This document shows, one piece after another, positions 1 to 64,000 of a stretch of 64,000 nucleotides of DNA; within the stretch, counting starts at the first letter, position 1, and each line of letters begins with the position of its first letter. Location of the stretch: assembly GCA_030295235.1 (NCBI GenBank), contig AP026132.1, positions 1,240,001 through 1,304,000 on the forward strand, written 5' to 3'. The DNA comes from Fistulifera solaris (Eukaryota). The position numbers and the translations under genes are program-made. The notes below the pieces were generated by a model. The model saw nothing but the letters and a program-made list of their open reading frames with translations. It was not told the DNA's origin and did not search any database.

Positions 1-294
1 CTTGCACGTGGCGGAAGATGTACGTGATGGCACGCGACCGGAACATGCCAAAATTATTGCCGAGAAAGCAAATCTTTATCAGTGGATAGAACAACGAAGT
101 CAAGTCATGTTGGAACAGCTATAACAAACTGTTTTGTCGCAACTCTTGATCGGTGATGGCATGTTGATCAAAAGTGGGACTAGATGCAAATTAATTACCA
201 TTATTTCGAACCTTTCAGTGTCCTACAGGCCAATATTTTTTTATATGCCCGGCTACCTCAATCAGACCATTTTTCATGGTTCCTCCATGTCCAC

Positions 295-1314
295 CTATAC
301 ACATTCTAAAAATGAAATAAAGCCATCTTCGCCTTCTATCTCGTCTGCTTCCTGTGACGATTCGGTGCGTTTCACCAGTGTCGCTTTAGCGCTTATCATC
401 GCTCGTTTCTTAAGTGCCTTTTTCTCAACATCCGCTTCACCAACGCGGGATGGAACGTCTATTATTTCTATATTAAGAATAGATGTTTTCCCACCCCGAC
501 GTCGCTGTGCATGTCGAATAGCTGCATAAGAAGCTCCTTGAAACCAAGCATCTTTCAACCCTGTCACGGTCGTGATCATGTGGAGGACGTCAGTATACGA
601 ATGCAAGGCCAAGGTTCCGTCAATAGGCTCACTGTCTGCATTCGTAGTACTATTAGTAGTTGGCCCGGAACTAAATAGAAGGTGAGGCCGCGGCGCACCG
701 ATACACGCCAACTCCAATTCGCGACACGCCTGTACAAAATGAGGTCGTAACGATGGCTGTACAATAGCAGCTGCGTAAGGAATTTCCAAGACTCCACCGC
801 GGGCAAACAAGGCACGAACATCGTTGGATGCAATGGAATACGGCAATCCCCCCTCGAACGGATGCATAATCCAGCGTCACAATATCGATATGTGAGGACA
901 AACATGCCTGTCGAAAGGTTGCGGCATTGCGCGGTGCCACAGATACAAGATCATACTCTTGTATCCACGAGGACTGTGATGACGAAGAGGACAAGGCGGC
1001 TACTTCCGAAACACTTTCGACAACAACGTGAAGTCGTCGTTGACATAATATGCGTGAATTGCTGTCATTATTCGGAAACCAGGAATCGGGAATTACCTGA
1101 TTAGCTTCGTGTTTTTGAGGAGCTCCGAATACAGTGTGCGTAAGAGCCATGGAATGATAACCAATGGATTGTAAGCGGTCGGAAATCGAACGAATTTGCA
1201 AGGCAATGGGAGGCTTCAAGGATAATGGAACAAAAGATCATATCTTGTGGAGGACGTAGTAGAGGCAGCAAAATAGCGTTTGCGCTTGCGGTTTGTCCCT
1301 TTCGTTTTGCTCAT
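295..1314 (-). CDS. RPP30: RNase P/MRP subunit p30 (PHP fold), with two apparent 1-nt frameshifts (~1232-1235 and ~848-853)
   Basis: Joining frames gives MSKTK..YDLFVPL..LQSIGYHSMAL..QEYDLVSVAPRNAATFRQAC..HIDIVTLD..LPY..RGGVLEIPYAAAI..LLFSSG, the typical Rpp30 motif order. Both frame breaks sit in homopolymers (A4, C6). Confidence 0.8.
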
Positions 1315-2326
1315 ATGGTTTCCTCTAAGTTGTTGATTAAATATCGATTAATTGTAACTTATGTGTAATAATCATGGCAATCATAATGGCAATCGCAATC
1401 GCAACCAATAAAAAATGTTGAGGGACGATGCTGGCGACGACAGACGACTTCTCTTGGTAACGAGCTCGTGTCTCGCCATTCACTAGTCGTCACTCCCACT
1501 TCAAGTCCATAGGCCGTAGGACATCGATGGTCCTCGGAAAAACTTTGAACACTTTCATACTCTATGACTGCTTGGGCTGACTGGGAAATAGAACCAAATT
1601 TTTTTGACTGTAAAATTTAGAGTTACTGTTACGACCAATTACTGTAGTTATAGTTATAGGGGCCGCGATATACGGAGTAATAAACACGAGCTATGAACAG
1701 ACTATGACATACAGTAAGCGATAAGCGCAATAATAACCAATAACAGCAATAACAGCTTGCGTTACCTCCGTCTTCCGTCGTAGACCCGTAGTACATCACA
1801 AATCACGACCAATGACCAATGCTACATGCTACGAGCTACGATCTACGATTTGCACAGTCATCGTGGACGTTGCACGTATCAGACTACAAACTATCCTATA
1901 GCCATAAAGCGTCTCGCTGTGGGCCTTTTTATCGGTACTGGCCTGGCGTTTGGAATTTGAATGAAAGGCGACAAAGCCATGGCAAAAAGGGAAAGAAGGA
2001 CGAAAGACATAACAGCGAAAAGGGATGCTCGTTTCGTTGTTAAAGATGCTCGGATTCGCATTAGGATGGATTTCATGCACAGCCTTTCGTGTTCCCTACT
2101 CAATCAATAACTTCATTCAGCTAGAGAAGCAGGCGCTTTGATGGACTCAGTGATAAAGAGTCGTTTTCACTTAGTCGTCGTTTTTGGTGTCGGTGGTTGG
2201 TGACTGATGATCAACACATCCGTTTGCTGACATTTCTCGCATTTACTAACGCTTTTTTGATAAGCCCTCACAAAAGATCATCGTTGCAAAACGGAATAAA
2301 AGCGATTACTTTCGACGAAAAGCATC

Positions 2327-2881
2327 ATGATCAAGTTCCACCTCCTTATTAGCTTATTGTTCTCGGCTCCTCTCGTTGTTAATGGAAAGAACTTTTGGAA
2401 GACAAAACAAGAATCATTACCCGCACTTGTGGATGCCCCCGAGATGGTTGTCTATTATCTCAACAAAAAAGCTGTGTCCACAGCTTGTACCGAAACAGAG
2501 CTCTTGCACATTGACAACAAGATGCTTCCCGACATCGACAACTCTCTCACGGCAAATAACTTCGAAGCACCCGATTGGAAGATCGCCACCAACGACGCTC
2601 GACGCATTTTGTCGGCGGATAGAAGTCCCTCGAGTAACCCCAACTGCGACATTTGCAGAACGCGCTTCTCGCGTAGTCTTTGCAGTGTGATGTACAACTG
2701 CAAACTGCGTCGTCAGCTACGGAGCAAGCAAGAGAGAAACCTGCAAAACTTTTCTGGCCTGGCTTCGGACCTTATCAATAAATGCCAGAACAACATTGAC
2801 GAACTTTCGGATAGCGCAGAGCTTAGCGTTTCCTGCCAAAAAGCTATCAAGCATGCCAACTGTTACGTGGAATTCGTGTAA
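2327..2881 (+). CDS. Secreted RRxL/8-Cys precursor family, member 1 (184 aa)
   Basis: Hydrophobic signal peptide, APEMVVYY motif, RRIL, CDICx8Cx5C, RRQL, RNL and terminal CYVEFV. Aligns by eye with four other ORFs in the window. Confidence 0.9.
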   Translation: MIKFHLLISLLFSAPLVVNGKNFWKTKQESLPALVDAPEMVVYYLNKKAVSTACTETELLHIDNKMLPDIDNSLTANNFEAPDWKIATNDARRILSADRSPSSNPNCDICRTRFSRSLCSVMYNCKLRRQLRSKQERNLQNFSGLASDLINKCQNNIDELSDSAELSVSCQKAIKHANCYVEFV

Positions 2882-3450
2882 AAGTGAATGTGAAGGTGAT
2901 AAGAGGGGGTCGAACGCAGAAAGATACTCCGACTAACCAATCGATGGAGCGATAATGCGCACCGTTTATAATTCATTTCTCAGCATGCTTTTAGTTGTGA
3001 ACAACCCCTTTTGAAATCTATTTTGTATAGTTGCTTGACCGTTCTGAATAAGAATTCTGGCCACCGGCATGGTCAATTCATTTAGTGGTACTAATGATTT
3101 TGTAGGCTCACTGGTTGTGGTGGTCCAAGGTGATTCATACAAGCCAAAGTCCGTAAGCTACGTGCCACATCTCCCTCTTCAATCTAGCCGACTTAAGTAA
3201 CTAATGTTTCCGAGATCTACTCACGACTTAGCTCCCACTCACGATCCACGATTTCTCTACGTATGGTGAGGAGCCAAAAGCAAGGTGATAGATAAATCAT
3301 TATCGACGAAGGTTCAAGGTTCAACTTCATTGCTCAGTCGCTCAGGGAGACACGGGAACGCACCTCTGCTTGGTACATTTTTCTACGGGGGCCTACGTGA
3401 GTGTACACTTTTTCCCGAACCTTCCAGGGAGACGTGACCAATGCATGCGC

Positions 3451-3859
3451 CAAGAGGAAATTAATGGGGACCGCGCTTTGTCAGTCACGAGGACGGGCTA
3501 CTGTCCCCGCTCGTTGATGCCATCCGTTGCTTTTCACGCACAAACAAATATTCCGAAAGTAAGACACTTAAACACGTAACTTTTTTATTTATATTAATAG
3601 GAAGGGAATTATTTTTTCAAGTAGCTTACTTTCGATTTGCAATGTTCTTTTATTCAATGACAAAGATCGATCGATGCTCCGCGATGAAACGCACTGAAAA
3701 TAAGAGCGGACCTCGTGGTCGGAGGCTGGCTTACACAAAAGGTGAGAGTGGCCTCCCGAGCGGCACTCATGATAGCGGGGACACTAAGCCGTCACGAGGA
3801 AAAAGCACGGGCGCATCGCGTGATAATGAAGTAGCGCGGTCCCCATTAATTTCCTCTTG
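3451..3859. mobile_element. Non-autonomous DNA transposon (MITE, 409 bp) with 27-bp TIR and 7-bp TSD
   Basis: CAAGAGGAAATTAATGGGGACCGCGCT at 3451-3477 with its perfect reverse complement at 3833-3859. CATGCGC lies directly on both flanks (3444-3450, 3860-3866). Confidence 0.9.
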
Positions 3860-4612
3860 CATGCGCAATCCCGTTTTTAGGCCTAGAGTACGACCTTAGA
3901 CTCTGGAGTAGACCCAAGTCTCTGCTTCGTCTCCCATATTCGAGCTTTTAACTGCAATAAGAGTAATCTTAAAATCTTTCCACTTTTTCTCGTGCTGCGG
4001 TTTGTTTGCCTTTCATTTTTTCATAACTTTCTTTTGCATGTTCCATCGATCCCATAGTTCGATGAGCAGGAAGCAGTAAGGCTTTGATCTTTTATTATCT
4101 TTCATCTTGTCGATGGTTGTTGAATGATGCTTGAATGATGATTGACGATTGACGACTTCTTGACTTTTACTTCTTACTACGTACTTGCTGCTTGCTGACT
4201 GCTGACTCTAGGACCAAGATGCCCAAGAACAAAGATCACGCCAGACTTAGTGCATTATCATTATTCCTGAGTGACTTCAATTTTGGTTCTCATTTCTCCA
4301 CTTAACTGTAGTGTCAATTGTAGTAACTGAATAGGAAAATGTCTTTTCCGAAAGTTTTCTATAGCCCTTGCAAGTAGAGATGAAGTCATAGCTTACAGCA
4401 ATAATTAAAACGTTCGAGTTCCCTACTCTTCCTTAAGTTCATCAATCTTGCATCTCGCATTCGTGATCATGACCATTCTAATTTTTGTTGGTTGAAAAGC
4501 GAAAGCTGCTTTTCTGTGCTTGATGTAATTAACCAGTGTCAGAAATGCTAAGATTTCGTTTGCACAAATAATCGCTTGCTGCGCCAAGTTGAATAGAATA
4601 TCAAACGCCAAC

Positions 4613-5164
4613 ATGAAGCTCTTGATAATCAGTCTGCTATCAGCTCTCTCTTTCGTCCTCGGCCAGTTGGATGGAGAATTGTTCGCACCGGCGGAGCCGC
4701 CCGAGATGGTCGTCTACTATGTGAACTGGCAAGCCCCATCCACTGTCTGCAATCAAACCGAACAAGCGTACATTGACAAGAAGATGCTACCCGACTTGGA
4801 CATGACTCTGGTGCAAAACAACTTTGAGACGCCCGCTTGGGAAGTGCCCTCCGCCGCCACACGACGTGAACTTCAAAATGGCAACGCCAATCCAAACAGT
4901 AACGGCAAAGCCAACAAATGCGACATCTGTCGAGAGCAATACTCTCGCAGTCTTTGCAACGTAATGTACAACTGCAAAAACCGTCGTGAGCTACATGGGG
5001 CTGAAAAAGAGAAGCGTGAGCTGCAAACTCTCGAAGAACTTCAAGCAGAACTTCTTAGTGCTTGCCGGGGCACTATCATGGATCTTTTGTACAGCCGACA
5101 AATCGGTCGCAACTGCAAGAGAGCACTTCGATGGGCCCGATGCTACGTCCAGGTTATGGAGTAA
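4613..5164 (+). CDS. Secreted RRxL/8-Cys precursor family, member 2
   Basis: ATG at 4613 (MKLLIISLL...), PPEMVVYY, RREL, CDICx8Cx5C, RREL, REL and terminal CYVQVME. Confidence 0.9.
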   Translation: MKLLIISLLSALSFVLGQLDGELFAPAEPPEMVVYYVNWQAPSTVCNQTEQAYIDKKMLPDLDMTLVQNNFETPAWEVPSAATRRELQNGNANPNSNGKANKCDICREQYSRSLCNVMYNCKNRRELHGAEKEKRELQTLEELQAELLSACRGTIMDLLYSRQIGRNCKRALRWARCYVQVME

Positions 5165-5971
5165 TGGAGTCCAATAAATTGAAATGGACTCAAGGCTTAT
5201 CTAATTTCTCGCGATCGCCTTCATCTTCGGTGAGAGGCCCCGTTAATAATTATGTATATGAATGAGTTAGATCTCCATATTGATCATTGATGTGACCTGT
5301 TGGCTTCTTGGCCGGTTTGTGATTTTTAAGTAGTTATGAATCCTTCTTCAAATTCGTAGAGGTCCGAGATGTAGCTTCTCTAAGGTCTTATGCTGTTATT
5401 TCCTCCGTGCTCTCTCCTCCTCGCATTTGCTGCCCTTTCAACTTTCAATCTCCTCCAAAAACACAATTAATGCTGCGCAATACGATGGTGTTGATTGTTC
5501 CTATGATTAGGGGTACCAATACCGCTTTTAGTCACGAGAAGAAATTTCGCTACTGTAGTGCAAGAAGTACCTTCGAAAACTCCCTCCAACCGCACGCAAG
5601 AACCGCTTCTTTATTATTGAGAAGCATACCAGTAAACGATGGCCAATCACTTAACAACCTAAAACGACAAGAAGATGCTTATCACTGGTATTCATAAGAA
5701 ATAGATTAGAGGTCGAATGTTGAAACGATTGGCTCGAAGACGCAACAGCGACAATTTACAAGCGACAGGCTCTCGTCTTCAAGGAGCCTGTCAGACATGT
5801 TCTGGATGCCGACGACCGCTTTGCAATTTGTGTGTTTATTGTCGCGGCTTAGTTCTAACAACAAGCCATCAACGAAAATGCCTCTTTCGACTGTGTCTCC
5901 ATTTTTCATATACCGAAAAGACGAAACGGAGACTTGCATTTGCCGCGCAACGATCATTTCAATCTTTATCA

Positions 5972-7883
5972 ATGGGCGAACGTGCTTCGGATGATACAAG
6001 TACCAGTAATCATCATTACAATTCGCCGCAAGCAAAACATTTTTGCGACAATGTCAAAATATTTTACTCAGAACACACAAAATCCCCGTGGAGTGCAGGA
6101 AATGGCAGTTTGATTCATCCTGGCGTGTTTGGGTTCACAAGAGACAACAATGGGGGATCGCCCTTCGTGTCTCATCGGATCCGCCGCGCTACGATATTCG
6201 ATTGCTGGATCCGTCGCCAAGACCTTCCAACTGCAGCATCAGCATTAACAGCAACTATTCAATCCCCCATCCTCCACAAAGGGCGAATGCTACTTCGAGT
6301 AGTACGAAGAACGCCTCAATGCTCACGAATGTGCCTGCCTATGTGAGTAACTCTTTTTTGCAATAAGAGAAGTTCACTCAAGAACCTTCGCTTCTAACAA
6401 TTATTGCGTTTCATGGTTCTTCCTTTGATAGATGTTCGAACTCGATTGTCATATCCGCTACCTCGAACGAAAGAAAAATCGATCGTCCGCTGTAAGAATC
6501 TCTCCCCAAATCAGTCAACCCTTTCTTCACGCTTGGCGAAGGTCTTCGGGAGATATTATTCAAATCAAAGGTACATGGATGGGTGATCATCGCGAGGAAA
6601 CGCAACAATATAAGGTCAAAGTAGACCAAGCGATGATTCAACCGATTGGATTGAATAACGACAAACTAGAAGAAAGACAAGAGACGATAGAATCGTTTCC
6701 ACTAAATTCGTTTTGGGTGACGTTCGATGATTTACAAGCGGGGTACTATTGTGCAAAGTCATCAGAGTCGTCGGTGCCCATTACTGATACTAACGACAAC
6801 CCACCGTTCTTCATTCAATACAAAGTTCCCCACATGCAGTTCACCATGCAACAGGAACCGCTCTTACCGCGAGTGTCGTTTGTTTACAATGATCGATTCC
6901 ACATCCAACTGCAAGTACTTCCTTCGAGACAAGCACCTCATGCGGGGTATGGATTGTTCGCTTGCGTGAATGCAGTTGACGACAACGATGACAGCAACGC
7001 ACCAAAAGCGTCGACTGTGGAAATACCAACGGGAGTATTGATTGATTTGGGTGTTTATGGTCCTCTGCGCCCCGAAGATCGAAAACCGTGGTCGGCAAGG
7101 CTACTCAAAAGTTACATTTATAGCTATCACTGTGGCTCATGGTTCTTTGAGACTTCCAAGGAGGATGATGCTGTTTTCGATATGACGGATGACGGTACCG
7201 GACAATTGCACGAGTTAGCCCGACGAAATGTTCTGATGTACGCCAACGAAACGTCGGGAGCCGAGCAAGATATTCAGTCGTTGTGGCCGATTTATGACCC
7301 TGAAGGTGCCGTGCACTTCTATTTGGGCCACCCGGATCCAGCCCAAGGACCGTTGCTATTACCCATCGGATGTCCTGTGGAGCTGCTGGTGGATTATGGA
7401 CCGCAATATGAACAAGAACGCGTGCGTAAAAATTACCCCCGTGTGACGGGAAACCACCTTCAGCACATTCAAGAATGCTTGGCGGAAGAAGATCAAGCCA
7501 TTCTACAGGATTTACAAGAATTGTCCTCGGAGGAAATGGAAGCTGACGCTATCCCCTTTTTAAAAAATCTCGTTCAAGAGTGGGAAGTTATCGCTAGCGT
7601 CAGCGGACAAGCTTGCAAGTCGCAGCTACTGGAACGAGCACTGATCGTGACCATGATTCTTATAGATAATCATCGCGGGAAAAACGTTTCGTCGGAAAGC
7701 AATCTTAATACCTTACGTACAATCCTGTCGAATCTATGTTCATGGTTTACTTCTGATCAGCAAATGAAAAGTCACATGACATCGAATGTTGCGTATCATG
7801 AATTGCTTCGACGTATTTTGGGCGATTACGATTGGAATAGCGTTCCGGCACTCTTGTTTCGACGGGCCGTTGTGGCGCTGTAA
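5972..7883 (+). CDS. Hypothetical protein with a divergent SET-domain-like region; probable intron 6343-6431 and probable frameshift at G5 (~6152-6156)
   Basis: 483-aa ORF 6432-7883 contains AGYGLFA, DLGVYGP, YANE and ELLVDYGPQY, resembling the SET motifs GxGLFA, NH and ELxxDYG. A GTGAGT donor at 6343 joins TAG/ATG at 6432 in phase 0. The 5' exon structure is tentative. Confidence 0.55.
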
Positions 7884-7916
7884 ATCGACAAGTTGATAAC
7901 AACAACTTCACTTTAG

Positions 7917-9566
7917 TTACAACGTTTTTTCCTTGATTATGTTTGAACTACTGCTGTAGCGTTCAGACGGAAGCATCGATACTAATCGAAACACCGTCCA
8001 AAGATAGGCAACTCCTATCAAGGCACAACCAATCACACTCCACAAGACGGGAAACAAATCCGGCCAGTGGCCTGGTGGCACAACCCAACATTCCATTACG
8101 TGCAATAATAACATCAGCATATACGCCATTCGGCAAAACCAAACTGCCATTTGCGATGCTTTTCTTGTCGAACTTGGATCGAACTCAACCCAGAGTTGCA
8201 AAACGCTTACAAAGATGATGCCACTAGCTACGTAGGCCGTTTGCAACCGATCTATTACGAGCAACGGCCACAAAGTCCACATGGAAACAAACGAAAAGTA
8301 TTCTGCCAATACCGGCGCTTCACTCCACAAGAGTGAAACGGGTGCGGTGGCTAATAGCAGGCTCTTTTCGTGAACCTGAAAACTGGCCAGAAAGAATGCT
8401 AAGGCGCACGCACTAGTGGCCCACAACAAGACGCGCTCTTGCTCTTGCTGCGACTGAGTCGACGATGCAATGGTCCTCCCAATTGGATATCGTTGTCCGA
8501 GACGAAAACCTTGTATGCAGGCGGGTGACATCAGTAATGCAGTGAGCCCCAGAGAAGCACGGAATTGATTTGCCGCCGATAACCGTTGCCGTATGCGAAA
8601 AGGTTGAATCGACAAAGCACACCATACATTGGCAACTTTGCCTTCAAACAATCCCCGTTGCACCGGAAATATCCGAATCAGTATTTGTTTCAGCTCTTTC
8701 CACGGCTCAGATGGGTTGTTTGAAAACACAATCGGTCCCCAGAGTAGCGCGAACGTCAAGAGCACTGTTACTCCGAGTAGCAGAAAAGATCGAAGGATGG
8801 TCCTACGATGAGCGTAACACCGCCCCAACAAATAACAACCCACGACCGGTGCATAATACAATGTCATTTGTTTAAAGGAGAGTGCCATGCAGAAAGCAAT
8901 AGCACCCAGTAGAACTTCTTGTGTTGGCGGTTGTGTGATCCAGTAAAAAGACCATAACGACAACCCAATGGCAGTTGTATTGTATTGAAAGTGCCCATGA
9001 TCGATCAACACCAATGCCGGTTGCAGGAGAGCAAAGACGTACGAAAAAAGGTTGATCTCTTGTGATTGTTGTTGATATCGTCGTCGACGACACCAAGCAT
9101 AGATAGCTGTAAAGTAAAGCAACACATCCAAGGCTAGGACGGTCGCTCTCATAAACGGCTTGTGTCGAATCTCCTCTTCATATCCCCGTGACGTAAACAA
9201 AGCCACCGTTTCCGGTCCTACGAGAATATGAGAAAGATACCCGCATACATACGACACATACGCCGTCAAAGGCGGATAATCCAGTCCCCAATACTCCAAA
9301 TCGTAGTGATACCATTTTTGCAACGGCAAATGATACGTCAACTCCATCCAATGTCGTTGCGCTTCATAGTCTCCTCCGTACGCTTGTCTCGCACCGTGAT
9401 GATTGTTTTGTCCGGAATGCGGTTGAAATCCGATCAGGACGCGATAGAATATAAGAAGTAAAGTCAGAGTGATTGTTGTGAGGCTGATTGACGAGAACGC
9501 ATTGCTATTTTGTTGTTGCTGCGACGCAAAAGAGTTCTTCGGTTCTGCTACACGATTTCTCTCCAT
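7917..9566 (-). CDS. ALG6: Dolichyl-P-Glc:Man9GlcNAc2-PP-Dol alpha-1,3-glucosyltransferase
   Basis: GDYEAQRHWMELT, YWGLDYPPLTAY, IDHGHFQYN, FKQMTLYY, FPVQRGLFEGKVAN and FQVHEKS motifs; many TM segments. Confidence 0.95.
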   Translation of the reverse strand: MERNRVAEPKNSFASQQQQNSNAFSSISLTTITLTLLLIFYRVLIGFQPHSGQNNHHGARQAYGGDYEAQRHWMELTYHLPLQKWYHYDLEYWGLDYPPLTAYVSYVCGYLSHILVGPETVALFTSRGYEEEIRHKPFMRATVLALDVLLYFTAIYAWCRRRRYQQQSQEINLFSYVFALLQPALVLIDHGHFQYNTTAIGLSLWSFYWITQPPTQEVLLGAIAFCMALSFKQMTLYYAPVVGCYLLGRCYAHRRTILRSFLLLGVTVLLTFALLWGPIVFSNNPSEPWKELKQILIRIFPVQRGLFEGKVANVWCALSIQPFRIRQRLSAANQFRASLGLTALLMSPACIQGFRLGQRYPIGRTIASSTQSQQEQERVLLWATSACALAFFLASFQVHEKSLLLATAPVSLLWSEAPVLAEYFSFVSMWTLWPLLVIDRLQTAYVASGIIFVSVLQLWVEFDPSSTRKASQMAVWFCRMAYMLMLLLHVMECWVVPPGHWPDLFPVLWSVIGCALIGVAYLWTVFRLVSMLPSERYSSSSNIIKEKTL

Positions 9567-10254
9567 TCTAAGTCAAAGCTGCATTGAAAGTGCTAACACA
9601 GAAACTTCAAAACAAAATTGTATGATCAATTCGATTACAAATGGGTTGCCACGGTAATAGTATTATGTAATGCAATAAAAGGAAGCCGATCAAAGTGCGC
9701 GCACTCTATAATTGTTCAAATGGCAGGCGCATTCACGTACCCAGCAAATCAGGCTACGTATTTTCGCGTAACTCTCGTAAGGAATTTATTCATCGACAGA
9801 GGGAAACCCGGATATTGCGCAATTTCGATCACACCAAGTTTTCGCATCTTTTCGACGCCAATGTCAACTATACGTTGCCCCACATCGCCAATGCATTGCC
9901 GAAAAACATACGAATGCTATTTGAAGCAAGAGTTAACTGTTTTCTTTTAATCAAAATTGGAAAGTTAACAGGGGTTGGGCAGCAATTCGGTGCGATCAAC
10001 GAAACAAGTCATGACTGAAATCCAGTCCTGGCGAAATACGGAACACACTTTGTGCCATAGTCTAGTAGAGGTCGATGGCGCACGTTGAAGTTGTGAAGAG
10101 AGCAAAAACGTCACGGAGATTTTCCCCTGCACCTTTTCTCTTGCAGCCGACGATGGCCGACGATAATGAAGGTAAAGTTTGCAAGGAAAGGAAAAGGTAT
10201 AATAAGCACAAAAGACCCAAATTCAAGCGCTATACTTCTACACCTTCGTGAAGG

Positions 10255-11955
10255 ATGCACTGCTCTACTGCTATACGTATATTCGCAACAATCGTTCTTC
10301 TTCCGAGAGCAACTTTATCGTTTGCACCTCAAACAATCGGTCGTTTGACACCGACGACGCTTTCTCCATCCTTTATTTCGATTACACAAACAACGACGCG
10401 TCTCCGAGATGCTAGTAGCAATACAGTGGAGATTCCTACCGAATGGCAAGGCGTCGTTTTATCGAAATTAAAACAAATTCAAGATCCAGATTTGAATGTC
10501 GATATTGTGACGGCTGGATTTTGTCAAAATTTGCAATATGATCCTGCAAATGCCAAATTATCCATGGATCTAGAATTAACGACACCGGCGTGTCCTGTCA
10601 AAGATCAATTTCAAAGAGATTGTGAGCAGTTGTTACTCGAATTACCGTGGATTCAACAAGTCGAAGTGACTCTGACAGCACAAGCACAAGGTACTTCCTC
10701 GACGTCCTTGGCTGGTTTAGCGCAAGTCGGTGCCATTGTAGCCGTTTCTTCGTGCAAAGGAGGTGTCGGAAAATCAACAACAGCCGTCAATTTGGCCTTT
10801 TCTTTGCAACAACTGGGAGCGACAGTAGGAATATTGGATACCGACTTGTACGGACCCAGTTTACCCACCATGGTGACGCCCGATGATGATATTGTGCGAT
10901 TCGTGGGTCGCCAAATTGCACCATTACAACGCAATGGCGTACGATTGTTGAGTTTTGGACATATTCATGATCAAGCGGCCGTCATGCGAGGTGCCATGGT
11001 CACGCAACTGCTCGAACAGTTCCTCGATGTGTGTCAGTGGGGCAAGCTCGATTATCTCATTTTGGACATGCCTCCGGGAACGGGAGATATTCCCTTAACG
11101 CTAACACAGAAACTCAATTTGACAGCAGCTGTTATTGTCACCACACCGACGGAACTCAGCTTTCAAGATGTCAAGAAAGGAATTGAAATGTTCGATACCG
11201 TCCAAGTACCGTGCATTGCCGTCGTGGAAAATATGGCGCATTACGAACTACCGGAATCGATGAAAGAAACCGTCGCAAAAGCGGTAAAACAATCGTCTCA
11301 TGTAACAAACGCGGAACAAGTCACACAAGAAGTATGGAAGGCATTGCAAAATACACCATTGCCTATCTTTGGAGCCGGACACCGATCGACGTTGCAACAA
11401 ATGTACGGTATTGAACAACATTTCAAAGTACCGCTCATGGATCAAGTGGCGTATGAAGGAGATCACGGGACACCATTTGTGTTGCAACAACCCGATTCCT
11501 CCGCCGCGCGCGTGTATCGATCATTGGCACAAGCGGTGGTCCAAGAAGTCGCCAAGGTCAAATACACACACCCGAATCAGCGTTTGTTTCTAGAATACAA
11601 TCGAGACGAGCATGTTGTGGCATTGAAACAAGGGACCAGCCCACAAGATGAAGAGATCAGTACATTGTCTCCAGCGACCATTCGTCGTGCCTGCCGTTGT
11701 GCGGCATGTGTCGAAGAATTGACGGGCCGACAAATTTTGTTGCCGAGCATGGTGTCGGAGAATATTGCACCGCTTCGTATGCAATCGGTAGGAAACTATG
11801 CTTGGAGTATCGATTGGAGTGATGGACATCGCTCTTTATATCCTGAAAAGAGTCTAAGGGCTTTGGCATCGCAAAAGCCAAAATCTACCACAAAAGACTC
11901 GTCGTCGACGACACTGGCATCGGTGGTTCGAGAACGCGTCCAAGAACCTGTTTAG
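10255..11955 (+). CDS. HCF101: Plastid Fe-S scaffold HCF101 (DUF59 + Mrp/NBP35 P-loop NTPase + C-terminal DUF971-like domain)
   Basis: Signal peptide ending TLS-FAP (ASAFAP-like), DPDL..ELTTPACP, SSCKGGVGKSTTAVNLA, DMPPGTGD, and a C-terminal CRCAAC..VGNYA..IDWSDGH domain. Confidence 0.92.
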   Translation: MHCSTAIRIFATIVLLPRATLSFAPQTIGRLTPTTLSPSFISITQTTTRLRDASSNTVEIPTEWQGVVLSKLKQIQDPDLNVDIVTAGFCQNLQYDPANAKLSMDLELTTPACPVKDQFQRDCEQLLLELPWIQQVEVTLTAQAQGTSSTSLAGLAQVGAIVAVSSCKGGVGKSTTAVNLAFSLQQLGATVGILDTDLYGPSLPTMVTPDDDIVRFVGRQIAPLQRNGVRLLSFGHIHDQAAVMRGAMVTQLLEQFLDVCQWGKLDYLILDMPPGTGDIPLTLTQKLNLTAAVIVTTPTELSFQDVKKGIEMFDTVQVPCIAVVENMAHYELPESMKETVAKAVKQSSHVTNAEQVTQEVWKALQNTPLPIFGAGHRSTLQQMYGIEQHFKVPLMDQVAYEGDHGTPFVLQQPDSSAARVYRSLAQAVVQEVAKVKYTHPNQRLFLEYNRDEHVVALKQGTSPQDEEISTLSPATIRRACRCAACVEELTGRQILLPSMVSENIAPLRMQSVGNYAWSIDWSDGHRSLYPEKSLRALASQKPKSTTKDSSSTTLASVVRERVQEPV

Positions 11956-12055
11956 AACGATAAAACACATCATCTTATCAAATAAATCATGCAATCTGCA
12001 CCTTTCTAAAGTTTATGGTATTCTTCTCTATTGAAATGTAAAATTGAGAGCCTGG

Positions 12056-13582
12056 TTATTCTGCGACGTTCGCACAAGCCCGCTCCAAAAAGGAAATGAT
12101 CCGATGTCCTGCTTCTTCTAATACGGCTGTGGGTGCCCCAAACACGATACGGAAAAAGTTATCCGACGCTTTCATTCCAAAGCAAGATCCAGGTAACACG
12201 AGCACATTTTCTTGCTGCAACAATTCTCGCGTCCATTCGGCATCGCTTTTCACGGAAGTTGGGTGAGGCGGAGGCACGATTTGAACCATGAGATACATGG
12301 CACCCTGCGGACGATATACCTTCAAGTACGGCGATTGTCGCAGCACTTGTTCGACGGCGTGTGCCTGTTGTCGCAATTTCTGGCGCCACTCCTCTTTCCA
12401 AGTACCAATCGTCGTTTCATCGGGACCCGTGGGCGCGAGCGCAGCGGGAATCGCCCATTGCACGACATGACTGGCACCCATGATCACTTGCGCCAATTGC
12501 TGTGCTCCGTGTCGAATGGATAGCAATGTGCCATAAATGCTGTTTAATGTTAAAATGGACAAATGAGATAGACATACCACAGTAATTTCGTAAGTTTTCA
12601 TCAAACGACTTACTTGTCATGAAACACGAGCCAACCGACACGCCATCCAGGAACCAAATACTGCTTTCCCAACCCCGAAGCTTGGACGATTGGCACATGC
12701 GGCGACGGAATCATTTCATTGCGAACACTCGCCAAGCTATGAAAGACACAGTCGTCGTGCAATGTCATATCTCCATAAATTTCATCCGAAATGACCATGA
12801 GATGATATTTGTCACACAATTTCAAGAAGTCTTGCAAATGGGTCTTGGAAAAAACGGCCCCGGTCGGATTTGAGGGATTGTTGATGAGAATGGCTTTGAA
12901 GGAACAGTTGTGGGTCTGTTGCAACAAAGTTTCTAGTTCGACGAGATCCATGTGCCATTCTTCCGTCTCAGTGTTGTAAACGAGAGGATACATTTGCGTT
13001 TGACATCCCAAAGATTGACAAATCACATTATAAAGCGGAAATCCTGGTGACGGAATCAACAATACATCGTGAGGAGATTGCAACGTCGCCCGGAATAAGA
13101 GTTCTAACGCTCCCGAACATCCGTTGGTAACAATGACGTGATTGGATGTTACATTTAAAGAAGGATTGTCGCGATTGCAGTGTTCGGCGATGGCTTGACG
13201 GGCTGACAACGTTCCGACGGCGGGGACGTAGCCAGCCGATTGCAAGAGATGTTTCTGAACGGCTTGTACTACCACTGGACATGGAGGAAAGTAAGAGGAC
13301 GGATCACCCAGCTGAAGACGTTGACGATTAGGATTTCAATGATAGGAAATAAAGTGATCGAAAAGTTTCTTTTCTCTCGTTACTTACTGCAAGTGAAATG
13401 TGTGATTTGTCATGTTCTTGCACGGACGCAAGAAAAGGATCGACAATAGCACGTATAGGATTATACGTTCTTTGCGCTTCCATTGAAGCAGGGATTACCG
13501 GCCAGTTGAGTGACAAGAGTGTGACTTTGGAAGCAGCATTGTTTCCTTCTTCTACAACAACAACGGAAGTGGGAGAAGCCAT
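12056..13582 (-). CDS. PLP-dependent class I aminotransferase (tyrosine/nicotianamine aminotransferase-like); introns 13312-13387 and 12540-12613
   Basis: Spliced product reads NPIRAIVD..ISLA|LGDP..NNPSNPTG..SDEIY..SGLGKQYLVPGWRVGW..PQGAMY..VLVLPGSCFG. Both GT-AG introns restore the frame. Confidence 0.9.
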
Positions 13583-14263
13583 TTCGTTTCCTTTTTTCTA
13601 GAAAAGAAAGCAAGAGTAGCAAAATAAAATAATAATGTTATGATGTCGAGCGTTTACCAGGTATGCGAACACATAAACGTAAACGATAAAGAGATCCCTT
13701 TCAACTAAATTAATTGATTTCTCCCCAAAAGAACAAATGCAGATGGGCGTCTCCTTTCCGAATTCCTTTCACATCAAAAGGAGAAGAATTCTCAATCCAT
13801 TCACGAATGTCGTTATGCCGTGACTGACGAAAGATTCAATAAAGATTCATGACTGAACACTCACGACTCACGATGTTCTTGATAAATAAAAACCACGATG
13901 AACGATGAAACTCGCCTCCGCCGTTTTAGACACGACGAGCGTCATCGTTTGCACGCATCTCGTCCGCACCATGGTCATTAAAGGAACACATAACATCAAG
14001 TTAATGAACAAACCATACAAGCATTTAAATGCAACAATGTGCTCCATGTTACTGCTATCCTGTTTTCTTTTTTTTTTTAAAAGGCGGAGGGCGATCGAGT
14101 TTGAAAAATACAAAAGAAAAGATCAAATGACACATAATGAAACTATCATTATTATGAAATGTTATCGTTCTTCATGTGAAGAGAAACTGTGTGGAGAAAT
14201 ATTCTAAGCGCTGATTACAGCATGACGCCGTTCGAATAGCCGGAAAGTGTGGACCTTGAGTCT

Positions 14264-14743
14264 TTAAACGAAGTCCACATAACAGGTCGAACTTGAAAGG
14301 GCCGTTCGGCAATTGAGGCTGAGGTTGGTGTCAGCAGAAAGGGCGGCAATTTCCTCCTCGCATTCCTCAAGAAGCTCCGAGCCCAAGTCATCGTCCTCGC
14401 TTTCCTCCAGTTTACGAAGTTGACGACGAACCCGGCAGTTGAACATGGCCCGACAGAGAGACGCTGAGTGATAACGGCGGCAGTAGTCACAGTTTGATGT
14501 TGAAAGCTTGCGGCGGTCATCGTCATCAGACACTTCCCATACCGGAGCTTCGTAACCGTTTGCGAGAAGAACGTCGTCGAGGTCCGGAATCATCGCATTT
14601 GAAATGTAGGTCAGTTCTGTGGCGCTACAGACGTCGTCGGCAGCTTGTTCATTGAGGAAGTAGACGACCACCTCGGGGGCCTCTGCCAATTGTGCAGCGA
14701 CGGAAGCGAAAATCGAAAGCAAAGTGATGAGAAGGAACTTCAT
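14264..14743 (-). CDS. Secreted RRxL/8-Cys precursor family, member 3 (159 aa, acidic flanks)
   Basis: Signal peptide, APEVVVYF, RRKL, CDYCx8Cx5C, RRQLRKL and terminal CYVDFV. Confidence 0.9.
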   Translation of the reverse strand: MKFLLITLLSIFASVAAQLAEAPEVVVYFLNEQAADDVCSATELTYISNAMIPDLDDVLLANGYEAPVWEVSDDDDRRKLSTSNCDYCRRYHSASLCRAMFNCRVRRQLRKLEESEDDDLGSELLEECEEEIAALSADTNLSLNCRTALSSSTCYVDFV

Positions 14744-15154
14744 GGTAGACTGTGTAAGAGAGATATCGGTATCGAATGTTGTTTTGATGGCAAATGAATT
14801 TTATGAGATAATGAAGCTGCCAAGCTTGGAAACATTGACAAGTCGTCCAAAATGCGGTGGCAGAAATTTTGAAATGTGGGTTCGTCCAAGAATGACGACT
14901 CCCACCAATCATTAAATAACTATATAACAATCAAGACTTCCTAGCTTATAGACGAGTACCGGACGTAAAGAATAGAAAATTGACGTCGTTCGAAGAACTC
15001 TTAGCATCCGTTTTCTTTGCATCAAATATTATTGCCTCTCTAACAAGTAGGCCTTTTCGACAGAAAAATCTAGGCTCTATGGAATCTGCCGAACCTTATT
15101 GGCCCGGAAGATAAGCTTACAAGACAGAGAGGGTGACGTGGACGGTGGACGGCA

Positions 15155-15189
15155 GGTGAGAGGTGAGTGGTGAGTGGTGAGTGGTGAGT
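15155..15189 (+). repeat. Short heptamer microsatellite (GGTGAGT)n, about 5 units
   Basis: ggtgagaggtgagtggtgagtggtgagtggtgagt read directly. Confidence 0.7.
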
Positions 15190-15450
15190 CAGGATTACGA
15201 ATTCGAACCGGATCCGCACGTACAAAAATGAAAGGACAAACGACAAAGACAAAAAACAAAACAAGTCTAAATTTTTAGACAATACTACGGAGTAGACCCG
15301 ACATCAGAGATTTGTAAAGGGTACCAGTAAAGGGAGGCTGGCATAAATGCAAGCAGGCCGACGAACGTTCAAAGTTCAAAGTTCAAATAATATGAGACAA
15401 GCACGACTCACTTTCACACGACCGACAACTATAGTTCGACGGCCTCTAGA

Positions 15451-15705
15451 ATACCGCAATACCGTACGGTATAATACCAGTATAATACCGGTATTCGGGT
15501 ATTCGGATTTTCGATACCGGTATTTGAAGTTAGTTCAAACAAGACTGGGGCACGTACGACTGGATTCCCGTGATTCCGCGGCAGTTAACGTGAAGATGCG
15601 AGAGCTTTCCCGTCAAGGCGCTGAAACCCAATACGGTATCGATACCGTACGATACCGTACAATACCGTATTCCGGTATCGAAAATCCTGATACCGGTATT
15701 TGAAG
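15451..15705. repeat. ATACCG-rich element with inverted arms (possible MITE remnant)
   Basis: Many ATACCG/CGGTAT copies in two blocks. GGATTTTCGATACCGG (15505-15520) is inverted at 15672-15687, and GATACCGGTATTTGAAG is repeated directly at the end of each block. Confidence 0.6.
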
Positions 15706-16326
15706 AACTATACCGACAACCCGCAACTGCAACCACAACCACAACCACGCAACCACGACAGGGCTGACTATTGACATCTGACGAAAACGGAAACATTGAA
15801 TTTTGAATTCGACTCTTCGATCTGTTTTCGACTTTGGACTTGTCAAGATTGTAGACTGTAGACATGCCGATGTCCGCCTCGCCGTACATTAATTTGTTGA
15901 GAAATGAAGAAAAGCGTAAAGCCTGAAGCCCCAAGTTCCAAGCAGACCTAGCTAGGCTACAGGTAGTAACCGGCAATCGGCACTCGGCACGCAACAGCAA
16001 TCGACAGTCAGCCCCCTCTAGCTTCTCTCTAGAGTTTCCCTCTCAAGAGAATCGGCAGTCGCGCTTGCGTCACAAAATAACCCTAAGGTGACTACGGAGT
16101 AATGAACTTAGGGGTATTTTTTTCTTGCTAGGCACTAAGCGCCATCCTAATTTAGATGATAAGTAATGGAGAGTTTAATGAAAGATGGCAAATAAATAAT
16201 GAATAACCAAGAGATTATTATGGTATGAACATGTCATTGTGTCTCGCGCGAATACGATCTTTACGCTATAATTGAGAATTCCGAACCAGACTCCACGTGA
16301 CCGCCAGCTATCTGATTTTTCGGCAA

Positions 16327-16923
16327 CTAGACCAACTCCACATGACAGACAGAGGCTTGAAGGGCGGCTTTGCAACTACGGCTGAGAAATCTGTTGTAGG
16401 AAAGACTTACAATGCTTTGCTGGCATTCGGCCAAAAGGTCAGCAGCAAGATCATTCAGTTTTCTTTCGTCAGCTTGACCATCACGAAGTTGGCGACGAAA
16501 GCCACAGTTAAACATTCCATTGCAGTAGCTGCGTGGGTAGTAACGTCTGCAGAAATCACAATTGGAAGAGCTCGTTGTGGTGGAAGCAGTGGCTGCGCTG
16601 AACGAGTCGATCTTGCCAGAGACGAGGACACCGTCGGTGCCGTCGGTATCGATGAGCTGGCGCCGTGTCGCGGCCCCCGTAGTCTGCCACTGGGGAATTG
16701 CGTAGTTGTTTTCTAGCAGTGTCATGTCAATGTCGGGCATCATTTTACTGTCGAGGTATAGAAGTTCTTGTTCGGTACATGCCGTCGGCGAGGCTTTTTC
16801 ATTGACGTAGAAGACAGCCATACCAGGAGCCTCCTTTGGCGTGAATGCCGAAGCATCCAACGTCATGAGTTGTCCATTGACAGCAGTGAGAGTAAAAATT
16901 AAGGTGATGAGGAGAAACTTCAT
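16327..16923 (-). CDS. Secreted RRxL/8-Cys precursor family, member 4
   Basis: True start is probably MKFLLITL at 16923, not the ORF start at 17286. APGMAVFY, RRQL, a Ser/Thr-rich extension, CDFCx8Cx5C, RRQL, RKL and terminal CHVELV. Confidence 0.9.
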   Translation of the reverse strand: MKFLLITLIFTLTAVNGQLMTLDASAFTPKEAPGMAVFYVNEKASPTACTEQELLYLDSKMMPDIDMTLLENNYAIPQWQTTGAATRRQLIDTDGTDGVLVSGKIDSFSAATASTTTSSSNCDFCRRYYPRSYCNGMFNCGFRRQLRDGQADERKLNDLAADLLAECQQSIVSLSYNRFLSRSCKAALQASVCHVELV

Positions 16924-17305
16924 GGTGGTATGAGTTATGTTACCTGCAGGGGTTTGGTTTTGTGAAGGGCGAAAGAAACTGGTTGATGAAAAGATGAAAC
17001 AACAAACAACGACCAACAATAACGCCGTCTGGCACGGATCAAGGCTCAAGATTAAACTTGTTAGAAAAAGTAGGGAAGGCATAAGCGGTACCTGAATCTG
17101 ACTATTGCCCTTTAAAAACCCAAGGGGAAATACTATGTAAATATTGTACAAACTCTGTGACAGAACGGAGAATTTGGGGCTCGGGATTCGGGATGAATGA
17201 TTGATGATTACCTGGTACCAGTACTGGTAGGCAATTTTTCTCGTTCTCTCTCCTCTCTCCCCGATCAATTCAAAGTTCAAAGCCAAAAGCCTATCTGGTA
17301 CTGTA

Positions 17306-17603
17306 CAGCTGGGATTCGATCGTCATTACATAATGTACACCTCGTAGAAAATGTACCAGAGAGTTTACGAAAAATTTTTCCGTATAACTTTACGTACAAA
17401 TTTCCCAAAACATATTTTGTAGCTCTCAAAATTCTGAATCTATCTATAAATTTATCTTTTTCATTCGAAGTTTTCATGAAAGATAGAAATGAACATGAAA
17501 ATGGGAAATTTATACGTAAAGTTATACAGTAAAATTTTTCGTAAAGTCTCTGGTACATTTTCTACGAGGTGTACGTGGTGTAATGACGATCGAATCCCAG
17601 CTG
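17306..17603. mobile_element. Tc1/mariner-type MITE (298 bp) with ~101-bp TIRs and TA target duplication
   Basis: TA|CAGCTGGGATTCGATCGTCATTAC...GTAATGACGATCGAATCCCAGCTG|TA. Arms 17306-17406 and 17503-17603 are near-perfect inverted repeats. Confidence 0.88.
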
Positions 17604-18942
17604 TACTGTATCTGTACGTGCTAAGGAAAAAGTATGCTTTACGGTACCGGTACCGGTACCGGTACAATTACCTTGTACAATCTTTAAAGCTTGTTCTCAT
17701 TGATAACTGATACGCCCCTCGGTCATTGTTGTCACAAACTGAACAGCTGTAACGACGAGAGACAAGAGACAAGAGACAAAAAGAAAGTGACTCGGGACTG
17801 ACGATCGGATGATTCAGAAGTCAGAAGTGATGAGTCCTGATCCTGGTCCGGATCCAGTTGCGACGACGAGGAAAAAGATCACAATGACGATGAATAAAAG
17901 TAAATACCAGGTACCAGGTAAATAAATAAATACTCCGTACCTATTCAAGCCAACGATTGTTTCACAATATGCTTCGTTGCTTCCTAGTCATAGTGAATTG
18001 CGATAAGTGCTGCTATTTGAATTTCTTCGGCAGATGAAGAAATATTTGGTTGCAGATTTCGACGAAAAATTACAATATACAAAAATGGATTGTGCAGGCT
18101 CCACTCAGTGTGATAAAAGGTTGGCGGGAAACTCGTTGATTAAGTCACATCCTGACACAGTTTCTTGGATACCGGCTTCTCGATTTCTCGTCATGGTGGC
18201 CCCGATAAAGGAGCCACCGGTAGAGACACCGTTGTGTTCGGTCTGTCAACTCTATCAAGGCCAGAAAATTTCTTACCGTCGATGCATAATGCTCTCGTAC
18301 AGTATACAAAATGGCAACATTGAAATAATACGTCATTTCGAGGCGAAGTTATAGTCGAGCGGTTCAACTTGAGGTCGAAATATGGACAGGACAATGGTTT
18401 CAAGGTTGTTCAACTCGTATTTGTTGCAGTATGCAGCATGCAGCATGCAGAATGCTGCTTCGGTTTTTTCAGTCAATTAACAAATTGCTTGCTTGCACAT
18501 TCGATGTATGTAGCCTCATTTGAATAAGATACGGCCCAATCGCCTCGCGCGCTGCGTAGGGATTCTGACCTAATTATTTCTTAAAATAAAATAAAAATTC
18601 AGTGACGCCGTCAAGTGCCCCTAAATATTGCGTACCATGAGCCAATTCATCAGATCGTTAGCTCTTTTGGTAATTGTTTTTCCTTGGACCGAAAGAATTA
18701 TAAAACTAGCTTCTACGAAGCCAAATTTTCCTAACGAATAAGATAGAATCACTTGAGAAGAAATTGTCCCCAGCGCATTCTAGGACAGTCGACAAGGTTT
18801 AGCTTTTACCTAAATTCTTCTACAACACAAAAGATTTTGACAAAGTAATGTCTATGAAATAAGTTTATGATCACGTAATTTAGTCTCCTATCTGAATGTA
18901 TTCACAATGCTAAACGGCAGCAACCTTTTTCTTGAACGCCAT

Positions 18943-19431
18943 CTATACGAATTCAACGTGGCAAGTAGAACCTGCAAGGGCTGCTTTGCAAGTTGCGGTG
19001 AGGAATCGGTTTCTTGACGAGATCAAAGCAACATTGTCTTGACACATTTGCAGCATCTCGGCGCCGAGCTCGGTAGTGTCTAACTTGCGCGTAGCGTCTT
19101 TCTGACGAAGCTGACGACGGAAGCCGCAGTTAAACATTATGTTGCAGTAGGAGCGGCCATATTGTTGACGGCAAGTATCGCAGGTATTGTTCAACTTGCG
19201 TCGGGTGGCGTCAGTCGCCGTGAACTCCCATTCAGCCGGATCGAAGTTGTTCGAGATGAGAGCCATGTCGAGGTCGGGCACCATTTTGCTGTCGATGTAG
19301 GTGAACTCCTCAGGGGTGCAATCAGTGTCGAGGGCGTTCGCGTTCACATAGTAGACTTTCACTTCAGGGGCAGCAAGCTGTGCAGAGACAGATGCGGCAG
19401 TGGCGAGCAAAGCAATGATAACGGACTTCAT
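18943..19431 (-). CDS. Secreted RRxL/8-Cys precursor family, member 5 (162 aa)
   Basis: Signal peptide, APEVKVYY, RRKL, CDTCx8Cx5C, RRQL, RKL and terminal CHVEFV. Confidence 0.9.
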   Translation of the reverse strand: MKSVIIALLATAASVSAQLAAPEVKVYYVNANALDTDCTPEEFTYIDSKMVPDLDMALISNNFDPAEWEFTATDATRRKLNNTCDTCRQQYGRSYCNIMFNCGFRRQLRQKDATRKLDTTELGAEMLQMCQDNVALISSRNRFLTATCKAALAGSTCHVEFV

Positions 19432-20682
19432 GGTATTTGTGTTGTGTATGATGATCGTTTGACGTTATCAAGTTGTTGCTAATTTTGATTTTTATGAGCT
19501 TCTTCACAATCGAAATCGAAATTGCTTGAGGGGTCGGAGTCAAAGTTTACTTGACCGGCGGAGGGAGAAAATGATGAATGACTGGCATTCCGTACTAAAA
19601 CAGACAATTTTAAGATTAAAGATTTCTTACAAGGGAATGACGTTCTTCTAAGTAACTGGACAACATCAACCACGAGGATCCTCTGTTCTGTACTAAATCC
19701 TATGCCGAAGGCACTCAAAGCCGTATCTTGTGGATCTTGTTGGTTAACAATCTTATTACTGAGCCGAAGCATTTTCAAGGAATTGGTGTTCGCCTTTCAG
19801 TTCGCCGCTCCATTCTTTTCGATTTTCTCATTAAAGTGCGCATCTGGCAAAACGTCAATACAGCAGAAACAGGCAAGAATGCACTTAACGACGATTAAAG
19901 AAACGCCGTTATAAAGTGACTTTCGCTCGCATTCGTACTTCTCACTGAACGACGAAAGAGCGCAGGGCAAACCCATCGCATTGCGCGATTGCGTGGGTGA
20001 ATTTCAGATTTTACCAGTGAATCTTTTCACGTTTATTACTCTCAAGCATCGCGATCGAAGTCGAAGGTCGAACGTCAAACAGCACTTTTACTTTTATCGC
20101 TTCTCGTCCACGCGTTTCCATAGTGACAGTGACAGAACTCGTGGCTGCACGTGTCATGTGTAAAGGAAAAGGAAACATCATGATGTGGCATGCAAAGATC
20201 TTTGGTGGCATGTGCCCCTTCGCCCTTCATGGGTTCATTGTTCATTGTTTGTGAACTACGGAGTATCAGCTCTTCGATCTTCCGTGCATTTGAAATTTGG
20301 GCGCTCAAGTCCTCTTCTTGCCTTTTGAGCCGCGCCAAGAGCCAACATCTAAGATAAGCGCAATAACCTTAGATTACTAACTCAACTGAAGATGCCATAA
20401 TGCCATAATGTATCATCGAGAATCAAGACTTAACACTCATGACTAAAATATTTTGATTACTTCTTACCTTTAACCTTACAGATTGGATACTGTGACGCAA
20501 TCTGTAGGTGACATCACACGTCACGTCACGTGTTGTTCCGGTTCGCGTCAAAGAATTCTTGCACCGTCGCTGATCCTTTTTGTTCTTTGACAGCATCACC
20601 ATTCTCGCAATCAAGGTCATTGGTCGTCAAGTCTTCTCATCTATCTTTATAATTCACTTTAAGTATTAATTGAGTGAAAGCC

Positions 20683-22985
20683 ATGCTTCGTCGTAGTTTG
20701 AGCCGACTGAATTCCGCAGCACGCCGTGCCTTTTCTTCGACGCTTTTACGCAAAAGGAACGCCCCAACATTTCTTCTGTGTTGATCGCAAACCGCGGAGA
20801 GATTGCTCACCGCATCGTTCGAACGCTCAACAAATGGGACATTGAATCGCATACGGTTCATTCGTGCGTCGATCCTCCCGTACAAGGATCAAACTACACG
20901 CATCCTATAGGAACGGGTCCGCAATCGAGCGAATCCTATTTGCTAGGTGAAAAATACATAGATTTGTGTGTGCAACACAATATACAAGCTATTCATCCAG
21001 GTTATGGCTTTTTGAGCGAGTCATCTGCCTTTGCACAAGCCGTCATTGATGCAGGATTAACTTGGATCGGACCTTCGCCGCACAGTATGCATCTTATGGC
21101 CTCAAAAAGCGTCGCAAAACAGATTATGCTCGACCGGGGCGTTCCTGTTACGCCTTCGTATCACAATGATGAAAATCAGTCGTATGAACATTTATTGCAA
21201 GAAGCCAGAGAGATTGGCTTTCCGGTTCTGATCAAAGCTGTCATGGGCGGTGGAGGAAAGGGGATGCGGATTGTTCGACACGAAAAGGAGTTCCTATCGT
21301 CATTGCAAGCCTGTCAGCGTGAAGCCGCTGCATCCTTCAAAAATGATATCGTGTTACTCGAAAAGTATTTAGAACAACCGAAGCATGTGGAAGTTCAGAT
21401 TCTAGCAGACTCGCACGGCACGACATTGGCACTGGCAGAACGCGACTGTTCCTTGCAGCGGCGACATCAAAAGATTATTGAGGAAGCGCCAGCGAGTTAC
21501 TTGTCAGACGAAATCCGCCAAGATTTGTGGCACGCAGCGGTTCAGGCTGCCGAAGCGGTAAACTATGTCAACGCAGGAACGATCGAATTCTTGTTGGATT
21601 CTGATTTGAAGTCGTTCTATTTCTGCGAAATGAACACTCGGTTGCAGGTAGAACACCCGGTCACGGAGATGATTACCGGATTGGACTTGGTCGAACAGCA
21701 GTTACGTGTTGCAGCGGGAGAACGGCTCGCGTTTTCACAAGAAGACGTGGTTTGTCGTGGACATGCCTTCGAGGCTCGCGTCTACGCCGAGAATCCAGCT
21801 CAGCAGTTTCTTCCGGCCGCGGGTGACATGTGGTATTGTCAAACTCCTCAAGATGGCAGTCGCGTCGATCACATTCCCAATCATCCCCATGTTAGTGTTT
21901 TCTACGATCCTATGATCTCAAAAGTCATTGTGCACGGAGAAGATCGTGACCAGGCACTGAAGAAGCTTGTCCAGAGCTTGCAGCAATATCACGTTGCGGG
22001 GGTTCCGACGAACCTGGAGTTTCTTTTGAAATGCGCGAAACATCCGGTGTTCTCCGCTAGTGCTGCGCAGGTTCATACAGGATTTCTGGCGGATCATCCC
22101 CTTCAAGAAGAGCTAGCTGCAAAGCACGCGTCTCCCTCGGCATTGTCGCAAGCTATGGGAGCTTGTGCGGTCCAGCTTTGGTTAGAGCAGCGACTAGAAA
22201 GCTTTGATGATACTTGGACGAGTCAACCGTGGTCCAGTCGATCGGGAACCTGGAGATTGGGAGGCCAATTGCCGGTGCGAAAATTGCCCTGGATACAAGA
22301 TACGTCTATCTCCTGTAGCTATCAACCAGACGGATCCTATCAGATGACTTTAGAAGATGGAACGTCATATCATATCCGAGTGTCGAAAATCAATACCGGG
22401 TCGAGAAATGAACTTCATTTTGTTGTCAATGATTCGATTCATTGGACAGCGTTGACGGCTCTGTCCATGCCAACACATGACTGCATTCATGTTTGTTTGT
22501 GGCCGAAGAATCACCCGACGGATTTTCTGTGGGAATTTAAAGTTCCACACCCGTACATGTATCGCAACACTGATGGCGAAGCCAAGGCACTGCACTCTGG
22601 GCAAATCAAAAGCCCTATGCCAGGTACTTTGCGAACGGTAGAGTGCCAAGTCGGGCAAACGGTTCACAAAGGACAAACGCTGGTTGTTATGGAGGCAATG
22701 AAGATGGAGCATGCTTTAGTTGCACCATTTGACGGTAAAGTGACGCAGGTTTGGTCTTTGGCAGCAAAGACGGTTCCGGATGGAGCTGTTCTCGTCACGT
22801 TGGAACCCACCGAGTCAACTGGAGTTGACGGTGGTGTTACCCTGAAACAAACTTCGCTGTTCAGTAACGCGATAGAACTGACGACCGATCGATCTATTAA
22901 TGCATTAGCATCTAGCATAAACAAGTTGACGAATACTTTTCTTAGGTCTAATTTTTTTAGAAAATTTAGGCAGTTTAGAGAATGA
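20683..22985 (+). CDS. MCCA: 3-methylcrotonyl-CoA carboxylase alpha subunit, mitochondrial; frameshift ~20744; the true stop may be near 22843
   Basis: VLIANRGEIA, IHPGYGFLSES, GGGGKGMR, ERDCSLQRRHQK, EMNTRLQVEHPVTE and the biotinylation motif EAMKME. ATG 20683 encodes an Arg/Ser-rich transit peptide (MLRRSLSRL..) that is 1 nt out of frame at a T-run. Confidence 0.88.
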
Positions 22986-23607
22986 AACGTTAGGGTTATG
23001 GTTTATTCTTTTAGTTGTTACGGAGTACGGAGTATTATTTTTGCTGTACGCTGTACAATTTGGCTTACAGTTTTCCAGTAGATTTTCTGAATTCCTGACT
23101 GGACACTACTTACCTATTGACAAATATTGTATGAATAAAGCTGTGTAGAAATACGCAAGGCTTAAGCCCCATGCGCGTCTGGACATTTAATGCGAGACAC
23201 TGAAAATGCGAACATTAATCAAAATCGAAACCGGTTTCGTAATCGGCATTGATATTTGCTTCATAGTAAACGTCAGTGAATTCCCTTGTGTCTTTTTTTT
23301 GTATCAACGTCAAACGCGGTTTCTTTGCAACTTGTCTTTGGTAATTGAGCGTTTGGGCATACAGAACAAGTAGGGAACAAGAAACTGAAAGGGACAAAAA
23401 ATCCGATACACGACACTGAGAGAACTCGTTGCCCGAATAGAAAGTACTCCGTAGAAAGGAGAAGTGGGTCTCCGATTTCGTTGTTGAACGATCGCAAATT
23501 GCACACCCGAAACTACGACCATCGACCATTTAACAATCACCCCAAGCTGTTTACTTGTACCTCCACACAAATTACAATTGACCAACCACCTTGGATGTAG
23601 ATGAAGC

Positions 23608-24749
23608 ATGAAGCAGCATGAGGAGAGACTCGGAAGCGAGCAAGAAAATGTAAATACGTTAGCAGTGAAAGAAGAGCGTTTAGCTGCCGGTCAATGCCCA
23701 ACGTGTGGGCAACAACTCTATACGTTTCGAAAGACGGGCATTTGCTGCTGTCTCGTAAAGAAAAAGTGTGCGAAAGGTTCCTTTGACGATACCAAATCTT
23801 GTGGAAAGAGGACAGTGCTGTCGTTGCGAACAAAACGACTCTTCAAAAACGTTTCAGACGGTCGATGCCTCCAGTTGTTGGAGTGAAAATGGTATTGCAG
23901 GAGCCGCCTTCGGAAGCCTACTTGATCCAATCGCGTATCATGGTACCAGCAGGGAACCAGGGCGCGGCTCCTTACCTCACACTAAGAGAAACACAAAATA
24001 GTGACCATCGTACGGGTTCCCCTGCTTCGGTGCCACCCGAGTTTTCCGCTACTCTTGGTGCTATGAAGACAGCCGTGTACGAAGGCGAATACAACAGTAA
24101 AGGGGAAAAGCATGGGGAAGGGATAATGACATGGAGCAATGGAGATGTCTTCAAAGGGAGCTTTGAAAATGACAAACGCTGTGGTCAAGGTACTATAGAA
24201 TTCAACGGAGTAAATCAAGATGGCGGAGAGTACGTCGGAGAATGGCGTAACGACAAGATGCATGGCAATGGAACACGTCGATACCCTAACGGAGACATGT
24301 ACGTTGGCAATTTCGATGAAGGGAAGCGAGAAGGAGAAGGACGGTTTTATTTCAGCAACGGCGACATGTATTTCGGTCAATGGCAAAACAATCAAATGCA
24401 CGGTCCTGGTCATTATTACTTTTCATCGGGCACTCGTTTTGAAGGTATGTTTTTGTTTAACAAAAGAAATGGAAAAGGAAAGACGCAGGGCAGTTCAGGC
24501 AGTCTAGACATCTTTCAATATATCAATGATGAACGTGTTGGGCAAGGAGTGCGGTTTGACGCCAAACGGACCCGAGCTTGGAGACTCATTCAGCGAACCG
24601 ATGGCGCTATTCGGCAAATCGGTTCCGCTCCTCTGGAACGACAGCGCATAACATTGCCAGAGGCTGTCAGCCTCGTCTATGAAATTGAAAATGCATCCGA
24701 TTCGTACGTCGAGGACGTTCTTGTTAGCCGAGGGTTGAATACACCGTAA
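23608..24749 (+). CDS. MORN-repeat protein with N-terminal CxxC..CxxC zinc ribbon (paralogue 1); two frameshifts at A-runs (~23761-23765, ~23845-23849)
   Basis: Multiple YxGxWxNDKxHGxG MORN repeats. The N-terminal GQCPTCGQQLY and PLTIPNLVERGQCCRC segments lie in different frames but match paralogue 2. Confidence 0.82.
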
Positions 24750-25253
24750 ATTTATTCATAATCGATCTATCTGTTGCTTTGTTCTCCCTAGCTTGGTTTC
24801 AAACCTTAACCCCAAATGGCTATCAGGCTTTCAGCTTCAATGGCTTTTACGGGTATACGACGGACGGTATGACAAGTGACAAGCAAGCAAGGGCAACTGT
24901 TCTCTGTTAAGTACACTCTAATGTACACTCTATTTCAAGCACGATCTAATTTTCAAAAGCAAGAATGAGCTTAAGACGAGAAACTATAAGTGTTATGTGT
25001 AATAAACAGTTGGTGTTAAGAGGTTTCATGCCGTTTTGCACGTGTTCTCTACTGGTTGACTCTAAGTTGGTTCTTACTTGACAGTTTCTGGTCATGAAAG
25101 GAACCAACGAGATAAGAGAAGGTGAGACGCTGTTTGTGGAGTGGCTCTTTCGCCCGTCGGAGCGCTTTGGGCCGACATCTCCTCGAGCATGTTTGTCACC
25201 TCGTTTGAAGGGCTCCTGCCTTGCTGCTTTTGAATTAAAAAAAAAATAATAGC

Positions 25254-26423
25254 ATGAGAATGGAGCAGCCAGCGGTTCGACCGGACTTGTTAAACACAGC
25301 AACTCCGGCGGAGGATGACTTGGTGGAACATCGATTACAACACGGACAGTGCGGTTCCTGCGGGCAACAACTCTACGGATTCGAGATGGAAAGTTCGTGC
25401 TGCTTCGCGGCTTTGTTTTCAAAGAAAAGAAACGAATTGACGATGAATCCGCTCACGATTCCGAATCTTGTCGAGCATGGAAAGTGTTTAAAGTGCAATA
25501 TCTCGCCTCACGCATCCAACCACTCAGAAGAACCGAGCGAAGCAAGCAATCCAGCTACGAACACAACAACAAACAGAGTCGAACAAGATGCACGAAAAGA
25601 ACCTCCCAAGGCCAAGAAATCCTTATCTTTCAAAAAGGCGCCTTTGTTTCAACGCGCGACAGTCGCTGGAGCTGCTTATGTGCCCCACGAGGAAAGCGGT
25701 GTCATGATACCGATTTCTCCTTCTCAATCAAACTCTTCCTCGTCATCTTCCTCCTCGAATTTAGCCATATATCAAGGGGATTACAACGCCAAAGGAGAGC
25801 GACACGGTTACGGTACTATCACGTGGACAAACGGAGACGTCTATAAGGGTTCCTTTGTGCAAAATCAACGTCACGGACACGGTATACTCGTTTTTGCATC
25901 CCCGGATGCCGAAAAGCCGGATAACGGAGAGTATGTGGGAGACTGGAAAGAAAATCTTATGCACGGAGAGGGAACTCGCCGGTATCCCAACGGCGATGTT
26001 TATGTAGGTTATTATGAACAAGGGAAACGACACGGTCACGGGGAGTTTTATTATGCCAATGGCGATACGTACTCGGGACCATGGGAGAAGAACCATATGC
26101 AAGGCATCGGAAGGTATTATTACATGTCAGGACAACTCTTTGAGGGAATGTTTTTAATGAGTAAACGAAATGGTAAAGGCAAGATCGAACGAACAGACGG
26201 TTCCGTCGACTACTTTCAGTACGTCGATGATGTTCGAGTCGGATACGGTGTACGATGGAACGGAGATCGATCACTCGCATGGAAGTTAGCCTTGCTGCAA
26301 CCTTTCGGCGCCATTCGAGCCGAACCCATTTCTCTACCGGAAGCCACTTTATTACTCGAAGAGTTGGAAAAGATGTGTGATCAACACGTACAAACAATGA
26401 TGTTGACACTAATACTCGAGTGA
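25254..26423 (+). CDS. MORN-repeat protein with N-terminal zinc ribbon (paralogue 2)
   Basis: GQCGSCGQQLY..CC..PLTIPNLVEHGKCLKC, a low-complexity linker, then about 7 MORN repeats. Confidence 0.88.
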   Translation: MRMEQPAVRPDLLNTATPAEDDLVEHRLQHGQCGSCGQQLYGFEMESSCCFAALFSKKRNELTMNPLTIPNLVEHGKCLKCNISPHASNHSEEPSEASNPATNTTTNRVEQDARKEPPKAKKSLSFKKAPLFQRATVAGAAYVPHEESGVMIPISPSQSNSSSSSSSSNLAIYQGDYNAKGERHGYGTITWTNGDVYKGSFVQNQRHGHGILVFASPDAEKPDNGEYVGDWKENLMHGEGTRRYPNGDVYVGYYEQGKRHGHGEFYYANGDTYSGPWEKNHMQGIGRYYYMSGQLFEGMFLMSKRNGKGKIERTDGSVDYFQYVDDVRVGYGVRWNGDRSLAWKLALLQPFGAIRAEPISLPEATLLLEELEKMCDQHVQTMMLTLILE

Positions 26424-26512
26424 GTCTGTAAACTCAATCACATGCACAGTAAGATTTTTTTAATATTGTATTTTGCAAGATACGTTTTCGTACGCGTTAT
26501 AAGCAGTATTCT

Positions 26513-27742
26513 CTATGTACTTGACGACGACGGCGACGCTTCCTGCACCAGCGCATTCAAATTCAAGACTGGAGGCACACAGGGTCGGTAGAGCAAGCAA
26601 GTGTGACCCAACGTTTGAGTAACATGGGCTTGTAATTGTGCTGCAATGACCTGGCCTACCAACTTGGCATCCTTCTTCTTGTTGACAGCATTGTTTAACC
26701 GCACTTGTACCAACTCATGATCCCACAACAGTTGATCCAAATGTTCCATCCATTCGGGTTTTATCTTAATGGTCTTATACATCGCATTGAGCTTCTCCAC
26801 ATCCTCCTCAACTGGCTGTTCTTGCAAGGCCCATAGTTCTGAATCGACTACCATATCCTTGGCCCAGCTCACTTCGGGTAAAGTCCCCGCCGCTTTTTGT
26901 CGACCGGCCACCGATCGAAGTGCCGAGCGCATCGCCCCCGTCACCTGTTCATTGTACGTATCAATCGGCCATTCGGTAGGACGAGGAGTGATGCGTTGAC
27001 AAAACGCTGTGACCAATGAAGCACATGCCGGATCATCCATCAACTCCACCGTGATGCCCTTCTGTTGCAAGAATTGCACGCCCCCACCATCGACGCGGGG
27101 ATTTGGATCACGAAATCCAACAACAACCCGTTGTACGCCCGCCAACTGGAGTGCCAAGGCACAAGGAGGCGTTTGCCCGTAATGACAACACGGTTCGAGT
27201 GTCACATAGGCTGTCACCGATGCGTGGTCTGCTAACGGTTGAAAGAGAGGCGAAGGATCGTTGCGATATTGATTAGTCAATTCTTGTATTTGCGTGAATT
27301 CCGTACTGCGGGTCATATCAGAAGAACCGCTGAATTGTTCCAAAACACATTGAGCTGCCCGAACACCATCCGAAACATGTCCGGAGGCTTGTAATAAGGC
27401 AAATACTTCAGCATGGGGATATCCGGCACGAGGATGAAATCCTTGTCCGATGATTTGATTTTGATCATTCACTAAAACACAACCGACAGCCGGATTCGGA
27501 AACGTATGCCCTAAACCCATCTTCGCCCATGTGACAGCTTGATCCAGGAAGGCTTGATCGGTGGATGTGGCAGAAGTAGCATGTGAAGTAGTGATGGATG
27601 GATGTCGAGTCACGACATTCCGGCGTAAAGTTGTTTGCGTTTGAAAAGAATGCGCTGGGAAAGCTTGACAGAGCAATAGCAACAGAGAGGCGGGAAAGGC
27701 ACGATATATTAGAAAAGAAGGAACCATGATTGCGTGCTTCAC
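26513..27742 (-). CDS. Riboflavin-pathway pyrimidine deaminase (RibD/PyrD N-domain) fused to a C-terminal CRM/YhbY-like domain; plastid-type presequence
   Basis: TFPNPAVGCVLV, HAEV, YVTLEPCCHYGQTPPC and DPNPRVDGGG. The C-terminus reads WDHELVQVRL..AAQLQAHVTQTLGHTCLLYRP. The presequence ends AHS-FQ. Confidence 0.85.
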   Translation of the reverse strand: MKHAIMVPSFLIYRAFPASLLLLLCQAFPAHSFQTQTTLRRNVVTRHPSITTSHATSATSTDQAFLDQAVTWAKMGLGHTFPNPAVGCVLVNDQNQIIGQGFHPRAGYPHAEVFALLQASGHVSDGVRAAQCVLEQFSGSSDMTRSTEFTQIQELTNQYRNDPSPLFQPLADHASVTAYVTLEPCCHYGQTPPCALALQLAGVQRVVVGFRDPNPRVDGGGVQFLQQKGITVELMDDPACASLVTAFCQRITPRPTEWPIDTYNEQVTGAMRSALRSVAGRQKAAGTLPEVSWAKDMVVDSELWALQEQPVEEDVEKLNAMYKTIKIKPEWMEHLDQLLWDHELVQVRLNNAVNKKKDAKLVGQVIAAQLQAHVTQTLGHTCLLYRPCVPPVLNLNALVQEASPSSSST

Positions 27743-28160
27743 CTTCTACATGTCAATGTTTGACTGCGACCAGCTTTTCATCATGGTCGATATTTTTGAT
27801 GGCCGCGGCGGACGAGTTGCTACGGATGATGACGGCTTTCTCACGACTGAAGTCCAGTGGGATACAACTTGGCATTGGGTTGAAAACTATATAGTGCGCT
27901 GTATACAGAGAACATTAGCCGTCTCTCGATAAAAATTATGCCCCGATGCGTTAATAGACAATAAACGCAACTTTTATGTTGCAGCGCTTAATATCTAATG
28001 ACGACTTCAATGAAAATTCGTCATGTTCGTGTACGCCTCGTCTCTATTAAAAAACTCACAGCGAATATTATATACCTTTTGCACATCCGTTCTGCTGCAT
28101 CCTACTTGATGACGTGCTTATAAAATTTATGAACTTTCTTTATTTGTTGTCGATTGCTTT

Positions 28161-29303
28161 TCAAGGTCGCGGTGACGATTGGGCTCCAAAACTCACCCCC
28201 AGTAATCGGAAAGCACCCTTATCGTCTCCATCCAATGGCGAAGAGATAAGGTCCCATTGTACGCGTATTGACTGACGGGGAGCTATCTTTCCGACGGGGC
28301 TTGTTTCCCAGCTGCTTACATCTTTGCCATCACCCTCTCGATATGGCTCAATGATTAACGCCGGTGTCCCGTCGAGTCGAATCCGAGCTAATGCTTCGTG
28401 CGGTCCTACCTTGTAGGTCAAGTGCAACATACGCTCGGTATCAAACGGATTGTGAACTGTAAGGGACTGTTTCGCATCGTCGTAATAATAGTATTCGTCT
28501 CCCTCTAATGAATCATTAGAAATATCGAGCCGTCGCTTTCGCAAAAACGATGGCAAGTAAGACGAAACTTGGTGTGATGCTATCAGAGATCGCACCGCAC
28601 GTGGATTGAATTTCATCCATAAAGGTGGATTCGTTGTGGGATGAAACCAATAACACGCGTCCCCCAGTCCCCATGATCCGGAGTTTTTCACAGTCGCTTG
28701 TGATTCATCGTACAAGGAAGCCGTCGTCGTAGTAGTACGGGATGTTTCGAGTACTTTCTGGTCTTCTCTCTTACTTTCTGACGAGTTATGAATAGATTGT
28801 TGATGCACGGATATTTCCGCCGCAGGATATCGTTGTCGCAAGCGCTGCAACAAAAGTGAAAGGCTGGATTCGTCGTCAACTGCAGTGGTTGTGTCGGGAA
28901 GTAGTATGTCGATAATGTCGTACTCCAATTCCCCATCTCCTCTGTTGCTACTTGTTAACAACGATTGCAAGCAAGATGCTGCAACAGAAAGGGAATGCAT
29001 GTTCACGTTATGCGAGGACGACGATAAGTGATTTGCCGATGCGAGCAAGGTTTCAGATGTTCCCAAAATCAAACGATGCCGCCTCTTTTCTTTTGAATAG
29101 AAAGACTGTAGTTGATGCTTGTTCGTAGATGCAGATACAAACGATACAGCGGCAGTTGCTGCAGGTGTTTCTTCGGTGATTTGTCGTGTCAGTAACAATT
29201 GCGTCCGCAATTGCAATCCCGTCAAGATCATAACACTCGCTAGCGACAAGAACCAGCCGTATAATCGATAATGAGCAGAATAAGAATAGCCACGCTTGTA
29301 CAT
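28161..29303 (-). CDS. Hypothetical protein with N-terminal TM anchor (type II membrane-like)
   Basis: 380-aa ORF with one hydrophobic segment near the N-terminus; no family recognised. Confidence 0.6.
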   Translation of the reverse strand: MYKRGYSYSAHYRLYGWFLSLASVMILTGLQLRTQLLLTRQITEETPAATAAVSFVSASTNKHQLQSFYSKEKRRHRLILGTSETLLASANHLSSSSHNVNMHSLSVAASCLQSLLTSSNRGDGELEYDIIDILLPDTTTAVDDESSLSLLLQRLRQRYPAAEISVHQQSIHNSSESKREDQKVLETSRTTTTTASLYDESQATVKNSGSWGLGDACYWFHPTTNPPLWMKFNPRAVRSLIASHQVSSYLPSFLRKRRLDISNDSLEGDEYYYYDDAKQSLTVHNPFDTERMLHLTYKVGPHEALARIRLDGTPALIIEPYREGDGKDVSSWETSPVGKIAPRQSIRVQWDLISSPLDGDDKGAFRLLGVSFGAQSSPRP

Positions 29304-29610
29304 TTTGGATTCTGTTTCTCCCTATCACAATGGTTGACACCAAAGGAAAGAAGAATGACCCATTTTGTGTTTTCATTCTCGTCGGCTTCTCGCCGTTTCT
29401 CGGTGCGCCGAAGATTCCGAATTTTTGGCAAAGAAAAAAAGTCCCGAGCGGAAAGACCCCATGGCCTCGATAGTAAACTGTAGAGGGAGGACTACTCAAC
29501 ATCCTAGTCTGAAAAAATTTCACAGAGAAAGGTGATCTAGAGTCCGTGATCCCAAAGGAACAGTCGTGGACAATCTAAATACTCCGTAATAATTAACCGA
29601 GATCCAAGCA

Positions 29611-30058
29611 CCTGGGTTCCAGACTTTCTGGAACGGCCACAGAATCTCTGTTGGACCCAAAAACCAAAATTCCAGAATTTCTGGAACCGACACAGTATCT
29701 CCGTTTGACACAAAACATCAATTCCAGAGTTTCTGGAACCAACACAAAATATCGGTTTGACCCAAAACATCGATTCCAGAATTTTTGGAACTGCAACAGT
29801 ATCTCTGTTTGACCCAAAAAATCATCTCCAGAATTTCTGGAAATAGAACAGAATCTCTGTTTGATCCAAAACAAAAACTCCAGAATTTCTGGAAATAGAA
29901 CAGAATCTCTGTTTGATCCAAAACAAAAACTCCAGAATTTCTGGAACTACAACAGAATCTCTGTTTGATCCAAAACAAAAACTCCAGAATTTCTGGACTA
30001 AAACAGAATCTCTGTTTGACCCAAAAACACTGTTTCCAGAACTCTTTGACCCAAAACA
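29611..30058. repeat. Tandem minisatellite, 52-bp unit, about 8.5 copies, each with two internal palindromes
   Basis: CCAGA-type unit starts at 29619, 29672, 29724, 29776, 29828, 29880, 29932, 29984 and 30036. Consensus is close to CCAGAATTTCTGGAAATAGAACAGAATCTCTGTTTGATCCAAAACAAAAACT. Confidence 0.95.
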
Positions 30059-30130
30059 TTTTGGGTGATACGGAGTAATCGATAAGTGAATAGGCATTCC
30101 TTTACTCCGAAAGTATTATCTAACAGAGAG

Positions 30131-31522
30131 ATGGATACGAAAGAAGAGAAAGGCGGAAACAAAGTCCCTCCGTCGAACTCGAATGATATTGTTTCCTGCA
30201 ACGAGGATGGCGCCCATGATGACGATGATGTTCCTCCGACACTGATCGATCTTTCTCGTAACGACGACAAAGTTTCGTCCTCGTTCGCATCTGCGACACC
30301 ACAATTGCTAGTCCGAAAAGAACCATGTCCCTTGACGATATTGTCGGGATTCTTGGGGGCAGGAAAGACAACATTAATTCAATATATTTTGCAATCTCCC
30401 GATCACGGAAAACGAATTGCCGTGATTGAAAATGAATACGGAGGCGACGACGACAACAAAAGTACCGACACTCCAAATGAGATTACAAACAGTAGAAACC
30501 TCCGCGTAGAGTCCCTCATTGCGCAAGATGGATTAGCTTTACAAGATGAGGACGTGAAGCGGAACTTACTCGACATGATCGAATTGCCAAACGGATGTGT
30601 TTGTTGTACTGTGAAGGACAAGTTAGTGCAAACGCTCGAAGCACTTTTACAAGCTCGACCAGATCTCGACTATATACTTTTGGAATGTTCCGGAATGGCG
30701 AATCCGGGGCCATTGGCGACGACCTTTTGGTTGGATGACGCCTTGGAGTCGCAGTTGCGTTTGGATGGCATTGTCACGCTAGTTGACGCCAAGTACATTG
30801 AGAAGCAACTTGATACGACCATTGAAGCTTCTCAACAAATTGCGTATGCCGACCGAATATTAATCAACAAGGCTGATCTTTTTGTTCATAATGAGAATAC
30901 GAAGGAAGGAACCGATCCATTGCATCGGGTTCAGGAACGCATCCTACGATTGAATCCCTTGGCCGAAATGAAAACATGTACCTACAGTCGAATACCCGAT
31001 CTGAGTTGGATCTTGGATGCTCAGTTGTTTGATCCGAACAGGTTTGACGCAACTATTTCTCTGGAGAACGAACACGATCATTGTCATGACCATAATCATG
31101 TTCATGATAACGATTTTTCGAATGATTGTGAAAAGTGTGCTCACAACCACGCGCATACGGACGCCATATCGACGATCACACTGCATTACGATGGGTGTAT
31201 ACAATCACTTGATGTGTTGAATCGCTGGTTGGCTGAATTGTTGTGGCCCGATCAAGATGGTCATTCGAGTTTGCAGGCAACAGCAACATCGACGAACACC
31301 ATGTCGATTCTACGTCTCAAAGGCATTGTGGCGATACCGAATCATCGAGAACATTATATTGTTCAAGCCGTTTACGATACATGGCAAGTAACGCCGGCAA
31401 AAACGGCGACATTTGCGACAGACGCCGACAAGGCTTGTCAATTGATCGTCATCGGCAAGCATTTAGACGAAACCATGTTACGAGCTGGTTTTCAAAACTG
31501 CCTTGCATGGTATGAAAAGTAA
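30131..31522 (+). CDS. COG0523/CobW-family (ZNG1-like) metal-chaperone GTPase
   Basis: SGFLGAGKTT, AVIENEYG, ELPNGCVCC (CxCC), ECSGMANP, NKAD, a His-rich insert (HDHCHDHNHVHD) and a CobW_C domain (LRLKG..VQAV..IVIG). Confidence 0.92.
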   Translation: MDTKEEKGGNKVPPSNSNDIVSCNEDGAHDDDDVPPTLIDLSRNDDKVSSSFASATPQLLVRKEPCPLTILSGFLGAGKTTLIQYILQSPDHGKRIAVIENEYGGDDDNKSTDTPNEITNSRNLRVESLIAQDGLALQDEDVKRNLLDMIELPNGCVCCTVKDKLVQTLEALLQARPDLDYILLECSGMANPGPLATTFWLDDALESQLRLDGIVTLVDAKYIEKQLDTTIEASQQIAYADRILINKADLFVHNENTKEGTDPLHRVQERILRLNPLAEMKTCTYSRIPDLSWILDAQLFDPNRFDATISLENEHDHCHDHNHVHDNDFSNDCEKCAHNHAHTDAISTITLHYDGCIQSLDVLNRWLAELLWPDQDGHSSLQATATSTNTMSILRLKGIVAIPNHREHYIVQAVYDTWQVTPAKTATFATDADKACQLIVIGKHLDETMLRAGFQNCLAWYEK

Positions 31523-31578
31523 AGAGAGGCTAGACTAGGCTACTTTAATGATAAAAAAGGTTTTTTCTTTATTTTTCT

Positions 31579-32748
31579 TCATAACGGTACCTGTCTAAAA
31601 GGAGCGTTGACACTCAACGAAACATCTTCTTTGGTGACAGGGTGTCGGAACTTGATTGATTTGGCGTGTACGCAAGTTTTCTTTGAAGCAAGGGCAGCTT
31701 GGACAGCATCGCTAGCTCGGCTCTTGTTTGGCAGCAATTGATCTTGCTCAGCAGCCGTCAAACCTCCATTGGGGGCAGCACTGCCTCCCTTTCCGTACGT
31801 GGCGTCTCCGACAATAGGGTGCCCCATGGCAGCCAAATGAACATTCAACTGATGAGTTCTTCCAGAAATACTGTGCAACAAAACACGGGTGACGGGTTGT
31901 CCGTCAACTTCTTCCCTTGCCCAAAACTTCATACTTTGTCAAACTATCCTTGGGCAGTTGTAGCAATTTCTTGCTAACATCACTTCCTTCCAGAGTGAGG
32001 AGTGCTTGTTGGTGCGCCTCGGTAGAGACTCGCATAAACGGAGGGAACTCGTAATCGCGCATAAGAGGAAGGTGAATAATACCGCTAGCTTGTTCCATGT
32101 GTCCACAGACCAAGGCTTCGTATGTTCGTTCGATCTTGCGTGTGCGAAAGACCGTGTTCATGCCCCGCACGGCTTCGGCCGTCTTTCCCAAGATAACCAA
32201 GCCAGATGTATCAAATCCAAGTCGGTGCACTACCATCTTGTCGGCGCGGTCGAGGGAAGAACCAAAGTGATCATAGACAGCTTGCGCCAAACTCGGATGA
32301 TCTGCAGACATTGATAAAACACCCGCCGGCTTGTTGACAACAATCACATGATCGTCTTCGAATACAACTTTAATGTCCTGTTTTGTTTAAAAATTGATAG
32401 GATAAATATAAGGAAAGGATTAGCAGTGAGTAATATTATTCAAATAAAACTTCAACACACGTCTTTCATCTCTTATGCATCATGACTCACCTCTTTACTC
32501 AATTTCGCAGAAGTCGCATCCTTTTCGCGTAGTTTCGCGAGCTGTGCTTGCAAGCGCGAGTTAACATCGGCAGCAGAGAGAGAAGAAGCTCCATTGACGG
32601 CGTTTCCGGAAGCAACATTGACCGACGCATCCGTGTCTGCTTCTACCGTGCTGTAGAACACCGAGTGCTGCTGTCTCGAAACGGAAGGTACAAAGGCGGT
32701 CGCTCCGTTTACCGTCAACAACAAACAAACAAGAGAATGAAAGCGCAT
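31579..32748 (-). CDS. RluA-family pseudouridine synthase-like protein A, plastid-targeted; intron 32378-32490; frameshift ~31921; catalytic Asp replaced by Gly
   Basis: ATA-FVP presequence, DIKVVFEDDHVIVVNKPAG, VHRLGFDTSGL, RTYEALV, SGRTHQLNVHLAAMGHPIVGD and CVHA..FRHP. Confidence 0.85.
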
Positions 32749-33262
32749 GATTCTATTATGTGCACTGCGATAGAATTAATTATTGAATCAATATCGCAGG
32801 AAAGAGAGGGAAACACAGACGTTTGTTGTCGAGTGAATGTAAGCACTTTTGATGGCTTGAGCGATGATGTGGACGGCAGCGTTGAAATTACTGCAAAACA
32901 TCGAAACGCCCTTTCGCGAGTGATGGATGGCCAGGTTCTTTCGCGGCCTCAGTTTACTATAGGTTTGTGAGTGAATGTCCCTGCGCTGGTAGCCATCCAA
33001 ACCTTGGCCATCACACAAACGATAGGTTATGAGTTTCGTCAAGCTGGGTCACTGACGCAAGCGATAAACCAAAACCTTGTGTTCCGCGCGGAGGCACGAA
33101 GGACGGTTTGCAATGAGTCACGAGTGATGAACCCAGAATAATCAAGATGACGTATGATCAGAACCAGAAACACACCCATTTCTTTTTTTGATTTTTCAGA
33201 AAAGTCACAAAACGTGAAGACGTAAGTGAGCAGTGCCTATCAAAGACTACTGTACCTGTAAC

Positions 33263-33568
33263 TAGACATGTGACTCCCTCTAAAATTCTGTGGCAGTGAA
33301 GTGACTTCCAAGGCAAGCTCTCGGCAGTGAAGTGGAAGTGAAATCACTCCCGTGTCGCACTGAGTATAGTATGTGCTAAACTGTACTCTTGTCAGTCACT
33401 TACTCTAGGGACTGCCTCAAGTGCACTAGGGTTTTGACTTCCTACGTAGCTTTACGTAGGTGTAGTACTTGGCAGTGAACCCTTTTGGCTTGGAAGTGAA
33501 GTGAAGTGGAAGTGAAATTTCCTCACGGCAGTGAAGTGGACGTCAGCAGTGCAGAAGTCACATGTCTA
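33263..33568. mobile_element. Non-autonomous hAT-type element (306 bp) with 13-bp TIR and 8-bp TSD
   Basis: TAGACATGTGACT (33263-33275) and AGTCACATGTCTA (33556-33568), with CCTGTAAC on both flanks. Repeated subterminal GGCAGTGAAGTG motifs. Confidence 0.92.
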
Positions 33569-34339
33569 CCTGTAACTTTTGATTTCTTGTTTCATTTTTT
33601 GTTTGTCTGACTGCAAATTCCGATTAAAACAAGACGAAAGGAGCAGGACTTTCGACGTTGCGAAATTCATCAAAGACGTTGCACTTTCCTAACGTTAACT
33701 TGGTGGCCGAAATTCGACAAACGTTCAATCTGCACATAGACGAAAACACAGAAAGGCGTGGGAAAACGCAAGACGGCCTCGGGAAGGTATGTCATCCTAA
33801 GTATCCTTAGGAATAGTCTTATGAGAAGTACATTGGATGGTGTTGCGTAAGTACAAAAATTCTTACCAGTGATAAAGTACTTAAGCCGAGAATTAGAGAT
33901 ACAATGGCGCGCCATGGCGCACCTAAAAGAAGAACCCCATCACCGAATGCATTCTCTGAATCACAGTCCATGGTGGCAAGTACTCTGGTTGGATCTTTTT
34001 CGTACAGAAAGGCTTCGTTTTTGTGTCGACTTCACACGCCGGCCGGCGCTGAATTCTGAAATTACGCTGATTTCGCTTCGGACGAACTCTCAACGTACGT
34101 AAAAGATGTACCACGTCCAACGCTCGGCGATCTGAGCTCACCACGTCCAGTGCTGCTGTGGGGCTGAGATTTTCCGCAAGACAATCAGATGAATTGTGGG
34201 CCTTTTTCTCTGCTGCGGTGTGTGTACGTCGGTGACAGCACAAAATTTCGAAAATAGCATTGGGAAAACATTCGATGCATTGTGAGGTGTTATATCATCC
34301 TTAAACGTAATACAATATACAAAACATTACTCCATTGCA

Positions 34340-35746
34340 ATGGATGCAATAGATGGAGCAATGTCGGGCGAAAAGATGGCGTTACAAGAGTTTGCGCAGA
34401 GTTTAGGGGCCTGGAATTCGATCTCCGCAACAGGCATTGGTGCTGATGAAGACGATGGACGCACTCGTCAAGAAGCTACATTGCTGATGAGTCTCTCCTC
34501 TGCAGCTCCCGATGCTACAGAGACAGACAGTTTGTCAGAGTCTTCAGCATACTCGCGAAAAGACGAGTTTCGATTTACATGCCCTTCGTTGTCACTAGAG
34601 CGCTCCATGAGCTTCTCTTCGAGATCACTCATTCGCCGTGTTAGTAAACAGAATCCTGTGCCCGCAACTTTGCTTCGACGACCTCTTACAGTAGAAGACA
34701 GAGATGCACTCTTGTTAAATGCTGATGCGATGGCTCGTAACATGTTGCAGTCATATCAAAAGGCTATGGAGTGGAGAATTCAAGTGTGGATCGCTTCTCT
34801 TTCGCGTGCACTTGTGACGGAAGAAAAGAAGCTACTGGCTCAAGGAGCTAGCGAAGAGGAAATCAAGCAACTCTGCGACTCTCCAGAGGCTCGTCTTCTT
34901 TTGGCGCTTCGAGAAGTTGAGAAACGTATTCATGTCACCGGAGCAGGGACACTTTTCCGCGTGCAAGATGAGTGCTCTCAAGATACGAGCAATGTACAAC
35001 CTTCCAAGAAGCAGCGTGTGGAATATGAGCATTGTGAAACATACACCGTGAAGCATGATATTATTCTTGATTGCTTCATTACGCTACAAACACCTGCCGG
35101 GCACTCCGAAATCAAATTGGAAGTTCCAGGTACTATGGAAGGAGCGTTCGTTACTGGTGAGAATCATCTTACCGATGAGATCACATCTGTAGTTGTCGAT
35201 CTAAACACCGATATGCTGGCAGCTATGATGGAGAAAAGTTGCCGCAAGATTGTTCGCTTATCAGCGGAGAGTCTTTTGGGAAACTACGCTCATCCAAGTG
35301 TGGAGCAGGAGACCTGCTCGACGCCTATCAAGACACAGCTTTCGCCTCTTTGCGAAGATCCTGAAGATGTTCTTCCCCCATCCTCCTCTCCTTCGTCAAG
35401 CATGACACCGTCAAGACTCTCGTTCCGCGAGTCACAAACACAGGATGACTTTTCGGCTGTCATGGTGACGCCACCTGCAAGAGTCTCCACACTACGCAAG
35501 CGTTCAAACGATAGTGTGATGATGCCCATTCCGGATGACTTGGACGACAAGCCCAGTCGTATTTCTCCTTCAAACTCCCTTTGGTCAACTCCATTACCAA
35601 GCACTAGTAATCGTCTTGGTCGACAAGGACTCGCTCTGGTGTCTCCTCCACCTGGAGACTGTCGCGAGTATCATGAAGGCAACGAAAATGGCCCTTCGCT
35701 TCCTATGCTTGTGGAAGCGGCCTGCCGTGCTATGCAAGCAAACTAA
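34340..35746 (+). CDS. Hypothetical protein (468 aa) with Ser/Pro-rich C-terminal half
   Basis: Long ATG-initiated ORF with coding-like composition; no family recognised. Confidence 0.75.
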   Translation: MDAIDGAMSGEKMALQEFAQSLGAWNSISATGIGADEDDGRTRQEATLLMSLSSAAPDATETDSLSESSAYSRKDEFRFTCPSLSLERSMSFSSRSLIRRVSKQNPVPATLLRRPLTVEDRDALLLNADAMARNMLQSYQKAMEWRIQVWIASLSRALVTEEKKLLAQGASEEEIKQLCDSPEARLLLALREVEKRIHVTGAGTLFRVQDECSQDTSNVQPSKKQRVEYEHCETYTVKHDIILDCFITLQTPAGHSEIKLEVPGTMEGAFVTGENHLTDEITSVVVDLNTDMLAAMMEKSCRKIVRLSAESLLGNYAHPSVEQETCSTPIKTQLSPLCEDPEDVLPPSSSPSSSMTPSRLSFRESQTQDDFSAVMVTPPARVSTLRKRSNDSVMMPIPDDLDDKPSRISPSNSLWSTPLPSTSNRLGRQGLALVSPPPGDCREYHEGNENGPSLPMLVEAACRAMQAN

Positions 35747-36039
35747 ATCTGCTCTATCGCATCTTCATCTATCGATGACGCCTCGCACGTTCTTCGGCGA
35801 GACTGTTTCTTTGATACTGTTAATAATTTGTGGAAAACTTATTTGTATGAAGCAGCTTCATGAAGCTGATCGCACGAACGACCCTCTTGGAAACAAGGGA
35901 CGTCGCTGTGAAATAAACTGTTAATTACATAGTTCATCTCAATTGCGCTAAATCAAGGAGTAGAACGTGCGCCGATAGAGTCGCTTTAACAAGAAAAAAG
36001 AGTCGGCTATCTGATTACTTTGCGTTTTATGCTTTTTGA

Positions 36040-37161
36040 TTATTCAAAAGGAGGCTTGCTAATGCATTCGACAGTTTCTTTGGTAATAGGATGTTTGAAT
36101 CGAATCAACGACGCATGAACGCACATTCGTTGAGGCTGTTGTTTTTGTACCTGCACCTGGACATCCTCCGTAGCAGCGCCTGCTGGTAATTCGCTGGAAT
36201 CCAATCCACCATTCGGTGCGGCAGTACCTTGATATCCGTAAACGAAATCCCCAACGATCGGATGACCCCGGGCGGCACAGTGCACATTCAGTTGATGCGT
36301 TCGCCCCGAGATACTCGTTAGTTGCAATCGTGTTACTGGAGCGACCTGCTGTTCGGGCTGTAAATAGTCTCTTGTTTTGACAACAAAGTGAGTCATGGCA
36401 GCTTTGGGTGCCTCCATTAGTTTCCGAGGCACAATGTCTGGATTGAGATCGAGCAACCGCCGTTGCTGTTCTTCTGTCGATACGCGCATGAACGGTGGAT
36501 GATCGATATCACGCATGAGTGGTAATCGAATAAGACCTTCCGACTCATTCAGATGTCCGACTACGAGCGCTTCATATTGCCTAGTAATTTTCCGTGTGCG
36601 AAAGAGTGTTTGCAGTCCTCGCACGCCTTCCATGGTCAAGGCACAAACCATAAGTCCGCTGGTTTCTCGTCCCAATCGATGAACAATCATTTGATCTATA
36701 GTAATACCAGAGGGCTTACACGCTTCAAAGATAGCCTGCGCCAGTGATGGATACTCCTTGGATGTACATAGCACCCCGTACGGCTTGTTGACGACCACTA
36801 GATGGTCATCTTGGTAGACGATTTCAAGATCCTATATTTTTTTAAGTGAAAATGTGAGTGAAAGCGTCGGGTCGATCCTAGATACAACGATGGTTGCTGC
36901 GCGACTTACGCTTGGCTGTATGGTTGTACTTGTTTCATCTTGCTTTCGTAGAATCTCCATTTGAGTTTGTAATTTCTGTCGCACCTGTTCGGAAGGTGAG
37001 GAAGAAGATTGGTCGGATATCTCTTGCGATTGATAGCGGCGTAGCAGTTCGGAATTTCGCGGTAGTAAAGAAGGATTTAGTAGAGGAATGAAAGCATGGC
37101 TATAAGCAAGAATCATCATTAACGGCAATAAGAAGCCGATACTGAAGTAAGATGTGGCCAT
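36040..37161 (-). CDS. RluA-family pseudouridine synthase-like protein B, plastid-targeted; intron 36832-36909; catalytic Asp replaced by Gly
   Basis: SHA-FIP presequence, DLEIVYQDDHLVVVNKPYG, VHRLGRETSGL and SGRTHQLNVHCAARGHPIVGD. Intron is at the same position as in paralogue A. Confidence 0.87.
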
Positions 37162-37745
37162 GATCCTTCTGTTGTTGGTTTGTGCAACTTTGAGACAGAA
37201 AAGAAAGCGAATAGCAGCCAGCCGACTCCACTATCAACTCAGCAATCAAAAAGAGGTTAACAGTTGTTTCCGGAGCACCGAAGAAGCGGAAAGATCCAGA
37301 GCAAAGTGAATGCTTTTCAAAAAGAGTCGCTAATAGATGGATCGAAGAGAAAGAGAAGTGTTTTGTTGACAGTTGACATCTGCTCGGCAAACAATAAGTG
37401 TTCATCTCGCTCCGGCTGATGGATCGCAAGTTACACGTCTTATCGGTTATAAAACTCATAGTCCTTCTAAGTATGACACGTGTATCTTTCGAGTATGGCC
37501 TAACGTGTAGATTACTTTTTTTCACGACTGCAATAACTTAACCTTAACCTTACGCCTTCATCCATATTTTACTCATGACTAACACGCAGTCGTGGAGAAA
37601 TCCGGAGAACACTTAACGCAGACAAACCGCAGCGCTGCGTTCATTATTACGCGACGAAAGTGAATAGTCCTATCGTCGTATATTTATCAATGTTCATCAC
37701 ATGATTGTGATCCATCTCGCTATCATTTAATAGTATTAAAAAAGC

Positions 37746-38871
37746 ATGTCGAACCCGCCTAAAAGCAAGCGCATGAAATACAGTCAAATTCAGCAAGCAA
37801 ACCGCAATTCACTGGCCGTGATTGTATTAGACGTGAGTCCTCTCGCTTGGGGAGAGCACGATGTAAAAAGGAAAGCTCTCGATCGGGCTCGTCAGGCGGC
37901 GGGTAAATCGAGTATGGGACCGGCGATTTTAGAGGAAGTTTTGCAATCCGTCGTAGCCTTGTGCAACTGCGTTGTGTCGCTCGAACGCTCTTCTGCTTTG
38001 ATTATTCTAGCTGTCGCAAACAACGAATGCGCAACTGTATTCCCTCGCAAAGATCAGCTTGCACATTGGATGGTGGGATCGTATACCCCAAATACACAAC
38101 AGATATCGGAGTTATTGATCACGGGTGTCGCGGAGCTGTTGACGAGAGTCGTGACGAACGACAAACCCCAAGATCCAGATTTCCGACAAGCGGCTATGGC
38201 TGCGGCCTTTTCATCAGCTCTCTGTCTTTTGAACCGCATGATGGTAGTCGCTCGTGCGGGAGGAGTTAGTGCTTTGCAGCAGCCGCACTATTTGGAGCGA
38301 GCCGAAGATGAAGGCGTAGTGGCCATGATGGAGACCTCGGGCAATAGCAATAACAATTCGAATCTCAATGCAAACTCCAAGTCGGCGTGGTCGCCACGAA
38401 TCTTACTCATTCAAGCGTCGGAAGATCGCGCTCGTGATTACAATGCTTTTATGAATTGTGCATTTGCGGCAAAAAAAGAAAAACATTACCGTGGATGGAT
38501 GTTTTCTTACCGCTTCTACCAACCCCAAAGATGCTACGTCGTCATCTAGCAGTCGATTCTTGGAGCAAGTCTGTGATTTGACGGGAGGTGTCTATTCGGC
38601 TCCCTCTGGAATGGCACAAGTTGGCGGAGCATTGACACAAGTATTGCTCAGTGTCTTTCTGGCACCCGTGCCTTGTCGAACGGTCTTGAATTTACCGGCT
38701 CTGAACAAGGTGGACTTTCGGGCTCGCTGTTTTGAAACGGGCGCGACTGTGGATCAAGCTTATGTTTGCAATTTGTGTTTGAGCATCTTTCGAAATCGCC
38801 CGAACGGATCTTATTGCCCCACGTGTCAAGCGAAGATTGTTGCCGATCCTATGAGACGAAAGTCGATTTAG
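37746..38871 (+). CDS. TFB4: TFIIH subunit Tfb4/p34; frameshift in A-run ~38471-38477
   Basis: vWA-like LAVIVLDVSP, SSALCLLNR, RILLIQ and YNAFMNCAFAA, then NITVDGC..LEQVCDLTGGVY..VDFRARCF..YVCNLCLSIF..CPTC zinc finger. Confidence 0.9.
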
Positions 38872-39182
38872 TTATGGCGACTGCATGTCAAGTTCAATAT
38901 AATTGCGTCTAAAGACTTCTCGATCGAGGCTTTTCGCCAACCGGTTCGTTCATCGACGCATGGCTACGTCAATTAGTCAGGATAGATGATGAGGGAGATT
39001 AACTCAAGCGCAATTGGGAAAAGTAAGTGATGATTAGTTCACAATCAGATGTATTGCTGAAAGCATGTTGACGTGGACCACACAGTGTTCTTGTTGAAAT
39101 AGAATCAAGCTTGCTAAAAGCATGTTTAAAGGTTAATATCAAGAAGTTGGTAGCGGCGAGAAGCGACAGAACGAGAGGTAAA

Positions 39183-39875
39183 TCATATCTCGAAGAGAAT
39201 GGAAGATTCTCGCAGCAGAGGACTCTTTAAGTGGAGTTGAGTTTGGTTCATGCTTTCAGAACCTCGGAGTGGTCTTACACCCATTGAATGGTCCTCTTCC
39301 ATACTGGCGATACGCTTTGGTGGAGCCATGGCTTTATCCTTCTTGTGCTGCGCATCTTTTGAACAGCCGTGTCCTATTACTGGCCAATGCGCACCTTCGC
39401 TTCCAATACTGTTCATCGAGGCTGTCTGCTGCGTTGCGAAAGAATCCTCTAAAAACGGCAGGCGTTTGGGAACGGTGGGGGGATGACATGATAGGTTCCG
39501 AGGTTCCTCAAGGGTTCTCGAGATCCGATCGCGACTTACTCGCCAGCGGTTTCGGTATGATGCTGGCACTGGTTTCCAATTTGCTATTAGCTCAACCTTT
39601 GATAGCGCATTTGATGAATAGACGTTCGGAGATTCTTGGTTTTGACTTGCGTTTGATCGGCTTCGAGTCGTCAGCATCCGCTGGTATTCCACATATTTTG
39701 CCTCGTCTTCGTCCTCAGAGTCCGACGATGATTCATATTCACCGCTTGACAAATCATCCAACGTTATGTCTGATGCCGCAAATGAGTCGTGAAACAACCA
39801 GCACTCGACTCTTGGGATCGGGATAAAATTGGAAGAAAAGTCATGTATCACGATGCTCTCATCATCTGCTCTCAT
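39183..39875 (-). CDS. Hypothetical low-complexity protein (230 aa)
   Basis: ATG-initiated ORF. The acidic block followed by KYVEYQRMLT is shared with the ORF at 40860-41147. Confidence 0.6.
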   Translation of the reverse strand: MRADDESIVIHDFSSNFIPIPRVECWLFHDSFAASDITLDDLSSGEYESSSDSEDEDEAKYVEYQRMLTTRSRSNASQNQESPNVYSSNALSKVELIANWKPVPASYRNRWRVSRDRISRTLEEPRNLSCHPPTVPKRLPFLEDSFATQQTASMNSIGSEGAHWPVIGHGCSKDAQHKKDKAMAPPKRIASMEEDHSMGVRPLRGSESMNQTQLHLKSPLLRESSILFEI

Positions 39876-40859
39876 GGTTGCTATCTTTGCTATATTATGT
39901 GTTCAGTCTATTTCAAAAATCACGATCGATTTCCGTGTGTTCTTTACTTTAGGTGTTCGGGTTTCGGTTAGAACACCCGGCAGAACAAACAGACTCAGGC
40001 GTGCACTGAGAAACCAGAGAAGCTTTTTTCACTGATCCACAAAAGAGAAAAAAGGTTTTTCGTTCGGGTGGGCTACAGAAGACGCCAGGCTGAAAAAGAC
40101 ACACACTTTCGACACGGCTCCCGTCTTTTCAATTGTGACCTATCTGAATGAATAGTCGTTGTTTGGCTGGGGTTCACTTGGGTGGCTTGTGCTTTAGTGG
40201 AATGATGAATGGTTACCGATCACCGATCACAAGGTCTATGTACTTGACTTCGTGAACCGGAAGAATTTTCGTCGAACACTTCTTTGGCGTTATCGTTTTT
40301 TACGTCCGGGAGAGACAGAACACGGATGGCAGTACTATTTAGGGGATAACACCAACAGGCTATTTTTACCGTTACGGAGTACGGAGTATTTCGAAAGCCG
40401 GGAATATCTATGCTCTCATTTCATGTTTTCAATCGTCGATCCCTTCCCGGCACGGATTAAATTTTCCACGGAGTATAACTTTATCATCTAAATTTATTCA
40501 AATGCGAAGGAACAATAACCAGCGATCATGGTGTTTCATCCTCGTCTGAATCCACAATCAAGACTGATGCCCGAGAAAGCTGCAAATAAGCTTGCACGAA
40601 GCTCCGCTGCTAGAGATATCATCTACAGGCAATTCCAAATTCACAGTCTGAGCTACGAAAGATTGATAGACCGCCAACACAATTAATGAATACTATTAAC
40701 TAGGAAGAAGTGTATGCTTTTTCATGTACCATTCGAGTCAAATGAAAATGCGAGTACTGTAAAATTTATAGGACACGTTTACTATATATTGAAGTGTTGT
40801 TTTACGACAGAATTCGTATACCGTATCAAAATCGACCGATTTTTTCCTCCTCTGCACCA

Positions 40860-41147
40860 CTATGACATTGCGGTAAAATCATGATCTTTCGACGTCTTTT
40901 TGTTTAATCGATTTCCTGCCGTTAGCATTTGACGATAGTCATCGAATTTCCTGCTATCTTCTTCCTCTTCGGAACTCCACGAGTCATCCCATGATGATAA
41001 AGATGATTCATCGCTTTCATTGAAACAATAATCAAGCGTAATTTCCGTTGATGTCGAAGCGTTGAACGTCTGAGAGTCCTGCCGATGTTCCATTGCCGAA
41101 ACGTTCGGCCACACATTCGCTGATCGATGACTTCCTGGTTGATTCAT
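40860..41147 (-). CDS. Short paralogue or fragment of 39183-39875
   Basis: ITLDY..SSEEEEDSRKFDDYRQMLT versus ITLDD..SEDEDEAKYVEYQRMLT. Confidence 0.45.
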   Translation of the reverse strand: MNQPGSHRSANVWPNVSAMEHRQDSQTFNASTSTEITLDYCFNESDESSLSSWDDSWSSEEEEDSRKFDDYRQMLTAGNRLNKKTSKDHDFTAMS

Positions 41148-42223
41148 GCTTTTGATGTTTGTAATGCCCGACTTTTAACTTTGTTGGGCAACAAAGCAAT
41201 GAGTAAAGCTCTGTTTGCTAGGCGAAAAGTCAAAAAAACGTATTGAGTGTTTCTGGGCTCTGGGCTGCCGAGGAGAGTCAGTCGTCATTTTCCATTTTCC
41301 AACTTCCGATTTCTGTTTCCGATCCGAGCTGGTTGTGTGTTGATCTTTGCATAGCACGATGCACGATCCAAAGCTAAAGCGATCACTGTGAGCTGCAAAG
41401 TAAGCGGTGCACATGGTCGTCCATAATTAATTTTTTAGATCTCTACTAAACCTAATTCTGTCTTGGAAAACGTAATCTCTTTTGAGTTCTTCAGTTCTTT
41501 CGGATAACGACCATAAGACCAATCATTCAATCATGCATCACGAATTTCTGTCCCATTTCCCATCGTGTCTCGTTTTTAACGTGTCAGCCGTCGGCTCGGC
41601 TGCCGCTTGACGTTGTCAGCTGCATGAACATGAATCATCATGAATCAAGAACCTATTCTATACTCTGTGCTATACATTTCGTATTTATTACTTCGTAGGA
41701 TAATCTTAGCTCTTTGCACTCTGCAACTCTGCAGCCTGCAGCTTGCAGTTCAACGCTCAGCACTCAGCAGTCGTTATTCGTTGTTCTTTTTATTTCTGGC
41801 GCTGGGTTTCAGGGCCGGTTGGCGGTTGCTTCAAGCTCAAGCCAACAAAAATAAATACGTTGTACATCGCCAACGAGGTTCTTCGTTCTACTCATTTTAA
41901 ATGGATCTCTCTAGATTCTAGCTAGAGATCATGTTTTTCTTTGCATGATTCTGCCTTATACCAGCAGCAGGCTGCCAGCTGATCGACTGATCAAAACTAG
42001 CTTCAACTCTCTAATTCGTTATCCCTAGTTTTATGATCTTTGATTAGGATTTATTACTGTGTCACCTCTCAGGAATACCCATCACAATGGGAAAAGGACC
42101 AACCAGAAAGAGACAAAAGACGACCTTCCTTTCCATCTGATTCGAATTCTAAGCAAGATGCGATGCAAACGATTTTCGACATCGGACGGGCTGCATTATT
42201 ATTTTTACTCTAGCACTAAATAA

Positions 42224-42514
42224 ATGCAACGTCTCGAATGCCTACGTAGAGCTCACGTAGCGCTCGTATGGAAATCTATGGACAGAGGGAAACCCGGAGG
42301 TGGTGAAACTTTGATGTCACCATTTTTCAGGTGTTTTGTGCTTTAGTGCATTCTCGGATTCACCAACATCTGTAGGGTGTGCCAATGAACGATTGACGAC
42401 ATCAAATTGACTGAAAAATAGGTAAAACGGCAGGAAACATGCAACGCTTCTAATGTCTACGTAGAACTGACGTAGCTCTCGTATGGAAATTTTTCGACAG
42501 AGGGGAACCCGGAG
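42224..42514 (+). repeat. Imperfect 76-bp direct repeat, 215 bp apart
   Basis: ATGCAACG..CTACGTAGA.CT.ACGTAGC.CTCGTATGGAAAT..GACAGAGGG.AACCCGGAG at 42224-42299 and 42439-42514. Confidence 0.8.
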
Positions 42515-42812
42515 CTCCAGAACGTCTGTAAGTGTCTTCTGCAGACGTCAGACATCATGGACATCATGATCCAGCGTCACACAAAATTTCTTGACGAAAT
42601 TTTCTTCTTTTCTCATTTTTCGAAGCCCTACCTGGAAAGGAAATAACACGCTACCTGGTACCAAGGAAAGAACTTCCATCAAGATAAAGACCTTTTCAAG
42701 ACTTTGCCATCGAGAACTATCTATTAGTTTACATATCATTGTAACCATCTTGTCAAATGGTGATTTTGCTTGCAATAAAAAAGACAGTGATAGCAAAGTT
42801 GTGTCGCCTGTG

Positions 42813-44606
42813 ATGACCGATTATTGCATGAGTTCTCTCTTGCGACGTTCTTACCACTCTGAACTTTCATTCTACAACGGGATACATGTCTTTCTTTTTG
42901 GCTTGTTGATTTATATTCTCTTTCGTGTACATCGCTGGAAAAGCACAGAAAGAGAACGATTTGATTGGCCGTATGTGAAGCTCGATCAAATGAGATGCAG
43001 TCGTGATAAGCAGAACATCGAGGAAATCGGACTCGATAAACTTCCTGCAAGCATAGAGACTATCTTTGAGGTTCTAGAGTCGAAGTTCTCAAAAATAATG
43101 TGGATCAATGAAGACACATTTATATCGATGAACGGATGGAGTATCAAACGCTTCATGGAAGCACCCGAGTTGCATAGAATGTTGGCACTTGATTTCACTT
43201 GCTCGAGGAGAAATGGGCCTTGGAAACGACTTCATGTTTACAGCAGATCCTCCCAATCCGCAGTTGAGGCTGTTTTGACTCTTATGGCTTTCGAACATAA
43301 ATTCAATACGGTCGACATTTGCTATCACCGTGACATCAGCGATCCCGAAATACCCCTAGATATTTCCGCATTTACCCCCGAGTTCATTCGATTACTGTTT
43401 GAGATGAGTCTGAATCGCCATATCGAAATTGGATTCGAGGGCCTCTGTTTCACACCTGAACAAAGTGAGGCTTTGGCACGTTACTCATTTTCTTTGAACT
43501 TGGGGCACAACACAACCGCCGATGGCGTTGCCTTTATTAACGCATTACGAAAGCGAGATCAGCCCCTACACTCACTTAGCTTGCGAGAACGGCCATTTGA
43601 CGACGTGAACTGGAGCCATCTTCTTTCGCAACTGGCAGAATGCAGAACTACGCTTGTCCATTCTGTCACGCTATTTCATGGGTGTTTTGTTGGGTCGCAC
43701 GAATGTCCTCTCCTCGTGAAAGCTCGAGTCGAAAGGCTAACGGTGCATAGTGCATGCTTCCATGACGACGGAGAAGCTCTTGTTGAAGCGGTTGCTCAAG
43801 GTAAATGTCCGCCTCATCTTCATCTCATTGGTTATCAACCAGAAATATTCGTGCGGACGGTACAATCTCTTTCGGAAAATTCATGCACATTAAAGAGTCT
43901 TTGGATTAGTCTATCGGGCCCGCAGCATGCGTCGCATCTTCACCACGCTTTGCAGATAGCTCTAGCAAAGAATCGCTCCCTAGAAGCTTTGACCATCGAC
44001 AACGTTGTGGACGTGGGTGAATGGGTGGCTACATTTGCTCCTTTGATCTCGAATCCAACATTATGTAAGCTGTCCTTGAACCATATTGAAACAACCAGCC
44101 TTGAAGCAGCCCGGGCGATTGTACAAATACTGGAATCGAATCGCAAACTCGAAATATTATACGGCTTCTCTGAATCTCCGCGAAGACAATGCCGGGATGC
44201 ATGGGAGAAAACGATCGAGAATACTCAAAGATTCAATCGGTTTCTCCGGAACGCCACACCATTTGTCTCAAACAACGGATATTATTTCCGAGAAGCTCTT
44301 TTCAATGAGGCTCTCGCTCGGAACCGCCATGACTCACGTCGTATGTCGATACTCTTTTCTCAGAATGCTGATTTGTTGGTCAATGTAAAACCTACGACTG
44401 ATTTAGCACAAAGCAGCCATGTTTGGTCTGGTATAAAAATGGAGTGGGTGCGAATACATCAAACGCAACGACAAAATATATCACGATGGTTACATGCAGT
44501 CCAAGAATATGTACATATGCGAGCGGATGATCTCGGACATCGCCTCACTAATGCCTTGATTTGTTCTAATCTTGAGTGGCACCGCGATCAAGAGAATCCC
44601 TTGTGA
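42813..44606 (+). CDS. RNI-like degenerate leucine-rich-repeat protein with an N-terminal hydrophobic segment
   Basis: LxxLxL repeats (PLHSLSL, TLKSLWI, NRSLEALTI, NPTLCKLSL, NRKLEIL). Probable ATG at 42813. Confidence 0.65.
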   Translation: MTDYCMSSLLRRSYHSELSFYNGIHVFLFGLLIYILFRVHRWKSTERERFDWPYVKLDQMRCSRDKQNIEEIGLDKLPASIETIFEVLESKFSKIMWINEDTFISMNGWSIKRFMEAPELHRMLALDFTCSRRNGPWKRLHVYSRSSQSAVEAVLTLMAFEHKFNTVDICYHRDISDPEIPLDISAFTPEFIRLLFEMSLNRHIEIGFEGLCFTPEQSEALARYSFSLNLGHNTTADGVAFINALRKRDQPLHSLSLRERPFDDVNWSHLLSQLAECRTTLVHSVTLFHGCFVGSHECPLLVKARVERLTVHSACFHDDGEALVEAVAQGKCPPHLHLIGYQPEIFVRTVQSLSENSCTLKSLWISLSGPQHASHLHHALQIALAKNRSLEALTIDNVVDVGEWVATFAPLISNPTLCKLSLNHIETTSLEAARAIVQILESNRKLEILYGFSESPRRQCRDAWEKTIENTQRFNRFLRNATPFVSNNGYYFREALFNEALARNRHDSRRMSILFSQNADLLVNVKPTTDLAQSSHVWSGIKMEWVRIHQTQRQNISRWLHAVQEYVHMRADDLGHRLTNALICSNLEWHRDQENPL

Positions 44607-44828
44607 TCTCTATCATGTTTGTTAACATTTTGAGCTTGTACATAGCTACTGACTCTTGTACTTAGTGCGTATACTAATTGTGATTGGATTTCATGTAGGT
44701 GTCTGATAAGTATTATCATTTTTCTATAACAAGCCACTATCTTCGTGGCTATCGCACAACCGACCATACAATGTAACCAGGATACAGCACGAACAACGAG
44801 CAACTTTAACGATATACGATAGCTGTTT

Positions 44829-45706
44829 TCAAGGAGCGGGGACAACTTTTCGCTGTCCATCCTTGACCTTGAAATCAATGTTCGTCAGTCGCACTCCTCC
44901 TAAAATATTTTCGGGCAACGTTTCTGGTGAATCTCCTTCGAGGAGGAACATCATATCTACAGTCAAGCTCTTGGCGCACCCTATCGCACAACGAACAATT
45001 CGTTGAGCTACCTTGTTCGAACCAATATCGACAACCATTTCCAAGAAACGGTCGGTTCGCGTGTAATAGTGCTTCAGTTTTTGCCCTAAGACGGCGGGTT
45101 TGCTCCCCACGGCCTTCCTAACCATAACATTCCCTTCAACGATCCTCGGTATAAGTTTGAATGTCTTGTTTCGCACCTCATCATCATCACCAAAGAAGAA
45201 TGGCTCCGCTAATTTTCCGAGCGGGGTCGAAGTATCTTTAAAACACTCACATCTTCAATACCAAAGTACGCTACCCAATGGTAATTAGCAGTTCCCGCCG
45301 GAACACACAGATTCACCGCATAAATGAACGCCGGTAAGATTTGCTCCCCCGTTTCCTGTTCCTCTCGTAAGGCAGTTTGAATCCGTTCACTCGGATGCGA
45401 ACACAACCCCGTCAACAGAGGCTCATCTACTTGCACGAGATCACACGTTAGTAACTGAAAGACGCTCGGAAGTGACGGAGTCTTCACTTTATCTTCCAAA
45501 TAAGTAACACTACGAACATCAAATTCACGCGCATCTCCTTCTTCCCAAGCGTTGCGACGCAGCGGCATAGGAACGAGTGCAAACTGTGCTGTCTCGTAGG
45601 GGTTGTGACGAACGCGCTGTTTCTCAAGTTCTTCATCCGAAGACGGAGCCGTCGGAGACGACGGGCGCGAATGTTTGTTGCGGCGAGCTTGAATGCGTGC
45701 TAACAT
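44829..45706 (-). CDS. EDR2 C-terminal domain (DUF1336) protein; frameshift ~45240
   Basis: FDVRSVTYLEDKVK, YAVNLCVP, RNKTFKLIPRIVEG..VRKAVGSKPAVLG, LEMVVDIGS and LEGDSPETLPENILGGVRL. Confidence 0.85.
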
Positions 45707-46185
45707 GATGGCTAGTTTGCAAAGTGCAGTCTTTTTCGAATAAAAACTGTAGCCGCTCTTTACAAATGCTGTAATAAAGGTACAAGGAACGAAAGTAACT
45801 TTCAGCTGATATTTAGCAATGTTCTATCGAATGATGAGGAATCTCCTCGTCGAGAAAGACAGATTGTTGCCTTTAGTTTGTGTCCTTGTTGTTGCGAGGT
45901 CGATAACGAGAGTGACCTTTATGTGGAGCGTGTTTTTCCCCCTCCACAAAATCAACGGACCTTTCTTTTCTTCGAAAAGGGAAAGTTTTTGTCCGTGATA
46001 CTACATTTCCGTCTATACAAAGACTTATGCTGTTAAACTGTTTAGAAGGCAAGACCCAAAGCTTGGTCTCGGATTAATTGCTGGAGTACCGGAGCACAAG
46101 CCTTTGCCCAAGGAGGACGAAAATTTTCACGAAAACGGACCGCGTGCCTTCCACACGACAAGAACTAACGCGAACCTTCATCTCG

Positions 46186-48136
46186 TCAATGATGATTCTG
46201 AACTACTTGTCAAGAGTTTCTTTGATTTTCACGTCGAAAATTCCGAGGATCGACACCTTGAAATTCCACTATGGAACGGAGTGTTAGTGTTAGTTTACGC
46301 CAGCCAAGACTCCATTGTACAGTAGTCATGAACCGATCACCGAACAACAAAGGGTTCCGTTTGGCGTTTCTCGCATCCGTCCATTGTCATTCAACTGCGA
46401 ATATATTTATAATTACGGGTGAATAAAGTCGCATCAATGATGATTCTGAACTACTTGTCAAGAGTTTCTTTGATTTTCACGTCGAAAATTCCCAGGATCG
46501 ACACCTTGAAATTCCACTATGGAACGGAGTGTTAGTGTTAGTTTACGCCAGCCAAGACTCCATTGTACAGTAGTCATGAACCGATCACCGAACAACAAAG
46601 GGTTCCGTTTGGTGTTTCTCGCATCCGTCCATTGTCATTCAACTGCGAATATATTTTTATTTATATTTATAATTACGGGTGAATAAAGTCGCATCAATGA
46701 TGATTCTGAACTACTTGTCAAGAGTTTCTTTGATTTTCACGTCGAAAATTCCGAGGATCGACACCTTGAAATTCCACTATGGAACGGAGTGTTAGTGTTA
46801 GTTTACGCCAGCCAAGACTCCATTGTACAGTAGTCATGAACCGATCACCGAACAACAAAGGGTTCCGTTTGGTGTTTCTCGCATCCGTCCATTGTCATTC
46901 AACTGCGAATATATTTTTATTTATATTTATAATTACGGGTGAATAAAGTCGCATCAATGATGATTCTGAACTACTTGTCAAGAGTTTCTTTGATTTTCAC
47001 GTCGAAAATTCCGAGGATCGACACCTTGAAATTCCACTATGGAACGGAGTGTTAGTGTTAGTTTACGCCAGCCAAGACTCCATTGTACAGTAGTCATGAA
47101 CCGATCACCGAACAACAAAGGGTTCCGTTTGGCGTCTCCCGCATCCGTCCATTGTCATTCAACTGCGAATATATTTATAATTACGGGTGAATAAAGTCGC
47201 ATCAATGATGATTCTGAACTACTTGTCAAGAGTTTCTTTGATTTTCACGTCGAAAATTCCGAGGATCGACACCTTGAAATTCCACTATGGAACGGAGTGT
47301 TAGTGTTAGTTTACGCCAGCCAAGACTCCATTGTACAGTAGTCATGAACCGATCACCGAACAACAAAGGGTTCCGTTTGGCGTCTCCCGCATCCGTCCAT
47401 TGTCATTCAACTGCGAATATATTTATAATTACGGTGAATAAAGTCGCATCAATGATGATTCTGAACTGCTTGTTAAGAGTTTCTTTGATTTTCACGTCGG
47501 AAATTCCGAGGATCGACACCTTGAAATTCCACTATGGAACGGAGTGTTAGTGTTAGTTTACGCCAGCCAAGACTCCATTGTACAGTAGTCATGAACCGAT
47601 CACCGAACAACAAAGGGTTCCGTTTGGCGTCTCCCGCATCCGTCCATTGTCATTCAACTGCGAATATATTTATAATTACGGTGAATAAAGTCGCATCAAT
47701 GATGATTCTGAACTGCTTGTTAAGAGTTTCTTTGATTTTCACGTCGGAAATTCCGAGGATCGACACCTTGAAATTCCACTATGGAACGGAGTGTTAGTGT
47801 TAGTTTACGCCAGCCAAGACTCCATTGTACAGTAGTCATGAACCGATCACCGAACAACAAAGGGTTCCGTTTGGCGTCTCCCGCATCCGTCCATTGTCAT
47901 TCAACTGCGAATATATTTATAATTACGGTGAATAAAGTCGCATCAATGATGATTCTGAACTGCTTGTTAAGAGTTTCTTTGATTTTCACGTCGGAAATTC
48001 CGAGGATCGACACCTTGAATTTTCACTACGGAACGGAGTGTTAGTTTACGCCAGCCAAGACTGCATTGTACAGTAGTCATGAACCGATCACCGAACAACA
48101 AAGGGTTCCGTTTGGCGTCTCTCGCATCCGTCCATT
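46186..48136. repeat. Tandem satellite array, 247-260-bp unit, about 7.8 near-identical copies
   Basis: Units begin TCAATGATGATTCTGAACT at 46186, 46434, 46694, 46954, 47202, 47449, 47696 and 47943. Confidence 0.97.
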
Positions 48137-48434
48137 TTTATTATCAAGACTATTATTTTTCCTCGATACTGTACCTCGTACTTCTCTTAGACCTTGTCGA
48201 GTCAAAAAGCGTGAACTGGATCGACGTTAAACAACTAATATCTCTGCACGCTTGATCGGTAAGCATTTCTTTTTGTTACCAGATACCAGCTGAAAACAAT
48301 GGTTAGGCAACAATCTACTCCGGCTGACTCGTCATTCCTGACCATCGGTCTTTGACACGTTTAAGCTACACTTCGGCAAAGCTTAATTGCCGCCAAACAA
48401 AACTAGAGCTATTTGATAATAGATAATTATTAAA

Positions 48435-49600
48435 TTACTCATCCCCCAAGGTCGCACCTCCCATACGAGCCATGGGGTCCGTAGGAGTCGCTGTTACACT
48501 ACCACTGCTTCTAGCTTCCTCCCGACTCGACGGGGCCATTGGGACGAGAACCACATGACGGAAATCGATTTCGGATTCTTTTTGCATCAATTCTACCAAA
48601 TCGTGCAAGGACATCAAGTTGATGGCGGGTTCGGTTCCTTGCACTTCCGCCGGAGCTTGACTCATGAATTGTTGCCACGTGGAGACCATGTTTTGCAAGG
48701 AAAAGTACATGGGCAACAGTGTCAAAGGTTCTCCGGTGGTCGCGTCCTTTTCATCGGTCTTTTGCATGCGCATCTGGGCAATGGTAAAGACAGGGATTTC
48801 ATTGTAACTTTCTTTGAATTTGGGAGACTCAGTCATGGCTTTTTTGAACTGCAGCTTGTGCCATTTCGGGTGTCATGCTGCCACTTTCTTTAAGTTTTTC
48901 ACCGTCTTCTGGGGACATGGTCAATAACATGCGTGCACCCAAGAGATCACGTGAATCCGGAACGAGGCGATATTGGACGGTGTTCGAGGAAGCGTCAACG
49001 GCATCCTCGCTTTTGCCTTGCTTTTGCAGCAGATCGAAGTAAATTTTTCCCAAAGAAAAAGCGGATACCTTCAAATCCATTTCAGCATTCGATGCTTGCA
49101 GCTGTCCCAAGGTAGCATTCGCTTGTAGAGGATTGAGGAAGAAATAAAAGACGCTCGAATCGTTTTCGGGTTTGAGGACAACACCCGCTCCGGTCTGATC
49201 TGTGACGGCAAAAACGGGAATGTGCTCCATCCACTCCTCAATTTCCTGTTGTGACATGGGCGGATAAGTAGACTGGCCTCCTGCGTTGCTGCTGTTTCGA
49301 ATTCGATGAGTAGATTGTGAGAAAACGAAGGGATCATGAAGAAAGGATTGCGAGACACTTTAAGGTATCAACATCTGGAACTAGTCAAAATCGTAAATTT
49401 TAGACTCACCTGACTGATTTCGAAGCTTCCTCATCTTTCTTGTTATTGTTGTTGAATAAACCGCCTCCACGGGGCACCGAACGAGCCACTAGAGCCGGAC
49501 GATGATTCCATCCGTTATTGTGACGACTCGTCGCAAACGACAACGAACTCACGAGGAATAAAAGAACAGCAATACAGCGATTCATCATTGGATTAAACAT
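48435..49600 (-). CDS. TIC22: Tic22-family plastid import chaperone; intron 49292-49409; frameshift in T-run ~48840-48846
   Basis: Signal peptide and two Tic22 half-repeats: EWMEHIPVFAVTDQTG..YFFL..SLGKIY..YRLVPD and IPVF..PMYFSLQNM..INLMSLHDLV..VLVP. Confidence 0.75.
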
Positions 49601-49953
49601 GTTGATAGCAGATGATAATTGACGAAGAATAAATAATGAATAGATTGAAAGGCATCAACAACAACAAATCCATTGTTTTGTGAAACGTTTCGAGAAAAAA
49701 AGAGGTGTTCGGTGGGGAAAGACATTTTTTGCGAATGCGGCATACGGAGAGACTGTAAGTGGTACATTCTCTACAGCAATAAGATTCCAACACGTGGAAC
49801 AAACGTCACAGAGATCTTTCATTCGTGAATGAGTCAATCCTGAATGGAATGAATGCCTTAGCATCTTTATCTTCTAGAGCCTAGACCTAGCTCAATGAAA
49901 GTCAATACGCGGCAATCACAGTAGAAACCAGATAATCTTCTCTTACAACAAAT

Positions 49954-51305
49954 TTACTTTTTACGGGCCAAGAAGAAGTAAGAAGGCGTAAAGATTTCTT
50001 GTTTGCCTCCATCGACCAAGTCAATGGCCGTAGCGTTCAACAAGGCACTGACACGGACCGTTCCCTTCGGAGCAATCCACAAGAGCTCCAACGTCGACAC
50101 GACGGCATGTGTGATCATACGTCCGAGACGAGTCATGCGGAATCCACTCAACGAATACTTGCCGTTCAAAGTATCGTACCAGGGGATTTGGTGAGGACTG
50201 TGCACATTCGCGTTAGCATCAAAAGCTTCCAAGACTTCAAACCCAGAATCCTTGAGTGCTTGCTGGACTTGTTCGGCGGTAGCGAGAGTAGGTAATCCGT
50301 TTCCAACTTCAATGCCTTCCTTGATACGAAGATGGTCCTTGTTGTTAGGGTCGAATCCCTTTTCAGGGAGCACGACCCACTCATAACTCGACAAAGAGAC
50401 CTCCCTTTTTCAAGAGCTGATTGACCCCGGAGAAGCACTGAACACGATCCGGACTGTGGCAAGTAGCTTCAATGGCAAAGGCCACGTCGAACTGTCCGGC
50501 CGGCAACAATTCAGGAAGTTTTTGAAAGTCTCCTTGAATAAGACGGCACTTATCGGCAATGCCTTGTTCTTGGCAGTACTTGTTTCCTACTTTGACTTGG
50601 TACTCGTTGATAGTGACACCGGTAATATCACTGTTGGTGAAATGCTGAATGTTACGCATGGGTCCACCGACACCGCATCCGACATCGACGGCCTTGGTGT
50701 TCGGTCCCATACCAGCTCGCAACGCCAAATAATGTTCCGCACGCTTGATCGACTCCATGAAGGTCTCTCCCTTGACACGAGGAGCAAAGTGGAATGACTG
50801 TGTGTTGAAAAGGAGCGGTTTATGGAGATGAAATAGAATGTAAGAGAAGAGGAAAAAGACACGACAGGTTCTTGTTGCAAGAACAACTCCTTTCTCTTCA
50901 GTCTTCCCCACAGTTTCACACTCACACGCATATACACACACTTCAACGCACCTGTCCCCATCCCCATTCATAAAAGTCCGTAACAAGGTCATAAAAGTTG
51001 TTAATCATCGTCTTGTATTCTTTCTCACGTTTCTGAATGCTCGCTTGATCGTGAAGACTTCCTACATTTTTGCGCGCTCCCGTAAACAAGTCATCATAAT
51101 CATCCATGCTATTCTTGACTTGATTGCGCTTCAAAACACTGTCCTTATTTTGCAACAAAGTGGCCGATCCAGAAAAGCATGTCTTGTAAAGGAGTGTGAC
51201 CGCGACCGTCGCTCCTCCAGCGAGTAGCAACGGCGTGCTGTGTTCGCCGGCGGCTGCCGTGATCTTGTCGATGAATTGCGTCAATTTCTCGTTGTTGCGC
51301 GTCAT
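49954..51305 (-). CDS. SMT1: Sterol C24-methyltransferase; intron 50798-50951; frameshift ~50388
   Basis: FYDLVTDFYEWGWGQ|SFHFAP, VDVGCGVGGP, AIEATCHSP, YEW, IEVGNGLP and IFTPSYFFLARK. Confidence 0.92.
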
Positions 51306-51911
51306 TCTTTGTGCGAGAGTTGTGTCTAATCTGCACACAAGTTCTCCTTTGCAATGCCAAGCAAAACGAATGTGCAAGATGCAAAAGGCTGCGAGGAAAA
51401 AACTCTTTTCTTTGTTTCATCGTCGTCGTCGGTTTTCACTGTGCGTTTAAGTGTAGTTGCGTCTGCGGTGGACCTGGATCGGCGGCGGAAACAAAACCAA
51501 TGCCGTTCCTGGAGGTTTCGTGCGATGACTACTCAAAACAGTACAACGTCATTTTCGTCAACCAACCGTTGATTACCGCTTAGTCTAAGTAACATTTTCC
51601 GTTGATGAGGTGGAAGGAATGGATGGATTGCGTGAATCTTGGTGGACTATTGGTGAACATGTAGAACACGTCACTACTATACAAACAGTAAGTGCCCTTT
51701 TCTCCCCCCACATTTACATCAACATTCGCATTCATCACAACATTCGTTCGAGAGGTGTGCGAGCTCGTCAACATTCTCTTTTTTCTTCAAACCTACCAGT
51801 ACCTGGTACCTTCTCATTCAAACCATTACAAGGTACTCTTTATTACAACAACAAACGCTATCTTACGCAATGTGTCCTCCGGAACTCAAGCAACGACATA
51901 TTGCCAAGACT

Positions 51912-53275
51912 ATGACATCGCAAAACCATGAAAGTGCGAATCCTTTTCCTTCATCATCATCAACAACAACTACAACTCCTCTTACAACAACCGCCTCACG
52001 TCCGCGAAAGACATTACAAGATCGCAAACGAATCCCCTTTAGTATTTATTTGACAGTCATTGTGTGTTTCTTGTTGCAATTTGCGGCGGGTGTGTGGAAT
52101 GCATCGACTTTAAGTCTCTGGAAAGGCAGTATGTGCACTGCCTGGGAAACGTTTCTACACCATGTTTACTATTTAGGACAGCCGCCGTCGTCGACAACGA
52201 CTCCTTCAACACAACGAGAATACGCACAAACGGTTGTATTGGCATTCTTGACTTTATCGGTCGCTTACGTCTTTTTCTTGGCCCCTTTGAAAGCAGGATT
52301 GTGGACGGGCCAACGAGCGAAACGACATTTCGTGCATCGTTACGGAGGTTTGACGTATATGCTGCAATATGCGGCAGCGTGGCTGGAGTTTGGGTCGAAA
52401 TACAACCCGTCTTCGAATATTACTCATTTCATTAGTATCAATGGTGCGTACGAAGTAGATCAGTCCTCGTCTCGTGCAAAGCGAGCTCTTTGTCCTCATA
52501 TTCATTCTTTCCATCACACAGGACTCGTGCAAGGCATTAGTGCTTTCGTTTCCTTCAAAGTATTGCCAGAATTGGAAGACGCTGGATATATTTCTGATAA
52601 AGCGGTGTTGAGTCGCAACTTTGTGCACGAGAACATCTTCTTTACTCTCATGGTGTACTTTGGTTCGATCTACTATCAACCCTCGTATCGTGCGCAATTG
52701 CAGTCAAGCACATTGGGGCGTGTCTTGGAAGCGCTCTTTGTTTTTTGGCCCTATGTGCTCATTCGGATATGGTTCCCCATTACGCGTTTCCGTAATGCAG
52801 GAACGACACACAATGGCCGTACGAAACTCAATCAAACCTTTTATGAGATATCCACAGTTCTCATTAAAATCTTCTTTCTCTGGGCCAAGTACTTTCTTGG
52901 ATTCTACATCAACTTCTTGGTGTATCTGGATCTCTTGTCGCCGCAACAATGGCAATTTGTGCACGGGCTCTATTTGTTAAATGCGGGGACCGTCAGTTTG
53001 GCGGTCTTTTGCACACCATGCGCTTCAAGAAAGTGCTGCCGCCCAAAGTTACCATGTCGATTTATTTGTTGCAGATTTATTTGACGTTCGTGGCCATTCC
53101 CATGGCGTATCCCATCTTTGTGGAACACTTGCCCTTGTGCGGATTGACGCTGGCTGGATTGCTATGCAACATGACGCGCAGTCGAGCTGTACATGCGATG
53201 TGGTGTGGGGCCACCATGCTACTGCTATGTCGACGAGATTATTCACAATACTTGGGACAACCCATTGAATGGTAA
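51912..53275 (+). CDS. Multi-pass membrane protein of unknown function; in-frame intron 52444-52521; frameshift ~53007-53010
   Basis: Many hydrophobic segments. Removing the GT-AG intron joins ING|LVQG. The frames join as VFLHTMRFKKVLPP. Confidence 0.7.
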
Positions 53276-53363
53276 AAAAGTATTGGACATGTTAACGACC
53301 CAAATACTAGACTAAGAAGGAAAATACAGCCAGAATATTATAATGTAACACGCACACTTCTCT

Positions 53364-54434
53364 CTACAAAATGACACACACGCATTTGTATTCTGTCACT
53401 TCAAATATAGGATCCGTTTTGGTGACGGTGCGTATTTTCTGCGACGGAGGAGCCGGAACCGCTTTCTTTCACAACTCGTTGCACGGGCATCGGCGGTGCT
53501 GATTCGGTGACGACGGGCGCTTCGGAAGGGGGTTCCTCGTCCTCTTTCTCTCCCGTCAATGAAATGCCGGTCGGTTTTAGTTTCGCCTTGGCAAAGGTAG
53601 GCGGAGAAGCTGGCGACGTCGGTGACAGGGGCGTTTCGTCGGCTTTTCGCAATTGCGCTTGTTGAAAGGCTGGTGGACGTGAGGGTACGTCCTTTTGTCA
53701 GAGTAATCTCTCGCTTTGGCTATCGGCTCTTCGGGCTTTTTCGAAAACCATGCTTTCTTTTTCGGTTCGGTCGGTGCATTGTCTCCTGCCGTGGTAGTCG
53801 CTGTAGCACTTGGTTTGACTTGGACGGGTTTCGGTGGGGGAGGTGCTAAAGGTTCCGATGCAATGGGTCGCATCTTCATTTCAGAAGGCGATGCAGTTTC
53901 TTCTTGAGACGCTCCACCATGTAGTCGATTGTGTCGACGCGCAGCCATAAGAGCGACCTGTTCTGCTAAGGTCGACGTCGGGGCATTCAATGGCTTTGAT
54001 TGCGAAGGCAAGACATCTTCGATATGTTTTCGAACGGGCTCTTCTGCGGGCAAGTCGCCACCTACACGGGCATTCCGCTTAGCCGCCATGGCAAGAATCT
54101 CATTGTTGAGTGATGCGTTCCCACCGCCACCCATCAATGGATGCGGAGGACGAGACGCTCGTGCACTATTTTCGTTACTATCACCGTCAACGACTGCTAG
54201 TTGTTTCGAAGGTCGAGGATCCTCCGTCGGATTTTCTATTCGCTTTTGTTCCATCTTCTTGGCTGCTTCTGCTAACATGCTTTTAGCGCCGGCACCTCCG
54301 AAAAGAGGATGCGGAGGTCGTCCTAGAGACGTAGCAACCAAAGATTGATGTGAAAGTGACAGGTCATAGTGAGAAAAGGCTACGAAAAAGGCACTTTTAC
54401 GGCAAAGCAAGCAGTTTAACTAACCTTCTGCCAT
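53364..54434 (-). CDS. Pro-rich protein with WH2-like repeats and a C-terminal CaaX box (CVIL); 10-nt first exon, intron 54323-54424; two compensating frameshifts (~53695, ~53464)
   Basis: MAEG|RPPHPLFGG and RPPHPLMGG repeats, PPAFQQAQLRKA and PPTFAKAKLKPTG, ending EYKCVCVIL* (stop 53364-53366). Confidence 0.65.
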
Positions 54435-55108
54435 GATGAAGCAGTCTATTTCGCGATTTTATAGAGTAATGAAGAATAAATGCGGTGAGAATGGTTGAAT
54501 GACCGTACTACTGGTAGGTATTGGCATAAACAAAGAAAAAAGATCCTTGAAAGTTTGCAAGAGACATGGCAAGACTGGAAAAGTCATTTTGGCATCCGAT
54601 TGAAGTTCGTTAAGGATAAAGCTAGCAAGGAAGCAAGAAACGTTGGGTGACCATACGGTATTCAAAGCTCTAAGAGTCAATGTTTAACGGCATATCAAAC
54701 CGTAAACCTTGTTTGCTTGTTATTTATCGGGTGCCTTATGAATTTTACTTAGTGCAAGAGACATTGCTTTTCTCCACCTCATTGACAAAAACGTTATTCT
54801 ACGGCAACACAACTTTCATCGTTGGCTTTTCTTTAACGCTAACCGCCAATTTAACTTCTTCATCGCGTCCTTTCTTAGCGAAACACGAACGATAACGCCT
54901 CGATGATAGGAAGTTGGTCGCCGGTCAATCTTGGTTTCAAACCGTCTTCAAAATTCAGCGACAGATTTTTCAAAGGCAATCAGCGACAACTGCATTATGA
55001 GAGATGCCTTTCCTCTTCCTCTGTTCCCACAAATTTTCGCAGCATCAATCCGAACAGAACGAAAAACGGAATAACTCTTTCACATCGATCATCAAACGCT
55101 AAATCAAA

Positions 55109-56663
55109 ATGGGAGAAACTGTCTGGCACAAGATTCAGTATGTCTACTCGACATGCTTGTTGATTTTCTCTTCCGTCATCGTCATGGCGCTCATCTTTAG
55201 TGAGAACACGAAAGTGGCTGCTGACGTTCATCCTGCCTTTGCCTTCGTCTTGATTTGGGTCGCTTTGCTCTGGCTTTCGATGGTGGAAGGAGGACAGGCT
55301 TCTCTTGTCGGTCTTCCTCCAATCGACCGTGATCTTTACAAGGAGTCTCATCCTATCACTCATCAGATTTGTGAGATCGCTCATAAAGGAGACAACTTGA
55401 ACCGTTACCTTATGGGTCGTCAGTTCATGGTATTGGCGTTAGTCTTCACTACGAACATGTGCGGAGGTCCTCTTGAAAATGCTGACGTTCTTGGCCTTCC
55501 CAGCATCGTCAACAAAATCTTCCTCGACTCGGGTATGGCTATGTTCTTTATGGCCGCCATGATTGGTCAGCTCGCGGCTCAAGTCAACGCCTCGCGCTGC
55601 ATGCTTGATTACATCAACACCCACTTCATGACCTTCACTCTCTACGTGGCTAACGCAATCGAGGCCTCTGGTTTGCTGCATGCTTCCTACTTGATTCAGA
55701 GTATCTTTGGCTTGCTTGGCAGTCCTACCGAGTCGTTTGAACCCCCTCGCACGGGAATGACTCTTGTTTTGCACTGGGCTCGTGTGGCCATGTCTGTTGG
55801 GATTCTTGCCTTCGCCTTTGCTGTGACTCTGTCGGCTCTGTTCCAGGGAAAGACGACCATGTGGGAAAGTGTGCCTGGTTTTGCTGCGGTAATCCTCTTC
55901 TTTGTATTCATGAGCATTGTTGGTATGCTTGAGGGTATGCAGATTGCTTTCTTTGCGGTTGCCAAAATGACTCCAGAGGAGCGCGCTACTCGTCCCTGGG
56001 CCAAGCGCACATGTGATTTGCTGTTTGGCGGATCGGGTCGCAACTTGCCCGGGTTCATGGTGGGACGTCAGATGTGTGTCACCCTTTGCTTCTTCATCGT
56101 TGCCCGTGTCACCACTGTCAAGTTGGAGGACGGAGAAACGAACATCTTTGGTGTCTCCAACCAGTTGCAAGAGTTCTTCAACACAGGTTTGCTTGGGGCC
56201 ATCATCACGACCATCGTCGGCTCTATCACTTGGCAGTTGGCTGCTTCTGCTTTCCCTCTTGCCTTCTTGTCGACTCCCATCACTTACATTTTGCTTCGCA
56301 TCTGTTTGTTACTTGAGGCTACTGGTCTCTGCTCCGGATCGTGGGTCATCGCCAAGATTCATAAAGCTTTTGCTCACTTCAAGTTTGATGAGGTCTACGT
56401 CGGAACTGCCGAGGAACGTGCTGCCAAGAAACACAAAGATGGTGACTACAATGTCAAGCCCGGTCACATGTACCCCGGAGTCCCTGTCATGCCCCCCTAC
56501 CACGGAGTACAAATTCACCTTGGACGAAATTGACACGCTTCAAGCTGAGCTCAAAGAGCATAAAGAGGAAATTGAGGAACGCATTCGTCAGTTGGAGAAT
56601 CAGCGTTTGCGTTTGACAAGTGGCGCTCGTCCTGAACAGAAGGATACGACTGATCATGTCTAA
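55109..56663 (+). CDS. SIT: Diatom silicon (silicic acid) transporter; frameshift in C6 run ~56492-56497 before the coiled-coil tail
   Basis: Four GxQ motifs (EGGQ, GRQ, EGMQ, GRQ), CMLD, GQLAAQVNAS, about 10 TM segments, DEVYVGTAEER, and a C-terminal coiled coil in the +1 frame. Confidence 0.97.
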
Positions 56664-56899
56664 GGGTAGAAGATTTCAGTTTTGAGCTCTTCCCAGGAGA
56701 TTGGAAGGCCTCGAATAGCACCGTAACGTAACCATTTATGTAACTTTGTGAGTTTCACTTGCATCTATGCTGTTTTCGAGAGTTGATTGTCGACGAAGAT
56801 GTCATTATCACGCGTTTTTGCTTGTGCTATTATTAATACACCGAAGCGGTTTACGAAATATGTAATTTTTTTGACCGCTCCTTAATTTAGTTTGACTTT

Positions 56900-59800
56900 T
56901 CAAGGCTGACCCTTCGCTTGATTTAAAGCTACTCGCAAGGCTTCACAAGTGTCTTTGGCATCTCCGAGAAGAACATCTGTGTTGTCTTTAAACAAGATGG
57001 GATTCTGCATACCAGCGTACCCAGTATTTCCAACAGAGCGCTTCATTACAATTACTTGACCACTTTTCCAAACACGGAGAACGGGCATGCCATAAATGCT
57101 GCAAGAGGGATCGTCTTCTGCAGCTGACGAGACAGTATCGGACGCTATTGTTTTGTGTATTGATGCAAAATGTCAGAAAATTGCAATCGACACATTGATT
57201 TGAGTCACAAAGTCCTTACCTCCAATAACAAGGGTCACATCTACATCAGGAAAGTCGTCATTTATTTCTTCCATTTCGAAAACCATATCATACGGAACAC
57301 CGGCCTCGGCCAACAAGACGTTCAATTGCCCCGGCATTCGTCCAGCAACGGGGTGGATACCGAACCGAACTTCCTTGCCCATGCTTTTTAGTGATTTAGC
57401 TATTTCCGCAATGGCGAACTGTGCTTGGGCAACGGCAAGACCGTATCCAGGTGTGATCATGATTGATTTTGCTTCCATAAGAGTATTAATTGTGTCATCC
57501 ACCGTGGTTATAGTGACTTCTCCTTCCATATCGGACGAGCTATCAATCGCTTTTGGAGCTACAGATCCTGCTCCACCAAGAATGACACTAACGACATTAC
57601 GACCCATAGCTTCGCACATAATCCAGGTGAGAATTGCACCGCTGAAACCAATCAGCGCACCTACTTCAGCAAGCAGTGGATTTCCTAGTAAAAAACCTTC
57701 GGCGCATAGAGCCCAACCCGAGTAGGAGTTCAAAATAGTAATCACTACAGGCATATCAGCTCCACCGATGCTCGCCGTTAAATGCCATCCTAGAAGAGAG
57801 GACACAGCTGCCACCAGACCTAAAGATCCCAGCTGTACCGTTTCAGCATCGAATCCGGTCCCCAACAGAGCTGGATTCAAAAATGTAGCCATACCGAGGG
57901 TGCACGCTGCGACCATAGCGAGATTGAGCTGATCGCGCCCGGGGAGTTGCAACGGCTTGCTGCTCATCATCTCGGCCAGTTTCGCGAAGGCTACCACAGA
58001 TCCAGCAAAGGTCACCCCACCAATGAATGTTGCTAGGTATATAGCTGCCATGGTTCCTATACCTAACATCGAAGGATCTGACAAGAATTCTCCAGCAGCC
58101 CCCGCCATTGCCGCTAGACCGACTAAGCTATGGAACGCAGCCACCGTCTGCGGCAGTTCCGTAGGCCCGACCTTGGACGCAACGCTACTGCCAATAATTC
58201 CTCCTGTTGCCGCAAGCAGACCCGCTTGCTGAAATGCTGATACACTTGCCTCTGCAGTAACCATATCGGCAGCCGTCGCTGCCAAGCCAAATGTTACACC
58301 AGCCATCCCAAGCACGTTACCCGTGCGAGCAGTTTGCTGATCGGCGAGTCCAGCAATGCCTGAGATACAACACAAAGCCGCTGCAATCGCCGTCGTTCCA
58401 GCCATAACGGGCAGTCCAGCACCATTCACGAATAAAGTTCCTGCTAAACCACTTAACAGCAATACAGCGGGAATTGTATACAATTCGAAATAATCCTTTG
58501 GGTCGGTCGGACGACGAAACAAATCCAGCATTTTGCCACTGACAGAAAACCCGCCGACAATGTTGACGAAACTGAGTGCGACTGCAGCTGCCCCCATCCA
58601 ATGTGCAGGAGAGTCAGGGATCAGACCAGTAGTTTCCTCTGCGTTATGACCAAGCAATAACATTCCGCCGACTGCAGTCATCCCGCTAATAGCATTGGTG
58701 ACAGCCATGAGGGGAGAATGCAAAGCGGGCGCAACACCCCATACAACCTGATATCCAGCAAGACCCGCAAGAGCGAAACTCGCCAACAGACTGACACTGC
58801 TCATATCATTAGTATTCAAACCAAAAGCAACCAAAGCGGCGGCCGCTAAACTGGCTATTCCAGTATTCCGGATGACTGCAGAGCGCTGGTCTCGTGCGGC
58901 TTTTTCTGTTTGCTGCTCGGGAGTCAAAATGACTTCTACTGCTGTCGTAGCCGATGGCGGCGGCGGTGGGGGTGCAAATGGTTTAATTTGGTCCGGCCAG
59001 CGAGCTTGACCATCCACGGCAATAAGCATATTTTGAACCGCATCGTCGTTTAAATCAATTTGCAAATGTCCCTTAATCTTGGTTGTCTGCGGTCCCATGC
59101 TGAGAACAAACTTCGCAATATTGTTGGCAAACATGTTGCTAGCCGTGGAAGCCAAACGACTGGGCATATCTGTATAACCGATGATCTTGACACCCTTATC
59201 GGTTGTGATGACCTTGTTTGGTTGTGTCGCAGCCACATTGCCACCGTTCGCCGCCGCAAGATCAACACAAACCGATCCTGGTTTCATGACACTCAACATC
59301 TCTTCGTCTACCAGAATGGGTGCTTTCTTACCAGGAATCAAAGCTGTCGTAATGATAATATCAACGTCCTTGGCCTGTTCCAGCATGAGCGCCGCTTGTG
59401 CTTTCTTGTATCCGTCACTCATTTCTTTGGCGTACCCTCCGGCGCCACTTCCATCTTCCTCATAATCGACTTCCAGAAAAGTAGCACCCATGCTTTCTAC
59501 TTGTTCTTTTGTGACAGGACGTACATCAAAAGCCCGAACGATGGCTCCCATATTCTTGGCTGTCTGAATGGCGGCAAGGCCCGCAACCCCTGCACCCAAA
59601 ACGAGAACTTTGGCTGGAGGCACTTTGCCTGCTGCAGTCATCTGACCGGCAAAGAAACGAGGAAACTCTTCGGCCGCTTCAATAACAGCACGATATCCGG
59701 CAATGTTGGCTTGCGAGGAAAGAGTATCAAATGCCTGTCCACGCGACAGAAGACGAGGTACACAATCCAAGGCGAAGACAGTTGTTTTTTGTTCGACAAG

Positions 59801-60388
59801 ACTTCGGTATAGATCTGTATGAATCGCTGGTTGAATAGTGGCAATAAGAGCTTTTCCTGCTAGCTTCGGAATCTCATCTTCATTTGGCGGGCGAACCTTG
59901 GTGAAAAGATCGGCTACTTCGAAAACCTGTTCACCTTTGAGTACGACGGCACCTGCTTCTAAGTAGGCAGCATCACTGAAGGAAGCATTTTCCCCCGCTG
60001 TATAGAAAGGTCAGTGTTAGATCAGTATACCGACTGCTGTAAGTCGCGAGGGGAAGTCTTTCTCATCCAATAACGTACCTCCGGATTGTACGACGACTTG
60101 AAAGCCTGCCTTGACCAAATTCTTGACACTATCGGGAGTTTGAGAGACCCGATTCTCTCCCTCGAATGTTTCTTTGAGAACACCAATCGTTATATCTGGA
60201 TAGGGGATCGATTTTCCTACCACAACTTTGGGCTCAGGAATACCCATCAAATCAAACTGGACTTTCTTTTTGTTGTCAATCGTCGACAGCAACGACGTCA
60301 CAGGACGCGCAACTGGTGTGTACGGTGTCACCCATGCTTGCGTGCTCGACGAGGCGAGAAAGAAGAACGATAAGAGCAATGCCTTCAT
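56900..60388 (-). CDS. NNT: Proton-translocating NAD(P) transhydrogenase, single-chain alpha-beta; introns 59998-60078 and 57145-57219
   Basis: [107 protein letters not shown] and KRS. Confidence 0.97.
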
Positions 60389-61014
60389 GATAGAAAACTC
60401 TTTTCAACCTTTTCACTCTTTCTCAGCAGAAACTGATTGCTGTAAAAGATGGAACAAAAAAGAGATCTTTTGACGTGTTTTTTTCTTCCTCTCATGTGAC
60501 AATAATTGCACCGCCAAGAAAGGGTTCGCTTCATGTGTCAACGCGATGTTTTTTTGACGCGAAGATAATAATTATCCACGCAACGACTAACAGAGCGACA
60601 GGGTATCTTTGCTATCAGAAAAGCAGATGGCAAACGACAGTGTAGTACCGGTAGGAAACGAAAGTCTACAGAAAAAGTATTCTTCAATCTACAAAGTCCG
60701 AAACCAGTGACGTCGCAGAACAAGGAACGTTTTCTCTGCTTCGTGCTTCGTGCTTCGTTCTTCCGTCTCACTTTTCAAAATAATAAATCTAGCTAGATAG
60801 CTCACAGCGCCCGAGCTAGAATGAAAGAATAGTTTGAGTCTTTTTTACGTCTAGCGATCTAGTAAATCCGGTGCAAGCGCTTTCGAAACTTCGTTAATGA
60901 AACGTGCATCCATGCTCCATGTGTCCTGACTTGAAGCCACGTATATGAATAGTCCAACTTCGCATTCGCAGCAATTACTTTAGTCGTCTGTAAACAGATC
61001 AGCACGGCACCTTA

Positions 61015-62682
61015 TCAATGTAGGAAACGCTTGCAGTGCGGAAGACAAATTTCACCCTTTGAATTACACAAGTCACATCTATTTGGATTAGGCTGTCCGG
61101 TCAGCGACAAGACTCTTTCCCACAATAACCCGTTTGGATCCAATTTCTGAGGACTTGTTGCGACAAGAAGAGGTATGGGAATGTAAACACCATGACTGTT
61201 CACCTGACCCACGGAAAAAGCTGTGTAGCCACACATGGCTCCATGGACCGCGTTTTGCGCCAGTTCGGTACAATATACCGTATCCAATGCGTTGGCCGGT
61301 ACCGAACGAACCATGTAAGAAGGATCAATGTAACGGACAGTGCATTCCAGTCCCTTCTCATGAAAATGCTCCTGAATTTTCGTTTTAATGTATTCGCCAA
61401 TGGGTGGCAGCTTCTTATTACCACGATTGTCTTTTCCCGGTGGCGGTCCAAGAATTTCTTCTCCTGCACCTTCCGCAACAACGACCACTGCATATTTCTT
61501 TTCTTCCACGCGCTTTTCTAGAAAGTGAAGAATACCATCCTGTCCCTCCAATATGATGGGGACTTCAGGAATCAATACGCAATCGACATCACCACTCCCC
61601 AGCGCAGCGTATGCGGTCAAGTATCCGGCGGACCGGCCCATCAGCTTCACCACGGTGATGCCTCTCGGACTTACGCACATGCTCTCGGTTTTGGCGGTTC
61701 GAATACTGGCTTGGGCTGCTTCAACGCTGCTCAAGAAGCCGAATGAACGATCAATGTAGTCGACATCATTGTCAATAGTTTTCGGAATGCCCACCAAAGA
61801 CACGTTCAAGTTTTGCTTCATGCACTCTTCGTGAATACTTAGAATTGCTCTGTGTGTACCATCGCCTCCAATCACGTAGAGCTGCGATATATCTTTCTCC
61901 TGAAGAAAGCAAACTATCTTTTCAATATCGAAACCACCGCGACCACTGCGAAGGACTGTACCCCCCTCATGATGAATATCCTCCACGAACTCGTTGGTCA
62001 AGAGGATCGGCTCAAAGTCTTTCAAACCAAGAAAGCCTCGAAATCCTCCACGGATCCCCCAAACTTGGTTGGCACCATAGGCGCTACAAAGACTGTGAGT
62101 CAGCTCGCGAATTACATTGTTGATACCAGGACTGAGTCCACCACAGGTCACGATCGCAGCATTGACACGCGACGGACTGAAATGCAATAGTTCACGAGGA
62201 CCAGCGCGAACGAACGCACGTGATAGAGAAACCAATTCAGGTGTTCGGACGACATCCAAGTAAACTACATCGTCATCGCTGAAGTATTCATTGTAGTCAA
62301 AGGAAATACACTGCGAGGACGTTGGTTCCGATAAATCCGTGCGGCTCGTATCCCAATCCTTTTGATCTTGAAAGTATTTTGGAGGGTGCACAGGAATGGG
62401 CTTGAAAAGTTCCACACGACTGTTGCAAGTGTTATCCGAAGAAAAGTATTCGCGCAATGATTCTAGTTTTGCTACAAAGACCTTTTTCACGACAAGATGC
62501 TCCTCCGTGTGGGCTTCAAACCCGGCCCGAGAAAGATAGCCCTCCAGTTGAGCCCGATCTTCCTCTTGATTCAAAATACCGTGTGAAGAACCTCGGAAAA
62601 AATGATTGATAGTCTCCTGCTCTTGCACCATGGTTCTTACGTTTTCGAGAAGAGGATCGTATTCCAGCTTTATTGTTGCCAT
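61015..62682 (-). CDS. PFK: ATP-dependent 6-phosphofructokinase (plant/protist group X type)
   Basis: RAGPR, AAIVTCGGLSPGINNVIR, IGGDGT, PKTIDND, VKLMGRSAG, AEGAG and YIDPSYMVRSVPA. Confidence 0.93.
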   Translation of the reverse strand: MATIKLEYDPLLENVRTMVQEQETINHFFRGSSHGILNQEEDRAQLEGYLSRAGFEAHTEEHLVVKKVFVAKLESLREYFSSDNTCNSRVELFKPIPVHPPKYFQDQKDWDTSRTDLSEPTSSQCISFDYNEYFSDDDVVYLDVVRTPELVSLSRAFVRAGPRELLHFSPSRVNAAIVTCGGLSPGINNVIRELTHSLCSAYGANQVWGIRGGFRGFLGLKDFEPILLTNEFVEDIHHEGGTVLRSGRGGFDIEKIVCFLQEKDISQLYVIGGDGTHRAILSIHEECMKQNLNVSLVGIPKTIDNDVDYIDRSFGFLSSVEAAQASIRTAKTESMCVSPRGITVVKLMGRSAGYLTAYAALGSGDVDCVLIPEVPIILEGQDGILHFLEKRVEEKKYAVVVVAEGAGEEILGPPPGKDNRGNKKLPPIGEYIKTKIQEHFHEKGLECTVRYIDPSYMVRSVPANALDTVYCTELAQNAVHGAMCGYTAFSVGQVNSHGVYIPIPLLVATSPQKLDPNGLLWERVLSLTGQPNPNRCDLCNSKGEICLPHCKRFLH

Positions 62683-64000
62683 GGTGTACCGAGCTACTAA
62701 ACGACAATGCAGATGATGATTTTCTTATTTTCTTCGATTTGAGAACACTGATGCGAGAGCCGCGACTGAGAACAGTCGCGGTGTCTCCGACATTGCGACA
62801 TCATTCTTGCATTTTTCGCATCAGAAATGAAGAAATGAAGCCAATCACCGGTTGAAGCAGGAAAGGCGTAAGCAATATACGCCCGCTGAAAGTGTTAAAG
62901 TAATCAACAAGGCCATACATTGCTTTTTTTGAACAATTTTGCGACAGTAAATCGTTTCGAAGGCGTGACTCTTACGAGAGTATCACACGTCGTTATCACC
63001 GTTCAATTGTCTCGACAACAAAGCAGGCAGAAGAAGAACAGTATTTAGGAGTTGAGAAGCTCATTTTGATTATCCTTTCTTTTGCTCCAGATCTATATAG
63101 CCACAATAGAAACGAGAGCGGCGAATTGAAGCAAATTTCTTCACCGTTTGTCGACCGTCAACTCGTTTTAGCCGTCATCTCTCTTTCAAATGCAGCAGAC
63201 AACGGCGGTAGGTCAAACGATGTCATAGAGGGAATACCTGATACCGTAGTCTGATCCTTTCGCTTGCTGCTTCGGCTCTATGGTGTCGCATCACCTTGAC
63301 GATTTTCGATGTTTCGCTCTCGTCGACCATGTCTCAGGACTGAATATTTTTTAGTCATTAGCCCTGGCTTGACTATAGCAATAAAGTGTAAATCGACTTT
63401 TCCAAGACTGCAGTTCAGTCATGAATGAAGAATTCTGCTCTCCCACCGCTCGCACCAGGCTGTGAAACATATAGTCTTTAGCACCAGGGACGAAGTTAAC
63501 TATGTCTCCATTTGTACTTCAAATCTACAGTCACATTATTACTTAGGACAAAGAACAAAGAACGGGAATCAAAGGTAGTACATTTTTGTATCATTTGTTA
63601 AGGTAATGACTATTCAATATTTAAGCCTGTACAATACTATATTGTAGCTAAATAAATGCATTTATTTTTTTAGGCCAAAGCTAACCGGGCGAGCGAAAAT
63701 GAAGTTGAAAATGTCTAAAAATAATGTCAACGGTACTCAGAAACACCGCTCAATGACCCATTTACACTTTTGCCACTTTCGTCCTAACCGCATTTCCACC
63801 TCCAAAATGATGCTTGGACAGAAATTGAACAGATCAGCGCGCCTGCCAATCCTCCCCGCCATTTTTTGAAAATTCACCTCACTTGAACAACAGCGTCAAC
63901 GCGTTCAGTTGACACAATTTTCATTCTCTTGCTCGTCCAATCAATGCCCACTAAAGTTTCAAGTGTTTGTTCATTGGTTATCACTTGATAAAACATGGGA

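Follow-up and report, generated by a model that had tools for sequence, protein, structure and literature searches.

What is known of RXL processing in diatoms comes almost wholly from proteins that form silica. Two reports describe silaffins from whose repeats RRIL and RRNL are removed and which are cut at RXL, and propose for this processing a specific endopeptidase (PMC4557024, PMC5525289). In the same excerpts an RXL or RRL motif behind the signal peptide counts as typical for proteins associated with diatom biosilica, where it usually lies about 30 residues beyond that peptide (PMC5525289, the latter point; PMC5525289 and PMC4557024, the former). In plants, the excerpted text of PMC5258720 describes RALF peptides that are processed at RRXL by S1P. 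The earlier note on this DNA had given both the RxL sites of silaffins and the RRXL/S1P sites of RALF as established, and both are in print (PMC4557024, PMC5525289, PMC5258720).

We analysed a 64-kb stretch of the Fistulifera solaris genome (the window), in which five ORFs had been proposed to encode secreted precursors of a Cys-rich peptide. All five are present, with a shared layout of motifs and eight invariant Cys, and a search of the six-frame translation with a family HMM found exactly these five copies in the window. All of them look intronless. The paralogues are 42-47% identical to gene 1, and their alignment has 41 invariant columns that include C54, C107, C110, C119, C125, C153, C170 and C179 as well as R92-R93-x-L95 and R128-R129-x-L131 (gene-1 numbering). 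Four of these Cys belong to a module common to the five, C-D-x-C-R-x5-S-[LY]-C-x2-M-[YF]-N-C, which is preceded by one Arg-x-Leu site (site 1) and followed by two others (sites 2 and 3), the last lying 0-7 aa beyond site 2. Every N-terminus starts with M-K and continues with a hydrophobic core (Kyte-Doolittle mean of 2.3-2.7 over 11 residues) and small residues before Q or K; judged by eye and by hydrophobicity, they resemble signal peptides, as had been claimed. The features are as follows.

2327..2881, + strand: gene 1 CDS, 184 aa, family member (family HMM E 3.9e-72)
2600..2611, + strand: gene 1 site 1, RRIL (aa 92-95); pLDDT <50 for aa 92-106
2645..2701, + strand: gene 1 four-Cys module, CDICRTRFSRSLCSVMYNC (aa 107-125), from alignment and motif scan
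2708..2719, + strand: gene 1 site 2, RRQL (aa 128-131), invariant in 28/28 of the wider alignment
2735..2743, + strand: gene 1 site 3, RNL (aa 137-139), motif scan
4613..5164, + strand: gene 2 CDS, 183 aa, family member (family HMM E 8.2e-75)
4862..4873, + strand: gene 2 site 1, RREL (aa 84-87), motif scan
4919..4975, + strand: gene 2 four-Cys module (aa 103-121), motif scan
4982..4993, + strand: gene 2 site 2, RREL (aa 124-127), motif scan
5015..5023, + strand: gene 2 site 3, REL (aa 135-137), motif scan
14264..14743, - strand: gene 3 CDS, 159 aa, family member (family HMM E 2.5e-66)
14504..14515, - strand: gene 3 site 1, RRKL (aa 77-80), motif scan
14435..14491, - strand: gene 3 four-Cys module (aa 85-103), motif scan
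14417..14428, - strand: gene 3 site 2, RRQL (aa 106-109), motif scan
14408..14416, - strand: gene 3 site 3, RKL (aa 110-112), directly abutting site 2, motif scan
16327..16923, - strand: gene 4 CDS, 198 aa from the ATG at 16923 (family HMM E 6.1e-76)
16654..16665, - strand: gene 4 site 1, RRQL (aa 87-90), with a 31-aa Ser/Thr-rich linker behind it, from alignment and motif scan
16504..16560, - strand: gene 4 four-Cys module (aa 122-140), motif scan
16486..16497, - strand: gene 4 site 2, RRQL (aa 143-146), motif scan
16456..16464, - strand: gene 4 site 3, RKL (aa 154-156), motif scan
18943..19431, - strand: gene 5 CDS, 162 aa, family member (family HMM E 2e-70)
19192..19203, - strand: gene 5 site 1, RRKL (aa 77-80), coinciding with the pLDDT <50 stretch 77-81
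19126..19182, - strand: gene 5 four-Cys module (aa 84-102), modelled as a helix-turn-helix (H83-90, H93-100)
19108..19119, - strand: gene 5 site 2, RRQL (aa 105-108), with the pLDDT <50 stretch 109-112 directly after it
19081..19089, - strand: gene 5 site 3, RKL (aa 115-117), with helix 120-140 starting three residues later
18835..18942, - strand: gene 5 3' UTR, with poly(A) addition at about 18835

In gene 4 a longer ORF opens at an in-frame upstream ATG (17082) and would add 53 aa that no homologue has in common; the family HMM match begins at the MKF start, and the upstream ATG is probably not used.

The family resembles the diatom RXL precursors (silaffin Sil1p, silacidins, cingulins and frustulins) in its predicted ER signal peptide, in the marking of unit boundaries by Arg-x-Leu, RRIL-type tetrapeptides included, and in its occurrence in raphid pennate diatoms. 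In all five proteins the three RxL sites bracket the Cys module. The known precursors, however, give heavily modified peptides of low complexity, either Lys/Ser-rich or acidic, which are active in silica formation, whereas the bracketed unit here is a predicted folded, disulfide-rich hairpin inside a globular carrier, with no repeats of the silica type. Inspection of the piece sequences and a check for K-runs found no Lys/Ser-rich or acidic low-complexity unit in the five, the linker of gene 4 alone being Ser/Thr-rich. An association with the frustule or with the silica-deposition vesicle, where the protein would serve wall formation rather than yield a free peptide, is compatible with cleavage and is recommended by the position of RXL/RRL after the signal peptide (PMC5525289, PMC4557024) and by silicanin-1, which is likewise Cys-rich (PMC5525289). 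We regard it as quite unlikely, given that nothing like the lysine clusters, Ser/Lys-rich repeats or acidic phospho-Ser tracts of silaffins, silacidins or cingulins is present in the proteins, nor any transmembrane segment, that fusions to ice-binding domains in relatives point to a general extracellular context, and that a literature search for the F. solaris locus tags found no paper in which they occur. The RXL motif lies here 55-75 residues past the signal peptide, against the usual distance of about 30 given for biosilica proteins in the excerpt of PMC5525289, a difference that would speak against release.

Beyond the window, 25 further proteins match the family profile at E <= 5e-53, so the likeness exceeds chance. 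With 36 clusters among 1.84 billion representatives the family is a small one; its closest named relatives are uncharacterised F. solaris proteins. It is a real, undescribed diatom family of small proteins that are predicted to be secreted. The R-x-L core is kept in at least 90% across 48 sequences, with at least one RxL in linker 1 of 45 and in linker 2 of 46 of them, and at least two in linker 2 of 39. The earlier note had named a lack of RRxL conservation among homologues as a refuting outcome, and for the R-x-L core this outcome was not seen. Even among 19 sequences less than 40% identical, the motif precedes the Cys module in 19/19 and follows it in 18/19. Shuffling each linker 2000 times gave 11.4 expected motifs for linker 1 (maximum 24) against 63 observed, about a 5-fold excess, and 28.6 for linker 2 (maximum 46) against 89 observed, about 3-fold. 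Per 100 aa, the linkers carry 5.8 and 6.6 RxL, the folded parts 0.34 and 0.85, and neighbouring proteins 0.54. Both linkers together hold 152 R.L against 5 K.L, 1 R.I and 4 R.V; none of the last three stands in for R.L. Linker residues and lengths otherwise vary freely, the gap from site 1 to the module ranging from 0 to about 40 residues, and RxL is a strictly conserved linear motif within linkers that do not otherwise align. The proposal that all three basic motifs are invariant holds for the five window genes; in a wider alignment of 28 sequences site 2 is kept throughout, but site 1 varies, several relatives having lost the first Arg or more (QRKL, MRKL, PRKL, VRHL, RRRT, SEDG). This loss of the first Arg would count against release, and so could the nearness of site 2 to the last module Cys: a gap of 2 residues in the five window genes, and of 2-4 in most relatives, might make the site hard to reach.

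AlphaFold2 folds the N-terminal region and the C-terminal segment into one alpha/beta domain, with the Cys module as a two-helix insert. In the better model (gene 5, mean pLDDT 80.5) confidence falls below 50 only at residues 77-81 (RRKLN) and 109-112, directly past RRQL, and the RxL sites are thus predicted to sit on flexible loops; the module itself has moderate pLDDT (72-77 here, 56-58 in the gene 1 model). The structural matches cover model residues 22-162 and 30-184. The best VIA matches reach Z 6.2 (rmsd 3.6, 102 aligned) and Z 6.4 (rmsd 4.1, 98 aligned), and most rows are ferredoxin-like domains, a class of alpha/beta sandwich that includes protease pro-domains, ACT and cyclase cores and has the topology beta-alpha-beta-beta-alpha-beta; the likeness is to be read with care, as Z <8 is the range of common arrangements and the models have only 2-3 strands. 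The earlier layout of pro-region, peptide and tail is therefore upheld as regards the module between RxL sites and has to be revised as regards its flanks: since the N and C parts join in one conserved domain, the module is an insert in a carrier. Mean pairwise identity is highest in the module of all segments (0.62 among the five, 0.45 among the 48), compared with 0.51 for the N half and 0.38 for the C half among the five.

This architecture is also what would be expected if the protein, secreted or at the cell surface, stayed a single chain and escaped cleavage altogether, with the module as a disulfide-braced surface loop, for example a binding knob, and with RxL motifs that may serve structure, cargo sorting or ligand contact. 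One domain built from both halves, the extent of the structural matches, and the conservation of the halves with their four invariant Cys all agree with it, as do two relatives that keep the whole unit intact ahead of an ice-binding domain without RxL at the junction. A purely structural role fails, however, to explain why R-x-L and not K-x-L or R-x-I/V is kept in freely varying linkers, why the motif is so often duplicated in linker 2, and why it falls on the least confident, loop-like stretches of the models; an uncut protein is possible, in our judgement, and somewhat unlikely. Halves that are conserved and form one domain do not make up a pro-region to be thrown away, and the protein could do its work in one piece.

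We give about an even chance to a secreted pro-protein that is cut at RxL, an acidic carrier thereby releasing a cationic hairpin peptide. The family, its architecture, the conserved motifs and transcription are what the analysis shows; secretion, disulfide pairing, cleavage and any activity are inferred. The signal peptide would bring the protein into the ER. Two parts, the N-terminal ~50 residues with a strand, a long helix and 1 Cys and the C-terminal ~45 with two helices, a strand and 3 Cys, would come together as a single acidic alpha/beta domain, in which one disulfide probably joins N to C and another lies within the C half. Between the halves would stand the cationic hairpin of two helices, whose 4 Cys (in distant relatives 6 or 8) are presumably paired internally, bracketed by flexible Arg-x-Leu linkers with site 1 before it and sites 2 and 3 after. 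Cuts late in the secretory pathway by the diatom RXL endoprotease that matures silaffins at RRIL/RRNL would then yield a disulfide-bonded peptide of ~25-55 residues and a two-chain carrier. The Cys counts are consistent with such pairing. The module and its flanks have an even number (4, 6 or 8) in most of the 48 sequences, P0039, P0052, P0058 and P0059 being the exceptions, and the N and C parts have 1 + 3 in most, some N counts being inflated by 5' extensions. In P0045 and P0054, C130 and C157 are lost together while C38 and C148 are kept; this loss pattern of one clade, probably a single event, suggests that the N and C halves are disulfide-linked. The predicted mid pieces carry charges of +1 to +5 and the N pieces of -2 to -12, and are complementary.

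Plant RALF precursors likewise combine a signal peptide and an acidic region with a dibasic RRXL site and a 4-Cys peptide that is cationic (PMC5258720). The RRXL site upstream of a 4-Cys peptide is present here as in RALF, but does not by itself make a protein a RALF; the spacing of the Cys is another one here (C-x2-C-x8-C-x5-C), and the family peptide lies inside its precursor, where more RxL sites and a folded C-terminal part come behind it. The five proteins gave no match to RALF (Pfam PF05498) by hmmscan at E up to 10, and all lack the YISY receptor-binding motif described in the excerpt of PMC5258720. On these two grounds kinship with RALF is not supported, and any resemblance is convergent.

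Peptides buried in a larger folded precursor are also found in the PawS1 albumin of sunflower, which holds SFTI-1, and in proinsulin with its C-peptide. The likeness is that a disulfide-bonded protein would lose a segment from its interior while the flanking chains stay linked; folds, proteases and organisms are unrelated, and the segment excised here would be the best-conserved, Cys-rich part, unlike the C-peptide. The alpha-hairpinin antimicrobial peptides of plants, helix-turn-helix peptides with two disulfides, are cut from larger precursors as well. The hairpin predicted at H83-90 and H93-100 recalls them, and their defining motif, C-x3-C ... C-x3-C, is absent from the module. Oomycete RxLR effectors bear their RxLR, in many cases together with dEER, no further than about 60 residues from the signal peptide. 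In 4/5 paralogues site 2 has the form RRQLR, its final R being lost in distant relatives; at residues 105-146 it lies too far along, and membership is rejected.

An automatic UniRef name, 'Saposin B-type domain-containing protein', is attached to three F. solaris homologues (P0002, P0012, P0015), and several helices with paired Cys, CxxC included, would suit a saposin-like (SAPLIP) lipid-binding protein. Yet neither the five proteins (E up to 10) nor these three homologues (E up to 1) match SapB_1 or SapB_2 in Pfam, the models carry edge beta-strands at both ends, and no saposin is among the 50 best rows of the Foldseek or VIA structural searches. The label is not supported and the reading is extremely improbable. 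More generally, with a limit of E 10 Pfam returned for the five window proteins only a chance-level row (PHD_pln, E 7.7) and nothing for the three homologues at E up to 1, and the best match of a PDB sequence search was no better than E 0.32, which bears out the first impression that no named family could be recognised. Defining a family that has neither a Pfam model nor a descriptive name would improve the annotation of diatom genomes and of polar metatranscriptomes.

In plants and animals, much of signalling and defence depends centrally on cysteine-rich peptides. Release of the hairpin would give diatoms a class of such gene-encoded peptides; in the part available, a review of diatom pheromones speaks only of small peptides that metabolomics had found (PMC12352721). 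For the peptide our guess, and a weak one, would be a function in extracellular defence or at the cell surface, not a hormonal one. That diatoms have here their first extracellular system of disulfide-rich, gene-encoded peptides, for signal or defence, with a hairpin matured on and then cut from a dedicated two-chain carrier by the silica-protein RXL protease, is an unlikely prospect as a whole; if true, RXL cleavage would be a general pro-protein convertase pathway of diatoms. The fusion of the unit to secreted ice-binding proteins in relatives fits this prospect, in which the carrier would work as a reusable secretory pro-domain. A small, well-expressed, folded candidate substrate with three strictly conserved sites would also be a handy reporter for finding the RXL protease.

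Finally, RNA-derived contigs cover parts of genes 3, 4 and 5 at >=99% identity, and no splice joints were seen in them. Positions 14280-14533 of gene 3 are present in a contig of run X3, 16391-16697 of gene 4 in a metatranscriptome contig (X2), and gene 5 is covered by contigs of X2-X5, so at least three of the five genes are transcribed. The X4 contig of gene 5 ends at about 18835 with a loose end of 20 T on the + strand, and marks the poly(A) addition of this gene.

Five paralogous open reading frames (ORFs) in the window encode putative secreted precursors with one common layout, as the earlier note had proposed and as the ORFs, their alignment and a family HMM agree. They are numbered in window order:

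2327-2881, + strand: gene 1 ORF, family layout
4613-5164, + strand: gene 2 ORF, family layout
14264-14743, - strand: gene 3 ORF, family layout
16327-16923, - strand: gene 4 ORF, family layout
18943-19431, - strand: gene 5 ORF, family layout

The family HMM, run against the six-frame translation, found these five copies in the window and no sixth. Genes 2-5 are 42-47% identical to gene 1, and the five-protein alignment has 41 invariant columns, among them eight Cys, a pair of RRxL motifs and the four-Cys segment C-D-x-C-R-x5-S-[LY]-C-x2-M-[YF]-N-C, here called the module. One RxL motif (site 1) precedes the module and two (sites 2 and 3) follow it; linkers 1 and 2 flank it, and the N and C parts constitute the carrier. 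All five ORFs align over their full length with homologues from other sources. Gene 4 has an upstream in-frame ATG at 17082 (window 16924-17082, - strand), from which the protein would be longer by 53 residues, hydrophobic or Cys-containing. This extension is present in no homologue, the HMM match begins at the MKF start, and the region is probably 5' UTR.

Searched with a profile, 5.8 billion proteins gave 25 matches, every one at E 5e-53 or better, among which only Fistulifera solaris hypothetical proteins were named. The family is small: when 1.84 billion cluster representatives were searched exhaustively with the HMM, 36 clusters reached E 0.001, and 17 reached 1e-10. That it belongs to no recognised named family, as read from the DNA alone, was confirmed by Pfam, where the five proteins gave one chance-level row (PHD_pln, E 7.7), and by a sequence search of the PDB, with chance-level matches only (HNF4 zinc finger, E 0.32). 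Top feature scores in the ESM Atlas (0.75-0.77) lie in the noise range. Three F. solaris homologues (P0002, P0012 and P0015) are automatically named 'Saposin B-type domain-containing' in UniRef, and this name is the one argument for a saposin-like protein; against it stand the strands in the structural models and the lack of any Pfam saposin match (the three labelled proteins had no Pfam match at E up to 1), so that we consider this reading extremely improbable. Titles and abstract openings on diatom RXL, endoprotease, cysteine-rich peptides and pheromones yielded no description of the family, although supplementary tables of F. solaris transcriptome and proteome papers may list the genes. We found no paper naming the five F. 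solaris locus tags, and none on Fistulifera solaris together with saposin.

The family alignment A3 leaves out the fragments P0033, P0037 (identical to the gene 3 C-terminus), P0038, P0040 and P0043, seven near-identical relatives present in alignment A2 (P0004, P0009, P0012, P0015, P0018, P0024 and P0027) and the long form P0051. The latter is a distant member of 357 aa with a Lys/Glu-rich, coiled-coil-like C-terminal extension of ~200 residues and no Pfam match there. A 1431-aa repeat protein with 14 short matching stretches (P0041) was judged a low-complexity chance match and kept out of all alignments. Two relatives, P0071 (381 aa) and P0077 (378 aa), carry the entire family unit at the N-terminus with its three RxL sites intact, followed by a C-terminal half that matches Pfam Ice_binding (PF11999; E 5e-32 and 2e-32, respectively); no RxL lies at the junction. 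This suggests that the family unit can serve other secreted proteins as leader or carrier, possibly in ice-associated diatoms. No fused forms of 446-2000 aa were found, which by the search's own grading is weak evidence.

AlphaFold2 gave a mean pLDDT of 66.7 for gene 1 (28 sequences) and of 80.5, with a pTM of 0.65, for gene 5 (48 sequences). In the gene 5 model a strand (24-29), a helix (40-60), two further helices (120-140 and 146-153) and a strand (156-161) are predicted at pLDDT 90-96, and the module appears as two short helices (83-90 and 93-100) at 72-77. Values below 50 occur only at 77-81 (site 1, RRKLN) and 109-112, directly after site 2. Foldseek found no PDB match at E 0.001 or better for the gene 1 and gene 5 models. 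A structure aligner independent of Foldseek reached a best Z of 6.2-6.4, where a fold name is a description only; most matches listed were ferredoxin-like alpha/beta domains, and those listed begin near residue 22 of the model and run through to its C-terminus. Because these matches span both ends, the 'pro-region' and 'tail' would be one domain and the module an insert, and the models do not support the separate pro-region, peptide and tail that had been drawn from the sequence. A complex prediction of the gene 5 N piece (aa 20-76) with the C piece (aa 113-162) scored 0.02 with the alignment unused and is uninformative either way.

Cysteine counts agree with a single-domain carrier plus module insert. 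Most of the 48 rows have 4, 6 or 8 Cys in the module and its flanks (exceptions P0039, P0052, P0058 and P0059), one in the N part and three in the C part, some N counts being raised by 5' extensions. Both C130 and C157 have been lost from the relatives P0045 and P0054, which retain C38 and C148; P0067 and P0072 follow the same pattern by eye. The joint loss was probably a single evolutionary event and so only weakly suggests the disulfides C130-C157 and C38-C148, of which the second would connect the N and C halves.

The basic motifs had been described as invariant in the five genes. Among close relatives this still holds for site 2 (RR-x-L; 28/28) but not for site 1, whose variants there include QRKL, MRKL, PRKL, VRHL, RRRT and SEDG. 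The R-x-L core is nevertheless kept in homologues, the R and the L of site 1 each being at least 90% conserved in a 48-sequence alignment whose columns average 21% identity. RxL motifs are concentrated in the linkers.

RxL per 100 aa, each sequence being divided at alignment landmarks, and RxL counts in the linkers against 2000 shuffles of every linker's own residues
N domain: 0.34
Linker 1: 5.79; observed 63, shuffle mean 11.4, shuffle maximum 24
Cys module: 2.15
Linker 2: 6.59; observed 89, shuffle mean 28.6, shuffle maximum 46
C part: 0.85
Four neighbouring window proteins, for comparison: 0.54

In a subset of 19 sequences below 40% pairwise identity, RxL occurs in linker 1 of all 19 and in linker 2 of 18. 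The motif is strict, with 152 R.L in both linkers together versus 5 K.L, 1 R.I and 4 R.V. The stretch from site 1 to the module measures 0 to ~40 residues, and distant members frequently have another RxL, as a rule [DE]R[ED]L, directly next to the first module Cys. Judged by sequence, RxL behaves as a short linear recognition motif rather than as a structural element. Its strictness, its duplication and its placement in loops argue against an uncut single-chain protein, a reading favoured by the single-domain fold of the models and by the carrier itself being conserved; we consider it unlikely, with an appreciable chance of being right.

Alongside the family, its motif statistics and its transcription, which were observed directly, and the insert-in-domain layout of the models, we propose, at about an even chance, a secretory pro-protein cut at its RxL loops. 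The protein would enter the ER, fold and oxidise; cleavage at the RxL loops would then release the module, a hairpin peptide held by disulfides, with the N and C chains still joined to each other. Peptide release fits with the charges of the predicted pieces, which are +1 to +5 for the cationic mid pieces and -2 to -12 for the acidic N pieces, and with the module being the most conserved segment (identity 0.62 among the five, 0.45 among 48). The pairing of an anionic carrier and a cationic Cys-rich peptide is a familiar pattern. Tandem expansion and fast divergence point weakly to a role in defence or at the surface rather than as a hormone.

An analogy is found in diatoms. Silaffin repeats lose a C-terminal RRIL/RRNL, and a specific endopeptidase is proposed to recognise RXL and to act also on frustulins, cingulins and silacidins (PMC4557024); another paper calls this endopeptidase 'yet unknown' (PMC5525289). 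RXL is typical of frustule-associated proteins, and yet the family proteins lack a silica-type composition, which makes a frustule-associated role improbable. The family shares with diatom RXL precursors the logic of an RXL-bracketed secretory precursor and differs in that its bracketed unit is predicted to be a folded Cys-rich hairpin within a globular carrier. The logic is also that of RALF, where a cationic 4-Cys peptide comes after an RRXL site (PMC5258720); kinship with RALF was not sustained, as no Pfam RALF profile matched and YISY is absent from the five proteins. Site 2 reads RRQLR in genes 1, 3, 4 and 5 (e.g. window 19105-19119, - strand) and thus holds an RxLR string. Its position speaks against the oomycete RxLR effector class, as does the loss of RxLR in distant relatives. 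Gene 3 has an acidic run, EESEDDD, after site 2. RXL-bracketed secretory precursors as a system and disulfide-rich peptides as a product are already known; new would be the way the two are combined, the layout as an insert within a carrier and the presence in diatoms.

RNA-derived contigs of at least 99% identity cover 14280-14533 of gene 3, 16391-16697 of gene 4 (a metatranscriptome contig) and 18835-19493 at gene 5 (four runs from two studies); cover was analysed for genes 3-5, contig depth is unfit for ranking expression, and uncovered parts do not mean silence. One gene 5 contig stops at 18835 with 20 consecutive T (+ strand); these are the poly(A) tail of an mRNA from the minus strand, whose 3' UTR is ~108 nt long. 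Where the three genes are covered, no splice joint was reported. Three metatranscriptome contigs of 32-35 nt from run X2, with one mismatch each, match intergenic 15155-15189 and probably reflect a word of low complexity, or a repeated one, that is shared with other sequence, not a local transcript.

The window DNA is eukaryotic, with a G+C of ~45%. By Pfam, the family genes alternate with genes for an ALG6/ALG8 glycosyltransferase, a NUBPL-type Fe-S P-loop NTPase, a class I/II aminotransferase and a biotin carboxylase. As these are ordinary housekeeping genes, the locus is a dispersed paralogue cluster and not a functional gene cluster. No upstream motif common to the five genes was found, one 9-mer being shared by 3 genes only. 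The aminotransferase (window 12056-13582, - strand) is spread across several ORFs, with Pfam profile positions 118-234 and 239-361 in adjacent ones; its gene therefore has introns, in contrast to the five family genes. The NUBPL/HCF101-type NTPase (window 10255-11955, + strand) carries FeS_assembly_P as its N-terminal domain and GBBH-like_N (DUF971-type) as its C-terminal one. Between genes 2 and 3 lies a 483-aa ORF (window 6432-7883, + strand) that matches nothing in Pfam at E 0.001 or better. Rfam gave no match in window 1-22000. Additionally, the spacer of genes 3 and 4 (window 15484-15705) holds a 31-nt inverted-repeat pair, 84% complementary and 145 nt apart, that overlaps a 39-nt direct repeat and may be the remnant of a small mobile element.
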